A model generated the notes under the pieces. That model had not been told where the DNA came from. It worked only from the letters and a program-made list of their open reading frames with translations, and made no database searches. A program made the position numbers and the translations under genes. Positions 1-64,000 of a stretch of 64,000 nucleotides of DNA are shown in pieces. The stretch's first letter is position 1. Each line of letters opens with the position of its first letter. Source of the DNA: Methylococcaceae bacterium. GTDB taxonomy: Bacteria > Patescibacteriota > Microgenomatia > UBA1400 > PJMF01. The stretch is taken from positions 8,759-72,758 of the forward strand of contig JBILVZ010000002.1 in NCBI GenBank assembly GCA_044370175.1. Reading direction: 5' to 3'.

Positions 1-1070
1 AACTGATTAAAGGGCTCTTTGAAGTGTATAGAGATCTCAGTTTGTTTGCGCGCCATCCGTTTACCAAACCGAACATAAATCGGCACATTTTGCCAACGAT
101 CAGTATCAGCAAAGAGTCGGCACGCCATTGCTGTTTCGGTGACAGAAGTTTTCGGCACACCCACCTCTTCTAAGTATCCTGGCATTCGCACCCCATGGAT
201 AGTGCCTGAGGTGTACTGTCCAAACGAAACGGTTTGACTGATTGGCTTATGGGTAAGAGGACGCAGGGAGCGCAAGAATTCTTGTCGTCTAACATCAATG
301 TGTTGTGCTTGCAAACTTGCTGGCTCTTCCATCAGTGACATCGCAACCATCTGCAAAATATGATTTTGAAAAATATCACGAACTGCCCCTGTCTGATCAT
401 AAAAGGTCGTTCTCCCCGCCACACCGATTGTTTCACTCGCAGTGACGGTCACGTACTGTACAAACTTCCAGTTCCATAAATGTTCAAAGGCGCCGTTGGC
501 GAAACGAAATGCCAATAAGTTTTGGACTGTTTCTTTTCCTAAAAAGTGATCAATTCTATAAATTGAGTTCTCATTAAATACTTGCAGTAACTCATCATTT
601 AAAACTCGAGCAGAAGCAAGGTCAGTGCCAAATGGCTTTTCAATTAAGAACTTTGTCCAGCCATAAGTGGTAGTATGTAGATTGGCATTTTTGATATTCT
701 TTGCTACTGCCACATATAAAGACGGTAGTGTAGAAACATACCACAAGTGATTGGAGCACTGTTCTAGAGTTTCGTAGACCGCACGAATTTCCTTAAAGCT
801 ATCACTTTGTGAAGCGTCAGCAGGAACATAGTAGAGATGACGACAGAACTCTAGCCAAACACCTTCATGAGCAGGTTGCACACACAGCTTTACAAACTGA
901 TGGAACTCTTCGCGTGAGTAGCTACTTCGCGCAGATCCAATCACATAAAAATGTTGTGGTAATAAATCTTTGGTAAATAACTGAAATAATGCGGGAAGAA
1001 TTTTTTTCTTTGCAAGATCACCAGTGGCGCCGATTAAGAAGATTGCAAGACTTTGTTCGATTGGTTGCAT
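1..1070 (-). CDS. zwf: Glucose-6-phosphate 1-dehydrogenase, 5' portion; gene continues past the window start
   Basis: Minus-strand translation from ATG at 1068-1070 gives MQPIEQSLAIFLIGATGDLAKKKILPAL..., with the NADP-binding GATGDLA motif. EKPFGTDLASARVLN and RIDHFLGKE are G6PD active-site signatures. IYVRFGKRMARK is the conserved RTGKRL-type segment. It sits immediately downstream (same strand) of the RND pump gene. Confidence 0.8.
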   Translation of the reverse strand, partial: MQPIEQSLAIFLIGATGDLAKKKILPALFQLFTKDLLPQHFYVIGSARSSYSREEFHQFVKLCVQPAHEGVWLEFCRHLYYVPADASQSDSFKEIRAVYETLEQCSNHLWYVSTLPSLYVAVAKNIKNANLHTTTYGWTKFLIEKPFGTDLASARVLNDELLQVFNENSIYRIDHFLGKETVQNLLAFRFANGAFEHLWNWKFVQYVTVTASETIGVAGRTTFYDQTGAVRDIFQNHILQMVAMSLMEEPASLQAQHIDVRRQEFLRSLRPLTHKPISQTVSFGQYTSGTIHGVRMPGYLEEVGVPKTSVTETAMACRLFADTDRWQNVPIYVRFGKRMARKQTEISIHFKEPFNQ

Positions 1071-1073
1071 GTT

Positions 1074-4000
1074 TTAAGAAATTGTAGCGTCTTTCTCATC
1101 TTTCATCCACTCGTAATACAACACTGGTATAAAAAGTAACATAATGGTGCTCGCAATCAGCACACCCGAGATAATTGCCCCACCCAACCCACGCCAGAGG
1201 GGATCCGAAATGGTAATGGGCAGCAGTCCAAAAACAGTCGAAAGTTTTGTCAGAATAATTGGCTCTAGTCTACTAGCACCTGCATCAGCAATTGAGTGTT
1301 CAAAACTCATACCCTCTTTTTTATTTAAGTTAATTTTATCAACAATAAACATAGAGTTGGTTACAACAATGCCAAACAGTGACAGAACACCAATGAGCGC
1401 TGGAAATGACAGGGGAGTTCCAAAAAGTGCAAATGACAAGAATACCGACGCTACTGCAAAAGGAATGACAATGATCACGATCGCTGCTTGTCTAAACGAA
1501 CCGAACTGTACCACCATGGTAATCATAATTAAGACAGCAGAAAGGAGCATTGCTTGCAGTATTGATTGAATTGATTTAGCATTTTCTTCATTTACACCAC
1601 CAGTTTCCCAGGTATATCCTGGCTTAAACTCAATAGACTCTACATACTCCAATAATTGTTTGTTTGCTTCTGGGATAGATTGCCCCGCTACCACTGCTCC
1701 ACTGATTGTCATACTACGTTTATAGTTGCGATGCGTAATAACGCTAGGATTTGGCTTTGTTTTTACCTCACCAAGGGCGACCAGTGGAATAGAACGCCCG
1801 TCGGGCGTAAAAACTTGCAGTTGCAGTAAACCTTCAGGAGAGCCTAATTCTGGTGTCATTCTAAAAATAATTGCTGTTTTATCGGTATCAGCAGCATCAA
1901 AAGCTATCTGATCGAGCGGCAAGCCTGAAGCATATAGTCTCAGTGCGTTAGCAACTGTATCTACACTGACCTGCAGTTCCGCCAACGTATTGTAGTCTGG
2001 CTTAAACTCAATTCCACTGGTACTTTCAGCTACAGAAGTTCTGACGTTAGTAATATTTGACTGAGACTGTAGGTATGTTTTAACCTGTGTTACATACTTT
2101 TCAAGCTCCAATAGATCCTCACCCAGGAGCGTAATCTGTACATCAGCACCTGCAGGTGGGCCACCAGAGACTTCGATCACAGAAATCTCCCCCACCGCGT
2201 ACGACTTAAATTCTGCACGTAGTGCTGTTGCAATATCGGTTGAAGTTCGTTCTCTTTTTTCTTTTTCAGAAAGTTTAACTGTAAAGAAAGCACTATTTGC
2301 GTTATTGGATAATGCTGAACTGCCAGAATCATTTGGTGCAGTGCGCCCAATCTCTGCAGTGACATACTCAGCTTCAGGAATTTGACGTAGTTGTTCAAGT
2401 ATTTCCGCCCCTGCAGTTGCTGTCTGGTCAATGGTTGCACCACTTGCGAGTTTCAGTTCAACATACACTTGATCCTCATTGGTTTTAGGAAAAAATTCAT
2501 TTTTTACAAACCCTAGTGGTAAGAGTGCAAAACAAAAAACAGCATAGACAACCATGGCAATAATTACTTTGCGTCTACTTGATTTGCGGGCGAGGACTCG
2601 TAAAATTAAGCGCTCATATTTTTCTGCTAGTGGCTCTATTGAAATGAGACCTCTATCATCACTGGTACGCAGAAAATCACGCACACCTTGCACCCACCTA
2701 GGTAGGTGCTTGTACATTTTTTGGCTGTTGGTCTGTACAATTTTTGTAGTTATCTTCCAAATAGTACCTCCACCTCGCAAAAGTAAAAAGCTGATAGCAA
2801 AGTAAATACCTATGATGGGTATAAAAAGAGGTGTATTAAAACTAAAAAATCCGATGACTGCTAAGGTCACGATAAATAAAACTATTTTTAAGAGTGTTAG
2901 CACTCGCTGTGGAATAACTGGCTTGAGTAGCACAATCATTAGTGGCAAAGTAATCAATACTGCAATTGCTGTTGAAGATATCATCGTTACCGTCACCACA
3001 ATTGGAATGGGTTTAATAAACTCTCCAATAATACCTGATGCTAAGAGTAGTGGCACAAATGCCCAAATTGTAGTCAGTGTTGTCGACCAGATAGGAATAA
3101 TCGTATCGCGCCATACTAAAATACCTGTTTCTGTAGGATTAAACTTGCCTGTTTTAAAGTACGTAGTCATAGCTGAAACTACTACAATTGTGTCATCAAC
3201 GAGTAGCCCCAGTGCAAGTAAAAATGCAAACAACGATAAGAAGTTAATTGTCATGCCAGTCAGTTGCATTAAAAAGAATGCTGATAAAAATGTCAGAGGT
3301 ACTGTTAGCGAAGAAATCAACGCTTGGCGGAAACCTAAGAACAAAAATAACACCGTCATGACAAGTACAATTGTGGTTGCAAACTCACCTAAAAGATCAG
3401 TAAACTGCTCCTGAATTTGTTCACTGGTGTTAACAATAGAGATAAGTGAAACTGTACCATTGCTCTGTTTGATAAATTCATCCACGACACTCGCTACTGC
3501 ATTGCCTGTGCTAGAGATATCTGCAGCGGTAGTTTTATAGACTGAAAATACGACAGAACGGGCGGCTGGCTTATCATGCGAAGCAATGAATGTGGTTTGC
3601 TGATTCACCACTGATTGCTCCTGAATCGTAGCAATTTCTGCTAGCGTTACCACCTGATTTCCTGCACTGATTTGCAAGTTTCGTATATCTGCCACTGACT
3701 CTACTCTGCGATCAATGCTAATCGTAAAAGTATTGGTATCTGACTGAACTGTACCAGCTGGAAAAGAGTTGCGTGCTGAACGCACTAACTGCGATAGCTG
3801 TAGGGGATTAATTTTATACTGTGCTACCTTTTGCGGATCGATATATACCACCACCTCTTGTGTCTCAATTCCAGTTGTTTCTACTCTATCGACTTGCGTA
3901 ATATCTTCAATTTTGTGCTTTAAATCATCAGCAGCCGCCATTAAATCGGGGATATCCCCAGTACTGATGAGTGCGAACTGCCAAACAGGGACGTTCTCGA

Positions 4001-4460
4001 AATCGAGGACTTTAGTATCAGGCTCTGAAGCAGTTTCAGGCAGCACAATACTCCCTAGCACATTTTGCACATCTTCACGAGCCTTTTCTCGGTCAACTGT
4101 TGAGAAGAATTGGACTGTTATAAACGAGACATTTTGTTGTGAAACGGAGCTGACTTGATCAATACCCTGCACACTTTGAATGGCATCTTCCAGTGGTGTG
4201 GTGACCAATGTTTCTACATCTTGTGGTGATGCACCAGGGAGCGTAGTAAGTACCGTTACAATTGGGATTTTTACCTCAGGGTTTAATCGTTTTGGCAAAT
4301 TGAGATATGAAACTAAACCTACCAGAGTTATCGTAATAATCAGAAGCAGTACCAACCTAATATTTTGTATGTATGAGGCCACAAAACCGGTTAGGAGTTT
4401 TGAATCAAACTGTAATCGTTCAAGATATGAATCTCTTTTTTTATTGGCAATTTTCTGCAT
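1074..4460 (-). CDS. RND family efflux transporter permease (AcrB/HAE1-like), 1128 aa
   Basis: 1128-aa ORF with 12-TM architecture in two halves. Each half has a large periplasmic loop, typical of the AcrB/MMPL fold. The membrane-fusion-protein gene lies directly upstream on the same strand. Confidence 0.9.
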   Translation of the reverse strand: MQKIANKKRDSYLERLQFDSKLLTGFVASYIQNIRLVLLLIITITLVGLVSYLNLPKRLNPEVKIPIVTVLTTLPGASPQDVETLVTTPLEDAIQSVQGIDQVSSVSQQNVSFITVQFFSTVDREKAREDVQNVLGSIVLPETASEPDTKVLDFENVPVWQFALISTGDIPDLMAAADDLKHKIEDITQVDRVETTGIETQEVVVYIDPQKVAQYKINPLQLSQLVRSARNSFPAGTVQSDTNTFTISIDRRVESVADIRNLQISAGNQVVTLAEIATIQEQSVVNQQTTFIASHDKPAARSVVFSVYKTTAADISSTGNAVASVVDEFIKQSNGTVSLISIVNTSEQIQEQFTDLLGEFATTIVLVMTVLFLFLGFRQALISSLTVPLTFLSAFFLMQLTGMTINFLSLFAFLLALGLLVDDTIVVVSAMTTYFKTGKFNPTETGILVWRDTIIPIWSTTLTTIWAFVPLLLASGIIGEFIKPIPIVVTVTMISSTAIAVLITLPLMIVLLKPVIPQRVLTLLKIVLFIVTLAVIGFFSFNTPLFIPIIGIYFAISFLLLRGGGTIWKITTKIVQTNSQKMYKHLPRWVQGVRDFLRTSDDRGLISIEPLAEKYERLILRVLARKSSRRKVIIAMVVYAVFCFALLPLGFVKNEFFPKTNEDQVYVELKLASGATIDQTATAGAEILEQLRQIPEAEYVTAEIGRTAPNDSGSSALSNNANSAFFTVKLSEKEKRERTSTDIATALRAEFKSYAVGEISVIEVSGGPPAGADVQITLLGEDLLELEKYVTQVKTYLQSQSNITNVRTSVAESTSGIEFKPDYNTLAELQVSVDTVANALRLYASGLPLDQIAFDAADTDKTAIIFRMTPELGSPEGLLQLQVFTPDGRSIPLVALGEVKTKPNPSVITHRNYKRSMTISGAVVAGQSIPEANKQLLEYVESIEFKPGYTWETGGVNEENAKSIQSILQAMLLSAVLIMITMVVQFGSFRQAAIVIIVIPFAVASVFLSFALFGTPLSFPALIGVLSLFGIVVTNSMFIVDKINLNKKEGMSFEHSIADAGASRLEPIILTKLSTVFGLLPITISDPLWRGLGGAIISGVLIASTIMLLFIPVLYYEWMKDEKDATIS

Positions 4461-4482
4461 ATGATATCACTAGCTATCACTC

Positions 4483-5934
4483 CTACTGAATAGAAACTAT
4501 CTCGCCATCGGTCATACCTCTGGTGATAATGACTTTCTCATCATCTGCCAACCCAGAATTAACAACAACGTATCCACCTGACACAGAACCCAGTTCTACC
4601 TGACGTACTCGGGCAACTGTCTTGCCATCTGCTACTACAGCCAGATATACGAACGCTGCTTCTTGTGTTTGGTAGACTGCATCGAGGGGGATATATCTAT
4701 CAACTGTACTAGCTACTGGCGCACCGAGAGGAACCTGGACTGCCACTTGCTCATTGTTTGAAAAATATCGCTCATATTCTCCAGGGATGCTATACAAGAT
4801 GGTGTGCAGTGTTCCATCGGTGGGTTCAGCAGAAATGTAGCGAGGTGCCAGTGAAACTGTAGTACCATCAACACTAAAAGTACTCAGCTCAGCCCGAGAA
4901 ACGCGTGCGGCTACTTCACTCGGCACACTGACAACTGCGGTGATCTCCCGAGCATCAGCTCTAATTACCGCAAGTGGAGTGCCAGGATTTACCAATTGGC
5001 CAACTTTTACAAATACTCGCTCTACCACACCTGAACAAGGTGTAGCAGGATAAAACAAAGATTCAGAGATCCACTGAAGTTTCACCTGTAAATTGGCTAG
5101 ATCTTTTGACAAATCTAGAGACTTTTCTTGTAGTGTTAGCTGCTTGAGTGTGATCTCTCGCTGTAGCTGAGTAAGCTGTGTGGGTTCCTGTTCATTCGAG
5201 CTACTATACTCTGCACTGCGCAATCCTGACTTAAGGTTATTCAAGCCAGCTACAAGCTGTGCTTTTCCTTGTTTAACTGCAAGAATAGCGCTATCGGTAG
5301 CGCCATTGACATTAGTAGCTTCTAAGTCTTTCAGCTGTAGATTGACGGAGTTTAAAATTTCTTCATTGAGCTTAATAAGATCGCGTGTTTCTTGCAGTGA
5401 ATCTCTGGTAATACTTCGTAAATCACCTTCTCTTGCCTCTGTCTTCTCTGCCACTTCTCTTTGTTGTCTTATGGTATCTTTTTGTAACTGATAGTTCTCG
5501 TTGGCAGACTGGGCAGTACGCTCTGCAATTCTCCGGGTCACAGCTGCTGCATTTGCCCCTTGGTAGTTGGTTGAAAGGATAACAAGTTTTGCACCTCGCT
5601 TGATTGAGGCACCTTCCGTAACTGGAACCTTCTGTACAATGCCACTCGTTTGAGCAAAGATGGTAATAACTCCACTTTTTTCGATTTTAGCAGTTACTCC
5701 AATGGTTGGAGACTGACCTTGAGCATAAATAGTCACTGCTGTTGGGGCTGCCTGCTCTGGTTCAAGTGAAGTGACCGGGGTACGCAGATAGTTACCTACT
5801 ATAATACAGACTAGTAATACAAAAAGTAGTCCGATAAAAAGAGTAAATGGGTGAGCATCGATCACTGCCAGTAGTTTGTTTTTTGTTCTCACAAAAAATG
5901 CTTTCAGTTTTCCCATATCTGGGGACCTTTCCAA
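4483..5934 (-). CDS. Efflux pump periplasmic adaptor (membrane fusion protein, HlyD family)
   Basis: N-terminal single TM (FTLFIGLLFVLLVCIIVG), a long coiled-coil segment (residues ~130-290) and beta-rich lipoyl/barrel regions. Its stop is 23 nt upstream of the RND gene start. Confidence 0.75.
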   Translation of the reverse strand: MERSPDMGKLKAFFVRTKNKLLAVIDAHPFTLFIGLLFVLLVCIIVGNYLRTPVTSLEPEQAAPTAVTIYAQGQSPTIGVTAKIEKSGVITIFAQTSGIVQKVPVTEGASIKRGAKLVILSTNYQGANAAAVTRRIAERTAQSANENYQLQKDTIRQQREVAEKTEAREGDLRSITRDSLQETRDLIKLNEEILNSVNLQLKDLEATNVNGATDSAILAVKQGKAQLVAGLNNLKSGLRSAEYSSSNEQEPTQLTQLQREITLKQLTLQEKSLDLSKDLANLQVKLQWISESLFYPATPCSGVVERVFVKVGQLVNPGTPLAVIRADAREITAVVSVPSEVAARVSRAELSTFSVDGTTVSLAPRYISAEPTDGTLHTILYSIPGEYERYFSNNEQVAVQVPLGAPVASTVDRYIPLDAVYQTQEAAFVYLAVVADGKTVARVRQVELGSVSGGYVVVNSGLADDEKVIITRGMTDGEIVSIQ

Positions 5935-6038
5935 TTTTAGAGTATCTTCGGAGACTGTAGATTATAACAGATCAATTATGATCAATAGATATCAAAGTGT
6001 GGAGGAGTAAAGTGTTTGTAAAATTTTCTCAGGACTTT

Positions 6039-6311
6039 TTAGTGATCTTGGTCAGCTTTTTTAAGAACTTCTTCAGTCTCTAGATTGGGCATCTGGACAC
6101 CCACAGACTGCTCACTGTGCACTTGAACTGCGGGATCTACCAGACCCTGCTCTTGGACAAAGGCGGTTTCTTTTTCTTCAGCAATAAGCTCATTAAATGA
6201 ACTATCAAAGTCTAGAGTTCCAATTCTGGCTATACTTTTAGGGTCACTGAAAGCTGATTGGACTTGATCATTTGTAATTTTTTTTATGGATTCTGCCGTT
6301 GTGTCTTGCAT
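6039..6311 (-). CDS. Hypothetical small acidic protein (90 aa)
   Basis: Intact ORF between the adaptor gene and the membrane glycosyltransferase-like gene. Acidic composition; no recognisable motif. Confidence 0.35.
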   Translation of the reverse strand: MQDTTAESIKKITNDQVQSAFSDPKSIARIGTLDFDSSFNELIAEEKETAFVQEQGLVDPAVQVHSEQSVGVQMPNLETEEVLKKADQDH

Positions 6312-6399
6312 ATCTTATGGTGCTGCTTGTAAATATACAAGTTATTTTTAATAAAAAGTTCACGAGTATGTAAGAAGGTACTCAGTTTTGTGGGAGTAC

Positions 6400-8157
6400 C
6401 TATCTCTTATACAGTCGTTTACTACTATATTGCATAGTACCACTCACACGCCAAAATACTATGCCTATACTCAAGATTGATAGGCTATTTCCTACTATTC
6501 TGGCTGGAGTCTGCTGTGTCATCTTGCTATGCACTTCCCAGTTTCCTGCAGGAAGTGTAAATGTAACTTGTCCTTTATACGTTTTCACAGCTTCTGTTCC
6601 TGTCGTATCTCCAATCAGCGCCACGCTAGTAGTGTTTGCCCATACTTTCCAACCTGGAAAATACATAGTTGGTTCTACCACCGTAACAGCTTCTTGCGCA
6701 GACACGGTATAGGTGCGGTACGTTCCTCGCCATTTTAGGTTAGAGACTTGACCTGCCCCATGGATTTCAGGTTTATTACTACTAACTATCCAAGGTTCCA
6801 TGGAAAAAGTTTTTGGACGTAGTTCATCCGAAACTGTCGAGGTCAGTGGATAATTAAGATAATACGCAGTAGCAAAGTTAGCAAACTGTGGCCAGTACCA
6901 GTGCGGCACATATACTGCGTGAGCGATGATGCCCAAGCCCAGTATGAGTTGTACCGGTTTATACTTTGTCTTCCACAGCAACCCACCTAGTATAGCCAGA
7001 GTAATCGTTAATGGACCTAAAAACCTCCATGGGAACTGAAAGTATGGCAATACTAGTATGTACTTCCAGACTACTTGAGAAACGGGGAGCTGTACAAATA
7101 TACAAAGTACTGCAAAGACGAGGAGTGAAAGTATACCTAAGTAGTTGCTTGTTCTCTCGTATCTACCTAGGCTCTCTAATAAGAGATATACTATTGCAGC
7201 TATAAGCACTGATAAACCAACAAAACCAATCCCTAGTGAAAGTGAATCATTTGGGCCAAGTATAGAGATTCCATTTGTCACATTAGAATTAAATAGCTGC
7301 AGCAAAGTAGAAAAGTGTTCTAGATATTGTGTATCTAATAAATCATCAAGAACAATGTATTTTTTCTCTGCTAGTGTTGGTATCCAGAAAAATGCGCTTA
7401 TACCAAAACCTAGCATACATTCGCAAGCTACACTCCATACAGAGCTTGCGTTTCGCTTTCTTACCAGCGCATACAGTAAAGACAGTGGAAACAACAACAC
7501 TGCATAAATGTTATGTGCAAGTAACACAGCCGCACTTAGTAGTGTAACTCCTATTGAGGAGATGAGCAGCTTACTTTCATTTTCTCTTCGCCATTCCACA
7601 ATACACAGCAACCAGATACATGCTGCACAAGCCAATAATTCACCATACGCACCACGGATATATATCAAAGTGTAAAAGTATGGGCCAAGCATGCACACCA
7701 ACATACTCAACAACGCTGCTATTTTTTGCTTAGTAAGTTGCAGAATGTAAAAATATATCCCTAGCCACAAACTCATCCAGGCCACTAAAATAATTATTTT
7801 GAAAACCAATTGAGGATTACTCCCTACAACTACAAATGGTGCTCCAATCATATTGAGTAATGGATAATGAAAATTAAAAACAGGATACCCAAATCCATTC
7901 CAGAAAGACGGTGCAAAACGAGGTGGGAACTGTCCTTGTTTTAGGGCTGATGCATAGTTGGTAATACGAGCAATATGACCTTCACCATCATGTGTCACTG
8001 GAAACCCTACATGAAACAGCGGTGCCAACAAGCGGATCATCAGTATCCCAATTACTACAATTAAAACTTTTTCAGGTAGTGTCAAGTTTTTTATGAACTG
8101 CGACAGTGCAGCTATTCTGGATTGTAAAACTTTTTTAATCTGAAACATACACTTCAT
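6400..8157 (-). CDS. Polytopic membrane protein, putative GT-C fold glycosyltransferase (ArnT/PMT/YfhO-like)
   Basis: At least 10 predicted TM helices, with an early loop DxE (VTHDGEGH) as in GT-C enzymes, and a ~200-aa C-terminal soluble domain. Start chosen at ATG 8155-8157 (MKCMFQIKK). The longer ORF to 8286 would overlap umuD. Confidence 0.45.
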   Translation of the reverse strand: MKCMFQIKKVLQSRIAALSQFIKNLTLPEKVLIVVIGILMIRLLAPLFHVGFPVTHDGEGHIARITNYASALKQGQFPPRFAPSFWNGFGYPVFNFHYPLLNMIGAPFVVVGSNPQLVFKIIILVAWMSLWLGIYFYILQLTKQKIAALLSMLVCMLGPYFYTLIYIRGAYGELLACAACIWLLCIVEWRRENESKLLISSIGVTLLSAAVLLAHNIYAVLLFPLSLLYALVRKRNASSVWSVACECMLGFGISAFFWIPTLAEKKYIVLDDLLDTQYLEHFSTLLQLFNSNVTNGISILGPNDSLSLGIGFVGLSVLIAAIVYLLLESLGRYERTSNYLGILSLLVFAVLCIFVQLPVSQVVWKYILVLPYFQFPWRFLGPLTITLAILGGLLWKTKYKPVQLILGLGIIAHAVYVPHWYWPQFANFATAYYLNYPLTSTVSDELRPKTFSMEPWIVSSNKPEIHGAGQVSNLKWRGTYRTYTVSAQEAVTVVEPTMYFPGWKVWANTTSVALIGDTTGTEAVKTYKGQVTFTLPAGNWEVHSKMTQQTPARIVGNSLSILSIGIVFWRVSGTMQYSSKRLYKR

Positions 8158-8200
8158 TCTACCTACATACGCTGTTAAATTCTCTAGCAAATTGCGTTGT

Positions 8201-8238
8201 TTGCAAGTATTGACTTTCGCTTTATATTCGGTCAATAC
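8201..8238 (+). promoter_or_regulatory. Candidate umuDC promoter (TTGCAA-N17-TATATT) overlapped by an 8-bp-arm inverted repeat GTATTGAC-N16-GTCAATAC (possible SOS-type operator)
   Basis: TTGCAA at 8201-8206, a 17-nt spacer, TATATT at 8224-8229. Palindrome arms at 8207-8214 and 8231-8238, immediately upstream of umuD ATG 8246. Palindromes with 8-bp arms are expected by chance in 64 kb, so the position is the main argument. Confidence 0.35.
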
Positions 8239-8245
8239 TAGTTCT

Positions 8246-8671
8246 ATGATTACAGTACTTGGGGTACTCACACAAACTACGCCCATCTCTCCGCTTCCAC
8301 TCTATCATTCTTTAGTGAGTGCTGGTTTTCCCAGTCCAGCAGAAGACACAGTTGCGGTGGGCATTGATCTCAATGAGTTATTGATTAGTCATCCCGCCGC
8401 CACTTTTCTCGTTCGTGCTAGTGGTACTTCAATGGTTGATGCAGGCATCTGTGCGGGGGACCTGCTCGTAGTAGACCGCAGTCTCCATCCAAAATCAGGT
8501 TCCGTGGTGATTGCCTACTACGAAGATCAATTTTTGGTAAAACGCCTGACTGGTAGCAACGGCATGTTGTACTTGGTCGCAGAAAATAAAAAATCTCTAT
8601 TTCAACCAATCAAAGTAACTGAAGCAGTACTTATTTGGGGGGTAGTCAGCAGTGTCATTAAGCAGCTCTAG
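8246..8671 (+). CDS. umuD: UmuD, S24 (LexA-like) peptidase subunit of error-prone DNA polymerase V
   Basis: AGFPSPAEDTVAVGIDLNELLISHPAATFLVRASGTSMVDAGICAGDLLVVD...FLVKRL aligns closely to E. coli UmuD, including GFPSPAAD, the G-x-SM catalytic Ser region and the D-GDLL segment. No HTH domain, so it is not LexA itself. ATG at 8246; an upstream TTG at 8192 is unlikely. Confidence 0.8.
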   Translation: MITVLGVLTQTTPISPLPLYHSLVSAGFPSPAEDTVAVGIDLNELLISHPAATFLVRASGTSMVDAGICAGDLLVVDRSLHPKSGSVVIAYYEDQFLVKRLTGSNGMLYLVAENKKSLFQPIKVTEAVLIWGVVSSVIKQL

Positions 8672-8697
8672 AATAGAGCGTGGTATAAAGTCAGTGT

Positions 8698-9981
8698 ATG
8701 CAAAAAATGTTTGCAGTTGTTGATTGTAATAACTTTTTTGTTTCTTGCGAACGAGCTTTTAATCCTTCTCTTGAAAATAAACCTGTTATTGTTCTCTCCA
8801 ATAATGATGGGTGTATCGTTTCTCGTTCCAACGAAGCAAAAGCACTTGGAATTCCCATGGGAGTACCACTCTTTAAAATCAAAGAGCTTGTTGTAGAACA
8901 ACAAGTTGCCGTTATATCTTCCAACTTTGAGCTATATGCTGATATGTCGTCCCGCATTATGCAAACGTTAGAAGAACTCTCACCTACAGTCGAGTACTAC
9001 TCTATTGATGAAGCATTCATTCCACTCTCCTTATACAGCTCTCAAGATTATGATACTTGGGCAGAAAAAGTGCGTGATACCATCATGCAATATACAGGTA
9101 TTCCTGTTTCGATTGGGATTGCGCCCTCACGCACGTTGGCTAAAGCTGCCAATGAGTTTGCCAAAAAGTGGGAGATCTGTAACGGTGTTTTTAGCTTTGT
9201 GGGTATGTCAGAAGAAAAAGTTGCGTATTACTTACAGCAGCTACCCGTAGAGGCTGTTTGGGGGATTGGATATAAATCAGCACGCACCTTACAAGCTGCT
9301 GCGATCTACACGGCACATGATCTCACGCAAACTTGCGAATCAACAATTAGAAAGTATTTAAAAATAATGGGTGTACGTACTCGGGCTGAGTTATTGGGGA
9401 CTTCCTGTATAACACTGAGCGAAAATCGTGCTCCAAAAAAAGGTATTCTGTCTTCTCGCTCATTTGGCAAAAAAGTTATGAAACTAGAAGAGCTGGGAGA
9501 GGCAGTGGCCAGTTACATTGATACTGCTTGTCATAAGTTGCGCAAACAAGACTGTGTAGCACGCATCTTAACTATCTACATCCGCAGTTCCTTGTATTCA
9601 AAAACTCAAGCATACTACAGCAAGAGCATGACTCTAGCACTGCCAATTGCTTCTAACTACACAGCTATATTTATTACACATGGTCTCAGTATGCTTAAAA
9701 AGATATTTAAACCTGGAGTAACGTATGCAAAAGCAGGTGTGTTTCTTTCAGAAATCAGCCCACAAACGGCAGTTCAGCAACACTTATTTTTAACACAAGA
9801 AAATAGTAAAATTCCACTTCGGCAAAATATCAGCAACGCCATTGATAGCGTGCGCAAACGCTATGGGGAAAAAAGTATTGGTTTTGCTGCCGCAGGAATT
9901 GAAAAAAAATGGCAAGGAAAAAATGAACAACGTACACCTCGGTATACAACACAGATAACTGAATTACTGTTTGCTTCTTAA
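8698..9981 (+). CDS. umuC: UmuC, Y-family translesion DNA polymerase (Pol V catalytic subunit)
   Basis: MFAVVDCNNFFVSCERAFNPSLENKPVIVLSNNDGCIVSRSNEAKALGIPMG matches the UmuC/DinB N-terminus (MFALCDVNAFYASCE...VVLSNNDGC). 427 aa, 27 nt downstream of umuD. Confidence 0.85.
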   Translation: MQKMFAVVDCNNFFVSCERAFNPSLENKPVIVLSNNDGCIVSRSNEAKALGIPMGVPLFKIKELVVEQQVAVISSNFELYADMSSRIMQTLEELSPTVEYYSIDEAFIPLSLYSSQDYDTWAEKVRDTIMQYTGIPVSIGIAPSRTLAKAANEFAKKWEICNGVFSFVGMSEEKVAYYLQQLPVEAVWGIGYKSARTLQAAAIYTAHDLTQTCESTIRKYLKIMGVRTRAELLGTSCITLSENRAPKKGILSSRSFGKKVMKLEELGEAVASYIDTACHKLRKQDCVARILTIYIRSSLYSKTQAYYSKSMTLALPIASNYTAIFITHGLSMLKKIFKPGVTYAKAGVFLSEISPQTAVQQHLFLTQENSKIPLRQNISNAIDSVRKRYGEKSIGFAAAGIEKKWQGKNEQRTPRYTTQITELLFAS

Positions 9982-10035
9982 TCAAAACATTGCAGTCTTA
10001 ACCCGAGAAATCTTGCTTATTTATAGTGAATATTT

Positions 10036-10380
10036 TTAAAATAAGCGCAAGCGCTTACTCACTGTATAAATTTGTGAAAAACCCCAAACCAATAAACCAG
10101 AGGCAAATATATTAATCAATAGAAAGAATAAACGCAGATTTTCAGGACTCATTGTTTCGTAACTGAGATATTCTTTGGCAAGAATTGTTGCGTATAAAAT
10201 TACATAGGTTATCGTACCAGCAGCAATTTTTTTCATACCACTACCCAACTCACCCCCCAAAGACTTGGCCGACATCACCGCAGCAAATAAAACAGAAATA
10301 CTTGGTATCAGAATGAGCCAGAAAGAGAGCTTAAGTGGGGTTGAAAGTAGTGTGTACAAGAATTGTGTGAATTGTTCCAT
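10036..10380 (-). CDS. Hypothetical small membrane protein (3 TM)
   Basis: 114-aa ORF with three hydrophobic helices; no motif recognised. Confidence 0.4.
   Translation of the reverse strand: MEQFTQFLYTLLSTPLKLSFWLILIPSISVLFAAVMSAKSLGGELGSGMKKIAAGTITYVILYATILAKEYLSYETMSPENLRLFFLLINIFASGLLVWGFSQIYTVSKRLRLF
10042..10057. terminator. Palindrome TAAGCGC-AA-GCGCTTA between convergent umuC and the 10036..10380 gene
   Basis: Perfect 7-bp arms flanked by A/T-rich runs. Could serve as a bidirectional terminator. It lies at the extreme 3' end of the minus-strand ORF. Confidence 0.3.
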
Positions 10381-10454
10381 ATACGTCCTTCACTTAAGGA
10401 TAACGTATCTAACGCCAATAGCCAATAGTAACTTACTCCATTAGTAGTACTACC

Positions 10455-11558
10455 TTAGAAATTTCGACCTAAAAACTCTTCTGTTCTTTGTTTAAGCTCA
10501 ATACTACCTTCTCCACTTTTAGCTGAAACAAATACAACACTCTTTCCACGGTACTTAGCTGCTAATTGGGCTTGCTGACTGGGTGACAGTAAATCAATCT
10601 TATTAAATACATAGAGACGGGTTTGACTGGCGTGCAGTTCTTGGAGTATATCTTCTACTACTGTTATTTTTTCAAACATTTTTGGATCTGAAACATCTAT
10701 TACATGGAGCACTAGCTGCGCTTCCATAGACTCAAGAAGCGTAGAGCGAAATGCTTCAATGAGAATAGGTGGCAGATCATCTATAAAACCAATAGTATCA
10801 GAAATAAGCACTGCAGGAATATAGTGTTGCAGTTTTATTTTCCCGACCACAGTATCAAGTGTTGTAAATAAGGATTGATGCGATTTTTTTTGCTTTCCAG
10901 TTAAGATGTTAAATAAGGTAGTTTTACCAGCACTAGTATACCCAACGAGCGCAACAGTTTTTACACCTCTCTTTTGTCGCTCATAAATTCTTTTGCGCTG
11001 TTCATCTGCTCGCTCTTTGATCTGTTTTTCTATTCGCTGTTGAATTTTCTTTATGTTACGGCGCTCAATCTCAATATTAGTTTCTCCTAAACCTCGAGTC
11101 CCAATACCACCTCCTTGACGTGAGAGTGCAGTTTTTCCTAAACCATAAATCCGCGGACCAGTGTGTTTAACACGAGCTAGTTGTATCTGCAACTTTGCTT
11201 CAACTGAACTAGCGTGTTGTTCAAAAATATTTAGTATTAGGTCTACTCTATCCCAAACAGCGATTCTCGTATTTACTGCCCAAAGTGCACGCTCCATTCT
11301 AAAAAGTTGCCCCGAATTAACGATTGCATTTATAACCACTACTTCAATTTTCTTTTCCTGTACAACGGATTGTAGCCACTCTAATTTTCCACTGCCAATA
11401 TAGGTATTTGGGTGGGGGTGCATTCGATGTTGTATAGATTTCTCTACCACAATCCCACCGTAGGTATCAATCAGTAGCTCCGCCTCAGCCATGTTAGCGA
11501 GCGCTGCATGATGATGATAGTGTGGACCAATAACCTGTAAGATTAGGAATCGCTGCAT
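10455..11558 (-). CDS. hflX: GTPase HflX
   Basis: HflX N-terminal domain followed by a G domain with a P-loop (VALVGYTSAGKTTLFNILT) and DTIGF (G3). The ~360-aa length matches HflX. Confidence 0.85.
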   Translation of the reverse strand: MQRFLILQVIGPHYHHHAALANMAEAELLIDTYGGIVVEKSIQHRMHPHPNTYIGSGKLEWLQSVVQEKKIEVVVINAIVNSGQLFRMERALWAVNTRIAVWDRVDLILNIFEQHASSVEAKLQIQLARVKHTGPRIYGLGKTALSRQGGGIGTRGLGETNIEIERRNIKKIQQRIEKQIKERADEQRKRIYERQKRGVKTVALVGYTSAGKTTLFNILTGKQKKSHQSLFTTLDTVVGKIKLQHYIPAVLISDTIGFIDDLPPILIEAFRSTLLESMEAQLVLHVIDVSDPKMFEKITVVEDILQELHASQTRLYVFNKIDLLSPSQQAQLAAKYRGKSVVFVSAKSGEGSIELKQRTEEFLGRNF

Positions 11559-11795
11559 ACTACTGCATTTGCCAAGATTTAATTATTTGTAAAGGATACA
11601 GTAGCATACTTATATTTAGTAATAAATTATCTTTAATGACATACCCTACACCCAGCTCCAGTACAATAATCAAGGTAATTGAAAACCAAACAGGCAGTAG
11701 TGAGCGAAAAACGTTTGTACATATCGTGTTGAAAATCTAATTCAGTCATTTTTAAGCGAGCACAGGTACAGTATACACTTAGAAAGGAGGTACAA

Positions 11796-12305
11796 ATGCA
11801 AAAAAAATTAATAATGATCGTGGCTGCAGTAGCAATTGTTGGGACAACACTACTCTCAGCTCGTGATGCATTTGCACAAACAAGTGATACAACGACGGCA
11901 CCAATGCACTCACTTGTTGAGAAGATTAGTACAAAGTTTGGTTTAAACAAGGATGCAGTAGAAGCTGTCTTTGTTGAGGAAGGTCTGGCTCGGCAAGCTG
12001 CCAGGAGAGAGCACGAAGACCAGCGACTTTCGCAGCTCGTTGCTGAAGGCAAACTCACTCAAGCTCATAAGCAACTACTTATTGCTAAACGAGATGAGCT
12101 TCGGACGCAGCGTCAGAAGGAACGTGATACGTTTCGAAACATGACTCTCAAAGAGCGACGTGCGATTATGGAAAAAAGGCATCAAGCGCTCGAAACTTGG
12201 GCAAAAGCCAACGGCATTGATCCACAATACTTACTCGAAGCAAGACACGGTGAGAAAGGTATGAGTATGAAGGGCAAAATGCCTAGCTATGCACAACCAT
12301 ACTAA
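11796..12305 (+). CDS. Secreted protein of unknown function (signal peptide, Arg/Lys/Glu-rich helical body)
   Basis: Cleavable signal peptide (MQKKLIMIVAAVAIVGTTLLSARDAFA). AAAGGAGG Shine-Dalgarno sequence 8 nt upstream. Confidence 0.5.
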   Translation: MQKKLIMIVAAVAIVGTTLLSARDAFAQTSDTTTAPMHSLVEKISTKFGLNKDAVEAVFVEEGLARQAARREHEDQRLSQLVAEGKLTQAHKQLLIAKRDELRTQRQKERDTFRNMTLKERRAIMEKRHQALETWAKANGIDPQYLLEARHGEKGMSMKGKMPSYAQPY

Positions 12306-12337
12306 CAATACTGAATAGGACAGAATTCAGTGCTCTA

Positions 12338-12363
12338 CAGCTCCGCCTCAGCCGGAGCTGTTT
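12338..12363 (+). terminator. Rho-independent terminator-like hairpin (CAGCTCCG-loop-CGGAGCTG, followed by TTT)
   Basis: 8-bp GC-rich stem 33 nt after the stop of the 11796..12305 gene. The T-run is short. Confidence 0.45.
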
Positions 12364-12424
12364 GAGGTATAATTACAGCAACTTTAAGCCAACCTTAAGA
12401 ATTCAACTCTAAACTCTTACCTAT

Positions 12425-13096
12425 ATGAGAATATTACTTATTGAAGATGAAATAAAACTAGCACAGGCGATTAAACGTGCCTTACAGCTGCAGAAATATG
12501 CGGTTGATATCGTCAATGACGGAGCTGAAGGTCTTGATCTTGCCGTGGGAGAGCAGCCTGATCTTATTATTCTTGATGTTATGTTGCCGAGCATGGATGG
12601 AATTACGGTTTGCAAAGAACTGCGTAGGCAAAATGTGCTCACCCCAATTTTAATGCTCACAGCCAGAGGTCAAATAACTGACAAGGTTAGCGGTTTAGAT
12701 GTAGGCGCCGATGATTACATGGTGAAGCCATTTTCATTTGAAGAATTGTTTGCACGAATACGAGCACTCATTAGAAGACCGGTAGTCAGTACAGATCCTG
12801 TTTTGACGATTGATACTCTTATGTTAGATCCAAAAAGTCTCAGTGTAAAACGTTCAAACAAAGAGATTCAACTTTCTGCAAAAGAGTTCGCACTGTTGCA
12901 CTATCTAATGCGCAACCAAAACACTGTCTTGACGAAAGAACATTTAGTACAACATGTTTGGGATTATGATGCCGACATTTTACCAAGCACAATAGAAGTT
13001 CACATTAAACATTTACGCGATAAAATTGATAAGCCATTTGCTCGGCCACTTATTCACACCGTCCGAGGATTTGGCTACAAAATGGCAGATAAATAA
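12425..13096 (+). CDS. Two-component response regulator, OmpR/PhoB family
   Basis: Receiver domain (MRILLIEDE...DLIILDVMLP, conserved Asp, KPF) plus a winged-helix trans_reg_C C-terminus (VHIKHLRDKID...TVRGFGY). Confidence 0.9.
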   Translation: MRILLIEDEIKLAQAIKRALQLQKYAVDIVNDGAEGLDLAVGEQPDLIILDVMLPSMDGITVCKELRRQNVLTPILMLTARGQITDKVSGLDVGADDYMVKPFSFEELFARIRALIRRPVVSTDPVLTIDTLMLDPKSLSVKRSNKEIQLSAKEFALLHYLMRNQNTVLTKEHLVQHVWDYDADILPSTIEVHIKHLRDKIDKPFARPLIHTVRGFGYKMADK

Positions 13097-13101
13097 AATC
13101 T

Positions 13102-14121
13102 ATGTTTAATTCCGCTCGCCTGAAGCTAACTGCCTGGTACATTCTTATTTTGCTATCTGTAAGTGTCTTGTTTAGTGTTGCCATATATCAAGTTTCAACT
13201 CGTGAAATACAGCAATTAATTAATAGAATTGCTGCTGATGAACAAACCAATACTGCAATGATTTTTAGGCAGCCACACCGCCCCCCACAAACTCTAACTA
13301 TAGATGAACTACGACTAGTAAAAAATCGCTTATGGGTGCGGTTACTAATTACAAATATGGTTGTATTACTGGTAGGTGGTGGCGCAAGTTATTTCTTGGC
13401 TGGAAAAACGTTACAACCAATTAAAGAAATGCTTGATGAGCATAATCAATTTATCACTGATGCATCACATGAACTGCGCACACCAATAGCTACACTTCGT
13501 GCAGAAATGGAAGCGAGCTTATTAGAACGCAAGATCACAGATGCACAAGCTCGGGTGTTGATTGCAAGTAATTTGGAAGAACTCTCATCAATTCAAGAAC
13601 TCTCTAACAAGTTACTACAGTTAGCGCAGTCCCCCACCACTCAAAAAGAAAAAGTAGTTGAAGAAGTCAGTGTTCACGAGGTAATCACAAAAGCGTATAA
13701 AAAAGTTTTAATATTAGCCAAAGGGAAAAAGATCGCTATTAAAAAAATTTTTGATCGCAATGATGCGACTATCTTGGGTAACTCAAGCGAGCTGACTGAG
13801 TTATTTGTTATCTTGCTTGATAATGCTGTTAAATACAGTGACAGCAAAACCACAGTTAGTATCAAAACACGTGTTTTAGATTCAAAGGTACTCGTTTGGG
13901 TACGTGATGAGGGGTATGGCATTGACCCTGCCGACTTGCCCAATATCTTTAAGCGTTTCTACAGAGCTGATAAGTCTAGATCACATGCAGCTGGGTATGG
14001 ACTTGGACTAGCGATTGCAAACTCAATTATAGATCGACATCAAGGTATCATAGAAGCTAAAAGTAGTCCTCATGTTGGGACCACTTTTTTAATCCATCTT
14101 CCAACTATTACTCGGTTGTAA
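13102..14121 (+). CDS. Sensor histidine kinase
   Basis: Two TM segments, a HisKA H-box (ASHELRTPIATL) and HATPase_c motifs (N-box LLDNAVKYS, G-boxes DEGYGI and GYGLGLAI). It starts 6 nt after the regulator gene. Confidence 0.85.
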   Translation: MFNSARLKLTAWYILILLSVSVLFSVAIYQVSTREIQQLINRIAADEQTNTAMIFRQPHRPPQTLTIDELRLVKNRLWVRLLITNMVVLLVGGGASYFLAGKTLQPIKEMLDEHNQFITDASHELRTPIATLRAEMEASLLERKITDAQARVLIASNLEELSSIQELSNKLLQLAQSPTTQKEKVVEEVSVHEVITKAYKKVLILAKGKKIAIKKIFDRNDATILGNSSELTELFVILLDNAVKYSDSKTTVSIKTRVLDSKVLVWVRDEGYGIDPADLPNIFKRFYRADKSRSHAAGYGLGLAIANSIIDRHQGIIEAKSSPHVGTTFLIHLPTITRL

Positions 14122-14173
14122 TTTCTAGGTATGCTCAAGAGAGCATAGTCCCTTTCACATTTATTGGAAGGGT

Positions 14174-14515
14174 CTATTGTTTTATTGATTGGACTTGCTG
14201 ATACTTTGCACCCCAGTCAGCCATTTGTTGAAGAATACCTGCAAAATCACTGCCCTTTTGCGTTAAGGAATATTCTGGATATCCCAAAGATTCTTCACCT
14301 TTTTGTTTGAGTATGACTTTACATTCCTCAAGTTTTAGTAATCGCTGAGAAAGGGTACGCGGACTAATTCCAGGGAGAGAGTGCTGCAGCTGATTAAAGC
14401 GTTTACTCCCATAATAGAGATCTCTGATTATTAATGCGGTCCATTTTTCTCCAATTATCTTAAGCGCAGCTTGAATACAGCCAGGTTTTTTTTCTAATGA
14501 GGGTATTTTTTGCAT
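14174..14515 (-). CDS. HxlR-family winged-helix transcriptional regulator
   Basis: C-x-x-x-A...I.GEKWTALIIRDL...RFNQLQ...PGISPRTLSQRLLKLEE is the HxlR (DUF24) signature. Divergently arranged with an FMN reductase gene, a typical pairing. Confidence 0.8.
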   Translation of the reverse strand: MQKIPSLEKKPGCIQAALKIIGEKWTALIIRDLYYGSKRFNQLQHSLPGISPRTLSQRLLKLEECKVILKQKGEESLGYPEYSLTQKGSDFAGILQQMADWGAKYQQVQSIKQ

Positions 14516-14599
14516 ACAGTGTATACTGGCACTTTACTTTGTATAGCGATTGAATTACCATTAACTATACAAAATATAGTATAACAAGAAGGAGATATA

Positions 14600-15169
14600 A
14601 TGTCACTTACAATAGCGGTTATTCTCGGCAGCACTCGACCACAGCGTGCTGGTGAAGGCATTGCCAAATGGTTCATGGCGCAAACAAAAAACTTCCCTGA
14701 GGCACGTTTTGAGTTTATAGACTTACGCGATGTCGCACTGCCATTTTTAGATGAACCCGTTCCTCCGCTGATGCAGCAGTATCAAAATGAGCACACTAAA
14801 AAGTGGTCAGAAACAGTCAAAAAGTATGATGGATACATTGTTGTCACGCCAGAATACAACCACAGCTTCCCTGCTGTTCTTAAAAATGCTTTTGACTATG
14901 TCTATCATGAGTGGGCAAAGAAGCCAATTGCCTTTGTGTCCTATGGTGCAAGTTCAGGTGGCTCACGAGCTGTAGAGCAACTACGCCAAGTTGCAGTTGA
15001 GTTGCAGATGGCACCTGTTCGCGAACAGATCATGATTCCAATGGTCTGGAGTGCTATGGATGGTGAATCCGTTAAAGCAGATCGCATCCTTGGAGATCTA
15101 CCTAGGATGATGCAAGATATCATTTGGTGGGCTGAAACCTTAAAAAAGGGACGTGAGAATCTGTCCTAA
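14600..15169 (+). CDS. NAD(P)H-dependent FMN reductase (flavodoxin-like fold)
   Basis: The N-terminus (IAVILGSTRPQRAGEGIAKW) and length match the NADPH-dependent FMN reductase / ChrR family. GGAG ribosome-binding site upstream. Confidence 0.8.
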   Translation: MSLTIAVILGSTRPQRAGEGIAKWFMAQTKNFPEARFEFIDLRDVALPFLDEPVPPLMQQYQNEHTKKWSETVKKYDGYIVVTPEYNHSFPAVLKNAFDYVYHEWAKKPIAFVSYGASSGGSRAVEQLRQVAVELQMAPVREQIMIPMVWSAMDGESVKADRILGDLPRMMQDIIWWAETLKKGRENLS

Positions 15170-15173
15170 GATC

Positions 15174-15206
15174 AAAAGCCTACTTCTTCGGAAGTAGGCT
15201 TTTTTA
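15174..15206 (+). terminator. Rho-independent terminator after the FMN reductase gene
   Basis: AAAAGCCTACTTC-TTCG-GAAGTAGGCTTTT, a 13-bp stem with a 4-nt loop, followed by TTTTTATTT. Confidence 0.75.
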
Positions 15207-15256
15207 TTTCGAGAAATGTAGGGTCTTAGCTAACTTTTTTAACCTACTACCCTCAA

Positions 15257-16456
15257 TCAACCAGACGCATCCAAGATTCCCAAAAACGTGCGGATACTCG
15301 TATACAGTCTTTTAAAATAATTACTATTGCGGGTCGTCTGAGCTACGCCAAAATATGTTGTCATATCTTGTGCAAACTTTTCGGCACTCATGGTTGGTGA
15401 GGGACTCGGAGTTGCAGTTGGAGTAGGGGTCATGGTTGGTTCAGGTGATCCCATAGGCACATTGATACGCATGTTGTCCCAGTGATAACGCACTACTTGA
15501 GCAGGTTCTCTCCATGCGATCGATGCTGCATAAACATAGGTATTGCCGGTGATTAACTCGTCTGGCAGTTGTGGCAATCCCGTCTGGTCCCAATACTTAA
15601 CTCCATTAACATAGAGCGTTATGGCGGTGGGACGGACTTCCCAGCGAAAGGCATCTCGACATCCCATATCCATAGTACCTTTTTGACATTCACGCCAGAC
15701 AGTAGCAAGCTCTCCCCAAGGACCACCACCATAGTTACTTTTTCCTGCTAATTGCCAAAACGAAGCCTCCCAAGCTCTCGTACCATCTGGTCTAAAAAGC
15801 GCCACGATAGGCAATCGATCAGCTTGCATACGCATGCCCAGTGACCAACTTCCGGTAAACTGCTCGTAGCCATACAATCCTTTATAATAATCTGTCTGTG
15901 GAGCAGCTGCGTTTGTGAGAATTACCTCATGCCAATCGTTTACGGTGTAATCTTGATGCCCAGCAGAAACAACATGTTCAACACTCAGTACACCATTTTG
16001 AAAAGTAAAGGTCGCATCAGGACGAATCATTGCCCCACCCACACCACTAGTGCTACTTGGTGCAATATCTACCATCCAGTGGTTAGCATGTAGCCAGTGT
16101 TTTGATTGTGCGACTCCACCTAGCGTTTCAAAGACTTTGTATGAGCTAGTTGGGAAGTTGGTGAGTGTTTGACCATGGGTAAAGTCATCTCTCCAGGTAT
16201 TTGCCCCTCGTACAGCGGTATCCGTACCCGTCCCTGAGACTAGACAAAAGATGGCTCGTGGTTGCTCTGCAGTTGCAGCAAGTGGGATAACATCTGAAAG
16301 ACAGGGGAGTTGTTGCGCCTTAATTGGAGAGACTGTGAAAAAGAAAGCTCCTAGAGCTATAGTTACTACTACGCCTGCTTGCACAGCCGCCATCCAACTT
16401 AAAAATATACGCGACATACCCATACAGAACCTTTCGTAAGTAGTTGCTACACACAA
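15257..16456 (-). CDS. Secreted hypothetical protein with C-terminal Pro/Thr/Ser linker
   Basis: Signal peptide (MSRIFLSWMAAVQAGVVVTIALGAFFFTVSPIKA), a ~300-aa Trp/Gly-rich beta-type domain, then TMTPTPTATPSPSPT. Function unknown. Confidence 0.5.
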   Translation of the reverse strand: MCVATTYERFCMGMSRIFLSWMAAVQAGVVVTIALGAFFFTVSPIKAQQLPCLSDVIPLAATAEQPRAIFCLVSGTGTDTAVRGANTWRDDFTHGQTLTNFPTSSYKVFETLGGVAQSKHWLHANHWMVDIAPSSTSGVGGAMIRPDATFTFQNGVLSVEHVVSAGHQDYTVNDWHEVILTNAAAPQTDYYKGLYGYEQFTGSWSLGMRMQADRLPIVALFRPDGTRAWEASFWQLAGKSNYGGGPWGELATVWRECQKGTMDMGCRDAFRWEVRPTAITLYVNGVKYWDQTGLPQLPDELITGNTYVYAASIAWREPAQVVRYHWDNMRINVPMGSPEPTMTPTPTATPSPSPTMSAEKFAQDMTTYFGVAQTTRNSNYFKRLYTSIRTFLGILDASG

Positions 16457-16562
16457 ATATTAGGCATTATCTATATTGAAACAACTGTTGTCAAATGCGA
16501 GTGGCAAGTCCCTCAGATAGATATATCTTGGGTGATATGATACGCTTACGCAAAGGAGGATT

Positions 16563-16976
16563 ATGGCAAAAAATGAAATGATGCAAGTCTATTCGTATGG
16601 CACTTTATATTTGGTTAATTTTTTAGGTATCTACTTTGCAAACCTCTGGTTTCCTGCGCAGGTAGTGCTGGGAACTGTCACTATTTCATTACTTTGGGCA
16701 CTCATCTTGAGTGCTGGGACTACTGCACTGCTTGGGACATTGGCCATGCCATTTTTTCAAGTCTGGGAGCAGAAGCGTCAAAAAGAGCTCTCTCCTCTTG
16801 AGTGGATGGTGGGATACCTTGTAGTCAACTGTGTGAGCATTTGGCTTATTACTCGCAAGTCCGAGCTCTTTGGGATGGGCGTAAGCTCTTGGATTGTTGT
16901 GATTGCCTTAGGTATTGTCTTAAACATACTCCAAGCAATTGCAATGACCAAGCTCCAGAAGAATGCTGGCGCATAG
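16563..16976 (+). CDS. Hypothetical membrane protein (4 TM)
   Basis: 137-aa hydrophobic ORF ending 3 nt before truB. Confidence 0.4.
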   Translation: MAKNEMMQVYSYGTLYLVNFLGIYFANLWFPAQVVLGTVTISLLWALILSAGTTALLGTLAMPFFQVWEQKRQKELSPLEWMVGYLVVNCVSIWLITRKSELFGMGVSSWIVVIALGIVLNILQAIAMTKLQKNAGA

Positions 16977-16979
16977 TGC

Positions 16980-17750
16980 ATGATTTTTGCTCTTTGGCAA
17001 CCTCGATACGCTTCTTCACACATGCTAGCGCAAGCGTGTGCAAAAATGCTCGGAGAAAAAGCTACCCACACAGGGACACTTGATCCAATGGCAGAGGGTG
17101 TTTTGGTTATACTCACAGGCGAGGATCGCTATGCTAAAGGATTGCTTTCTGACTGGCAGAAAACCTATACGTTCTCCATTCTTTGGGGTCTAGCTACAGA
17201 CAGTGGGGACCAATTAGGGATGCTCACAACGGTTAGCACTCTGCAACCTGAAGTAGAAAAACTGGAAACAGTGTTTGCAGACTTTCCCACTCACTATACT
17301 CAACTCGTACCAACTTTTTCAGCACGTCGCTTTGCAGGTAAATCTAGTTTCGATTTTGGTAAAGAAAAAAAAGTAATGAGCGACAAATACAGAAACATTT
17401 CACTTACTACGCTCACTCTCACAGAGTGTGCTACTATTTCGCTTAATGAAGTTATTGAACAACAAGCAACAGCGGTGCAGTGTGTTAGTGGGAATTTTCG
17501 ACAGCGTGAGATAGCTACTGATTGGCAGCAATTGCCCAAGAGGATCAGCGCTGCTGAACAAGAGTTTTTAATAACTACAGCTACTGTCACAACTTCACCT
17601 GGCACCTACATTAGACAACTAGTGCAAGATCTTGCAAAGATCGTGGCGGTACCCGCACTAACATGGAGCATAACAAGAACAGAGAATGGTCCGTTTGGGA
17701 TGGCAGACTGCATTGCAATTGACGAGTTATCGTCGTTTGTTTCTCAATGA
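16980..17750 (+). CDS. truB: tRNA pseudouridine(55) synthase TruB
   Basis: THTGTLDPMAEGVLVI matches the GHxGTLDPxAxGVL catalytic-Asp motif. KTYTFSILWGLATDSGDQLG matches the K.Y...i.LG..TDT.D.eG motif. Confidence 0.65.
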   Translation: MIFALWQPRYASSHMLAQACAKMLGEKATHTGTLDPMAEGVLVILTGEDRYAKGLLSDWQKTYTFSILWGLATDSGDQLGMLTTVSTLQPEVEKLETVFADFPTHYTQLVPTFSARRFAGKSSFDFGKEKKVMSDKYRNISLTTLTLTECATISLNEVIEQQATAVQCVSGNFRQREIATDWQQLPKRISAAEQEFLITTATVTTSPGTYIRQLVQDLAKIVAVPALTWSITRTENGPFGMADCIAIDELSSFVSQ

Positions 17751-18356
17751 AAACCATAGCAACAAACGCATCACTAGTACCACACACATAAAAATACTAA
17801 CGATCAAACTGAGTGATGGAGGCGTTTGCATACCTTCAAGATACCAGGTCGTCCAGCGCCCATATTTGAGTAACACGACGTGAGCAAGCACAAATATGAC
17901 GGCAAGATACCCGGTGCGAAGAGTTCTCCGCCAGGCTTCACTGCCTAGCAGCTTGGTGAAGAATGTATTAGAAATACTTGCCATAATCGTAAAAATTACA
18001 AAAGCTAGGGTCCCAGTGAGCGCTGGTAACATTGCGCCCTTCATCCAAGTTTCAAGCCGAAGTAAATTCATGAATGCTCCCCAGGAAAGCACAAGATGTG
18101 TAATTGCAAAGGCAAATCCTGTCAGTCCAAAGTATTTTCGATAAATGATTATTCGATCAAAGAGGTTAAAAAAGTAGGATAGGCCACTTTGTAGCATCGA
18201 AAAACCCATTAAAATAATTGCAGTATCAGCCGCAGCTTTGTTTACTTCACCAGGTATTCCCAACCATCTGAGATAGCTATAACAAGCAGCATAGACAAGC
18301 AGTCCAATCAAACCAGAAGTGAGGTAGAATCTTATTTCACGTAGTAGCATATACAA
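17727..18356 (-). CDS. 6-TM membrane protein (ferric-reductase/MsrQ-like fold possible)
   Basis: 209 aa with six hydrophobic helices and conserved His in helices (ITHLVLSW, LAHVVLL). Assignment is tentative. Confidence 0.35.
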   Translation of the reverse strand: MYMLLREIRFYLTSGLIGLLVYAACYSYLRWLGIPGEVNKAAADTAIILMGFSMLQSGLSYFFNLFDRIIIYRKYFGLTGFAFAITHLVLSWGAFMNLLRLETWMKGAMLPALTGTLAFVIFTIMASISNTFFTKLLGSEAWRRTLRTGYLAVIFVLAHVVLLKYGRWTTWYLEGMQTPPSLSLIVSIFMCVVLVMRLLLWFSLRNKRR

Positions 18357-18411
18357 CTACTATATACCTACTCCACAATGAATTCAAACTAGTGGTACTA
18401 TAAAAGCCAGC

Positions 18412-18846
18412 ATGCATGCAAAACAAAAAATCGTAGTTGGTACTTTCATTTGTCTTGTGACAACGATTGGACTTGGTACTACGCACCTCCTTTCTCGGCC
18501 TTCTGACTCTCCAAAAACTACCCTTGCTGAGACAGCTGGCAGCACGCATCTATTCGCACCAGAAGGCTACTTAGAGACGCTGCACGCAAAAAAAATCGAG
18601 CTTGATGGTATAGTTGTATATCGTAGCGAATTGACTAATGGTGATAAAAAAATTACCATTGATATTTCAGGACAATTGGAGACTGATTGTCCTGGCCAAG
18701 AAGAGCATCGCGGTACCCGCAAACTCTGCTACTATGCACGGGCTGGCATAAAAACTGTTCAGTTTACAAAAAATGGACTACTACACAAAATCTCCAGTAA
18801 AGATGTAAGTTTTACCGAGCTTGAGCGTATTACCGATACTTTATAA
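18412..18846 (+). CDS. Secreted hypothetical protein (144 aa)
   Basis: Signal peptide (MHAKQKIVVGTFICLVTTIGLGTTHLLS); no recognised domain. Confidence 0.45.
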   Translation: MHAKQKIVVGTFICLVTTIGLGTTHLLSRPSDSPKTTLAETAGSTHLFAPEGYLETLHAKKIELDGIVVYRSELTNGDKKITIDISGQLETDCPGQEEHRGTRKLCYYARAGIKTVQFTKNGLLHKISSKDVSFTELERITDTL

Positions 18847-19560
18847 TTACTCAGTTTTTTTATACAGTTTGTAAAAAATTAATGTTTTATCGAGTAACAG
18901 CACTGTCACAAACCACCAAAATCCTGCAATGTATCCTGCAACTACATCACTAAAATAATGAACCCCCAAGTAGACTCGGCTAAAACCCACCACAAGCACG
19001 TAGATCATTGAAAGTACCGTCAAGAGAACTGTTACTTTTTTGTTTCTAAAAAAATGAAAGGAAAAATAGGAAAGTAATGCACAAAAAATAAAGGCATTCA
19101 TTGCGTGGCTTGAGGGAAAACTTGGAGTCAATTCGCTAGTCAAATGTAAAACCTCAGGCCTTGGTCGCCCGATAACATACTTAAAAAATAATCCAATCAG
19201 TGTTCCAATAGAAAGAGCTAAACTAAAGAGCAAGGCCTCTTTTCGATGCTTCTTGATCAGTAAAAAAATGCTCCCTAAGCTGACTAAAATAAACGGTACT
19301 TGACCACCCAAACTTGTAAGCAGTTCCATCAGCATAGTTAGTACTGGGCTACGCCACGCTAGTACCTCAGTAGTAATCTGCATGTCAAGTGAATAGAGGT
19401 GCTTGTCTATAACTGCTTGGGTAAAGTAGAAAAATACTAGCAGTGAAAAGACAAAATAGATTATCCCCACAAGGATTTCGCTCACAACAATAAATCCTTC
19501 GCGTGTGGAGAAGGCAGCTGTACGCAGACGCTGCGATAGTCCTCTTGTTTTTATTGGCAT
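18847..19560 (-). CDS. PAP2-family phosphatase (phosphatidic acid / undecaprenyl-diphosphate phosphatase-like)
   Basis: Three PAP2 motifs: KxxxxxxRP (KYVIGRPRP), PSSH (FPSSHAM) and SRxxxxxHxxxD (SRVYLGVHYFSDV). Confidence 0.8.
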   Translation of the reverse strand: MPIKTRGLSQRLRTAAFSTREGFIVVSEILVGIIYFVFSLLVFFYFTQAVIDKHLYSLDMQITTEVLAWRSPVLTMLMELLTSLGGQVPFILVSLGSIFLLIKKHRKEALLFSLALSIGTLIGLFFKYVIGRPRPEVLHLTSELTPSFPSSHAMNAFIFCALLSYFSFHFFRNKKVTVLLTVLSMIYVLVVGFSRVYLGVHYFSDVVAGYIAGFWWFVTVLLLDKTLIFYKLYKKTE

Positions 19561-19564
19561 TACA

Positions 19565-19924
19565 TTAGAACAGTTGTACTAGATATGGAATAAACACAAT
19601 GCTGCCTATCACTGTGGCTGTTATAGCTGCAAGTAGCACGGCAGCAGCTGCAATATCTTTTGGCTTGCCTGCTTTTGGATACGTTTCTGGATGTACAGAA
19701 GTATGCAGATCCATAGCAGATTCAATCGCAGTATTGATTGTTTCTGCGGTGAGTACTAAGCCGATACTCGCTATTATTGCCAGCCATTCTAGTTTGCTAA
19801 TCGAGAACAACATGCCCAGCAGCACCGCAAGAATCATACAGCTGAGATGTACTTTAAAGTTGCGCTCTCTAGACATCCAGCGCAACCCAATATACGCATA
19901 GCGAAACGACAGTAACAGTTTCAT
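19565..19924 (-). CDS. dgkA: Diacylglycerol/undecaprenol kinase (DgkA family)
   Basis: 119-aa, 3-TM protein with an N-terminal amphipathic segment (RNFKVHL...) and E/D...N...AIESAMD, typical of prokaryotic DgkA. Adjacent to the PAP2 gene. Confidence 0.65.
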   Translation of the reverse strand: MKLLLSFRYAYIGLRWMSRERNFKVHLSCMILAVLLGMLFSISKLEWLAIIASIGLVLTAETINTAIESAMDLHTSVHPETYPKAGKPKDIAAAAVLLAAITATVIGSIVFIPYLVQLF

Positions 19925-20027
19925 AGAATGTACAAATCATTGTACCTGTACTCTCCATATATTTAAATAGAAAACTGACAAAAAAATCCGCCACAAATCC
20001 AACAGTACAGACTGGTATACTACACCT

Positions 20028-20567
20028 ATGAAATATGCAGCACTCCTCAGAGGTATCAATGTTGGTGGTCGCAACATAGTCCACATGGCAGACCTCAAGG
20101 CAATCATGGAGCAGATTGGGTTTTCAAACGTACACACGTATATTCAAACAGGAAACGTTACCTTTGAGTATGCCAAACACAATCCTGAAAAACTCACACA
20201 CCACATCGAAGCTATGCTTGCTCAGCGATATTCTTTTCCCATCAAAGTACATGTGCGGACAAGAGATCAGCTCAAAGCCACCTTGGAACAGGTCCCTGCC
20301 AGATGGCACACTGATGCTGACATTCGCAAATACATTGCGTATGTTAGCTCCGCTGTTATCCCTCAAGAAGCAGTCGCTGAAATCGAGGTGCAAGAAGGTG
20401 TAGATGTAGTAGCTGCTGGGCCAGGTGCAATTTACATGAGCACTACAATGGAAGGGCTCACCAAGAGTAAACTTAATAAAATACTTGGCAAAAAGATTTA
20501 TGCAGAAATGACCATGCGTAATTTTGTAACATCAAAACGGCTACTCGAGTTATTAGATGCTGAGTAA
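20028..20567 (+). CDS. DUF1697 family protein
   Basis: MKYAALLRGINVGGRNIVHMADLKA... is the DUF1697 N-terminal signature. Confidence 0.65.
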   Translation: MKYAALLRGINVGGRNIVHMADLKAIMEQIGFSNVHTYIQTGNVTFEYAKHNPEKLTHHIEAMLAQRYSFPIKVHVRTRDQLKATLEQVPARWHTDADIRKYIAYVSSAVIPQEAVAEIEVQEGVDVVAAGPGAIYMSTTMEGLTKSKLNKILGKKIYAEMTMRNFVTSKRLLELLDAE

Positions 20568-21639
20568 GTACATGCACAGTCTGCGCCCACCAAACCTGAC
20601 TGATTGTTTTCGTCTCGTAGCTGCACTCGCAGTTATTTTTCTACACGCATCGTACCCAGCTGATTTTTCATATGATACGCAACAACTTATTATGCTTCTT
20701 CAACAAATCTTCGCTAGTTGGGCAGTACCGTTTTTTTACGTTGCAACTGCACGCTTTGCACTTGCATCAAGCCTGAGGAATCTATCTTTAGCAAAAGTCA
20801 TGCTTCGTAGTAGGAATCTGCTACTTCTTGTTCTACTCTACACACTGCTACTAGCACTTCTCTATTTGGGCAACTTTGTACTCGAACAAAAGGCACACGC
20901 AATTACCTATATTCAACAAGCACTTCTACCTGAGAAACTGTCTGAAACACTTGTACGATTAGGAGCAGTACTAACACAACTCAACCCAACTTCGGCACAT
21001 TTTTTACTACATACAATTGTCATCACTTTAGTTGCGTACGGATCGGCATGGATACTCAAGCGAACGAAAGCAAAAAGGAGCTTTCAATTTCTCTTGCTTT
21101 GCACACTCATCAGCAGTGTACTCCTGCCTGAAGCGGTTTTAAAAATGTACCCTCACTACTTTGAGGTACCCTATACGTTGTTGATCACTATTTGTGTTGG
21201 TTTCCTCTACGAGCTCTGGCAAAAACCAACATTTCCTGTCAAACAAAATGGTACAGGGATACTACTTTTTAATCTTTTACTGCTCCCTATCTTAGTTCTC
21301 GGTATCCCCACTGCAGCTTGGCACAGTATACTTTTTCACAAAAGTATTTTGGTAGTCTTTGGCGTAGTTGTTTTGTACAGCACTGACTACTTTGCACACC
21401 TGCATGCCACAAACTTTGTTGCATACCTATCCCACTGGGGACAGCGATATTCGCTCGGGATGCTGGTGATTCATCCACTCATTATCAAGGTATACGCGAT
21501 ACTTATTCCAGGAATCTTTTCTTCACTGCACCCACATCCAATTGTGGTGGTTTTTGCGATTTTCTTAGCTACGGCAGTCACCTCATTTTATATAACAAGA
21601 ATTCTTGTCTCAAAAATACCCTGGACCGTTAGTATATAA
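20557..21639 (+). CDS. Acyltransferase family 3 (OatA-like) membrane protein
   Basis: ~10 TM helices. The N-terminal FRLVAALAVIFLHASY resembles the lDglRalAil.VvlhH motif of acyltransferase_3. Confidence 0.5.
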   Translation: MLSKYMHSLRPPNLTDCFRLVAALAVIFLHASYPADFSYDTQQLIMLLQQIFASWAVPFFYVATARFALASSLRNLSLAKVMLRSRNLLLLVLLYTLLLALLYLGNFVLEQKAHAITYIQQALLPEKLSETLVRLGAVLTQLNPTSAHFLLHTIVITLVAYGSAWILKRTKAKRSFQFLLLCTLISSVLLPEAVLKMYPHYFEVPYTLLITICVGFLYELWQKPTFPVKQNGTGILLFNLLLLPILVLGIPTAAWHSILFHKSILVVFGVVVLYSTDYFAHLHATNFVAYLSHWGQRYSLGMLVIHPLIIKVYAILIPGIFSSLHPHPIVVVFAIFLATAVTSFYITRILVSKIPWTVSI

Positions 21640-21648
21640 AATATGGCG

Positions 21649-23418
21649 TTAGTATAGTTCGTATTGACTGAGTAATTTTTTGTTGCCTTGCATCTGATAC
21701 TGGAGTAGTTCTGAATATAATCCTTTGCGTCTAGCCAGTTCTTCGGGTTTGCCTGAATCAACAATCGTTCCTGAATCTAGTACGACAATCCTATCGACAT
21801 TTTGAATTGTCAAAAAACGATGGGCAATAATGATAGTTAGTCTATTCTTAAATAACTTTTCTAGAGCTTCTTGTACAAGTCGCTCTGATTTAGAGTCTAA
21901 ACTGCTGGTTGCTTCATCTAAAATTAGAATTGGCTTGTCGTGCAAGATGGCACGGGCAATTTGAATTCTCTGTTTCTGTCCGCCCGACAGCTTAAGGCCA
22001 CGTTCGCCAATTTGTGCATCCAACCCACCTTGTAGCTTTTCTACAAACTCCCATGCATTGGCTTGCTTAAGTGCAGTTATGATTGCCGTATCACTTGTAG
22101 TAGGTGCGCCATACGCCACGTTTTCTCTAATCGTTGATGAAAACAACTCATTATCCTGAAAGACTAAGGCAATATGTTCACGCACCCATGAGTGATCAAC
22201 TTCTGTATACTTTTTATCAGATAAATATATCTCCCCACTTGTTGGTTCATACAACTTTAAAATCAAGTTAATCAGTGTAGATTTGCCTGCACCAGAATGA
22301 CCAACCAGTGCCACTGTTTCTTTTGTCTGGAGGTGTAACTGCACATTTTTTAAAACAGGTTCACCTGTCTCATAGGCAAAGGTGACTTGTTCAAACTTAA
22401 TGGTGGGGTGTTGCATACTCTTTGCAGTTTTTTTATCTTGATATAGTTCTGTACTCTCCAAATCTAAAACTGTAAAAAACTCTTTTGAATCTGCTTCTGC
22501 TCGTTGAACTTGTTCAAGCATGTAGCTCATACCATAGAGTGGCCAGCGCAGTTGAGCCAAAAGTTGGATGATCATCACCATTTCACCAAGGGTCAACTCG
22601 CCCAAAAAGGTCTTTCTAAAAATTAAAAACAAAATGATCACAAAGGCAATTTCTAACCCAAACTCACGCAAAAAGTTAAGGATATGATAGCCAGTAGATT
22701 GTTTATCATAAATTTTATTAATAGTTGTATATTTAGTAGAAACAAAGTTCCACTCAGCGGGTTGTGTATTGTATGTTTTGACAAGTTTAATATTATTTAT
22801 CACTTCTGAGATACGGCCACGTGTTGCATCTTCGTGAATATTTTTTTCAGCTTGTAGCTTGCCCCAACGCTTGGTAGAGTAACTCGAAATCGCAATATAC
22901 ATTGGGAAAACAATCAGTGCCAAGAGACCAATAGTTATATCGAAATAGAGTAGTATGCAGATACCAAAAATTGCCTGCAAAAGGGCTGGTGTAATGAAGT
23001 TAGTGGCTGCAGCAATAAACCCACCAATTGAAAGTATTCCTCTGTTTAATTGATTAACAATTTTTCCTGAAATTTCTGAGTCAAAATATTTTTGAGGAAG
23101 TGTAAAGATTTTCTTGTAATACAACTCCGTTAGATATCTCCCCAATCTTGAGGAAATAAAGTCTCCTAGTCGCTGGTTAATAACATTAATGGTGATTGAA
23201 ACCAAATTAATAACTAGAATAAGTCCAAACAAGAAAGTTACGGTGCTGTAGTTACCTCTACCCGTGCTAATCTGGCTTGATAGCTCGTCTACCACAAACT
23301 TCATGGTAACTGGAGTAGCTTGCTGTAAGATGGCTCGAACGGCAATTAAAACCGATGAAACAAGTATCAAGGTATGCTGTGGTTTTGCGAGTTTAATAAT
23401 TTTGAAGATGTTTTGCAC
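21649..23418 (-). CDS. ABC exporter, fused permease/ATPase (MsbA/ABCB-type)
   Basis: Six-TM N-terminal domain plus an NBD with Walker A (GHSGAGKST), Q-loop, ABC signature (LSGGQKQR), Walker B (ILILDEATS) and H-loop (IIIAHR). Confidence 0.9.
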   Translation of the reverse strand: MQNIFKIIKLAKPQHTLILVSSVLIAVRAILQQATPVTMKFVVDELSSQISTGRGNYSTVTFLFGLILVINLVSITINVINQRLGDFISSRLGRYLTELYYKKIFTLPQKYFDSEISGKIVNQLNRGILSIGGFIAAATNFITPALLQAIFGICILLYFDITIGLLALIVFPMYIAISSYSTKRWGKLQAEKNIHEDATRGRISEVINNIKLVKTYNTQPAEWNFVSTKYTTINKIYDKQSTGYHILNFLREFGLEIAFVIILFLIFRKTFLGELTLGEMVMIIQLLAQLRWPLYGMSYMLEQVQRAEADSKEFFTVLDLESTELYQDKKTAKSMQHPTIKFEQVTFAYETGEPVLKNVQLHLQTKETVALVGHSGAGKSTLINLILKLYEPTSGEIYLSDKKYTEVDHSWVREHIALVFQDNELFSSTIRENVAYGAPTTSDTAIITALKQANAWEFVEKLQGGLDAQIGERGLKLSGGQKQRIQIARAILHDKPILILDEATSSLDSKSERLVQEALEKLFKNRLTIIIAHRFLTIQNVDRIVVLDSGTIVDSGKPEELARRKGLYSELLQYQMQGNKKLLSQYELY

Positions 23419-23506
23419 AATACCTTTTATTTCTAGTTCTATCTATCAATCAATTTTACTACTCAATGTATGAAGATACAGTTGTCAAATAGAACTGCTA
23501 CACCTG

Positions 23507-23929
23507 CTAGGAAGAACTTGTTTCACGCTTCATGTGTGCAAAACTCTTCTCTACGAGCTCTGCCAAAACTGTCATATCTATATCACGTAATCGCTTAATA
23601 TACAAACACGATACACTTGATGAATGTTTTCCCAATTTTTCTAAGATAGGGTTGTCATGATTTCCCATCATTATGTAGAGCGTGAGGTTTTGTTTTCGAG
23701 GCGAAAAACCCACTAGTGGCCAATCACCTTCTTGTGAGCTTCGCTCAGACTTATAGTGGTACATCCCAAAACCAATAATACTTGTGCCCCAGAGTACCGC
23801 TTTTTCACCAGTGATCTTTTCAAATAATTCTAAAAGTGCGAAACCATCTTGCTGCTTTTCAGTTGGCTCTATACTTTTGAGGAAGTCGGTCACACTTGCA
23901 GTGGTTGCTTTTGTCTTTAGTTCTGCCAT
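23507..23929 (-). CDS. DUF1801 (YdhG/YdeI-like) domain protein
   Basis: 140-aa protein. The N-terminal V.DFL..I.....Q.D...L.ELF...TGE pattern is typical of DUF1801. Confidence 0.5.
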   Translation of the reverse strand: MAELKTKATTASVTDFLKSIEPTEKQQDGFALLELFEKITGEKAVLWGTSIIGFGMYHYKSERSSQEGDWPLVGFSPRKQNLTLYIMMGNHDNPILEKLGKHSSSVSCLYIKRLRDIDMTVLAELVEKSFAHMKRETSSS

Positions 23930-23934
23930 AGGCG

Positions 23935-24843
23935 CTAGTACTTTCCAGTATATGCTTTTTCCAACTCTGCTATGGTAAACTTCTTCATTTTTAAAAAAGA
24001 CTCTGTCACCTGTTTGATTTGTTCTGGAGTACCCTCACTCAGCATCTTGTCCATTGCGGTAGGTACAATCTGCCAGGATACACCAAACTTGTCCTTAAGC
24101 CAGCCACATTGTTCGGCTTCAGGTACTGCACTCAGTTTTTGCCATAGGTCGTCAATTTCTGCTTGCGTGTCACATTTGACGAGTAGTGAAACTGCCTCAG
24201 TGAATCCAAACTCATGAGTTTGACCACCATCCATTGCCGCAAACCACTGCCCTTCAAGCATGAAGTCTGCATACATTAGTGAGCTTTTCTCGTCTGGGGC
24301 AGTTCCTTCAGGATACTTTGCTTGGATACCCTTTTTAGAGTTATTAAAAATTGTAGTGTAGAAGTCAATTGCTTCTGCTGCTCTACCTGACACCGCTTTT
24401 GTAAAGAGAAGTGATGGTGTTATGAAGGGTCGTTTTTCTCCATCTGGATCACTTAAAATAAGCTGCCAAGCAACACCAAATTTGTCTTCAATCCAGCCAT
24501 AGAGCTTGCTAAAGTCATAGTCTTGCAGTGGCATCAATACCTTGCCTCCAGAAGAAAGTTTGTTCCAAAGTTTAGTAAGTTTTTCTTGAGCATCTGCTTC
24601 AGCAGCTGGATCAAAATTGAGCATAAAAGAAATAGCAGGGTTTATCTTGAAGTACGGGCCTGCACTTATTGCCATAAACTGAAAGCCTGCGATCTCAAAA
24701 GAAACAATATCTGTATCTCCAGATGGAGTGCCAGGTAGTGTAGATACATGGTTAACTTTTGCATCAGGAAATGTACTTGCATAAAACTCAGCTGCTTGTC
24801 GTGCTTCTGAAGCAAACCATAGGTGGGGGATAATTTTTTGCAC
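23935..24843 (-). CDS. VOC-superfamily protein with two tandem PhnB/3-demethylubiquinone-9 3-methyltransferase-like domains
   Basis: Internal duplication: both repeats begin (K)I.P.LWF...A.EA.EFY...F (residues ~3-30 and ~150-180), as in the PF06983 glyoxalase-like fold. Confidence 0.55.
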   Translation of the reverse strand: MQKIIPHLWFASEARQAAEFYASTFPDAKVNHVSTLPGTPSGDTDIVSFEIAGFQFMAISAGPYFKINPAISFMLNFDPAAEADAQEKLTKLWNKLSSGGKVLMPLQDYDFSKLYGWIEDKFGVAWQLILSDPDGEKRPFITPSLLFTKAVSGRAAEAIDFYTTIFNNSKKGIQAKYPEGTAPDEKSSLMYADFMLEGQWFAAMDGGQTHEFGFTEAVSLLVKCDTQAEIDDLWQKLSAVPEAEQCGWLKDKFGVSWQIVPTAMDKMLSEGTPEQIKQVTESFLKMKKFTIAELEKAYTGKY

Positions 24844-24974
24844 CCTTGTATTTTAACAAAATTTTATGCTCTGAGCAGTAGATAAAGTATTGTATTGGCA
24901 TTGTTTGCCTCACTACAATTTAGCGCAACCCAGTTGCTTTAATTAAGTATGTCTGCTATATTATTGCAATTAAG

Positions 24975-25991
24975 TTGCGTTATATAGCAGGAGCATATAT
25001 GTCATTTCTATTCACTAATGAAACTACTAGAGGGGCAACTACAATTCAGCCCCGATCAAAACTAGTAGCAATTGATCAGCACCAACTTTTACGATCAGAA
25101 GATCAGCCTGGACAGATAGCAACCTTTGATCAAGTAAGAGCGATGGGTGAGTTATTTATAAAACAAAATTTTAATGACGTTGTACTTTCAACACATTCTC
25201 TACCACAAGCGCTCATCCACAGACATCTCCGAGATGGCGGTGGCGCATTTTGGGGCAAACTTGCGTTTGGTGCAAATAAAGATTGCCAATTTCCTGTAAC
25301 TATTGAGGTTGTCCCTGTAGGAAGTGGATGGGATCTGCAACTTTACATTGTTCCTATCCACTTTGCAGCGTTAGAAGTAGCACAGTTCGAAAAGCACACC
25401 GATAGTCTACTAGCGCTTGCTGCAGTCGCAGCAGTTGCACCGCAATTTATTTTAGCTTTTAAAGATGGCATCTCCACAACAAACTGTGCTCGAAGCAGCA
25501 AAGCAGTCACGAGTTTACAGGCGGATCATGGGACACCACTAGCTGTTGTTTTTGATAGCCTCACTCGTGAGCAAGGTGAATCGGAGAGTACGCTCATGAG
25601 TGCTATTTCAGTTACGGGTAATCCAGATTTAAGCATTAAACAAGCTGCACATTTACATGGTAGAAGAGGCACAGAAACAACGTTACTTTCACAAGCAGCA
25701 GCTGGATCAAAAGTAGCTGGTGGAGTGCCAATACAAACTGCTTTGCGGAGTCAGTTGAGTCGGCATGCACTCTATATACCAACGCGTACTGATGGACTAG
25801 GAGATAAAGCTATTGTTACTATTGATTATTCTTTGCATGAAGCAAAGATTATGGGGCTCAACGCGTCGCAATTAGCTACAGCTTTAGGGTTTACCGCACA
25901 GGTTATTGGTAATCCTAGTGCAGAGCAAACAATTGAAAAGGTTTTACAACCTGCTGTAGCAGATATGCCATTAACAGAACTGGTGTCATGA
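24975..25991 (+). CDS. Hypothetical protein (338 aa), no recognised domain
   Basis: Intact ORF, Ala/Gln/Thr-rich. Locally higher GC than its neighbours. Its stop overlaps the next gene's start (ATGA). Confidence 0.4.
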   Translation: MRYIAGAYMSFLFTNETTRGATTIQPRSKLVAIDQHQLLRSEDQPGQIATFDQVRAMGELFIKQNFNDVVLSTHSLPQALIHRHLRDGGGAFWGKLAFGANKDCQFPVTIEVVPVGSGWDLQLYIVPIHFAALEVAQFEKHTDSLLALAAVAAVAPQFILAFKDGISTTNCARSSKAVTSLQADHGTPLAVVFDSLTREQGESESTLMSAISVTGNPDLSIKQAAHLHGRRGTETTLLSQAAAGSKVAGGVPIQTALRSQLSRHALYIPTRTDGLGDKAIVTIDYSLHEAKIMGLNASQLATALGFTAQVIGNPSAEQTIEKVLQPAVADMPLTELVS

Positions 25992-26662
25992 TGAGTAGCG
26001 AAAGAATTTCAAGTTTCTCTCCAACTATTGAAGAACCTGAGCCAGCTAATAAATCTGAGGTTATTGCAGCAGCAGACTTCGACCTATCATCATTTTTTGA
26101 GACGCCAGAAACAGATGTTGTAGAAGCAAGATCAGAAGCTGAACCACTAAGCGAAAATCAGCAAGCAGCTACTCAACCAGAAATAGATTTACTGGTGACA
26201 CTGCGTAATGATGCTGCAGAATCAATAGGTAAGATCACCTCAAAAGTTACGGCACAAACATTTGCAGTAGGTGCTGATTTTACTGCTAACATATTCTCAC
26301 TGCTGAGTTCAATGGCGGGCAGCTGTGGGATCTTTTGTGGACATGCACTCAGCACCATATCCAGTGCTGGCACGGGAATGCAAGGACTTGCCAGTATGGG
26401 TGGAGTGAGTAGTCCAACGTTTAACATAGATAGAGCTGGCAACTTTCACCTCGATGGCAATATAGACACAATATCTCGAGCTACTGGTATTCCAAAAGCT
26501 GATTTACTATCGGGTAAATATTCTCCAGAAGATATCTTTGCGGTATTCCTATCAGCATTCGGTACTGGTATAAACAATCTGTTTGGATTTGGATTGGTTG
26601 AAGTAATAATTACCTGTATGTTTGATTGTGTATCCAATCGTACTGCAACAAATAATTCTTAG
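25988..26662 (+). CDS. Hypothetical protein (224 aa): acidic N-terminal third, Gly/Ser/Ala-rich hydrophobic C-terminal half
   Basis: Translationally coupled to the upstream ORF. The C-terminus (...SMAGSCGIFCGHALSTISSAGTGMQGLASMGGVSS...GINNLFGFGLVEVIITCMFDC) is hydrophobic and glycine-rich, possibly membrane-inserting. Confidence 0.4.
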   Translation: MMSSERISSFSPTIEEPEPANKSEVIAAADFDLSSFFETPETDVVEARSEAEPLSENQQAATQPEIDLLVTLRNDAAESIGKITSKVTAQTFAVGADFTANIFSLLSSMAGSCGIFCGHALSTISSAGTGMQGLASMGGVSSPTFNIDRAGNFHLDGNIDTISRATGIPKADLLSGKYSPEDIFAVFLSAFGTGINNLFGFGLVEVIITCMFDCVSNRTATNNS

Positions 26663-26769
26663 AAAAATAAACCTCTTGCTGCAATTGTCATTTACTGTGA
26701 TACTATACACAAGCTCACGGCACCATCAACCCATTTGTATCAATCATGTTATTAGTTTGAGAGTTACCA

Positions 26770-28068
26770 ATGAAAATCTTTTACAGCTTGCTTGGCACAG
26801 TTCTAGTGGCTGCGGCTACCAATAACTATGTTTGGTTTGCACTTGTTTTTTGGTTGTACTTAGAAACACAATCCGTTGTTGCAACAGGGTTAGCGGGTGG
26901 AATGTACTTTGTAGTAAGTGCACTTTCTAGCTTCTGGTTTGGTTCACTCGTAGATAATCACAAAAAGAAATCTGTGATGCTAGGTTCTAGCATTGCCTCA
27001 CTTATTTTCTTTAGTATCAGTTTTTTAGTATATTCTTTTAGTCCAGAATCCGCATTTCATTCGTTAACAAGTCCCATTTTATGGACTTTTGTATTTTGCA
27101 TACTTTGTGGCACACTTGCTGGTAATATCTATGGTATTGTCGTCCCAACTTTGGTCACGGTTTTGGTCCCTGAAACTATGCGTGACAAAGCTAATGGCAT
27201 GGTTGGCACTATCATGGGTCTAGCTTTTTCATTAACCTCAGTTGCAAGTGGTCTTGTGCTTGGTAACTTTGGAATGTCATGGGTTTTAGGAAGCGCAGTA
27301 ATCCTAACAATTTGCGTCTTTGTAGCAATACTGTTACTTGATCTTACCGAACAGCAAATAATTCATACACATTCTCAAATCGAGGTCACAGGCATAGATA
27401 TCAGAGGTACTATACATATAATCAGCAGTATCAAAGGTTTATTTGCCTTAATATTTTTGACGACCTTCAATAACTTGCTTGGTGGCGTATTTATGGCATT
27501 GATGGATGCTTATGGTTTGACACTCGTCTCTGTTCAAACTTGGGGGTTACTTTGGGGTGGTCTGAGCATGGGTTTTATCATTGGCGGACTGTATATTTCT
27601 AAATATGGCTTGGGCACAAACCCTGTTCAAAGTTTATTCAAAGTGTATATAGTTTTATGGAGTAGTACTATTCTTTTTGCAGTCCAACCATCAATAGTTT
27701 TGCTAGCAGTTGGGGTACTAGTTTGGCTGATCTTGTCACCGTTTATTGAAGCGACCGAACAAACTATCATTCAAAAAGTAGTTCCTGCTCAGCGCCAAGG
27801 TAGAGTTTTTGGATTTGCACATAGTGTTGAGCAAGCGGCTTCACCATTGACGGCATTTCTGATTGGACCGATCACCCAAGCTTTCTTTATTCCACTGATG
27901 ACTACTGGACGCGGTGCAGAGTTGATTGGAAGTTGGTTTGGTGTCGGGGCGGGACGAGGCATGGCAGTAGTATTCATCACTACGGGAATAATTGGTTTGA
28001 TTATTACCCTACTTGCGATGCGGCTGCGAGCTTATCGTGAGTTGGCTATCGAGTATACGAAAAACTAA
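26770..28068 (+). CDS. MFS transporter
   Basis: 12 predicted TM helices in two six-helix halves separated by a cytoplasmic loop; 432 aa. Confidence 0.85.
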   Translation: MKIFYSLLGTVLVAAATNNYVWFALVFWLYLETQSVVATGLAGGMYFVVSALSSFWFGSLVDNHKKKSVMLGSSIASLIFFSISFLVYSFSPESAFHSLTSPILWTFVFCILCGTLAGNIYGIVVPTLVTVLVPETMRDKANGMVGTIMGLAFSLTSVASGLVLGNFGMSWVLGSAVILTICVFVAILLLDLTEQQIIHTHSQIEVTGIDIRGTIHIISSIKGLFALIFLTTFNNLLGGVFMALMDAYGLTLVSVQTWGLLWGGLSMGFIIGGLYISKYGLGTNPVQSLFKVYIVLWSSTILFAVQPSIVLLAVGVLVWLILSPFIEATEQTIIQKVVPAQRQGRVFGFAHSVEQAASPLTAFLIGPITQAFFIPLMTTGRGAELIGSWFGVGAGRGMAVVFITTGIIGLIITLLAMRLRAYRELAIEYTKN

Positions 28069-28076
28069 AAAGCGTA

Positions 28077-28388
28077 TCACCGCTTCAGTTTTTTCTTTTC
28101 TAAAATGTATTGAATAGATGGACTAATTGCTTTATCATTCCGATGAATGCAACCAATCCAGCAACAAGGTCGGCGTTTACCTTCTTTCAGCTGCCTAGTC
28201 ACTCGCGCAATATGTTCTGTACGTGTTTCTGCTTTTTTTACTGCTGTCGTCCAGCAAATCCACTCGTTGCGTGCAAGTGGGGTGAGGTTCTCCCAAAGCT
28301 GCAGTGCTTCTGAGTCAGCTTGTAATGCTCTTTTGAGATCATCTGGAACTACGTGAACAACACCTCCAGAAATTGATTGCTTTAGCAT
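28077..28388 (-). CDS. YdeI/OmpD-associated family protein
   Basis: The ~100-aa protein (...VHVVPDDLKRAL...ALQLWENLTPLARNEWICWTTAVKKAETR..RI) matches the PF13376 pattern. Confidence 0.55.
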   Translation of the reverse strand: MLKQSISGGVVHVVPDDLKRALQADSEALQLWENLTPLARNEWICWTTAVKKAETRTEHIARVTRQLKEGKRRPCCWIGCIHRNDKAISPSIQYILEKKKLKR

Positions 28389-28624
28389 AGGCTATATTGT
28401 AACAAATAGCTGCCACATCACTCAGTGAGGTATCACCAATGTTGAGCGCAAACATGCGGATGTTTGAACCAGCACTTACTGTATCCATATCAGCTGGCAC
28501 ACTTGGGTAAGTGAATGGAGAAGTACTAGCACCAATCATAAAGTCATACGAGATACTGTTGACAGTAGCCATTTCCTTACTAAAGTTTATACTGTTCATC
28601 CAACAATATCATATATTCGAGAGT

Positions 28625-29110
28625 CTAGTGATGCATCTTGTTGGAAGCTTCATTTGCTGGAATGGGTACGTTTGTATACTTACTATCTAACCAGCTTTCC
28701 AATAGTTGTATCTCTTTAGTTTGGGTATTATCAATAATTGCTTGGGTCATCTTCTGTAGCTCTGGCCACTCAGTTATATTCAAGATTTGACGAGCCATAC
28801 CGATTGCACCGCGATGATGCACAACCATGCCTTCAATATATGCTTTTTCTAGTTGTCTATCTGTTAGTTTGGTCAGATCACTCATCATCAGCATGTACCT
28901 GCCATCTGGTCGATATTCTTGTCCAAACCATTGGGTATGCCACTGCTTCATTTGCGTAATTTCATGAGACTGTACTGTGATCACATCTTGCAAAAATTGT
29001 TGCAACTGAGGATCTGTGGTACGTGTAAGCAGATATGCAGAAGTATCCACTGCCTCTTTGTGGTGTGGGATCATGCCCATGATAAAGTCTGCATCATTTG
29101 CGACAGTCAT
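28625..29110 (-). CDS. DUF305 family protein (four-helix, His-rich; metal-related)
   Basis: Duplicated MIPHHKEAV / MVVHHRGAIGMA motifs are characteristic of DUF305. A TM/signal-like segment (KYFPTFFFGASTLLIIGAGIVGWAALQA...) continues in frame upstream to 29266 without an ATG. Confidence 0.65.
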   Translation of the reverse strand: MTVANDADFIMGMIPHHKEAVDTSAYLLTRTTDPQLQQFLQDVITVQSHEITQMKQWHTQWFGQEYRPDGRYMLMMSDLTKLTDRQLEKAYIEGMVVHHRGAIGMARQILNITEWPELQKMTQAIIDNTQTKEIQLLESWLDSKYTNVPIPANEASNKMHH

Positions 29111-29306
29111 TTGGTGCGCATCGCCTTGAGTGGTAGAGTGGGTAGCTCTATTGCCTACAATAGTAGTAAAAACATTAGGCAGTGCTTGAAGTGCTGCCCA
29201 ACCAACTATACCAGCACCAATAATCAGGAGTGTACTGGCACCAAAAAAGAAGGTGGGAAAATATTTCTAGATCGGGTCTGATTAGGCATATAAAAATGTG
29301 CTTCTA

Positions 29307-29825
29307 CTACTTTGTACGTTTCTGTATAAATGCACTGATATCTCTGTTAATTCCTTCAACTGTGACCAAGCGCTTAGCTTCTTCTGGAGTGACCCACTTG
29401 TAATCTTGATGTTCTTCAGATAACACAGGTGTTTCTTGAGAAGTTGTACAGTGATAGGTGATACCAATGAGCTCATTGTCGGCCGTCTGCTCTGTTCCAC
29501 GGAAAGCGTGCCAAACTCGTATAACAGTAACTATCTCTACAGTTTCAATTCCAACTTCTTCTCGTATTTCCCTGAGCAGTCCAGTTTGTGTATCTTCAAA
29601 TTGAGCAATTCTGCCATACACTATCTCCCACTCACCAGGATGCCAATCAAGGCTTGTACTTCGCTGAACCAATAAAATCTCGCCTGTCGCTTTTTTTTCG
29701 ATTATGGCACCGCTTGCTACCATGAATCTACCTACAGGATTAGCTTTTGAAGATTGATTATGCGGATTATTAGCCATTACTATCAGTATAGCAAAGTAAT
29801 GACCTAGAATACATGATTGCCTCAA
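29307..29825 (-). CDS. NUDIX hydrolase
   Basis: Nudix box [31 protein letters not shown] (Gx5Ex7REUxEExGU). The true start may be the internal MANNPHN. Confidence 0.8.
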
Positions 29826-30142
29826 AGTTTCACTGCTGTACCACTCACGCTGACCATCAACATGCCTTCCATAGTTTCATAATCTAGATCAACACCAATC
29901 ACCGCATCTGCTCCCAACTCTTCAGCTTGAGCTTGTAGTTCCCGCAAGGCAATTTCGCGCGCCTCCTGCAAAGATTTTTCATAAGCTCCTGATCTGCCAC
30001 CGATTACATCAGTTATACTGGCAAAAATGTCGCGGAAAATATTTGCACCAATGATTGCCTCACCTGTTACTACACCAAGATATTTTGTTACTTTTTTGTT
30101 GTCTAATGCTGAAGTTGTGGAAAGAATCATATCTGCCTCCAT
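29822..30142 (-). CDS. YbjQ/UPF0145 heavy-metal-binding domain protein
   Basis: 106 aa. [42 protein letters not shown] matches the UPF0145 pentameric fold family. Confidence 0.75.
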
Positions 30143-30145
30143 ATG

Positions 30146-30544
30146 TTAGTTTGTACCTTCTTGATTTTCCTGACTGTCTTGATTTTGTGAGTCAGTATGT
30201 TGCTGTAAGTTTTGCGTAACGTCATTGAGTTGGCGCTGGATATCTTGGAGCTGGCGTTGCTCTTGCGCAAACTGTGCTTCAAACCACTTCTGACCTTCTG
30301 TCATTAGTACTTGCCCCTGTTGTGGGAGGCTCGCGCCACCTGACAACATTGGCGAGATGAGAAGGTTGAAGAGACCGATGATCACCATACCAATTACTAC
30401 CACTCCCAAGATAAACATTGTCACAACACCGACAATCAGCCACTTAAAATACTTATGAGCTTTGTCTGTTACTTGGTGTATTGTGTTCGATTTGAGCAGT
30501 TCATCAACCATGTTTTTTTCTTTCATGTCGTCCCTCCGTTTCAA
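30146..30544 (-). CDS. Hypothetical membrane protein with Gln-rich coiled-coil tail
   Basis: One TM (WLIVGVVTMFILGVVVIGMVIIGLF), then a QQLQDIQRQLNDVTQNLQQ region. Confidence 0.4.
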   Translation of the reverse strand: MKRRDDMKEKNMVDELLKSNTIHQVTDKAHKYFKWLIVGVVTMFILGVVVIGMVIIGLFNLLISPMLSGGASLPQQGQVLMTEGQKWFEAQFAQEQRQLQDIQRQLNDVTQNLQQHTDSQNQDSQENQEGTN

Positions 30545-30567
30545 CTTCTTACTACTATGCAGTTCGA

Positions 30568-31062
30568 TTGGTTGGTACTATACTACATGCAACTATGTCG
30601 CATCAAGAAGCAAAATTAAACCTAGAGAAATACTTTAAGCTTTTAAAAAAGAAGGGATTAAAGCTCACGCAAACCCGTGGTTTGCTACTGGCAGTTATTG
30701 ACACGTTTACTACACCATTTACCGCTGAAGATTTACTGCAACATATTCATAAACAGCAGCTACAAGTACACCGAGCAACAGTTTATAGAGATCTGCATCA
30801 CTTTACACAAGCTGGCATACTGAACGAACTGACGTTTGAGGGTTCAGATGCACACTACTACGAACTTCCGACACAACCACGCCATCATCATTTTGTATGT
30901 CAAAAATGCTCAAAAATCATTGATGTTTTTCCAACAAAAGTTGAGAGGGCGCTTGAAAAATTTACAGCAGCACTCAGCTCAGAAGGTTTATCTGTTACCC
31001 ATCATCATCTAAAGTTCTACGGCAGATGCTCGGAATGTTCAGCTGCTACTGCTATAGCATAA
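30568..31062 (+). CDS. Fur-family metal-responsive transcriptional regulator
   Basis: Winged-helix N-terminus (LKLTQTRGLLLAVI...ATVYRDL), then HHHFVCQKCSKIID and HHHLKFYGRCSECS, which are the Fur HxH and CxxC metal sites. Confidence 0.8.
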   Translation: MVGTILHATMSHQEAKLNLEKYFKLLKKKGLKLTQTRGLLLAVIDTFTTPFTAEDLLQHIHKQQLQVHRATVYRDLHHFTQAGILNELTFEGSDAHYYELPTQPRHHHFVCQKCSKIIDVFPTKVERALEKFTAALSSEGLSVTHHHLKFYGRCSECSAATAIA

Positions 31063-31553
31063 TAAAAAGCTCAGTTTCAGAAACAATACTGTATACTTCA
31101 TATATGCTCGATGTTAAAAGAATTACACGTACTGATGATCTAGCAACACTGACTCTGGAAATTAATGGTGCCATCTGGGACAGCGAAAATGATCTGAGTG
31201 TCTATACTGTTGTAGGACTAAGAAATTACCTGAGCAGTAATACAGCTTTATTTTTGGCTTGTTTTATAGAAAACCAACTTGCAGGAATTGCCTCAGGCAA
31301 TCTGCTGCTCAAACCCTATGATACTGAACTGTGGCTGTATGTGAACGAAGTCGATGTGGCAGAACCACATCGGCGAAAAGGTGTTGCAACAGCACTGATG
31401 CGAGAATTTTTTGCCATTGCAAGCGAGCGTAACTGCAGAGAAGTTTGGGTGGGGAGTGAAGTAACAAATACCACTGCAAACAAGTTCTATAGATCACTTA
31501 CTCCTTCAGAGATACAGGACTTTACGGGGTATACTTTTAAACCGACTAAATAA
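31026..31553 (+). CDS. GNAT family N-acetyltransferase
   Basis: Acetyl-CoA-binding motif A HRRKGVATALMREF (R/Q-x-x-G-x-A); ~175 aa. Confidence 0.8.
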   Translation: MLGMFSCYCYSIIKSSVSETILYTSYMLDVKRITRTDDLATLTLEINGAIWDSENDLSVYTVVGLRNYLSSNTALFLACFIENQLAGIASGNLLLKPYDTELWLYVNEVDVAEPHRRKGVATALMREFFAIASERNCREVWVGSEVTNTTANKFYRSLTPSEIQDFTGYTFKPTK

Positions 31554-31556
31554 TTA

Positions 31557-32303
31557 GTGCTCATGAAATCACTTCTATATTCAGTAATTACGTTGCTAGC
31601 CTCAATCAAGCACAAATTTGACCTACCTGAGAAGACTGGTGATTTTTTTGTAAAAAATAAGCCCAGCTATATCTCTCAGTTCATTGGCATATACCCACAA
31701 TCAATAACACCGCACTCCATACTGGGTGACAAGAAACACATCGCTCAATTTGGTGCAAAAGATCAAAAGGAGTTTTCATTTTGGGCGTGGAGAAATTGTG
31801 GTATTGCTTGTGTGAAAATGATTCTAGATGTTCGTCAAAAGGCAAAAAACAAATCAATTATGGATTTAACCAAAGAAGGGATCAAGTTAGGTGGATATAT
31901 TGTATATGAAGATACAAAGTTTGTTGATAAAGGCTGGTTCCATCATTCATTGGTCGCTTTGCTTAAAAAATATCAGGTGTCTGCACGAGCTCGAAAATGG
32001 CAGACGATAGAGTCAGTTGCACGAGATATTCTCAATAATAAACTTGTTATTTTATCCGTATTGGTGCCTGGACGAAGACACATTGCAGAAGATGGCTCTT
32101 TCAAACTTAAGCCAGGTGGAAAGTTGAGAGGTCATTTGTTACTTGCAACGGGCGTTCGGATGCTGAAAAAACAAGTTGTTGGCATATTTGCTCATGATCC
32201 AAGAGGTCTAAAAGAATATCAGGAAGACACGTTTATCCCTGCTTCTGTTTTCAAGAAAATCTTTACCAATCGAACGATTATTGCAGACAACGATGTGGAC
32301 TAA
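31557..32303 (+). CDS. Papain-like (peptidase C39-like) domain protein
   Basis: WAWRNCGIACVKMILD resembles the catalytic Cys context (CG.AC) of C39 / Peptidase_C39_2 domains. A downstream His (RGHLLLATG) is a candidate catalytic partner. Confidence 0.4.
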   Translation: MLMKSLLYSVITLLASIKHKFDLPEKTGDFFVKNKPSYISQFIGIYPQSITPHSILGDKKHIAQFGAKDQKEFSFWAWRNCGIACVKMILDVRQKAKNKSIMDLTKEGIKLGGYIVYEDTKFVDKGWFHHSLVALLKKYQVSARARKWQTIESVARDILNNKLVILSVLVPGRRHIAEDGSFKLKPGGKLRGHLLLATGVRMLKKQVVGIFAHDPRGLKEYQEDTFIPASVFKKIFTNRTIIADNDVD

Positions 32304-32340
32304 CTTTTTCAAAGCGCTTAGGTTCAGCTCCAAAACATAG

Positions 32341-32410
32341 CTTGATCAAAGTGATATCGATATTTTTCCATATCAATGGTGTAGTCGCTTCCCACCTCAA
32401 CTCCTTCTGC
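32341..32410. repeat. Copy A of a ~70-bp imperfect direct repeat (partner at 39705..39773)
   Basis: CTTGATCAAAGTGATATC is identical in both copies; overall about 55/70 identical. On the minus strand copy A reads ...EGVEVGSDYTIDMEKYRYHFDQ, joined by a frameshift to an upstream 43-codon ORF that starts with ATG at 32523-32525. Confidence 0.5.
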
Positions 32411-32592
32411 TGCCAATAATGTTTTTTGGGTGCGGGTCACTAGTTAACGAACTGCTTTGTCTATCGCTCGCGTACTCACCCTCAGGTGGAACCAAATCTA
32501 TCCTAACATACTCTCCACTTTTCATAAACTTCAGAAACTAGGTTTTACTCACAAAATCTCAAAAGACGGCAGTATTTTTATTATCGTACCTC

Positions 32593-33123
32593 TTGGGCTT
32601 ACCCAGGAGAAAGGTTCCCATGATTGACCTACTTCTTTCTCTGCTCTGGCAGCTGAGGTATAAAACAAAGCCATCTGATCTGGTTGTCTCAGAACTGCAC
32701 AACGAAGCCACGTTTTATAAAAAGTTTCTTCAAGACCTAAAGACTGCCAAAACTGAGGTGATTATTGAAAGTCCATACATTACTACCCAGCGTATGAAGC
32801 AGCTCAAGCCTGCTTTTGTGCTGTTGGTCAAGAGAAAAATCAAAGTTTACCTGCTTACCAGAGACCCAGATAGCCACGATGAATGGATGCGAACACAAGC
32901 AGAACAAGGTATCAAACAATGCCAACTGCTTGGTATACAAGTGGTCTTAAATAGTCAGTTAAGCCACCGCAAGCTTGCTATAATTGACCGCCAGATTCTC
33001 TGGGAAGGCAGTCTCAACATTCTTTCTCAGTGCCAAAGCCAGGAGATCATGCGCAGAATTGACAGCCAGAGCCAGGCAACTGCCTGTTTTTCATTCATTG
33101 GACTGAGTAAATATGTCTATTAG
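32593..33123 (+). CDS. Single-HKD phospholipase D-family protein (Nuc-like nuclease/phosphodiesterase)
   Basis: HxK(x4)D motif in SHRKLAIID, followed by GS.N (WEGSLNI). 176 aa, consistent with single-HKD Nuc-type enzymes that dimerise. Confidence 0.7.
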   Translation: MGLPRRKVPMIDLLLSLLWQLRYKTKPSDLVVSELHNEATFYKKFLQDLKTAKTEVIIESPYITTQRMKQLKPAFVLLVKRKIKVYLLTRDPDSHDEWMRTQAEQGIKQCQLLGIQVVLNSQLSHRKLAIIDRQILWEGSLNILSQCQSQEIMRRIDSQSQATACFSFIGLSKYVY

Positions 33124-33156
33124 TTAAAACTTGTAATCAAAAGGTATAATACCGCT

Positions 33157-33372
33157 ATGCAACAAGACACTCCTTACCAAATCAATGAAAAAGATATAGA
33201 CCAAGTACTGGCATTCTTAAAAGATACCGATCCTGAAAATGCAACGCCAGAGAAAGCTATTGCACTGCTTGAAGACTTACAAGCTACCATTCACAACATG
33301 AATCACGAGAACCCAGAACAGCTCCAAGCCTTATATGATAGCTTGGCAAAAAATAAGAAAAAAGCTGAGTAA
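33157..33372 (+). CDS. Hypothetical small acidic protein (71 aa)
   Basis: Intact ORF 33 nt after the PLD-like gene; no motif recognised. Confidence 0.3.
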   Translation: MQQDTPYQINEKDIDQVLAFLKDTDPENATPEKAIALLEDLQATIHNMNHENPEQLQALYDSLAKNKKKAE

Positions 33373-33376
33373 ACCT

Positions 33377-33601
33377 TTAAAAGGTCAATACGTCTGAAGA
33401 CTTGATGCCGAGTGCTCCCAAAATCTTTTTGAGGGTTAAAATTGAAGAGATTGCTTCTCCCCGTTCCACTTTTGAGTAGTAGTTACTGTTAATCCCTGCC
33501 TTTTTAGCGAGTTGTGCTTGGGTGAGGTTATTATCAAGACGAGCCTGCTTGAGCTTGGCAATAATCTGTTGATTTGTTTTCTTCTCTTGAGCAGTAAGCA
33601 T
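33377..33601 (-). CDS. XRE-family helix-turn-helix transcriptional regulator
   Basis: LTQAQLAKKAGINSNYYSKVERGEA is the canonical HTH_3/XRE motif; 74 aa. Confidence 0.75.
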   Translation of the reverse strand: MLTAQEKKTNQQIIAKLKQARLDNNLTQAQLAKKAGINSNYYSKVERGEAISSILTLKKILGALGIKSSDVLTF

Positions 33602-33657
33602 ATAGTGTAGTATATCAGGTCATAAGTATCTATTCATTCATTTGAAGAAAGGAAAGT

Positions 33658-34119
33658 ATGACCAATCCAGTTTCAAAGCCTGAAAATCTTTATGCAGTAT
33701 TATTTATAACGAAGCGGATAAATAAAGATTCTGTTGTTACTTTGAATACACAAGAAACTATGTGCAAAAATGCTGCTATAAAAAGTGGGTATCAAGTTAT
33801 TAAGATATTTAGAGAAAAAACCAATTTTTCAATTAAAATCGCTGATAGACCTATCGTCACTGAACTACTTGAATACTGTAAAACACACAGGGGCAAGGTC
33901 AATGCAGTTTTTGTAAATACTCTGGACACTATTTCTGCTGATATTTACGAATATATATCAGTAAGAAAACAATTAAGTGCACATGAAGTATCAATTTTTT
34001 CAGCAACAGAGCCTATTACTAATTATTCTGAAAAAAAGCATGTGGAGACGATACTTTTTGCATTTGCAGAACTGGATAAGGCCGTGCGAACTGGAAAACT
34101 TCCTATCTCGACTGAGTAA
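33658..34119 (+). CDS. Serine-recombinase (resolvase) catalytic-domain-like protein, apparently inactive and lacking the DNA-binding HTH
   Basis: Collinear with Hin/resolvase. FSIKIADRPIVTELLEYC aligns with ISGKIANRPGLKRAL. VFVNTLDTISAD aligns with LVVWKLDRLGRS. IFSATEPI aligns with FHSLTDSIDT. The catalytic YxRVSTxxQ is replaced by LFITKRINK (R8 and S10 not conserved), and the LDRLgR arginines are absent. 153 aa, no C-terminal HTH. Confidence 0.45.
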   Translation: MTNPVSKPENLYAVLFITKRINKDSVVTLNTQETMCKNAAIKSGYQVIKIFREKTNFSIKIADRPIVTELLEYCKTHRGKVNAVFVNTLDTISADIYEYISVRKQLSAHEVSIFSATEPITNYSEKKHVETILFAFAELDKAVRTGKLPISTE

Positions 34120-34333
34120 CTTCTTGCAAAGTTTTTCCATCGAAAATGGATCGTTCGTACTCATCCAGCCAAGTACTAATGAGATAATCTATGCAGGTAA
34201 TTTGGTGCTTTATTTCTTCATCAGTCATTCCCTCAGCACACTTGCCAAGGATCTTACGTGTTTCTTGAATCTCATTTTCATCTTCAATAAATGGATTGTC
34301 AGTATGGTTAACTACCTTTGAATGTCGAAACAT
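34103..34333 (-). CDS. Hypothetical small protein (76 aa)
   Basis: Intact acidic ORF convergent with the resolvase-like gene (16-nt overlap); no motif. Confidence 0.3.
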   Translation of the reverse strand: MFRHSKVVNHTDNPFIEDENEIQETRKILGKCAEGMTDEEIKHQITCIDYLISTWLDEYERSIFDGKTLQEVTQSR

Positions 34334-34423
34334 ACCACCTTTCTTAAATATGATATTTAAAACATGGTTTTAATTTATACCCAGCATCAAATAAATTAAG
34401 CACTTAATATAACAAGTAAATAT

Positions 34424-34966
34424 TCAGTCTTGAAGTAGCTTTGAAATATCCTCCATTAAAAATATTAACTCTGTTGCTGTAATGAAATCAGGAGTAACTG
34501 GCTTTCCTTTTAGGCTTGTGTCAATTGTTTTATCTCTCCATGTTATTGGCTGATCTTTTTTAATAGTTTCTTCTGTAAAATTAAAAGTATTTCCATGAGC
34601 AGCACCATTTCTTAAATGTTTTGCGAATTTATATATTGGCATTGAATTAATCTTATTTTGATATTTAGAAGCTTGTAAAAAATCGAATAACAATATTGCC
34701 ATCATCCTACTTACATACGTCATAAATTTTTTGTTACTAGAAGTGTATGAGCCATCGCTACTTACTCTTAAATTAACTTCTTTGTTATACTCATTTATGC
34801 TTTTAGCAATAGCTGGGTGAATCCTTAAGAATGCAGTTTGAAAATTTGGATTTCCCACAAAGCCAATACTTAGAATGAAGAAGTCAAACATTTTTTTAAT
34901 TGGATCGAAAAGTGGATGAACTTGTATTTTATTGTAATCAACACTCATATTTATATACCCCATCAA
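34424..34966 (-). CDS. HEPN-like / abortive-infection (Abi)-like protein with R-x4-H motif
   Basis: KHLRNGAAHGN contains the R-x4-6-H HEPN catalytic signature in an otherwise helical 180-aa protein. It lies in a very AT-rich stretch next to the recombinase-like and XRE genes. Confidence 0.4.
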   Translation of the reverse strand: MMGYINMSVDYNKIQVHPLFDPIKKMFDFFILSIGFVGNPNFQTAFLRIHPAIAKSINEYNKEVNLRVSSDGSYTSSNKKFMTYVSRMMAILLFDFLQASKYQNKINSMPIYKFAKHLRNGAAHGNTFNFTEETIKKDQPITWRDKTIDTSLKGKPVTPDFITATELIFLMEDISKLLQD

Positions 34967-35067
34967 TATTTACTTTTCTATAATAATCGGCAGCTTTACT
35001 TACTAGTCTTGTATTATTCAGCTTGAATAGGTTTTATTATAAAAAAATTTGTATGTCTAGACATAGT

Positions 35068-35094
35068 AAAACAGCCACCCTTGTGAGGTGGCTG
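35068..35094 (-). terminator. Rho-independent terminator of the 1138-aa surface protein gene
   Basis: Minus-strand CAGCCACC-TCACAAG-GGTGGCTG followed by TTTT (top-strand AAAA at 35067-35070), ~100 nt after the stop at 35194. Confidence 0.6.
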
Positions 35095-35193
35095 TGGTCT
35101 ATAGCTATGTAACTAGTTTAGTACCGCTTAATATCTTAGAAATCAAGATATCAGCAATAATAAAGTTAATTACATAGCTTTCAAACGAAGAAA

Positions 35194-38100
35194 TTAACGC
35201 TGAACAAGTGGGAGGAACAACATATTTTGTGGTGGAGGCGGCGGATCAACTTGGCATTGTGTGGTCGATCCAGGAGAGCCATTGAGTTCACTCTGCCCAG
35301 CCTCATTGAAAGCGCTGACCGCAAAATGGTATTCAGTCTGACATACCAAATTGGCGACAGTGAAACTAGTAACGCCAACCCCAACACGAGCAATCTCTTG
35401 ATATCCTGCACCCATATGTTGCCAAACGATAAAACCAGATTCGTTATCACTGGAATCGTCCCAAAGCACTTGAATGGTTGTATCCGTGTGTCCAGCGGTC
35501 CGAACATTTCTCGTCCACTCAGGAATTGTAGGTTGTTGATGACAACTACGAACCAACCCTGTTACTGAACCGCTCTTGCCATTGAGGAAATCTTTTTCAT
35601 CCTCGGTGTTTAACAACTTTGCAACCACACGGTATGTGTGCTGGCTGCCTTCTGCCCGACCTTCATCGGTGAAACTGTATGACGATTTTCCAACGATACT
35701 AGCCACTTCAGCAATCACTTGCTCATCTCGTAGCACATAGAACTTTTCCTCAAAATTTGAGTAGTCATTCCATGTAATCGTCAGTGATGAACAAGTGGGC
35801 GAATCGATAGCAGTAATCACAGGAATCGCAATTCGCACACCCACGAAAGTCAGGCCAGTCTTCACTTCACCCACTTCGTTACGAGCAGACACTTGCAGAA
35901 TGTATAGCCCAGGTTCAACTCCAGTAACTAACCAGGAAGTTTGACTTTTCCAGCCAGAGCTATATGTTTTTTCACCCAGAAGATCTGCCTTATAATCATT
36001 GGCTCGCTCTGCTGCACGCCAGGCAATATAAATCTGAGCGTCCTCATCAAAAACATTCATTCCTGTCAGCTCAGGCTCTGGAAGAGCGGGCGCAAACGCT
36101 GTACAAGCAGATGTTTGCCCCATTACCCAGCCGACCTGACCAGATTCACCGAATGCATTGGTTGAACTAACCTTGTAGAACTGCTGTGTACCACATTGGA
36201 CTTGATCGGTGAAACTGCGATTGGGCGTGTTGTGTGAGAGGAAAACAAATTCATTCCCGTTCCACTTGTACACCCTGAAACCCACGGTATTTGGTGTGGC
36301 ATGATCCCAAGCCAATGAAATGGAGTCTTCGGTCACGCCGCTGACACGTAAGTTATAGGGCGAAAGTGGAGCACAAGTCGCATTGCCAAAGATCTCGATG
36401 GATGATGTGCGGTTGTTGAGTGAGCCAATGTTTGGAATGTCGCCACTCAAACATTCAGATCGCTCACCTTGAGCTTCATTGTGTTCGTAGAGAATGCCGC
36501 TTTTGCCCACAGGGAACCTTACAGATTGCGCTGTGTCGTTGAAGTAATCTTTTGAACCCAAATTTTCCATGTTGTATACACCCGGGTCAGCACCTGCTGA
36601 CCAAGTATAACTTTGAAAATTTGAGTCATTGTGAAAAACCACACTAGTACGCAGCGTGTTAGGACAATCACCTTGATTGAAAACTTCGATGTCGGTGACT
36701 TGAGCATACAAATCAGATGGCCAACCGCTGGGCAGCGGGTCGCGTGGGGCGTTGTAGCATTCTACGGTACCTCTTTTGCTGCCCTCTCGATAAATTGACA
36801 CAGACATCCCAGAAGGCACTTCAGTCAGCCGGGTCATGGTGTCATTCCAGCCTGGCCCAAAGGCAGGCATTGAATGATATCCAGTACCGAACTGCCAGCA
36901 CCCTGTTGGGCTGCACATCACAATCAAACCTGAACCACCAGTTCCGCAGTCATTGCGGTTGAATGTCTCGATTGATTGAATGGAGTTGTGCCAACCGTGG
37001 TCCTGTAAATTGGGTACCGATTGATCCCAGCATCGCTGCTCACCACCCTTATTATCTCCGCGCCATGTTCTTGCACTCCATCCACTAGGAAGCTGCAGTG
37101 CATAAGAATTGGCATTTGGTGAATTGGAAAAGCCAAGTCCTCCAGACCATTGCACACTTCCACCATAGTTTGCCTGTGCGTATAACTTGGCATACCCCGT
37201 TGAAGTGTCGTTTGATGGATTGCAGTTGAATGACTTGGTCTTAACTGGGTTAAGGTTATGTTGGCTCCAAACAAAGTTGTTGCCTACTTTATCCCAGATT
37301 TCCAAACCAAATTCAACTGAACCATCTGGCACATTCCAAGCACACATGTTCCAGCTATAGCTGTATGGGGCAGTGCTCACTGTGGCGAGATTACGCCAAG
37401 TTCCATTCCACTTTGCTGAGTAGCGGAGTTCTTTAATACCACTATCAGTGTCTTGAACACCAGATACTGCAAGATTTGCAACACCTTGATTGATGGCGAC
37501 AGAAAAGCCTGATGCCAATGGAGGCGCGCAATCTGCGCTAGACGCAAAAGCATTGGAACTTTGGACACCACCACATTGGAATGCACCAATGAAAACATTT
37601 GCCACATGGGTTTGGTTTGCCTTGACAGTGATAGCATCTTGATTGAGGCTATCCTGTGTTAAGTCATTAAAAAACCCAGTAACACTTGTGCCATCAATGT
37701 TATATGCAGTAGCGCGCACTTTTACTTTTAACTGTGCGGGGATATTTTGAATTTCAAAATATCCGTTGATGTCTGTCTTACCACGAGCAATGACATCCTC
37801 CCGCATCAATACCTCAATACTTGCTGCGCCTGACGGTTGTCCATCTCTGTAGACTCTCCCGCCGATACTTCCAAAGCCTTCTGTATTCCATGAAGTTTCT
37901 CCCGGAACCAGAATCTCCCAGGCTGGGATAATTGTCCAGTGATGTCTGTCAGCAATACAGAAAGGCGGAATTTGATCAAAACCACAAGGCACGAAATGGT
38001 AGCCAAGATCAGCTGTAAGCTTTGCATTATCCAGATCAACTTCACCTGGTAATAATGCAATTTCTGTATAATAGAGCTTATTTGCTTCCAGCTTTTTAGC

Positions 38101-38610
38101 ATTTGCTGTCCCAAAAGTCACTTCAAATTCATTGTCAACTTCTGGGAGTACTGCAGTGTCAATGTACCATTCGGGCAAGTTAGATTGAGCCCACTGTGCG
38201 ACTGGAATTCCAGCGACGGTTGCTGTATTTACCCATACGCCCGGAGGAAACTGAGCACCTGTAGTATTGAACGAAAAGCCGTGCTCATAGGTTACTGCAC
38301 TTGAAAAAAGTGAACCATATGCAGCTTGAATTGCGGCAATCCTGTCAGCCGTCCAAATCATTTCCTGACGGATAACTCGATTGCCCTCATAGTTGACATA
38401 GGTGATAACTTTTCCAGCAGCGGGACGAAAATCACCAACGACATCAGTATATGCTTCGCTTGAATCCTCCTTCGTTTGAATTTGAACAGTTGAAATACTC
38501 GTTGGACTAACCTGCGCGACAGCAACAAAACTTTGGCTGGTGAGCATCAAAATGATGAGCACCATGAGCAATTTTTGCTTTGCTTTCACAAAGCTCGGTG
38601 AATCGTTCAC
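35194..38610 (-). CDS. Very large secreted surface protein with fibronectin type III-like repeats, a carboxypeptidase-regulatory-like domain and Trp/Gly-rich beta modules
   Basis: Signal peptide (MLIILMLTSQSFVAVAQV). GGRVYRDGQPSGAASIEVLMREDVIARGKTDINGYFEIQNIPA matches the CarboxypepD_reg fold. Several ~90-aa segments have the FN3 W...Y...A.N..G pattern. Repeated YAQANYGGS / WRGDNKGGEQRCW modules. Strong AGGAGGA ribosome-binding site upstream. Confidence 0.7.
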   Translation of the reverse strand: MNDSPSFVKAKQKLLMVLIILMLTSQSFVAVAQVSPTSISTVQIQTKEDSSEAYTDVVGDFRPAAGKVITYVNYEGNRVIRQEMIWTADRIAAIQAAYGSLFSSAVTYEHGFSFNTTGAQFPPGVWVNTATVAGIPVAQWAQSNLPEWYIDTAVLPEVDNEFEVTFGTANAKKLEANKLYYTEIALLPGEVDLDNAKLTADLGYHFVPCGFDQIPPFCIADRHHWTIIPAWEILVPGETSWNTEGFGSIGGRVYRDGQPSGAASIEVLMREDVIARGKTDINGYFEIQNIPAQLKVKVRATAYNIDGTSVTGFFNDLTQDSLNQDAITVKANQTHVANVFIGAFQCGGVQSSNAFASSADCAPPLASGFSVAINQGVANLAVSGVQDTDSGIKELRYSAKWNGTWRNLATVSTAPYSYSWNMCAWNVPDGSVEFGLEIWDKVGNNFVWSQHNLNPVKTKSFNCNPSNDTSTGYAKLYAQANYGGSVQWSGGLGFSNSPNANSYALQLPSGWSARTWRGDNKGGEQRCWDQSVPNLQDHGWHNSIQSIETFNRNDCGTGGSGLIVMCSPTGCWQFGTGYHSMPAFGPGWNDTMTRLTEVPSGMSVSIYREGSKRGTVECYNAPRDPLPSGWPSDLYAQVTDIEVFNQGDCPNTLRTSVVFHNDSNFQSYTWSAGADPGVYNMENLGSKDYFNDTAQSVRFPVGKSGILYEHNEAQGERSECLSGDIPNIGSLNNRTSSIEIFGNATCAPLSPYNLRVSGVTEDSISLAWDHATPNTVGFRVYKWNGNEFVFLSHNTPNRSFTDQVQCGTQQFYKVSSTNAFGESGQVGWVMGQTSACTAFAPALPEPELTGMNVFDEDAQIYIAWRAAERANDYKADLLGEKTYSSGWKSQTSWLVTGVEPGLYILQVSARNEVGEVKTGLTFVGVRIAIPVITAIDSPTCSSLTITWNDYSNFEEKFYVLRDEQVIAEVASIVGKSSYSFTDEGRAEGSQHTYRVVAKLLNTEDEKDFLNGKSGSVTGLVRSCHQQPTIPEWTRNVRTAGHTDTTIQVLWDDSSDNESGFIVWQHMGAGYQEIARVGVGVTSFTVANLVCQTEYHFAVSAFNEAGQSELNGSPGSTTQCQVDPPPPPQNMLFLPLVQR

Positions 38611-38705
38611 TTAATCCTCCTGTGAACTTGAAACGGGATGGTAAAAAGGCCGATTAGAACCGTTTTTAACGGTACATACTCGGCGAAGTTAAGAGGTAAG
38701 TCTTT

Positions 38706-39392
38706 TTAATAACAATTAATGGGTTCAGAAAAACATGTGTCGCTAGCGGATTTTGTTACTTCTAAGCACACTTTTTCTGATGAATCGTTAGGCGTGTAGA
38801 TAACTTTCCATTTAAAGTCTTTTACAACCTCTTTTGCGTTATGCATTTTAAGAACTTTTGTTGAACATGATGATAGTGGTAGTTGTTGTCTTTCATGGGG
38901 ATAGAGTTTATAAGCGTTACGCAATAATGCACTTTGCTTATCATTGCTGTGGGCATACAACAAACTTACTGCTATGGCAAGAAATACCACTATAATGGTA
39001 GGGCGCATCTTAATTTCTGTTAAAGCAAGATTACTTTTCTTGGCAAATTTTCTAGACATTAGCCATGTAATTGCTAATAGTATTAAAAAAATTAACAGAG
39101 GGTTAATAATTGCCCCTATCATAGGTTTCATTACACCTTCTAAAGGTGCCTGAATGCACCTAAAAAAGTAAGGAAAACTAGGATCATAAATATAACTTTG
39201 ATATAACTTAAAACTTGGTAAGGGAAGATAGCCACAAACAATATCAATTTCATTATATGTATATGCTACATGAGTTCTTGTAAGTCCAGCATAAAACACA
39301 AAAATTGATCCTATTACTAACAGGAAGAATGAAAATAGCTTTTTTCCATAAGTACTCACGCTATTTTTCTCTAATTTTGTATTATGAATCAT
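38706..39392 (-). CDS. Hypothetical membrane protein (228 aa)
   Basis: 3-4 hydrophobic helices, AT-rich codon usage, no motif. Confidence 0.4.
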   Translation of the reverse strand: MIHNTKLEKNSVSTYGKKLFSFFLLVIGSIFVFYAGLTRTHVAYTYNEIDIVCGYLPLPSFKLYQSYIYDPSFPYFFRCIQAPLEGVMKPMIGAIINPLLIFLILLAITWLMSRKFAKKSNLALTEIKMRPTIIVVFLAIAVSLLYAHSNDKQSALLRNAYKLYPHERQQLPLSSCSTKVLKMHNAKEVVKDFKWKVIYTPNDSSEKVCLEVTKSASDTCFSEPINCY

Positions 39393-39704
39393 ACCAAATG
39401 ATTATATATTAAAAATAATATAATTACCTCCAAACTTCACCGAGTATGTAAACTCGAGTAAAATTATAATTTTCTTCGCTTGTTAAAGAGCATTGCCACA
39501 AAATTTGTAGCAATTCAGGTCTCAATAAAAACTCAAACTCCTCAGATTCTGTAAAAAGAAAATTGGAATCATCAGTCTAAATTAAGAACTTGATATTCTA
39601 TCACAATCCTATAACAATTTGCAGGAGTAGCTTTGCTTCATTGACTCAAGTGACTACCAAGGAAATTATGCGATACCACTATCAGATCTCTTACCGATAC
39701 TCTT

Positions 39705-39773
39705 CTTGATCAAAGTGATATCTGTACTTCTCAACATCAATAGTGAAATCACTTCAGACTTCAATTCCTTTGC
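39705..39773. repeat. Copy B of the ~70-bp imperfect direct repeat (partner at 32341..32410)
   Basis: Same orientation as copy A. On the minus strand it reads KGIEV(TGA)SDFTIDVEKYRYHFDQ, directly after the stop of the histidine phosphatase gene. No start codon, so it is a fragment. Confidence 0.5.
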
Positions 39774-39789
39774 TTATATTGCATTCATT

Positions 39790-40383
39790 TCAGCCCAAGT
39801 GTGCCGTGTAATGCAAATCATGTGAGGCAAAGCCAGGACCTACTTTTGTGATTCTTGTTACTGAGCACTCATCAATACGATAATCTTCACCTTCCGAAAA
39901 AGTATGTCTGAGAGGCAAAACAATCTGTTCGTCAAAAATACTTCTCAGAAAATCTGCTATTGTTCCACCATGCGTTATTAGAACAATATGGCTGTGTTGC
40001 TCGGTTTCAGATTCAAGCTCATCAAGCAATGCAATAACCTGGCTAGCCGTTTCTGCTGATGATCTTCCACTCACAGGTACATACGATCTATCATGAGTAG
40101 CTTTTGACCACTCAGCAAAAAACTCAGCTCTATCTCCCACAAATTCTTGAAAGTCCATCCGTTCACGGAGGCGTTCATCAGTGGTAATTGGTAGATTAAG
40201 ATGTTGTGCAATATGTCCAGCAGTTTGTTGGGTACGCAGATATGGACTGGCTATAATTTTGGTAATTGGAAACTGAGCAAGGTACTGTGCAGTTTTTTGT
40301 GCTTGAGTGACACCAGTTGTAGTTAGCCCAGGATTATTTTTAGTAGCTTCCTTTTCACCGTGACGAATAAGGTAGATGTGCAT
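39790..40383 (-). CDS. Histidine phosphatase family protein (phosphoglycerate mutase-like)
   Basis: N-terminal IYLIRHGEKE (RHG catalytic motif) and a downstream HGGT region; 197 aa. Confidence 0.8.
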   Translation of the reverse strand: MHIYLIRHGEKEATKNNPGLTTTGVTQAQKTAQYLAQFPITKIIASPYLRTQQTAGHIAQHLNLPITTDERLRERMDFQEFVGDRAEFFAEWSKATHDRSYVPVSGRSSAETASQVIALLDELESETEQHSHIVLITHGGTIADFLRSIFDEQIVLPLRHTFSEGEDYRIDECSVTRITKVGPGFASHDLHYTAHLG

Positions 40384-40414
40384 ACTGTAATTGTATCAAG
40401 CTTTTGAATGCTTA

Positions 40415-40870
40415 CTATTTTGTAGCTTCCCATCCATACTCTGAAAAGTGATTGTCTTTTTCAATCTCTTCAAGTGCTTGGCGAATATAGGGAATAGTAT
40501 TATCAGGTAAGTTATTCATGGTAAACCATTCAACTACACCATGTTTGTGAGGTTCTTTGACTTCGGGAGTCCCATTCCAATTCTCTGTTGTAAAAAATAC
40601 ATTGAGCCATTCATTGCCATCTACCATACAGTGCATAAGGTGGGCTTGCTGCAGATCCGCTTCAAGAATAGAAACGCCTACTTCTTCAGATGCTTCTCGT
40701 ACTGCTGCGGTTATCAGCTTTTCAGTACCTTCAATAGCTCCTGCCGGGAGGCTGTACATGCCATCAAGATATCCAGTATTACTTCTGAGTATAAGCAAAA
40801 CCTCGTTATTTCGCTTCAATACACAAAAAACTGACACTGATAATTTGAATCTTTGTCGTGAGATGGTCAT
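40415..40870 (-). CDS. NUDIX hydrolase
   Basis: Nudix box GAIEGTEKLITAAVREASEEVGV. Confidence 0.75.
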   Translation of the reverse strand: MTISRQRFKLSVSVFCVLKRNNEVLLILRSNTGYLDGMYSLPAGAIEGTEKLITAAVREASEEVGVSILEADLQQAHLMHCMVDGNEWLNVFFTTENWNGTPEVKEPHKHGVVEWFTMNNLPDNTIPYIRQALEEIEKDNHFSEYGWEATK

Positions 40871-40893
40871 GTGGTGCTAGTATAATCGATTTT

Positions 40894-41523
40894 ATGAAAA
40901 AGTTATTTCTCTCTTCGTATGCCGCTATCACTCTAGAACTAGTAAAGCCGTTACTACCCAAACCAGCTGATCAACTTAAGGCAGCATTTATTCCAACAGC
41001 AGGTGATCAGTATGAAGATGCTGGTCGTTTTCAACACCCAGATAAAGAGGCACTCGAGAAGTTAGGTATGGAGGTTACTGAAATTGATTTGAAAACAACG
41101 CAAGGAAAAGAATTAGCAAGAGTTATGCAACAGATGGATGTTGTATTAGTTGCAGGTGGTAATACCTTTTACTTGCTGGAGTGGGTGCGAAAATCAGGAT
41201 TTGATGTGATTATTAAAAAACGCATCTCTGAAGGTCTCGTATATATTGGTTCTAGTGCTGGTTCGATTCTATGCTGTCCTACAATTGAAGGAGCCAAACG
41301 CTTTGATCCGCCAGAAGCAGCACCTGAGCTTACAGACTATACAGGTCTTAATCTGGTTAATTTTGCCATCATTCCACATACTCATAAGGAAAAATACAAA
41401 CAAAGAATTGAAGAAACTACCGCTGAACTGCAAGAAAGTGGCCTAGAGGTTGTATACCTCACTGATGATCAGGCTGTGGTTGTAGAGGGAGATGAGTGGG
41501 AAGTCGTGGATATCAAAATCTAA
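40894..41523 (+). CDS. Peptidase E (S51 dipeptidase E)-like
   Basis: VAGGNTFYLL contains the GGNTF motif of S51 peptidases. The His/Glu region is downstream. Start chosen at ATG 40894 (MKKLFLSSY); the ORF opens at GTG 40858. Confidence 0.6.
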   Translation: MKKLFLSSYAAITLELVKPLLPKPADQLKAAFIPTAGDQYEDAGRFQHPDKEALEKLGMEVTEIDLKTTQGKELARVMQQMDVVLVAGGNTFYLLEWVRKSGFDVIIKKRISEGLVYIGSSAGSILCCPTIEGAKRFDPPEAAPELTDYTGLNLVNFAIIPHTHKEKYKQRIEETTAELQESGLEVVYLTDDQAVVVEGDEWEVVDIKI

Positions 41524-41650
41524 TAACAGATTGTCCAGCCCCCGATATACTACATGTATAAATAAGATATAGGAAAGGATTGATTCAGTCGTCTATACTG
41601 ATGGCTTTGATGCTCTTATCCACCGTGATTTGGTTCGGATAAGCAATACT

Positions 41651-41677
41651 GAGACCGTTCCAAAACGGTCACTTTTT
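41651..41677 (+). terminator. Hairpin GACCGTT-CCAAA-AACGGTC followed by T6, a candidate pepE terminator that coincides with the IS left inverted repeat
   Basis: 7-bp stem, 5-nt loop, then ACTTTTTT, about 130 nt after the pepE stop. Confidence 0.4.
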
Positions 41678-41745
41678 TGAGGTAAGACTGATTGAATGAT
41701 AGTACTAAATTGCATATTTGACTAGGTGAAAGATATAGTAGTGGT

Positions 41746-42773
41746 ATGAAAAAAATCCTCAGTGTCCGATTTGTGAAAGCAGTAGCTGGAAAAAAGGACG
41801 TCGTCGAGGAAAAATAAAATATCAATGCAGAACGTGTAGAAAATGGTTCCAGATCAACAGGTCTCGTGAGAGCGTACCTGCAAAAGCATTGCTGGTTCAG
41901 CACTTAAGTGGGATGTCATTTCGAACGTTGTCAGATATGCATGGCTGTGGCGTAGCCACAGCCTACAGAAGAGTTCAAAAGGGGTTGCAAGAATTACCAA
42001 CCTGCATTGATGTCACCAGATGGTACTGTCAAAAATTCCAGGGTATCCTGCTGGTGGATGGCAAGTATGTACGTGTCAAACGATATGATCGCAAAATACC
42101 TGTGTTGTATGGCGTTGACTACAGTACACATGACATACCGCACTACAGACTCTCGAGAGCTGAGAATTATTTAACCTGCAAGAAATTCTTTGAGTCCTTG
42201 AAGTTAACAAACTATGTTGTGCATGCAGTCGTGTGTGATGACAATCTCAATATTTATCAGGCAGCACAACACACATTTCCTGAGGTCGTTATCCAGCTCT
42301 GTCACCTGCATTTCTTGCGGAATATGAGAGCACTGCTTGATCTTGAAAACAGCTCAACACACCAGCTATTTTTTCAGCTACTGACCAAACTATTAATTGA
42401 AAAAAGATCAAAACAAGACTTTGAACAGCGAGCTTCCCGATTGGTTTCTCACTTTGCAACTGATCAGGTCTGTACCGGAATATTGCTTGAACTCGCCAAG
42501 AAACAATCACTCCTACAAGGCTATTTGCACTACAAAGGTATTCCGACAACCACAAACCTCATCGAGTCATTTAACTCACATCTTGAAGCAAGAATACGTC
42601 CTCTTAAAGGTTTTGAATCTTTCAAACATGCAGAACTTTGGCTCAATGCATACTTCCTACGGAGGAGAACGAGGAAATTCACTGATTGTTCAGGAAAATT
42701 TAAAAAATTAAACGGAAAAACTTCTCTCGAAATTGTCAAAAAACCACGGATTGATCTACCAACCTTTTTTTGA
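41746..42773 (+). CDS. IS1-family-like DDE transposase with N-terminal C2C2 zinc ribbon; frameshifted at an A7 run
   Basis: The C-terminal TNLIESFNSHLEARIRPLKGFESFKHAELWLNAYFLRRR parallels IS1 InsB [36 protein letters not shown]. Candidate catalytic D/D residues sit in LLVDGKYV and VVCDDNLNIYQ. The in-frame upstream segment NPQCPICESSSWKKGRRRGKIKYQCRTCRKWF is an InsA-like zinc finger with no start codon of its own. ATG 41746 is followed by A7 and reaches that frame only by a -1 shift. The longest ATG ORF in the DDE frame is 41889..42773. Confidence 0.6.
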
Positions 42774-42880
42774 AACCAAGGTGACCCTTTTGGAACGGTC
42801 TCGGCGCTCTTCATCTTATTTGTACTATAATATAGACATTTGAAATTTGCTACACACAATTAATAAGCACAAGCCCCAAG

Positions 42881-44539
42881 TTATTCTTCACTACGTGTCA
42901 AACTAGCCGACACCCAATAACTCCAAGTTCCGGCAATAATAAAGAAAAGACCGCCAAATAGCAGGGCAAGAGTTGTGCCGATGGCACCAGAGGCAGGTAA
43001 ACCACTTGCCGTAGAAACTTTAGAACTGCGTGTAGACGTAGCTGCTCCTGAGGCAGTTTTAGTTCCACTCTTGGTACTTGTTGCTGAGCTACTGGCTTGA
43101 GCAGAAGAAGTTGCGCCACCAATTGGGTATGGATTAGTTGATCCAAACGGTGTGGCTGAAGCCTTTGGTGTGGCTGAAGCCTTTGGTGTGGCAGTAGGTG
43201 TAGCTGTAGCACGGGCGGTGCCTGTTGTCGTAGTTGTGGTGTTTGCTTGGGCCAATAAATTCTCCGTGCGAGGTTGTACGATAAAGGTCTCAGTTCTTGT
43301 TTTTGGCTGTCCTGTGGCTGGATCGTCGTAGGTGTAGGTAATAGTATGTTCTCCAGGCTCAAGACTGGCCTTGAGGTCTTCTAAATCTATTTCAAATTGA
43401 CCAGTGCTATCGGTTGTAACTTCATGACTAATTTGATTTTCTGAATGAACTTCAATTTTTACTTTGACGTTAGGAGCAGCTTTACCAGTAATAGTAGGCT
43501 GTTGTGTAGTAACAACAGGTGGTTCATCAGTCTTAAAATCTTTTTCCAAATTTAGCATCACAACTTCAGGTTGCGCACTGTCACTTGCCGAACCACTTGC
43601 TGAGGCATCTAGTGCCGAGCGTAGTCCACCCAAAGCAGTACTTTTGGTAGCACTGTCACTAGCAGTAGTACTTGCACTCATCATGGCATCTTGACTAGTT
43701 GTGCTAATTTCTTGTGTTTGAGTGGTGATTTGTGCACTTTGACTAGCTACTATGGGCGTGGGTGGTATTGCAATACCCTTACCAAAGGTGATGTTCGGTA
43801 CTCCTGGCTTGGCTTCTGCAACAGAGATTGTGGCTTGTGCTGTTTGTGTGATCTCAACTCCTTGGATAACTAAGGCAAGTTGGGTATCTTCTGTGATAGT
43901 AGCAAATGAACTACCATCAGGAGTACGTGCATTGGAAAGCGCGACCGCCCAACTACCTGCGTTGGTGACGAGTGATGACATATCTCCAGCACCTTCGGTT
44001 TTAAGATACACCACCGCACCTTCAGCTGGTGCTCCTGTCTGGGTTGTAACAGTTCCAAAAACGGTCCGTGCGGAAGTGGGAATACCTTTTTTAGCGGTGA
44101 CAATCTTGAATGGAGCTCCATTATTATCAAACAGTGCCCCCTCTGCAGTGCCAATGAAGTAATAGTAGGTAGTCCCGGGTTGGAGGCCTTTGACAGTGAT
44201 GTGATGTAGCTTAAACTTGTCAGAAGTTGCTGAAAGTTGAATCCGATCGTCAGCAACCTGAAGATTTACTGCATCTTCTTCCGTGCCATATTTTACAAAT
44301 GAAGTTGTCTCAATTTCCGTCATGAATGAGACGGTAAACGTACTATCAGTGACGTTTGTAAGGCGAACATTTTTGGGAGTTGTTTCAGCAGTTGCCCGAG
44401 GTGCAAATACCCCCGCACCTTGCCCGATGAATACTACCCCAATAACCAGGGCGACGACTAAAAATCCAAGACCAAGCAGGGTGGGAATGCGTCTTTGCCA
44501 GAGTGGTTTAATTGGTTGTGTTGGTGTAACTGCAGGCAT
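42881..44539 (-). CDS. Cell-surface protein with N-terminal TM anchor, Ig/FN3-like beta domains, Ser/Thr/Ala-rich repeats and a C-terminal sortase-type sorting signal (LPASG + TM + charged tail)
   Basis: N-terminal LLGLGFLVVALVIGVVFIG. The C-terminus ...SGLPASGAIGTTLALLFGGLFFIIAGTWSYWVSASLTRSEE resembles an LPxTG-class sorting signal. Low-complexity ATPKASATPKASATP segment. Confidence 0.6.
   Translation of the reverse strand: MPAVTPTQPIKPLWQRRIPTLLGLGFLVVALVIGVVFIGQGAGVFAPRATAETTPKNVRLTNVTDSTFTVSFMTEIETTSFVKYGTEEDAVNLQVADDRIQLSATSDKFKLHHITVKGLQPGTTYYYFIGTAEGALFDNNGAPFKIVTAKKGIPTSARTVFGTVTTQTGAPAEGAVVYLKTEGAGDMSSLVTNAGSWAVALSNARTPDGSSFATITEDTQLALVIQGVEITQTAQATISVAEAKPGVPNITFGKGIAIPPTPIVASQSAQITTQTQEISTTSQDAMMSASTTASDSATKSTALGGLRSALDASASGSASDSAQPEVVMLNLEKDFKTDEPPVVTTQQPTITGKAAPNVKVKIEVHSENQISHEVTTDSTGQFEIDLEDLKASLEPGEHTITYTYDDPATGQPKTRTETFIVQPRTENLLAQANTTTTTTGTARATATPTATPKASATPKASATPFGSTNPYPIGGATSSAQASSSATSTKSGTKTASGAATSTRSSKVSTASGLPASGAIGTTLALLFGGLFFIIAGTWSYWVSASLTRSEE
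43152..43192. repeat. In-frame 18-bp tandem repeat GTGGCTGAAGCCTTTGGT x ~2.3, encoding (ATPKAS)n in the surface protein
   Basis: Direct tandem copies visible at 43152-43169 and 43170-43187, with a partial third copy. Confidence 0.5.
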
Positions 44540-44687
44540 GTAATAACTTCATTCACTACGAACAACACTTCCAGATAAGTGTCTCACTCTACTTTAGATA
44601 AAAAAAAGATTTGATGCAATGCGAAAAATAAGCGAAACAAATACGCGTAAATGACTCATAGTGAGTTTAATCCATATCAATCTATCC

Positions 44688-45101
44688 TTATGGCGTTTGA
44701 GGAGTTGGGGTGGCTGTGGGCCGGACTGTTGCTCGTGGAGTTGGGGTGGGAAGTGGCTGGTCAATGCTAATTATTTTTTCTTCTCTAGTGCGTGGATCAG
44801 TAAAAACGCGAAAAATAGGAAAGTTGCTCAGCTCAGCCTCAGTGAATGATCGCTTCTCTTCTAAACTATTTAGAGTTGCCAAATCAAGATTGGCGGTTAG
44901 TGGTTGTGCATATTTGAGTAATTTACTGTCAATTTTTGTTTTTTGCTGGGCTGCAAAAAGTGATACTACCACCCAACCAATCACACAAATAAATAGTAAG
45001 ACTAAAATAGTTAACATCTGTCGCTTGTGTTTTAAAATTGCAAACTGTTTTTTTACAGCTTTGCGAGTTTCATTGGCTGGTGTAGTGATGGTAGTGCTCA
45101 T
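44688..45101 (-). CDS. Hypothetical membrane-anchored protein downstream of pilO (PilP-like position)
   Basis: One TM (LTILVLLFICVIGWVVVSLF) and a Pro/Thr-rich tail. 4-nt overlap with pilO. Assignment is by position only. Confidence 0.35.
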   Translation of the reverse strand: MSTTITTPANETRKAVKKQFAILKHKRQMLTILVLLFICVIGWVVVSLFAAQQKTKIDSKLLKYAQPLTANLDLATLNSLEEKRSFTEAELSNFPIFRVFTDPRTREEKIISIDQPLPTPTPRATVRPTATPTPQTP

Positions 45102-45718
45102 AGTTCGGGTTTTCCCATATATGGTTGTGACAAACTAATGGAAGCATTTAGTTTTTTCTCCCCACGGTTCTCTTCCAAATTGAAAGTGACATTTTCTACC
45201 ACAAAACTACGCCGACTATTCTGCAGGGTCTGTACGAACGCTCGTATATTTAAAAATTCACCACTGATAGCCATCCGAACCCCAAGATCAACTTTTGAAA
45301 GTTTAACTGTAGGATCAATGATTGGTGTTTCATCGGGGATGCGCTCAACACCTAGGTTTTTTATAATGACGTTATTCTCACTAGCGAGCTTTTCGATTAT
45401 TTTTAGTGAGCGAATGAGCTGTGGTTGCGGTGGGATAGCTTCGTTGAGATCAGCGAGTCGGGGCTGCGCTTGTGCATATAAATCTTGAGCCCCGCGCAGT
45501 GCTAAAACTTTACTTTCCAATTTTTCAAGTAAATCTATCTTTTCTTTTCTCTCCTGTATGAGGTCAGACATAGTCAGTAAGGTTGGCTGAATAGCAAATA
45601 TAGCAAGGAAAATCACGAGCCCAATAGACAAAAGCAGCTCCAGCGAGACCATTGCCACTGGTTTTTGATAGAAGCTGATAAGCGCGCTAGTGATTTCTTT
45701 TTGTTTAAATGATGACAT
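45098..45718 (-). CDS. pilO: Type IV pilus assembly protein PilO-like
   Basis: N-terminal TM, then a coiled coil (...IQERKEKIDLLEKLESKVLALRGAQDLYAQA...) and a C-terminal alpha/beta domain; ~200 aa. Immediately downstream of a PilN-like gene. Confidence 0.55.
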   Translation of the reverse strand: MSSFKQKEITSALISFYQKPVAMVSLELLLSIGLVIFLAIFAIQPTLLTMSDLIQERKEKIDLLEKLESKVLALRGAQDLYAQAQPRLADLNEAIPPQPQLIRSLKIIEKLASENNVIIKNLGVERIPDETPIIDPTVKLSKVDLGVRMAISGEFLNIRAFVQTLQNSRRSFVVENVTFNLEENRGEKKLNASISLSQPYMGKPEL

Positions 45719-45729
45719 AGGTAGCTCTA

Positions 45730-46350
45730 TTACAAACCTCCAGTACGATCGAGGATATTAACTTTTTCATTTGTATTTGTCTTTGGAGTTTCCTTTTTAT
45801 TGATAACTTTAGTGTCGGCGGTAATATTAAAATAAATACCAGGTTTGTTATTATCTCCAGACTCTACTCGGCTAATATTTATATTAAAAAAGTCACCAGA
45901 TAACTGCAAATTATTGACTAATAAGTTGAAAGAACTTTGAGAAAGGGTGTTGCCGGTAATCGTCACTTTTGCTGGAGAGATAGAAAGCTGCTCTAAATTT
46001 ACATCTTGTGGAGTCACTTTTGAGAGATGTTGGAAAACATCAGTGATATCAACTTCAGTATTGATCTTTTTTAGCTCAGCCAAGCGGTCTTGAATAGAGA
46101 CAAACTCTTGTTCAAAAGAACCATAGTTGCTAATAATGTTTGCTTGAGTATTAATCTTTTGATTAAGATCGGTAATTTCACGATCTAGGGTGAAACGTGC
46201 AGCAAAACTGACAATAACAACAAGTTCAGTAAATATTACTATATATCTGCCTGCAGAGAGTGCCCACTGCAAAATACGACCTATTGCGGAGGAAAAAAAC
46301 GGGTCTTTGGGGACCAGATTGATGTTGATAGCGGCAGGCTTCTTACTCAT
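45730..46350 (-). CDS. pilN: Type IV pilus assembly protein PilN-like
   Basis: The INLVPKD motif near the N-terminus (equivalent to PilN INLLP), a single TM, a coiled coil and a ~100-aa C-terminal domain. Confidence 0.6.
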   Translation of the reverse strand: MSKKPAAININLVPKDPFFSSAIGRILQWALSAGRYIVIFTELVVIVSFAARFTLDREITDLNQKINTQANIISNYGSFEQEFVSIQDRLAELKKINTEVDITDVFQHLSKVTPQDVNLEQLSISPAKVTITGNTLSQSSFNLLVNNLQLSGDFFNINISRVESGDNNKPGIYFNITADTKVINKKETPKTNTNEKVNILDRTGGL

Positions 46351-46412
46351 CTACACTATAATACTACACTGATTTGGTAATGAATGAAAAGGGTGGCTCT
46401 CAGATTGCTGCC

Positions 46413-48107
46413 TTAAACTTGTGTTCCTTCGCCAGAAGCCTCAACCACCATTTCTGGTGATTGTGACATATTTTTGCGAGAGGTATTGAAGGAGAAGAGA
46501 ATCTTTTTGAAGAACTCCAGCTCTTTGATCTCGAAGAGGGTGGCAAAGTAGAAGTACACCACCAAGCCAATTGTACCTGTTGTAACCGTCAGACCAATGA
46601 GTTCAATATTTTTGCGTGTATCGAAGATAAGCTCATCAAAAATTCTGAAGGGTAAGTATAAAAAGACAGCCATCAAAAAACTTGCCAACAACATCTTGAG
46701 TTGTGGCAGCCAGAAGTCGCTTGTATTAAATCCTCCCACCTTGCGATGGAGGAAGTAGATGGAGAGGAATAGTTCGAGAAGTGCTGCAAATGAAGTCATG
46801 CAGGCTAGGCCATATACTTGCCAAGGTGTGAAAAAGACAAAAATGGCACTACCTACTAGGTATAAGAGCACAGTAAAAAGTGTGATGTAAAAGGGGGTTT
46901 TTGTATCATGTAGTGCATAGAAGGCACGGATCAAAAGTTGTACCATAGCTTGAGCTGCTACAGAGAGCGCGATGATCGCCACTGCCCAACCAGTCTCAAT
47001 GGTTTTTTCCCAAGGAAAATTGGGTGTGCCAAAAGTCAGACGAACTATGGGGATACGCAAAATGAGAAGTAAAACAGATGCGGGAAAAGCAAGGAAGGCA
47101 ATTTGGTGTAGTGACTGTACGACTAGTCTGCGAAAATGCTGAGGATCTGCATGTTTTGATTCTTCAGACAAAAATGGCAGAGACGCTTGTCCAATAGGCA
47201 CGCCAAAGAGGCGAATGGGAATGGTCATCAAGGTCAATGCTAAGTTGATTACCACAAAACTGAGGTTGCCAAGGCTGGTAGCAAAAAATCCTAGACTTAA
47301 GCTCTGGACTTGATTAACTCCAATGGTGAGTAGCCGTGGCGGAGCTAGTCGCAGCAATGACTTTACTCCAGGTGCATTTAGATTGAGGGAAAAGTGATAG
47401 CGAAAGCCAAAGCGTAGTGCAGAAGGCAGCTGAATAAACATATGCAGAAATGCCCCAATCACCACACCAATTCCTGCCCCATAAATGCCAAATCTATCGG
47501 CAAATAGATACGTGCCAGCCAGTATACCTACGTTATAAATAATTGGCGCCAGACTGGGAATAATAAAACGCTGATATGACTGCAGCATAGAACTAAAGAT
47601 GCTTGATATTGCAAAAAATAACTGCCCAAAAAGCATGAGCCGAGTTAGATTGGTGACGATCTGGATTTGCTCCTGGGTGAAGCGGTCTCCAGTCCGATGC
47701 TCCGTGATGTAGGGGGCTGCAATAAACACGATGGCTCCTAGCACCAAGAATGCTACTACCAGCAAGTTGAGGATCACGGCACTCATCTTGAAGGCCATTT
47801 CTTCATTTTCTTTGCGCATTTTAGAAAAGAGTGGAATGAACGTAGCCGAGAGTGCTCCTACCGCAATTAACTGAAAGAGCATGTCGGGGACTTGGAAAGC
47901 AATCTTGAATGCCTCATAGGCTTGTTGAGAGGTTTCTGTGTCAAAATACTGCTGGAGCATGAGACGCTCTCGGATCAAACCTGACAGAGAGGAAATAATG
48001 TTGGCAGCAGTAATAATTGCTGCAGCAGACAAAATACTACTTTGCTTCTGTTCCAGCCAGGCAAGATTTCGAGAAAAAATGGAGTGAAGTTCAAAGCGGG
48101 GTAGCAT
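46413..48107 (-). CDS. murJ: Lipid II flippase MurJ (MviN family)
   Basis: The N-terminal LSGLIRERLMLQQY...AFKIAFQVPDMLFQLIAVGALSATFIPLFSK pattern matches MurJ. 14 TM helices, 564 aa. Confidence 0.8.
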   Translation of the reverse strand: MLPRFELHSIFSRNLAWLEQKQSSILSAAAIITAANIISSLSGLIRERLMLQQYFDTETSQQAYEAFKIAFQVPDMLFQLIAVGALSATFIPLFSKMRKENEEMAFKMSAVILNLLVVAFLVLGAIVFIAAPYITEHRTGDRFTQEQIQIVTNLTRLMLFGQLFFAISSIFSSMLQSYQRFIIPSLAPIIYNVGILAGTYLFADRFGIYGAGIGVVIGAFLHMFIQLPSALRFGFRYHFSLNLNAPGVKSLLRLAPPRLLTIGVNQVQSLSLGFFATSLGNLSFVVINLALTLMTIPIRLFGVPIGQASLPFLSEESKHADPQHFRRLVVQSLHQIAFLAFPASVLLLILRIPIVRLTFGTPNFPWEKTIETGWAVAIIALSVAAQAMVQLLIRAFYALHDTKTPFYITLFTVLLYLVGSAIFVFFTPWQVYGLACMTSFAALLELFLSIYFLHRKVGGFNTSDFWLPQLKMLLASFLMAVFLYLPFRIFDELIFDTRKNIELIGLTVTTGTIGLVVYFYFATLFEIKELEFFKKILFSFNTSRKNMSQSPEMVVEASGEGTQV

Positions 48108-48145
48108 ACCAATTTATTATACCTGGTCTAGCGCGATTCTAGTAT

Positions 48146-48174
48146 TTGAAAATACTACACATTAAGGGTATAAT
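48146..48174 (+). promoter_or_regulatory. Consensus sigma70-type promoter for rpsT (TTGAAA-N17-TATAAT)
   Basis: TTGAAA at 48146-48151, a 17-nt spacer, TATAAT at 48169-48174; ATG at 48183. Confidence 0.55.
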
Positions 48175-48182
48175 TCCCATTC

Positions 48183-48419
48183 ATGCCAATACTCAAGAAC
48201 GCAAAAAAAGCTTTACGAAGCAGCAAACGCAAAAAGGAAGTAAATAGTAGAGTTAAGTCACAACTTAAAACTGCTATGGATACTGCTAAAAAATCTACGA
48301 CAAAAGAAACGATTACTGAAGCATATAGCAAAATTGATCGCGCTGTTAAATCTGGGGTGATCCACAGAAACGCTGCAGCTCGCCTCAAATCTCAAGTTGG
48401 TAAGAAAAAAACTGCGTAA
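48183..48419 (+). CDS. rpsT: 30S ribosomal protein S20
   Basis: MPILKNAKKALRSSKRKKEVNSRVKSQLKTAMDTAKK...IHRNAAARLKSQ is the bS20 signature; 78 aa. Confidence 0.9.
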   Translation: MPILKNAKKALRSSKRKKEVNSRVKSQLKTAMDTAKKSTTKETITEAYSKIDRAVKSGVIHRNAAARLKSQVGKKKTA

Positions 48420-48433
48420 TCTATCCTATAATA

Positions 48434-48462
48434 TTGATTTCCTTGTGGTTTTAAGGTATAAT
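48434..48462 (+). promoter_or_regulatory. Consensus promoter TTGATT-N17-TATAAT driving a ~290-nt leader toward the small ORF and lepA
   Basis: TTGATT at 48434-48439, a 17-nt spacer, TATAAT at 48457-48462. The next start codon on this strand is at 48756. Confidence 0.5.
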
Positions 48463-48755
48463 ACCCTTATCTTGTAGTTCCAAAGTGTAAGGTTTTTTCA
48501 GTGCGAAAAAATACTTGCTCCAGGTACAAAAAGATCACTTGCTCTTTAAAAAGTGATTACGATATATAGCTTACAACTCACTCGAGTTGGTTGGCTTTTT
48601 TTGGATTTTCTTTGCCTTGTAGAGAGATTTTGTACAACAACCTGTTGGTGTGGTGCAGACAGCTCAAGCATAGGAATCTAGAAAAAGCCAACCGCTTGAA
48701 AAAGTGGTGGTGAGTACCGCAGATGTTCGTTTTTTGTTTCAATGGAGGAAATTCT

Positions 48756-48911
48756 ATGACAATGCTTGAATTGCTCAAAGCACTTGCGGAGGCTCCTGAG
48801 AGCCTCAAAGAAGGCCTCATTGGCCTGCTTACAGTCACGGGGTTATATTGGTTTGTAACTGACGGCTGGATCCAGATTCTGTTCTGGATTACAGCAAAAA
48901 TCTTTTCGTAA
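48756..48911 (+). CDS. Hypothetical small membrane protein (51 aa)
   Basis: GGAGG ribosome-binding site 7 nt upstream of ATG (MTMLELLKAL...). One TM (LIGLLTVTGLYWFV). Followed by a terminator-like hairpin. Confidence 0.4.
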   Translation: MTMLELLKALAEAPESLKEGLIGLLTVTGLYWFVTDGWIQILFWITAKIFS

Positions 48912-48939
48912 ATCACAATTTTTTCAAGTAAGTGAAGAA

Positions 48940-48970
48940 GAGGCATCGCCGCAAAGCATGCCTCTTTTTC
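48940..48970 (+). terminator. Hairpin GAGGCAT-(11 nt)-ATGCCTC followed by TTTTTC
   Basis: 7-bp stem plus a U-run between the small ORF and lepA. May be a terminator or attenuator. Confidence 0.5.
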
Positions 48971-48989
48971 GTACCCCGAGAGTCTTCCT

Positions 48990-50876
48990 TTGAGAAAATA
49001 CCTATTTCCAGGTATAATTCACCCCATGGCTTCTCAAGAACACATTCGAAATTTTTGTATTATTGCACATATCGATCACGGCAAAACCACACTGACTGAC
49101 TGTTTGTTGCGTCTCACCCGCACCGTCAATGACTTCCAGTTTGAGGAGCGGATGATGGATAGCAACCCCATCGAAAAAGAGCGAGGTATCACCATAAAAC
49201 TTGCTCCAGTGCGCATGGAGTACACACTCCTTCCACAAACTGCTGCACAAGCTGCCGAACACACCAATCTGCAACACAGTACTGTTGGTCAAAAGTATGT
49301 TCTCAACTTGATTGATACACCTGGCCACGTCGACTTTGGGTATGAAGTCAGCCGCTCGCTGGCTGCATGTGAAGGTGCTTTGCTAGTTGTTGATGCTACC
49401 CAAGGAGTCCAAGCACAAACACTTTCCACCTACGAAAAAGCTAAAGACCTGGGCCTCGTTATTATTCCTGTCATCAATAAAATTGACCTACCTTCTGCAG
49501 ATGTTGAACGAACCACTTTAGAACTGATGGAGCTGTTTAACGTTGATGAGCATGACATTTTAAAAGTTTCAGCCAAATCAGCACTCAATATCGAAGAGTT
49601 ACTGCGCGCTATCATTGAGCGTATTCCAGCTCCAGAGGGAAAAGTGGATGCTCCAGCACGCGGGTTGCTCATTACTTCACTGTTTGATCAGCACAAAGGT
49701 GCGATTGCTTTGGTGCGAATCGTGGATGGTGCATTACGCAAAGGAGATAAACTCGAGTTTGTGCGTGCGGGCACCAGTATGCTCCCTCTAGAAATTGGTA
49801 TTTATAACCCTGTGATGCAAAAACGTGATGATCTTTTGACCGGTGAAGTGGGGTATATTGCCACTGGCTTGAAGGATGTCCGCTCGCTCAAGGTGGGTGA
49901 TACGATCACTCGCGCAGCTGATGCGGCTCAAGTGGAAGCACTGCCTGGGTATAAAGAGCCGCAGCCAATGGTGTATCTAGAACTATATCCGGTCGATGCC
50001 TCAGAATTCAGCGAGCTGCAAGATGCAATGAGTAAACTTGTTTTGCGCGATGCAGCGCTGCAGTATGTTGGCACACATAGTGAGGCGCTTGGTAGTGGAT
50101 TGCGCGTTGGGTTCTTAGGGATTTTACACGCTGAAATTGTTTTAGAACGATTAAGTCGAGAGTTTAATCTTGAGCTCATTGCCACTTCACCTTCGGTTCC
50201 CTACCAAGTTACGTTGCGTACTGGTGAGGAACTAGAAATTCACTCACCTGCACAGTTGCCTGATATCTCACAAATTTTACAGATCAAAGAACCAGTAGCA
50301 GAAATCAACCTGTTTACACCAGAGCGGTTTAGCGGAGTTGTTTTGCAGATGGTGCGTGAGCGCCGAGGTCACCTTCAAGAAAGTCGTGTGGTGGGAGAGC
50401 GCATCCGCCTGGACTGTGAAGTGCCACTTTCTGAGTTGATCACTGATTTTCATGACAAATTAAAGTCTGTCACATCGGGATATGCTTCATTTGAATATGC
50501 AGTAAAAGGCTTTATGACTGTGGATGCAGTCAAGGTTGATGTCTTACTCAACCAAGAAGTAGTGGAAGCACTCAGTTTTATGTGTGTGCGAGATAAGGCT
50601 GAAAGTGAAGGGAGAAAGATTGCTGCGAAACTCAAAGAGATTTTGCCACGCCAGATGTTTGAGGTGCCGATCCAGGCTGCGATTGGCGGCAAAGTGATTG
50701 CTCGTGAAACGATTAAAGCCTTCCGCAAAGATGTGACGCAACATCTCTATGGTGGTGATGTCACTCGTCGTAAGAAGCTGCTGGCCAAGCAAGCCAAGGG
50801 GAAGAAGAAAATGAAGCAGATGGGGCGAGTGGAAGTGGATCAGGATACGTTTTTAAAGTTGCTGCGGCGTGATTAA
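48990..50876 (+). CDS. lepA: Elongation factor 4 (LepA)
   Basis: G domain (IAHIDHGKTTL, DTPGH, NKID) and the LepA-specific C-terminal domain ending ...GKKKMKQMGRVEVDQDTFLKLLRRD. Confidence 0.9.
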   Translation: MRKYLFPGIIHPMASQEHIRNFCIIAHIDHGKTTLTDCLLRLTRTVNDFQFEERMMDSNPIEKERGITIKLAPVRMEYTLLPQTAAQAAEHTNLQHSTVGQKYVLNLIDTPGHVDFGYEVSRSLAACEGALLVVDATQGVQAQTLSTYEKAKDLGLVIIPVINKIDLPSADVERTTLELMELFNVDEHDILKVSAKSALNIEELLRAIIERIPAPEGKVDAPARGLLITSLFDQHKGAIALVRIVDGALRKGDKLEFVRAGTSMLPLEIGIYNPVMQKRDDLLTGEVGYIATGLKDVRSLKVGDTITRAADAAQVEALPGYKEPQPMVYLELYPVDASEFSELQDAMSKLVLRDAALQYVGTHSEALGSGLRVGFLGILHAEIVLERLSREFNLELIATSPSVPYQVTLRTGEELEIHSPAQLPDISQILQIKEPVAEINLFTPERFSGVVLQMVRERRGHLQESRVVGERIRLDCEVPLSELITDFHDKLKSVTSGYASFEYAVKGFMTVDAVKVDVLLNQEVVEALSFMCVRDKAESEGRKIAAKLKEILPRQMFEVPIQAAIGGKVIARETIKAFRKDVTQHLYGGDVTRRKKLLAKQAKGKKKMKQMGRVEVDQDTFLKLLRRD

Positions 50877-50925
50877 GTCACACAGTCTTGATAAGTTGTG
50901 AAAAATACTTCATGATTAATTTGCA

Positions 50926-53070
50926 ATGTTTGAAACGGAGGTATACAAAGAGAAGAGCTTGTCTGAGTGTAAACTACAAGCATGTTATAGCAGTTTAATT
51001 TTTCTTAAAGAAAACCTTGATATACCGCAGGTAAAAAAAAGTGAAACGTGCTGGTATCTAGATCAACTAGTAGAATTTATTGCAGTAGTTGCAAACAATC
51101 CTGATTTAATAAAAAAGTTTGAACAAAAAATAGTGCTCTTAACTGCGTTTTTATACGATTTTTTTGGTATTCAGAATATGAAACCAAAGGTTGTACAGCA
51201 TGGAGCAGAGGTATCTTCAAAATCTATATTTGAAGCTGCATATTATAGAAGTTATGCCTATATAAAAGAGCAAGTTTTAGAGGATGCTATAACCGTTGCT
51301 CCTGAAGTTTCTTTAAAAAATTTTTACTGTATTCCTAAACAAGAATTGCCCTATGTATTTCAAAATCTTGAAACGAGGCAGTCGGACGAATGGCTGCAAT
51401 GGCCACTGCATAAAATAGCCTCGGTAGAACAATTTTTGGCGTACCCTGAGGAAAATTTTGCTGAAACTACAGAACTTGCAGCAGGCAGATCTGGAATCTG
51501 GAGTGTGATAGAGGAACAAATTCCATTATCAAAGGTAGCTTTAGTAAAAGAAAAATTTATCCGTTTAGTGAAAAAGTTAAAGACATCTGAATCAGATGAC
51601 ATGATTGGACTTACTTGCTGGGTACAGATTGGAGACGCAGCGGTAGGTGTATTACCGCTTGGTCAGCATAGTGACAGCATACAAGCAGTGTCTCCAATCT
51701 CTATGCCAGATCTATTGAAGGCTTTTCTTGAAGATGGGAGAGCTATTCCAAATTTATTAAAAGATCCACAAGACATTACTAAAAGCCGTATTCCAGAAAA
51801 GGATACAGGAAATGCCGATCAGAGCAAAACTGATTGGCTAACCATATTAAATATACTACCATCGCTTTTTACAGAAAAATATCAATTGATAAAAGCTAGA
51901 AAATTGGTCTCCGTATTGCGGCAGGGAGATGACACAAGTTGGGAGGCGTTAGTGGAAAGCCATCAAAAACATTATGAAAGAATGTTTAATCGCTGGCATC
52001 CTTTTTTTAAGCAAAAAGTGTTGCTTACTCGATCTGGTACCAGCGCTAATGAGGTGGCAAAGGAAGTCGCATTTCTTTTTGCAGCGCAAGGGACAGATGA
52101 ACCCCCCTTTTTAGCTATAGATCATCATTCTTACTATGAAAACATGAAGGTTACTGGTTTCCAAAGAAGCATCTTAGATGATGAACTTAACGTATGTTTT
52201 GTTTCTAGTGATCCAACAATACCCATAAAATATGGATTTGATTACGAAACTTCCAAAAGAGATGGTATTAATAAGATAAAGGAGAGAGCATTGATAGATC
52301 AATCTCATTGGTATGTTGCTATACTTGACAAAACAGCGAGACCGTTTGATCAAAGTTTTTTAGAGGACAAAAACCTCCCTCCAAATTTGATTTTTATCGA
52401 AACTATCAGTTTCTCAAAGCATGGCAGAGGTGAGCAAAACTATAATGGCGGTATGGTCAGCATCTGGGGACCTGAGATCCTCAAATCCAAGATCACTGAC
52501 ATTCTCAATCAAAATCAAGCTACCCCTACTGTGTGCTCAACAATTGCACTGCCATATTTAACAAAGAGTGAAATAGTAATTGAAGCGCAGATAGCCGAAC
52601 GAAACAAAGCAGTTTGTATGAATGCCTTTACGGATGCAATACGAACAATTCCAGAAGAATGGAAAGCAAAAATAGAAAACTATGGATACTATTCTTTTTT
52701 AGTTTTTCCAGTTGATAAAATCTTTCGATCACTTTGTGACCAAGTTGGTGACAGAAGTGAATTAACTGAAAAGTTGCTATTACTAGAGTCTATTTGGGAA
52801 TCTTTACTGGAGCAAACGATCGACACTAGTGCCTATCAAGATCTATGCAGAGGTGACGGGTATGGTTTTAACCATACTAGAGTAAACCATATCTGGCGTT
52901 CAGAAACAATAGAAGGTAAATTTAGGGAAACCTACTATAGTAGGAGTTTCAAGAGAGATATCTTGCGCATAGCTTGGGGTAAAAAACTATCTTTAGATGA
53001 ACTGGCAACGTTTGGTAAGGCACTTGGCCAAGCATATTGTTCTAGTATAAATTCATTTATTACTGAATAG
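50926..53070 (+). CDS. Hypothetical 714-aa protein: unknown ~350-aa N-terminal half fused to a PLP-dependent (fold type I) aminotransferase-like C-terminal half
   Basis: FIETISFSKHGRGEQNYNGGMVSIWG matches the aminotransferase SFSK....G.R.G PLP-lysine motif. Upstream are LLTRSGTSANEVA (G-T-x-A region) and YVAILDKTARPFD (D-region). The N-terminal half has no recognisable motif. Confidence 0.4.
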   Translation: MFETEVYKEKSLSECKLQACYSSLIFLKENLDIPQVKKSETCWYLDQLVEFIAVVANNPDLIKKFEQKIVLLTAFLYDFFGIQNMKPKVVQHGAEVSSKSIFEAAYYRSYAYIKEQVLEDAITVAPEVSLKNFYCIPKQELPYVFQNLETRQSDEWLQWPLHKIASVEQFLAYPEENFAETTELAAGRSGIWSVIEEQIPLSKVALVKEKFIRLVKKLKTSESDDMIGLTCWVQIGDAAVGVLPLGQHSDSIQAVSPISMPDLLKAFLEDGRAIPNLLKDPQDITKSRIPEKDTGNADQSKTDWLTILNILPSLFTEKYQLIKARKLVSVLRQGDDTSWEALVESHQKHYERMFNRWHPFFKQKVLLTRSGTSANEVAKEVAFLFAAQGTDEPPFLAIDHHSYYENMKVTGFQRSILDDELNVCFVSSDPTIPIKYGFDYETSKRDGINKIKERALIDQSHWYVAILDKTARPFDQSFLEDKNLPPNLIFIETISFSKHGRGEQNYNGGMVSIWGPEILKSKITDILNQNQATPTVCSTIALPYLTKSEIVIEAQIAERNKAVCMNAFTDAIRTIPEEWKAKIENYGYYSFLVFPVDKIFRSLCDQVGDRSELTEKLLLLESIWESLLEQTIDTSAYQDLCRGDGYGFNHTRVNHIWRSETIEGKFRETYYSRSFKRDILRIAWGKKLSLDELATFGKALGQAYCSSINSFITE

Positions 53071-53121
53071 ATTTAAAACTTCTATTGCCATTTATATTAT
53101 AAGACCTGATATAATACTCCT

Positions 53122-53853
53122 ATGCCTGATATTTTTGACAGCACACAGCTTGAATCAGAAGAAACAGCGGTCAATCCCTCTAAAGAGGAAGTGCTGCATG
53201 CGGTGAAAGAAAAACGCGCTCATTCTCACGAGAAAAAACATAAGAAAAAAGCGGTTGAAGAGTACTCGGAGGTAATGTCTCAGATGAGTGCTGAGACTTC
53301 CCCATGGGCTTCCTTTGCTGCCAAACCTCGTTGGACTGCCTTTTCAACCCAAGCTCCCGATGAGCAAATCTTACTACTGCTGCGCAAACATCCACTCACC
53401 CAAGTTGGTTGGGTTGTTATAGCCATAATTATTGCTCTAATCCCGATTGTCTTTGCTGGAATTCCTTTCTTAGGCTTTCTGCCACCTACCTATCACTTTG
53501 CGGTGGTGCTGGGTTGGTATATGCTCCTTGCGGGGTTTATTATTGAGTCGTTTTTGACTTGGTACTTCAATGTTTATATCATCACTGATGAACGTATAAT
53601 AGACGTAGACTTTTTATCATTGATTTATCAAAATATCTCAGCTGCTAAGATAGATAACATTGAAGATGTAACCGCCACCAAAGGTGGAGCGCTGCGTTCA
53701 GTTTTTGACTTTGGTACCGTCCATATTCAGACAGCTGCTGAAAAAACTCAGTTTGAGTTTGAAGATGTTCCGCATCCATCGCAAGTTACCAAGTTGTTAA
53801 ATGAGTTGATTTTAGAAGAAGAGCGAGAAAAAAATGAAGGTAGAGTAAACTAA
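53122..53853 (+). CDS. Membrane protein with bacterial PH (bPH_2/YdbT-like) domain
   Basis: Two TM helices, then YIITDERIIDVDF...FGTVHIQTA typical of the bPH_2 domain. Acidic/Lys-rich N-terminus. Confidence 0.5.
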   Translation: MPDIFDSTQLESEETAVNPSKEEVLHAVKEKRAHSHEKKHKKKAVEEYSEVMSQMSAETSPWASFAAKPRWTAFSTQAPDEQILLLLRKHPLTQVGWVVIAIIIALIPIVFAGIPFLGFLPPTYHFAVVLGWYMLLAGFIIESFLTWYFNVYIITDERIIDVDFLSLIYQNISAAKIDNIEDVTATKGGALRSVFDFGTVHIQTAAEKTQFEFEDVPHPSQVTKLLNELILEEEREKNEGRVN

Positions 53854-53860
53854 AGGGGTT

Positions 53861-54130
53861 ATGTTTGCAACATTATTAGAACTTCAGATGGGACCTCAAG
53901 ATTCATTAGTCCAGGAATTAACACAGTCAGTAATTTTTTTGGGAATTCTCAAGGTGATGTTTATTATTGCTGCAATTCTCTATGTCTTATTTAGTTTTGT
54001 GGTAGTTCGCCAAATTACGCTGATGCGCCAGACGGTGGTAACTAGTTTGTCTAGTTTTTTGCAACTGATTGGCTACATCCACCTGATCTTCTCAATTCTC
54101 GTCGTTATAATTTTCTTCTTAGTTTTGTAG
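53861..54130 (+). CDS. Hypothetical small membrane protein (2 TM)
   Basis: 89-aa hydrophobic ORF, 8 nt after the preceding gene. Confidence 0.35.
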   Translation: MFATLLELQMGPQDSLVQELTQSVIFLGILKVMFIIAAILYVLFSFVVVRQITLMRQTVVTSLSSFLQLIGYIHLIFSILVVIIFFLVL

Positions 54131-54323
54131 CTGAGTACGGTAGTCTTGGTCAGATTGGTTTTTGCAGACCTTTAATCCTGGAAATAATCAGATTGAACCT
54201 TTTCAGTAATCACGGTATCAGGAGGTTGCTGTTTAAATACCTCTGAGAGAATAGTAAAAACAGTTGCAGCATCAGGTGCAGAGTGACTATGATCATCACT
54301 GATTGTATCTTGTTGCGAAACTT

Positions 54324-54352
54324 CTACCCTACACATAGGGTAGAACATTTTT
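54324..54352 (+). terminator. Hairpin CTACCCTA-CACA-TAGGGTAG followed by AACATTTTTG
   Basis: Perfect 8-bp stem with a T-run, ~200 nt after the stop of 53861..54130. Confidence 0.4.
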
Positions 54353-54394
54353 GTATCTATTTATAGAGGGGCTCATGCTAGAATACGCTCAAGA

Positions 54395-56293
54395 ATGCAA
54401 GTAGCGAGCGTTACCCCAGTAGTTGGTCTGCCACAAGTCAATGGATGGTCGCAAAGTATTGATCGAAAGTATGATGGTTTTCATATTGTTGGGACTCTTG
54501 CAGTGGCAGGTGACAATGCTAGTAGCGTTGGTCGAGATATCGTTGGTATTATTCTGGAACAGGAACTAAAGAACGCGCAACATCTCTATCAATTTGTAGA
54601 GTACTTGTATAGCCTTGCCCGAGGAAAACAGTGCCAGCTTTTTGTGGCGCTCGGACTCTTTTCAGAAGGTCGTTGCACACTCTGTTCAATTGGTGGCACT
54701 GTTTGGCTTAAACGTGGAGAAAAAGTGGGGGTTTTGGTAGAGGCAGAAACAGAGATTGCATTGGTTCAGGGTAGTAGTTTTGTTGATGATGTTTTTATTT
54801 TTGCTACAACACAAACGCAACAGTTTTTGCCAACTGTGGAGCTACAGTTTGGACAGGGTTTTGATGTTGATGGGGTGATTACCAGTATTGTGCCTGCTAT
54901 TCATGGACTCCAAGACTCCTCACTCTGTGCAATTTCTTTTATAAACATTTCACAAAAACACGAAGTGGTATCGCAACTAGATGCACAATTTGCTTCTGAA
55001 CAGGAGGGATACGAGCCACAAACTACTCAAACGTATTTAGAAGAAGCTCAAAAAACCTCGTTGCAGCCAGTTCAGTCAAGCCAATACGAAAAAGGTATCC
55101 CTTTGGAAAGCGTAAAAAAATTCTTTACTGATCTCCCCAAACTATTTTCTAGCAGGACCTATGTAGACCAACACACTCATAAGAAATCTGTGCTCTGGAT
55201 TTTGGGGTTGCTAGTGGTGGTACTACTTGGTATTGGGATAGGTATCTACTTCGTACTTCAGGCACGCGCTGAACGAACATTTGCGACTGAGCTAGTCACT
55301 CCCTATCAAACCAGAATTGCTGATGCCCAAAAAATTGCTGAGCGAGATCCCACTTCAGCGCGCATGGCAGTAGAAGGAGTTGTGGCGGAGCTTATGGCAC
55401 TACAAACGCAGTATTCCACAACTGGACGCAGCAGTGTTGTTGAAAAACTAGATGAGACAATCGCGATTGCTCGTACCGTGCAAACAGAAGTATCAGCCAA
55501 GCAAGAGTTTGCTGATCTACCAATTTTTTATGATTTGCGGCTTGCTAGCTCAGGCTTCTTGACAACAATGTCAACAATTCAAGGCCAGCGTGCGATATTC
55601 ATTGATTCAGAAAAGAAAAATGCTGTGGTACTCGATTTGCCCACCAAGCAGGTTGCTATAGTGCCCTTGAGTGACCTGGCGCCAGTTGTCGCCGTCAGTC
55701 CGCAAAGTGAAGATAGTTTCGCGGTCGTTGCTGAGGGTATCTATGCGGTGCCACTTGCCCAAGATGGACAACAGCGTGTTATTAAAGAAGTAGGTGACTC
55801 CAATAGAGCAGCAACATTTATCAATACATTTGGTTCATACGTCTATGTCTTTAATCCTGAAAAAAGAAATGTCTATCGGTATACAAAATCTGAAAAAACC
55901 GATACCTATTCAGACCCAATCGGCTGGCTGCAAGATCCACTGGGGGTGTCGTTTGAATCAATTAAGTCACTGATGATTGATGGAGATGTTTGGTTTACCA
56001 CTGATGTGGGCGAAGTTCTGAAGTTTTCAGCAGGCAGACGCGCGGCATTTAGTGTGAGTGGTCTGTCTGAACCGTTTTCTTCTGCAATTTTTTTGTTTAC
56101 CCAAGAAGCAACTACCCATCTGTATGTGCTTGAACCTGAAAAAAAACGATTGGTGATCTTGTCCAAGAGTGGGCAGTTTATTCGTGAGGTTCGCAGTAAC
56201 TCACTGCTGTCAGCCACGAGTGTTTTTGTAAGTGATGAATTGCAGAAGGCATTTGTAGTGAGTGGTTCGATAGTATATGAAATAGCATTATAA
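54395..56293 (+). CDS. Hypothetical 632-aa bitopic protein (cytoplasmic N-domain, one TM, ~350-aa extracytoplasmic C-domain)
   Basis: Single TM (VLWILGLLVVVLLGIGIGIYFVL) at residues ~255-280. No motif recognised. Confidence 0.4.
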   Translation: MQVASVTPVVGLPQVNGWSQSIDRKYDGFHIVGTLAVAGDNASSVGRDIVGIILEQELKNAQHLYQFVEYLYSLARGKQCQLFVALGLFSEGRCTLCSIGGTVWLKRGEKVGVLVEAETEIALVQGSSFVDDVFIFATTQTQQFLPTVELQFGQGFDVDGVITSIVPAIHGLQDSSLCAISFINISQKHEVVSQLDAQFASEQEGYEPQTTQTYLEEAQKTSLQPVQSSQYEKGIPLESVKKFFTDLPKLFSSRTYVDQHTHKKSVLWILGLLVVVLLGIGIGIYFVLQARAERTFATELVTPYQTRIADAQKIAERDPTSARMAVEGVVAELMALQTQYSTTGRSSVVEKLDETIAIARTVQTEVSAKQEFADLPIFYDLRLASSGFLTTMSTIQGQRAIFIDSEKKNAVVLDLPTKQVAIVPLSDLAPVVAVSPQSEDSFAVVAEGIYAVPLAQDGQQRVIKEVGDSNRAATFINTFGSYVYVFNPEKRNVYRYTKSEKTDTYSDPIGWLQDPLGVSFESIKSLMIDGDVWFTTDVGEVLKFSAGRRAAFSVSGLSEPFSSAIFLFTQEATTHLYVLEPEKKRLVILSKSGQFIREVRSNSLLSATSVFVSDELQKAFVVSGSIVYEIAL

Positions 56294-56306
56294 TCCCTGG
56301 TATACT
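56293..56306 (+). promoter_or_regulatory. Extended -10-like element ATCCCTGGTATACT immediately upstream of smpB (probable leaderless or short-leader start)
   Basis: A TGnTATACT-type extended -10 ends 7 nt before the smpB ATG. The same 12-mer ATCCCTGGTATA recurs before cmk. A 12-mer match alone is within chance expectation. Confidence 0.3.
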
Positions 56307-56312
56307 ACCAGT

Positions 56313-56759
56313 ATGTCTCTTGTAGTCAACAAAAAAGCGCACCACGAATATACAATCGAAACCAAGTACACAGCAGGGATTGTATTGTCGGGTCAGGAAG
56401 TCAAGAGTTTACGACTCGGACATGCATCGTTTGCAGGAAGCTACATCAAGATACTGGGTGGTGAGGCATTTTTACTCAATACACAGATCAATAAATATCC
56501 CTATTCACAAGAAAAAGACTACGATCCCAAGCGAACAAGAAAATTGCTGCTCAACAAACGAGAATTATTGGAACTGCAAGAGTGGAGTCATAATAAAGGT
56601 AGAACAATTGTGCCACTGACGTTTTTTGTTGGCGGACGGAATATAAAGGTAGATATTGGTGTGGGCAGAGGCAAAAAAGTCCATGAGAAGCGGGCAGTTT
56701 TAAAACAGCGTGATCAAGAACGTGAGATAGAACGTGATACGAAGTATCGCATTAGATAA
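56313..56759 (+). CDS. smpB: SsrA-binding protein SmpB
   Basis: VVNKKAHHEYTIETKYTAGIVLSGQEVKSLR...RTRKLLLNKRELLEL matches SmpB throughout; 148 aa. Confidence 0.9.
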   Translation: MSLVVNKKAHHEYTIETKYTAGIVLSGQEVKSLRLGHASFAGSYIKILGGEAFLLNTQINKYPYSQEKDYDPKRTRKLLLNKRELLELQEWSHNKGRTIVPLTFFVGGRNIKVDIGVGRGKKVHEKRAVLKQRDQEREIERDTKYRIR

Positions 56760-56853
56760 CAATGATCGCATAATCTGCTACTCGACTTTTGTAGCGTGTA
56801 TCTGCTTTAATAGAAAGATAAGTAAAATAGTAATTCAAATAGGAATTCCTGCC

Positions 56854-57135
56854 ATGCCTAAAAGAGTTTTTTGGCCCGTCGCATTAGTAGTTTTGGGTAT
56901 CATTGCCCTTGCCACATCCGTTGGGATGATGCCAGCCAGTTTCTGGAATCTTTGGCCACTTATTTTGATTATCGTCGGTTTGGGTGGATTACTCATTTCT
57001 GATAAAGAAGAGTGGGATACTGCGCCAACACCTCGCCGTGCCGTTGCTAAGCCACCTGTCAAAAAAGCTGCCCCGAAAGTTGCTGCCAAAGCTGCTTCTC
57101 GTCGTCCAGCTCCAAAGCTCAAGAAGAGAAAATAG
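56854..57135 (+). CDS. Small membrane protein with Lys/Ala/Pro-rich basic tail
   Basis: ATG at 56854 (MPKRVFWPVALVVLGIIALA...). Two TM helices, then ...AVAKPPVKKAAPKVAAKAASRRPAPKLKKRK. Confidence 0.45.
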   Translation: MPKRVFWPVALVVLGIIALATSVGMMPASFWNLWPLILIIVGLGGLLISDKEEWDTAPTPRRAVAKPPVKKAAPKVAAKAASRRPAPKLKKRK

Positions 57136-57154
57136 CGTATCTCTGATACACTAT

Positions 57155-57168
57155 ATCCCTGGTATAAC
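57155..57168 (+). promoter_or_regulatory. Extended -10-like element ATCCCTGGTATAAC upstream of cmk
   Basis: TGgTATAAC, then an AGAGGGGG ribosome-binding site, then ATG at 57187. Confidence 0.3.
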
Positions 57169-57186
57169 AATCTAGAGGGGGTATGT

Positions 57187-57891
57187 ATGAGTACGGCTGG
57201 TTTTTATCACATTGCCATTGATGGTCCCGTTGCGGCCGGAAAAGGTACAATTTCACGATTGGTAGCAGATCGACTTGGCTATCTGTATGTAGATACAGGT
57301 GCTATGTATAGAGTGGTTGCACTTTTGGGAATTAGAAGTTCAATTGCGCTAGAAGATGAAGCAGCGCTCGTAGAACATCTTCAAAAGACTCAAATTGACA
57401 TGCGTAACCCAAGCCAAGCGGAGAAAGACGGTCGCCTAACGACAGTTTTACTCGATGGCGAAGATGTCTCTTGGGCGATCCGAACTGAAGAAGTCAGCAA
57501 AGGTGCTTCAGTTGTTGCAGCTCATCCTGAAGTTCGCCGAGTACTTGTAGAAAAACAACAGATTATTGCTCAGAATAAAGATGTAGTTATGGAAGGACGC
57601 GATATAACGTACCGAGTGCTCCCTGATGCCCAGATGAAAATTTATCTCACTGCAGGAGATACCGTGCGTGCTAAACGTCGGCATGTGCAGCTTTTAACCA
57701 AAGGCACTGATGTTAGTTTTGAAGAAGTCTATACACAGCTCCTCAAGCGTGATCAGCAAGATATGACCCGAACGACTGATCCACTGAAAGTGGTGCCAGA
57801 TGCTTGGATAATTGACACAAGTGACCTCTCAATTGAACAAGTGGTGGAGCTAATTGTGGGGAAAGTCAAGGTTTTTAGAGGCATTGTATGA
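57187..57891 (+). CDS. cmk: Cytidylate kinase
   Basis: IAIDGPVAAGKGTISRLVADRLGYLYVDTGAMYR is the Cmk P-loop/NMP-binding signature; 234 aa. Confidence 0.9.
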   Translation: MSTAGFYHIAIDGPVAAGKGTISRLVADRLGYLYVDTGAMYRVVALLGIRSSIALEDEAALVEHLQKTQIDMRNPSQAEKDGRLTTVLLDGEDVSWAIRTEEVSKGASVVAAHPEVRRVLVEKQQIIAQNKDVVMEGRDITYRVLPDAQMKIYLTAGDTVRAKRRHVQLLTKGTDVSFEEVYTQLLKRDQQDMTRTTDPLKVVPDAWIIDTSDLSIEQVVELIVGKVKVFRGIV

Positions 57892-58103
57892 AGGATATTA
57901 GAGCGGAAGCAGCAGATGTGCTGGCAGAAGAGATTGAGCTAGTAGAGGAAGAGCGGCGACAAAAAGAGTTGGCACGAGCGGAGCGCAAAGAGCGTCAGCG
58001 TATTAAAGAACGCAACAGATTTATTGAACGTATGGTTGCTCCCGTCTTGTTTATTGCGACGGTACTGATTTCTGCACTAGTAATGCTGCTTTTCTCAAAG
58101 TAG
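57888..58103 (+). CDS. Hypothetical small protein (charged coiled coil + C-terminal TM)
   Basis: 71 aa, overlaps the cmk stop by 4 nt. Confidence 0.35.
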   Translation: MKDIRAEAADVLAEEIELVEEERRQKELARAERKERQRIKERNRFIERMVAPVLFIATVLISALVMLLFSK

Positions 58104-58120
58104 CGATATACCTATAGCAG

Positions 58121-60292
58121 TTATTGTGGTTGGGCTTGTGCAGTGACAGCCTTTTTGGAAGTTTTCTTTGTTGCGATGGCCTTGCAGTTGGAAGCAGGTT
58201 CAGTACCTGCGATATAGTATTCCTCACTAATTCGAGTGCCTTGAGCCCCCCTAAAGCAGGTGCTGACCTTCACAATGCCTGCTGGGACCGCAAAAGTATG
58301 CGGGTTCGTATCATCGAGTAGTAAGTGCATGATTTTATTCCAGATTGGTGAGGCGCCTGTTACCCCAGATGCGACATAACTCATGGGAGAGCCATCATTA
58401 TTGCCCACCCAGACAGCGGTTAAGCGGTCTTTGGTATAGCCAAACGTCCAGTTATCACGTCGATTGTTTGTAGTGCCAGTTTTCACTGCGACCTCTTGTC
58501 CTGGTATAAACAAGTCAGAAAGTGACCCAAATGCGGGTGTGCGTGCTTTATTGTCTGACAAAATGTTACTAATTAAAAAGGCAATTTTTGGATCGAGAAC
58601 TTTTTTGCCTTCGCAGGCAGTTTGGTACAAAGCACAGGTGTTCTCATATAAACTCTCTCCCTTATAGTTTTTTATCTCCAAGATAGGATTAGTTTTCATT
58701 GATACCCCTTGATTGGCAAATGCACCATAAACGCTAGCCATGTCCACCATCCGTACCTCACCACCACCAAGAGTTAGTGCCAACCCAAAACGTTTGCGAT
58801 CTTGCCAGGTAGTGATACCCATTGCTTCAGCTTTATTAATCATCGCAGAAACTCCCACACTCTCAAGGAGTTTGACTGCAGGAATGTTGTAGGAGGAGGC
58901 AAGTGCTTCTTTGAGGGTGACATTGCCATGAAACTTGCCGTCATAGTTTTTAGGAGCATACGGCTCACTCCCGGGTATCTTAAAAACGACTGGCTGATCT
59001 TGAATAAGTGATGTTACCGTATTGCCACGCTCTAGTGCCATCGCATAGGTAACTGGTTTAATGGAGGAACCAGGTTGCCGTTGTTCAATGGTGACATTGA
59101 CTTGTCCGTCATTGGCAAAATCAAAGTAGTTTTTACTCCCAACCATCGCTAGCACTTCTCCCGTTTGTGGATTAGTGACGATGGCTGCCCCATTGGTGAT
59201 GCGAAAGTGTTGTACTCCTGCAATTTCTTTGGTAACTATGCTTTGCACTTCATTTTGTAACTCTAAATCAAGGGAAGTCCTGATTTCAAGTCCTTGGGTA
59301 AGTAGTTGCTCTTCTCCATATTCTTTGCCCAAAAGTTCTCGCACATACATCACAAAGTGGGGTGCTTGAATTGTAATGGAATCTTGGCGAAATGCTAACT
59401 TTTCTTGGTCAGCGGTATCTGCATCAGCTTGAGAGATGTAGCCGTCTTCGACCATGCGCCTGAGCACCTCCAACTGTCGATTCTTGGCTAGATCGGGATA
59501 GGAACCATACGGAGAGTATACAGAAGGAGCTTGGGGTAAACCTGCCAGCAGTGCTGCTTCTGCAATAGTTAATTTTGCTGATGATTTTCCAAAGTAGCGT
59601 CGCGAGGCTTCTTCGATACCATAGGTAGCACCGCCATACGGGACTTGGTTGAGGTACATACTGAGAATCTCATCTTTGGAGTAGGCACCTTCCACCAACA
59701 CTGCGAGAATCAACTCTTTGACTTTGCGGGTGAATGTTCGCTCAGAGCTCAAGAGACGCATCTTGACGAGCTGTTGGGTGATAGTCGAACCTCCTTGACT
59801 GATGGATCGCCCTTCTTGAAAGTTAGTGAGTGCTGCTCTTGAAATACCGCGAATTGAGAACCCTTGGTGGTTATAAAATTCTTTATCTTCAATAGCGATC
59901 GTGGCGTTAATCAAGTGGGGCGAGATGTACTGAAGGGGGACGATAGTACGATTTTCTTCTTTGTACATTGTGTAGAGCACTTTACCAGTGCGATCAAGAA
60001 TTTTACTTGATACAGCTGGTTGTTGGGTAGTGAGCTCCATGACCGAGGGTAAATCTTTGAAGATTAACTCATGTAAAAAGTAGGTACTCGCAAACAACCC
60101 AATGCTGATCGTTATGGCAATGACTGAGTGGAGGGGAAATAAGCGGAAACTGTAGTAAAACGGCTGGAAGGGTATGCTTACTACTTGGAACAGCCAGTTC
60201 TTTTTGATAGATGCATGACGTGCGAGTTCACTGGTAAATGCCATCTGCTGTTTGCGGTTCCAACGGTAGGCAAGACGCAGCCAGCGGGACAT
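58121..60292 (-). CDS. Class A penicillin-binding protein (PBP1A-type; GT51 transglycosylase + transpeptidase)
   Basis: GT51 motifs (EDKEFYNHQGFS, GGSTITQQLVK), transpeptidase SxxK (PGSSIKP), SxN (SYN) and KTG (KTGTT). Start placed at ATG 60290-60292 (MSRWLRLAYRW...), just before the TM. The ORF stays open to 60592 through AT-rich, Lys-rich sequence that is probably not translated. Confidence 0.85.
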   Translation of the reverse strand: MSRWLRLAYRWNRKQQMAFTSELARHASIKKNWLFQVVSIPFQPFYYSFRLFPLHSVIAITISIGLFASTYFLHELIFKDLPSVMELTTQQPAVSSKILDRTGKVLYTMYKEENRTIVPLQYISPHLINATIAIEDKEFYNHQGFSIRGISRAALTNFQEGRSISQGGSTITQQLVKMRLLSSERTFTRKVKELILAVLVEGAYSKDEILSMYLNQVPYGGATYGIEEASRRYFGKSSAKLTIAEAALLAGLPQAPSVYSPYGSYPDLAKNRQLEVLRRMVEDGYISQADADTADQEKLAFRQDSITIQAPHFVMYVRELLGKEYGEEQLLTQGLEIRTSLDLELQNEVQSIVTKEIAGVQHFRITNGAAIVTNPQTGEVLAMVGSKNYFDFANDGQVNVTIEQRQPGSSIKPVTYAMALERGNTVTSLIQDQPVVFKIPGSEPYAPKNYDGKFHGNVTLKEALASSYNIPAVKLLESVGVSAMINKAEAMGITTWQDRKRFGLALTLGGGEVRMVDMASVYGAFANQGVSMKTNPILEIKNYKGESLYENTCALYQTACEGKKVLDPKIAFLISNILSDNKARTPAFGSLSDLFIPGQEVAVKTGTTNNRRDNWTFGYTKDRLTAVWVGNNDGSPMSYVASGVTGASPIWNKIMHLLLDDTNPHTFAVPAGIVKVSTCFRGAQGTRISEEYYIAGTEPASNCKAIATKKTSKKAVTAQAQPQ

Positions 60293-60381
60293 TGTGTGAT
60301 AGGAGCGCGTAGTTTTTTTGCTAAGGTTTAAAGAAAATATCAATGAGATGCGTTTGCTAGCTTGCTGATAGCTTTTTTGTG

Positions 60382-60405
60382 TCCTAAAATGTAAATATTT
60401 TAGGA
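60382..60405. promoter_or_regulatory. Perfect palindrome TCCTAAAAT-GTAAAT-ATTTTAGGA in the GH18/PBP intergenic region
   Basis: 9-bp arms upstream of the proposed PBP start. About five such palindromes are expected by chance in 64 kb, so this is only suggestive. Confidence 0.25.
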
Positions 60406-60649
60406 TGTTTTGAAAACTACTGGTGACTGCCCACTGGTGAAAACGAATCACTGTAGTAGGAAGCGTAAATGCAACTGAATGAGTATTTTTTTTTGCTACA
60501 AGCCGTCGTTGAGCATAAGAAATTAAATAAGACTTATATAATTTCTTTTTAAGTTGTTGAGAATGGTGTTTTTTCTCTGGTTTAGTCGCCATGGCCGCGA
60601 TGATACCATGAAGCCTATACTAACACAACTGATGTTTGTATAATTTGTA

Positions 60650-61909
60650 TCACAGTTTGCGATTAATTACATCCCACAGTTCGCGTGAATCACCCTCATA
60701 TCCAAGCGCCCAAATAGCAATTCCGCCAATGTCGAGCTGGTTAACATAATCTAGCTTATAAGAAATAGAGCGTGAGTTTTCATAGTAAATGACATATGTT
60801 TTGCCATCTTCTTTGTAAGATAAATAGGGCGAAAGTGCCTCTTCATTCCAGCGTTCTTCAACCTGTAACTCATCTTTTCGCTTCAACAACTCACTCACCC
60901 GAGAGATGCTGGCAGTGCTCCCTGTATCAGGAAATGTGTGTGACTGTGCATCGCGACTCGTAGTTTCCCATTCGTATCCATAGAAGGGAATTCCCAGAAG
61001 CAGTTTGTGACGAGGAACTTGTGCTACGAAACCTTGTACGTGTTGATTAATATCGCTATCCCAGAACTCTTTCCCGCCAAAGAGTGGAGCGATAGGTCCA
61101 GCTTGTGGAGAACTTTGTCTATGAAAGTCGTAGGCCATGATTACGATATAGTCTACGTATGGTTCAATTCCTGGCACATCCCAGAGCCCATTGTTTTTTG
61201 AGGCACCTGCATACATCGCGATAGAAAGATTGACCTTGTCATATCTGGCATTCAGATGTTCCCGTAGTTTTTTCATGAAAGTTGTTAGGTTGTTTCTCAT
61301 CGCTGCGGTAGGGGAGCTTCCCAGTTCAATATCAATGTTGATGCCATTTACAGGATATGCCAAGATGATGTCGTCGAGTGATGTGAGTAGCCGATCTTGA
61401 GCAGCGTCTGATGCCAGAAAGGTACTAATATCATTCCCATTAAACTGCGTTAGTGTAAGCTCCATTGCGCCATTCTGTGCTCGCATTGCGTTTGAGAGTT
61501 CTAAAAATGATTCAGAACTTATACCAGCGTAACCAGGTTCACCACCGCCATCTTCTGTGCGTGTCTGCAAGCTGCCATCCCCCAGAATAGTCAGCGAAAA
61601 ATACGAGAGATGTGTTAATTCGGGCTGAATTGTAGTCTTCTTCATATTCCAGTAGGGGAGGTATCCGTAGACAATTTTTTCACCAGTAGTAACAGTTGGT
61701 GAAACTTGCAAAAAATTAAAGGAAGATAATGGCGTAACTGGTGAGGTCAGTGGCATATCATAAAACCACCAGAGTGTTACAGCGACGGCGAGAATAAAGG
61801 TAAGAAAAACACCAACTGTCCACTTAGCTAGTCGTACGATTCGGGTAAAAGACAGCTGTTGCTGCTTTTTTTCAGGGACAGCAAATGAATGCATAAATGT
61901 TTTTAACAT
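60650..61909 (-). CDS. Glycoside hydrolase family 18 (chitinase-like) membrane-anchored protein
   Basis: N-terminal TM, then a GH18 catalytic motif in NGINIDIELG (DxxDxDxE). 419 aa. Stop 3 nt upstream of the next PBP start region. Confidence 0.7.
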   Translation of the reverse strand: MLKTFMHSFAVPEKKQQQLSFTRIVRLAKWTVGVFLTFILAVAVTLWWFYDMPLTSPVTPLSSFNFLQVSPTVTTGEKIVYGYLPYWNMKKTTIQPELTHLSYFSLTILGDGSLQTRTEDGGGEPGYAGISSESFLELSNAMRAQNGAMELTLTQFNGNDISTFLASDAAQDRLLTSLDDIILAYPVNGINIDIELGSSPTAAMRNNLTTFMKKLREHLNARYDKVNLSIAMYAGASKNNGLWDVPGIEPYVDYIVIMAYDFHRQSSPQAGPIAPLFGGKEFWDSDINQHVQGFVAQVPRHKLLLGIPFYGYEWETTSRDAQSHTFPDTGSTASISRVSELLKRKDELQVEERWNEEALSPYLSYKEDGKTYVIYYENSRSISYKLDYVNQLDIGGIAIWALGYEGDSRELWDVINRKL

Positions 61910-61911
61910 GT

Positions 61912-64000
61912 CTAGGGTGAATCTTCTAGGAAACCCTCTCCAAAGTTGGAGAAGACATCCTCATTTTGTATCACTGTCGACTCATACTGAACTTTGCCTT
62001 CTTGATTGACAGGGCGGTTGCAGTCAAGACAGTACGTGCTAGTCATAGCTGGATCTTGCAAGATAGTTCGCTCTTCAAGTACTAGGCCTTCAACCTGTTC
62101 CCCATATTTGGGTGGTAAGCCAGTGCGCGGATCTATCCATACGTTAGTTTTAACATAGGTGGAAGCAGAAGGTTGGCCTTTTTGCCAAAACAACTCTGCT
62201 GCACCAGCAGTACATTTATTTCCACTGGCTTCTTTGGGAAATCCTGTGGGACAAACAGGTGCTGAGGCAACATCCGGTGGTTTTTCCTGCCACTTCGGTT
62301 CTTTGCCCTGTAAGACATACCGCATGATGTCATTAAATATTGGCGCAGCTCCAGTTACCCCTGAAACAAGCCTACGATTCATAGGCTCACTATCATTATT
62401 TCCCACCCACGTGGCTACTAAATACTCAGGGGTAAAGCCGATAGTCCAGTTATCTTTAACGTCGTTGGTAGTGCCTGTTTTAACGCTAACTACTTGATTA
62501 GGAATGACTAGTTGTGAACGAGGGCCAAAAGCACTGGTGCGGGCAGTATTATCTTGCATGATGTGGCTGACTAGATAAGCAGGTGCTCGATCCATCACAC
62601 GCTCTAACTCGCCTGCAGCAGCGTCTTCATACTCTGTTAAGTACTGGAGATCTTGTTTGCGCTGTTCGATAGCAACCGTGTGGAGGGTCTGTCCTTGATA
62701 ATTTTCAATTTTTAAAATTGGGGTAAGGGGAACTTTGACGCCTTGGTTGGCTAGCGTGGCAAAAGCTTGAGTCATATCCAACATGCGCACTTCACCACCA
62801 CCTAAACTAATGGATAATCCATATTGAGAGGGATCATCCCAACCAGTAATACCTAGTTTTTTGGCGCTCGCAATAAAGTTTTCTAAACCAACAATTTTAA
62901 GTGCTTTAACTGCAGGGATATTGTATGAATTTCCTAGTGATTGGCGGATGGTTACTGAGCCATGGAAACTGCCATCGTAGTTTTTAGGACAGTACGGCTT
63001 TTGTCCTGCGACAGCAAAACAGGTTGAAGCATCAACTAACATCGTTCCTGGATTGAGTACTTTATTTTGAAATGCAGTGGCGTAGACAAGGGGCTTAATA
63101 GAAGAACCTGGCTGGCGTTGGCGTAACGTCACGTTGACTTGCCCATCATGCTCCACATCAAAATAATCTTTTGAACCGATCATACTCAAAATCTCTCCTG
63201 TATCGGGTTTGATGACGAGTGCCGCACCATTACTGACATTGGCTGACTCAAGGTCAGCTACTTCTGCGGAAAGTGAGGCTTGGGCGGCATTGTGTAGCTC
63301 TAAATCGAGAGTAGTGGTGACTCGCAACCCACCCTTTTCCACCATCTCCTCACCATATTCTTGGTAGAGTAAGTCACGCACATAAAACACAAAATGGGGG
63401 GCTTTAATATCAGTTTTGGAAAGCGCAAAACGTAAGACATCACTGGCTGCTTGCTCACGTTCAACTTTGCTAATATATCCATCTTCTTCCATGCGTCGTA
63501 AGACATCAAGTTGTCTGGCTTTGGCTTGTTCTGGGTTTGAGCCAAATGGCGAGTATCGACTCGGGGCTTGTGGTAAACCAGCAAGGAGTGCCGCTTCAGC
63601 TAAGGTCAACTCTTTGGCGTGTTTGCCAAAGTATGCTTTGGCTGCAGACTCAATCCCGACAGAAGTTCCTCCATACGGTATGTAGTTGAGGTACATTTCT
63701 AGAATATCATCTTTTGAGTACATCACTTCTGTAAAAACAGAAAGGAGCGCCTCTTTAATTTTGCGTTGCAGTGAGCGTTCCCTGGTAAGTAGCGCATTTT
63801 TCACCAGCTGCTGCGTAATGGTCGAACCACCCTCAAGACGTTTGCCAGTCAAAGTTGAGCGTGCTGCACGAATAATACCAACAATATCAAAGCCAAAGTG
63901 GCGATAAAAACTTTTGTCTTCAATGGAGATGCTTGCCTGATAGACGTATGGGGGAAGATCTGACAAATTAATGGGTGTGCGATTTTCATCAGCATAGATC
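61912..64000 (-). CDS. Second class A penicillin-binding protein, C-terminal ~690 aa; N-terminus lies beyond the window end
   Basis: EDKSFYRHFGFD, EGGSTITQQLVKN, PGSSIKP, SYN and KTGTT motifs. The reading frame remains open to position 64000. Confidence 0.8.
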   Translation of the reverse strand, partial: IYADENRTPINLSDLPPYVYQASISIEDKSFYRHFGFDIVGIIRAARSTLTGKRLEGGSTITQQLVKNALLTRERSLQRKIKEALLSVFTEVMYSKDDILEMYLNYIPYGGTSVGIESAAKAYFGKHAKELTLAEAALLAGLPQAPSRYSPFGSNPEQAKARQLDVLRRMEEDGYISKVEREQAASDVLRFALSKTDIKAPHFVFYVRDLLYQEYGEEMVEKGGLRVTTTLDLELHNAAQASLSAEVADLESANVSNGAALVIKPDTGEILSMIGSKDYFDVEHDGQVNVTLRQRQPGSSIKPLVYATAFQNKVLNPGTMLVDASTCFAVAGQKPYCPKNYDGSFHGSVTIRQSLGNSYNIPAVKALKIVGLENFIASAKKLGITGWDDPSQYGLSISLGGGEVRMLDMTQAFATLANQGVKVPLTPILKIENYQGQTLHTVAIEQRKQDLQYLTEYEDAAAGELERVMDRAPAYLVSHIMQDNTARTSAFGPRSQLVIPNQVVSVKTGTTNDVKDNWTIGFTPEYLVATWVGNNDSEPMNRRLVSGVTGAAPIFNDIMRYVLQGKEPKWQEKPPDVASAPVCPTGFPKEASGNKCTAGAAELFWQKGQPSASTYVKTNVWIDPRTGLPPKYGEQVEGLVLEERTILQDPAMTSTYCLDCNRPVNQEGKVQYESTVIQNEDVFSNFGEGFLEDSP

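Follow-up and report, generated by a model that had tools for sequence, protein, structure and literature searches.

The window, as we call the whole 64-kb stretch of DNA that was analyzed, belongs to a Patescibacteria-like bacterium. It contains at positions 41651 to 42802 a unit that is best explained as an autonomous member of the IS256/Mutator superfamily of insertion sequences, from a short subgroup with a zinc-ribbon N-terminus. The following features were assigned to this unit.

41651–42802, plus strand: whole insertion sequence, 1,152 bp, with inverted repeats at both edges
41651–41675, plus strand: left terminal inverted repeat (IRL), 25 nt, of which the first 22 nt are near-invariant in relatives
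41653–41678, plus strand: hairpin GACCGTT-CCAA-AACGGTC within IRL, followed by T6 (terminator scan; fold with a centroid energy of -9.5 kcal/mol)
41710–41715, plus strand: putative weak -35-like hexamer TTGCAT, read from the sequence, 18 nt upstream of the -10 box
41718–41730, plus strand: near-palindrome TTGACTAGGTGAA in the promoter spacer, TTGACTAGGTCAA in relatives, conserved both in alignment A1 and upstream of the gene in 35 lineages
41734–41739, plus strand: -10 box TATAGT, ending 6 nt ahead of the ATG
41746–41748, plus strand: start codon ATG, aligned with the start of in-frame relatives (invariant columns A96, T97, and G98 of alignment A1)
41746–41817, plus strand: zero-frame short open reading frame (ORF) of 23 codons plus TAA, the unslipped product, not conserved as a protein
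41749–41755, plus strand: slippery run of exactly seven A's (A7) directly after the ATG, the candidate recoding site
41754–42773, plus strand: transposase frame, shifted by -1 against the ATG and running from Asn4 to the stop codon TGA (42771–42773); the fused product would be 342 aa
41763–41837, plus strand: CxxC...CxxC zinc ribbon (Cys7, Cys10, Cys28, and Cys31 of the fused protein)
42057–42566, plus strand: catalytic core with Asp105 (42057–42059), Asp165 (42237–42239), the CxxH motif Cys186-His189 (42300–42311), and Glu274 (42564–42566)
42778–42802, minus strand: right terminal inverted repeat (IRR), with one mismatch to IRL in its terminal 22 nt

The boundaries of the element are defined by comparison with more than 25 related elements, in which the similarity begins and ends exactly at 41651 and 42802; several metagenome contigs consist of the bare element and nothing else. 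The 25-nt arms of IRL and IRR are 92% complementary, and the terminal 22-mer has two matches in the entire 64 kb, one at each end of the element, versus 0 expected in shuffled sequences. An insertion sequence with terminal inverted repeats had been recognized in the preliminary description of this DNA, and the data bear it out. The possibility raised there that the repeats belong to a generic palindromic terminator family is rejected, as the 22-mer lies on both sides of a transposase gene wherever it was found as a pair. The same description had taken the left repeat to double as the terminator of pepE and suggested an insertion into that terminator. However, the hairpin and the T-run are near-invariant in 12 of 12 aligned copies, whose flanks are unrelated, and are therefore a part of the element itself. 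Together they look like an intrinsic terminator that would oppose incoming transcription. No known RNA families or tRNAs were found in the window.

Perfect 9-bp target duplications flank the related copies L021, L045, and L072, and an 8/9 duplication flanks L028. At the flanks of the window copy a target-site duplication is absent. Its left junction is joined to another right flank in L076, and examination of this alternative flank again revealed no duplication. Rearrangement, or assembly across identical copies, accounts for the absence of a duplication.

Residues D105, D165, E274, and C186-x2-H189 of the transposase are invariant in 33 sequences (alignment A2); a DDE triad with a long D-E spacer, combined with a C/DxxH motif, is what we take to be the signature of the IS256/Mutator superfamily. 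In the zinc ribbon, Cys7, Cys28, and Cys31 never vary, and at least 90% of the 33 aligned sequences have Cys10. The Pfam domain Transposase_mut (PF00872) matches residues 101 to 285 with 32.6 bits (gathering cut-off, 21) and is precomputed on nearly all homologues. The NCBIfam IS256 model matches the window transposase at 2e-16 versus 5e-7 for IS1; the bit scores of IS256, IS256_Zn_var, and IS1249 are 59.8, 55.2, and 38.6 (cut-offs of 150, 150, and 300, so that all are below the equivalog level), and the IS1 model, NF033558, reaches 29.9 bits (cut-off, 100) and covers residues 7 to 173 only. The three IS256-type models outscore IS1 in 33 of the 33 aligned members, all of which also match the IS1 model weakly in their N-terminal half. 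The IS1/IS1595 Zn domain (NF050000) scores 19.6 bits on the window protein (cut-off, 28) and is detected at E ≤ 1e-3 in 23 of 33 members; the IS256 4-Cys domain model is matched about as often, and its matches are weak. A PDB search with the single protein sequence gave no useful match, and a profile search retrieved 6xg8, annotated as “Mutator family transposase” (E = 0.0016). The AF2 model (pLDDT, 82.3) has the fold of an IS256-family transposase, whose RNase H-like core carries a large alpha-helical insertion ahead of the catalytic Glu. Its top five PDB fold matches are all chains of ISCth4 (E = 7e-11 to 1e-7; TM, 0.49 to 0.56), with a TM of 0.52 to 0.56 at the best E of 7e-11, and the next match is at E = 5.5e-6 with a TM of 0.2.

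The element had initially been described as IS1-family-like. This assignment is not supported: the IS1 score lies far under the cut-off, and IS1 membership is ruled out by these scores, the best fold match, and the architecture, in which the shift precedes the finger, and the finger, the helix-turn-helix, and the DDE core occupy one continuous frame. Because the NCBIfam scores of 55 to 60 bits fall far below the 150-bit equivalog cut-offs, the subgroup is a distant, apparently unnamed one within the IS256 superfamily, outside the curated NCBIfam groups.

The frames are arranged as first described. From the ATG at 41746, translation as templated reads MKKILSVRFVKAVAGKKDVVEEK and stops at 41815–41817. 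The transposase frame is fully open over 339 codons, from just after the TAG at 41739–41741 to the TGA at 42771–42773, encodes CPIC...CRTC and the full transposase, and has no ATG, GTG, or TTG ahead of the TTG at 41889. The finger thus lies in a frame without a start codon that is joined to the ATG only by a -1 shift; one added A (A8), which is equivalent to this shift, would fuse the frames and give MKKNPQCPICESS..., and many relatives do encode the 342-aa protein in a single ORF. The zero-frame ORF shows dN/dS values of 0.7 to 2.3, and its length varies from 4 to 50 codons among relatives.

Two other routes into the transposase frame were considered and rejected. For non-canonical in-frame initiation, the stretch from the TAG at 41739 to Cys7 reads TGG TAT GAA AAA AAT CCT CAG and offers no near-cognate start. 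Re-initiation downstream of the short ORF would leave out the first CxxC pair, on which selection acts.

The out-of-frame arrangement is widespread in the family, which comprises roughly 260 clusters at 50% identity, and the majority of the element's relatives in Patescibacteria have it. Among the lineages with at least six A's after the ATG or GTG, 24 of 26 are out of frame. These 24 lineages, with amino acid identities of 46 to 98%, are found on all deep branches of the tree, and in each of them the run at the frame-change point, A6 to A8 (mostly A7, some A8, some A6), directly follows the start codon. Those of their ORFs that are readable to the end have 335 to 341 codons, except for the L015 copy (229). 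The shift that would restore the transposase is +1 nt in 19 of them and -1 or +2 nt in the remaining 5 (L006, L044, L010, L045, and L053), sister pairs included; thus, L041 (A7) needs +1 nt, and its sister lineage L045 (A6) needs -1 nt. A direction that is not conserved among orthologues is a criterion for transcriptional realignment (Antonov et al. 2013, PMC3711429), and the out-of-frame lineages display this pattern.

Several explanations would place the cause of the frame disruption in the DNA or in its sequencing. Homopolymers are error-prone in some sequencing technologies, and the A7 run could be an error of sequencing or assembly for a true A8. The probability of such an error is negligible, given that independent JGI assemblies of the window locus also have A7 (L076 and L077, 100% identical), as do a strain variant (L080, 98.65%), a GTDB genome contig whose flank is unlike that of the window (L014), and 7 of 7 ENA contigs of the L021 lineage, which come from different samples. 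The protein database holds no A8 version of the window finger type: among 5.8 billion proteins there is no in-frame version of this finger, which appears as N-terminally truncated gene calls on dozens of contigs. It would also be hard to argue that the window copy holds a dead transposase gene that has lost one base, even though it has no flanking target-site duplication (explicable as above, the right flank in L076 being different), carries a mismatch in its right repeat, and is annotated by gene callers only as a truncated 278-aa protein. Its 339-codon frame is intact, and the same state is seen in lineages that are 14% diverged at a dN/dS of 0.05 to 0.16, as well as in about 20 deeper lineages. 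The elements of the window, L021, and L028 lineages, with 85 to 86% DNA identity, are each exactly 1,152 bp long, have no indels, and all carry A7. Over the 45 codons that separate the run from the first in-frame start, dN/dS in these A7 lineages is 0.12 to 0.16 in the finger frame (dS, 0.8 to 1.2) and 0.7 to 2.7 in the other frames; the transposase body has a dN/dS of 0.05. Out-of-frame copies also move. L021 and L023 are 100% identical A7 elements with different flanks, the former with its perfect duplication, and one Levybacteria genome contains four copies (those recovered, the genome search not being exhaustive) with 99.7 to 99.9% identity, all of them GTG plus A8 and out of frame. The independent assemblies, the purifying selection on the start-less finger, and the mobility of out-of-frame copies thus show that A7 is not a private lesion, and the dead-gene explanation, very unlikely for the window copy, is largely refuted for the lineage. 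Of the three options offered in the preliminary description, programmed slippage is accordingly favored; sequencing error is removed by the independent assemblies, and an inactivating mutation is made unlikely by the purifying selection and the recent transposition of A7 copies.

A DNA-level switch, or a non-autonomous state of the A7 copies, deserves somewhat more attention but also seems improbable. Such copies would make no transposase of their own and would move only after replication slippage has restored the frame or with a transposase supplied in trans by an in-frame relative. A homopolymer tract right after the start codon is the classic layout of phase-variable (contingency) genes, and the window element resembles them in having the tract directly 3' of the ATG and the gene off as templated. 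A pure A8 that is in frame does exist in one relative, L073. In addition, the L072-type elements, which are in frame, have nearly the same repeat ends, come from the same metagenome series as the A7 elements, and have exchanged 5' modules with A7-type bodies by recombination, so that mobilization in trans is conceivable. Unlike in phase-variable genes, however, no run-length polymorphism was detected within any lineage or among copies (A7 is present in every window-strain contig that extends to the run and in the L021 type, and the four Levybacteria copies and L044 all have A8), and the copies that spread are the out-of-frame ones. Each of the identical A7 copies at different sites would have to revert after its move, an in-frame parent of the three A7 finger types was not seen in the 5.8 billion proteins, strong purifying selection on an A7-linked finger would be hard to keep up in a mere passenger, and the four recovered Levybacteria copies are near-identical and all out of frame.

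The sequence just upstream of the run suggests how the gene may be transcribed. In 31 of 35 lineages, a TAnnnT hexamer of varying sequence precedes the ATG or GTG at a distance of exactly 6 nt, and the -35-like position is occupied by TTGGTG in other relatives; the consensus promoter scan made no call of the element's promoter. A -10 box 6 nt before the start codon implies a leaderless mRNA, with a putative transcription start at or next to A41746. In the host window, start-adjacent -10 boxes precede 10 of 37 long ORFs, compared with 5.2% of all ATG triplets, and there is little Shine-Dalgarno signal. The near-palindrome at 41718–41730 may be an operator or a transposase binding site.

From these observations, it is very probable that recoding of some kind is used, and the out-of-frame run looks like a built-in throttle rather than damage. 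The element's own promoter would produce a leaderless mRNA starting with AUG-A7, whose templated reading would yield nothing but a disposable peptide of 23 residues; the transposase of 342 aa, with its zinc ribbon, helix-turn-helix, and DDE core, would come only from the minority of events with a one-base shift in the A-run. Most likely, RNA polymerase would insert one untemplated A, turning A7 into A8 and producing AUG AAA AAA AAU CCU (MKKNP...); alternatively, the ribosome would slip by -1 on G_AAA_AAA_A. The slip site would then act as a pure throttle on the transposase level, with no OrfA-type regulator made. Read-through from neighboring genes would be halted by the hairpin and T-run within the left repeat, and transcripts from outside would go untranslated because translation would rely on the 5'-terminal AUG. 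What the analysis shows is the anatomy and the family of the element, the conserved out-of-frame run, the purifying selection that acts on the start-less finger, and the fact that out-of-frame copies have moved recently; the transcription start, the slipping molecule, and the efficiency of the slip are inferred.

The chances that the recoding is transcriptional, i.e., that RNA polymerase slips, are about even, and this option is slightly favored over ribosomal frameshifting, a serious contender that we nevertheless regard as the less probable of the two. A ribosomal shift would be either a -1 shift on G_AAA_AAA or a slip of the P-site tRNA-Lys on A_AAA at codons 2 and 3, with the same throttle and an identical product, MKKN..., including the junction peptide MKKNPQ. 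The run stands in a fixed phase right after ATG/GTG or ATG-ATT, which creates G_AAA_AAA or, in the ATG-ATT subgroup, T_AAA_AAA; on these heptamers, the A-site tRNA would re-pair perfectly and the P-site tRNA at 2 of 3 positions, and both are among the A-rich heptamers conserved at frameshift sites. Runs of 6 to 8 are the usual length at ribosomal sites and on the short side for polymerase slippage, which in bacteria is usually efficient on runs of 8 to 9 or more, with an organism-dependent threshold; A7 is below this length, and, since A6 lineages exist, the ribosomal mechanism fits at least as well. A stem, UCCUC...GAGGA, abuts the run in the window, L021, and L028 elements and shows one U-A to C-G covariation. 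However, this stem is confined to the window subclade, no downstream structure is common to 33 lineages (z-scores mostly near 0), and an upstream Shine-Dalgarno-like stimulator would be impossible if the mRNA is leaderless. Five lineages require the opposite shift, and +1 ribosomal frameshifting in insertion sequences was unknown at the date of a 2016 recoding review. Polymerase slippage keeps its slight advantage. In its most specific form, which we offer tentatively and consider less likely than not, the proposal is that in an IS256-like subgroup of Patescibacteria the only, and probably ancestral, expression control is a slippery A-run at +4 to +10 of a leaderless mRNA; the slip would occur during promoter escape, as a frame-changing reiterative transcription, with no second protein and a pure throttle on copy number. 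If true, transcriptional slippage would have a use and a location not seen before, and the IS256 family would have its first described recoding system.

The closest known systems share some features with the window element and differ from it in others. It shares with the IS256 family (Mutator-like DDE transposases with ISCth4, PDB 6xg8/6xgx, as the structural reference, among them the NCBIfam groups “IS256 family transposase, variant Zn-binding type” and IS1249) the Transposase_mut match, the best fold match, the DDE triad with about 109 residues from the second D to E, the CxxH motif, terminal inverted repeats of ~25 bp starting with G, 9-bp target duplications (in relatives), and a single transposase gene. 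It departs from this family in its smaller size (1,152 bp and 342 aa), in its IS1/IS1595-like 4-Cys N-terminus, and, as the main difference, in its need for a frame shift. In the 2016 recoding review, IS1, IS3, IS5, and IS630 are given as families with frame shifts and IS256 is not, and we found no report of IS256 frameshifting or slippage in the literature searched. IS1, in which InsA and InsAB' result from -1 ribosomal frameshifting on A6C, is similar in its N-terminal CxxC...CxxC motif, helix-turn-helix, DDE core, TNxIE-type glutamate motif, A-run with a -1 shift, and 8- to 9-bp target duplications, yet the IS256 model of NCBIfam is nine orders of magnitude better. Furthermore, the IS1 shift lies between the DNA-binding and the catalytic ORFs, whereas the shift in the window element falls at codons 2 to 4, before the finger; and the unshifted IS1 product, InsA, is a regulator, in contrast to the non-conserved peptide of 4 to 50 residues in the window family.

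Programmed transcriptional realignment is known from A8 to A9 runs in elements of the IS630, IS5, and IS3 families (Baranov et al. 2005; Antonov et al. 2013; IS1447). The window family resembles these elements in the conserved A-run in the transposase gene, the full-length protein that is read trans-frame, the opposite directions in orthologues, and the presumed role of keeping the transposase scarce. Its runs are shorter (mostly A7), and its site is at codons 2 to 4 instead of an OrfA/OrfB overlap, so that there is no two-protein system. Moreover, the run would occupy +4 to +10 of the putative leaderless transcript, i.e., the initially transcribed region. The literature searched contained neither a parallel for a slippage run within that region nor a relevant report that combines leaderless mRNA with transposase slippage.

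If the recoding is verified, IS256-type elements would join the recoding families with a minimal design, a start codon plus a slippery run and nothing more, in which slippage sets the dose only, versus the OrfA/OrfAB logic of IS1 and IS3. A slip site within the first ten nucleotides of a leaderless transcript would also be a clean and short system for setting polymerase slippage against very early ribosomal frameshifting, neither of which is known to have been studied in this bacterial lineage. Most members of the family are annotated as N-terminally truncated or “hypothetical” proteins; recognizing the recoding site would restore a 342-aa transposase with its DNA-binding finger and would alter how many active mobile elements are counted in the small candidate phyla radiation genomes.

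The element at 41651-42802 has the anatomy outlined in the preliminary description: the repeats, the ATG followed by the A7 run, and the finger frame that lacks a start codon were all confirmed.

Features of the element (window coordinates)
41651-41675 and 42778-42802: inverted repeat arms, 25 nt each, 92% complementary
41746: start codon ATG, followed by exactly seven A's (41749-41755)
41739-41741 to 42771-42773: finger/transposase frame, one base back, open from just past the TAG at 41739-41741 to the TGA at 42771-42773

The arms span 1,152 bp, and their terminal 22-mer has no further site in the 64-kb window (chance expectation, 0). Translation from the ATG yields 23 codons, MKKILSVRFVKAVAGKKDVVEEK, and then a stop, whereas the finger frame encodes NPQCPICESSSWKKGRRRGKIKYQCRTCRKWF... 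and the whole transposase. ATG, GTG, and TTG are all absent from the finger frame upstream of TTG 41889, the first in-frame start codon, which is located 3' of the finger. At the other end of the gene, a T7 run (42765-42771) overlaps the transposase stop (TTT TTT TGA), 29 nt from the end of the element; database protein P0084 has a different C-terminal sequence that extends beyond the usual C-terminus.

The suspicion that A7 is a sequencing error or a private inactivating lesion can be dismissed, as the run is shared by independent contigs and by diverged lineages. Two JGI assemblies from independent metagenomes (L076 and L077) are 100% identical to the window at this locus, A7 included, and the strain variant L080 shares the run. 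Aligned at the DNA level, the window, a contig of a GTDB genome (L014; 98%), and the group L021-L027 (85%) have the sequence ATGAAAAAAA(T/C)CC in common, whereas in-frame relatives, in which the start codon already reads into the finger, have the one-base-longer ATGAAAAACAATCC. The nearest database proteins, found on dozens of contigs, are all N-terminally truncated gene calls of 278-289 aa. Among 5.8 billion sequences, there is no full-length protein with the finger type of the window, and the top full-length match (P0001; 84%) carries a different finger module.

The elements in the window, L021, and L028 share 85-86% DNA identity; each has A7 and a length of exactly 1,152 bp, free of indels. 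Over the 45 codons from the run to the first in-frame start codon, Nei-Gojobori dN/dS is 0.12-0.16 in the finger frame (at dS of 0.8-1.2) and 0.7-2.7 in the other two frames; in the remainder of the transposase gene it is ~0.05. The 23-codon peptide of the ATG frame is not conserved. A finger segment that is out of reach of any start codon without a change of frame is still evolving as protein, which is the main argument for recoding. Recoding of one kind or another is highly probable.

The same arrangement recurs across the family. In 24 distinct lineages recovered by DNA-level scans, which are independent of gene calls, an A6-A8 run comes directly after ATG or GTG (in some cases ATG-ATT), and the finger is out of frame with that start. 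Their proteins are 46-98% identical in amino acids to that of the window; as lineages share ancestry, these counts are not independent. All transposase open reading frames (ORFs) that could be read to the end are intact and measure 335-341 codons counted from the first Cys, the L015 copy (229 codons) being the one exception. Restoring the frame would take one additional base (equivalent to a -1 shift) in 19 of the 24 and the removal of one base or the addition of two in the other 5. Just two lineages are in frame despite a run of at least six, L073 (pure A8) and L031 (ATG-C-A7); in the remaining in-frame relatives the run is interrupted (AAAAACAAT, AAAAATAAT, AAGAAAAAT). In a midpoint-rooted neighbor-joining tree of ~35 sequences, every deep branch carries the out-of-frame state, in-frame lineages are restricted to one derived part, and the direction of the required shift flips between sister lineages. 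Many database proteins start with M..YEK.. or M..DEK.., which is the xATGAAAAA motif in the finger frame, called from a fortuitous upstream start. Two loci deviate from the family pattern: L046 has an out-of-frame GTG and no A-run, and in L054 a TAATAT box is followed 6 nt later by ATT in place of the start codon and then by A7. These may be decayed copies or users of another route.

The out-of-frame elements are mobile, judging from their copies and flanks. Two A7 elements, L021 and L023, are 100% identical but differ in their flanks, and the target of L021 is duplicated perfectly over 9 bp; duplications are also found at L045 (A6, opposite shift direction) and L028 (8 of 9 bp). Four copies at 99.7-99.9% identity occur in a single Levybacteria genome, each GTG+A8 and out of frame, and an Illumina-derived relative (L044; 93%) has the same A8. 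Run-length variation within a lineage was not seen in any lineage.

Polymerase slippage and ribosomal frameshifting yield the identical protein, MKKNPQC.... Slippage by RNA polymerase, to which we assign an even chance, would account for every lineage by one mechanism. The need for both shift directions among orthologues is a criterion for transcriptional realignment (Antonov et al., PMC3711429), and the orthologues of the window element do need both; the failure to find a conserved stimulatory RNA structure near the run family-wide also fits polymerase slippage. A shift made by the ribosome is the less probable but still credible alternative. The runs (A7, some A6) are short for polymerase slippage, usually noted at runs of 8-9 or more; they are phased as G_AAA_AAA or T_AAA_AAA; and in the window subclade a stem with one compensatory change abuts the run. 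This stem directly follows A7 in the window (41756-41810; UCCUC...GAGGA). L021 retains it as CCCUCG...CGAGGG, in which changes at two synonymous sites turn U-A into C-G, L028 retains part of it, and the rest of the family lacks it (z-scores, -3.0 to 0).

A DNA-level switch, or mobilization of A7 copies in trans, seems improbable. In-frame relatives with near-identical ends do share samples and recombine with A7 elements, but length polymorphism is absent, identical out-of-frame copies have spread, and the finger linked to the run is under selection. Proteins P0125, P0128, and P0130 fall into one cluster (≥90% identity) with P0005, a protein of the A7 clade, and their N-terminal module is another one, read in frame (MKKNITCPHC..., of the L072 type, with ATGAAGAAAAAT); the body of P0125 is nearly identical to that of the window transposase. 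This suggests that 5' modules are swapped between in-frame and out-of-frame elements.

The initial assignment to the IS1 family did not hold: the NCBIfam IS1 model scores 29.9 bits against a cutoff of 100 (E = 5e-7), behind IS256 (2e-16), the IS256 "variant Zn-binding type" (6.5e-15), and IS1249 (7e-10), and IS256-type models outrank IS1 in 33/33 diverse members tested. Pfam Transposase_mut (Mutator/IS256) is the sole model over its curated threshold (32.6 bits versus 21). Against solved structures, the family profile has one relevant match, the "Mutator family transposase" 6xg8, and the AlphaFold model (pLDDT 82) matches chains of ISCth4, an IS256-family transposase, far better than any other structure (E = 7e-11; TM, 0.52-0.56). 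D105, D165, E274, and a CxxH motif are invariant. The comparison with the InsA finger is fair at the level of the 4-Cys motif; the catalytic half is IS256-like. The element stays below the equivalog cutoff of every NCBIfam IS256-type model. It thus falls within the IS256 superfamily, in a distant and short subgroup (342 aa; 1,152 bp) whose N-terminus is of the IS1/IS1595-like 4-Cys type. Clustering at 50% identity divides the family into 96 groups at E≤1e-30 and 261 at E≤1e-10; truncated gene calls represent many of them.

In 31 of the 35 lineages, a TAnnnT hexamer is positioned exactly 6 nt 5' of the start codon, its sequence varying among them (TATAGT, TATGAT, TATACT, TAAACT, TAAAAT, and others). 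Because this box is conserved at a fixed distance from the start codon, it is probably a -10 box, with a leaderless transcript starting at or next to the A of the ATG; no Shine-Dalgarno-like sequence precedes the ATG of the element. The host appears to make wide use of leaderless mRNAs throughout the window (e.g., the pepE start at 40894): a TAnnnT box is found 5-8 nt before the first ATG in 10 of 37 long ORFs, compared with 5.2% of all ATG triplets, and Shine-Dalgarno-like words are at background (5/37 versus 10.5%). The named relatives of LepA, one marker protein in the window, are nearly all Pacebacteria, Woesebacteria, Microgenomates, or Patescibacteria, from which we infer a Patescibacteria-type host. 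A near-palindrome between the putative -35 and -10 boxes (41718-41730, TTGACTAGGTGAA; perfect TTGACTAGGTCAA in many relatives) is kept in almost all family members; it might serve as an operator or bind the transposase at a subterminal site.

In transposases of the IS1, IS3, IS5, and IS630 families, slippage on A-runs is well documented; there it joins an upstream DNA-binding ORF to the catalytic ORF, giving two proteins. In contrast, the window element belongs to an IS256-like family, its run occupies codons 2-4, ahead of any domain, the unshifted product of such elements is a nonconserved 4-50-residue peptide, and the transcript is probably leaderless. No description of such an arrangement was found in the searchable, non-subscription literature.

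The left repeat, previously read as doubling as the pepE terminator, with the element inserted in or beside it, holds its own 7-bp hairpin followed by T6. As the hairpin hardly changes from copy to copy, whatever the neighbors, it belongs to the element, plausibly as a barrier to read-through, and gives no support to a landing in the pepE terminator.

The window copy has no target duplication (...GCAATACT / element / GGCGCTCT...). The 207-kb contig L076 has the same left junction and element but a different right flank (L076:5909-5950, versus window 42802/42803). Either the IS mediated a rearrangement here or the assembly joined across identical copies. The L076 flank (GCTTGGCTCCCCGACTAGGACTCGAACC...) resembles a tRNA gene end; the window (1-64000) has no tRNA genes or above-threshold Rfam families. 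In L080, whose flanks are essentially identical to those of the window, 42 of 43 mismatches over 3,186 bp fall inside the element, clustered at 41926-42483, which indicates mosaicism or gene conversion between IS variants. Several contigs end at the edge of the element. Taken together, these observations show that there are several similar copies per genome, which recombine or confuse assembly. The lack of a duplication is explained in this way and has no bearing on recoding. Extra ends are seen in other loci: L056:2084-2334 holds two copies of the right-end repeat 229 bp apart, and in L005/L033 the right flank opens with the partial end sequence ACGGTCTC. Solo ends and nested insertions are possible explanations. 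The neighboring gene (42881-44539, minus strand) encodes a protein of 552 aa that has a low-complexity region rich in Thr, Ser, and Ala and a hydrophobic anchor at its C-terminus and looks like a cell surface protein.
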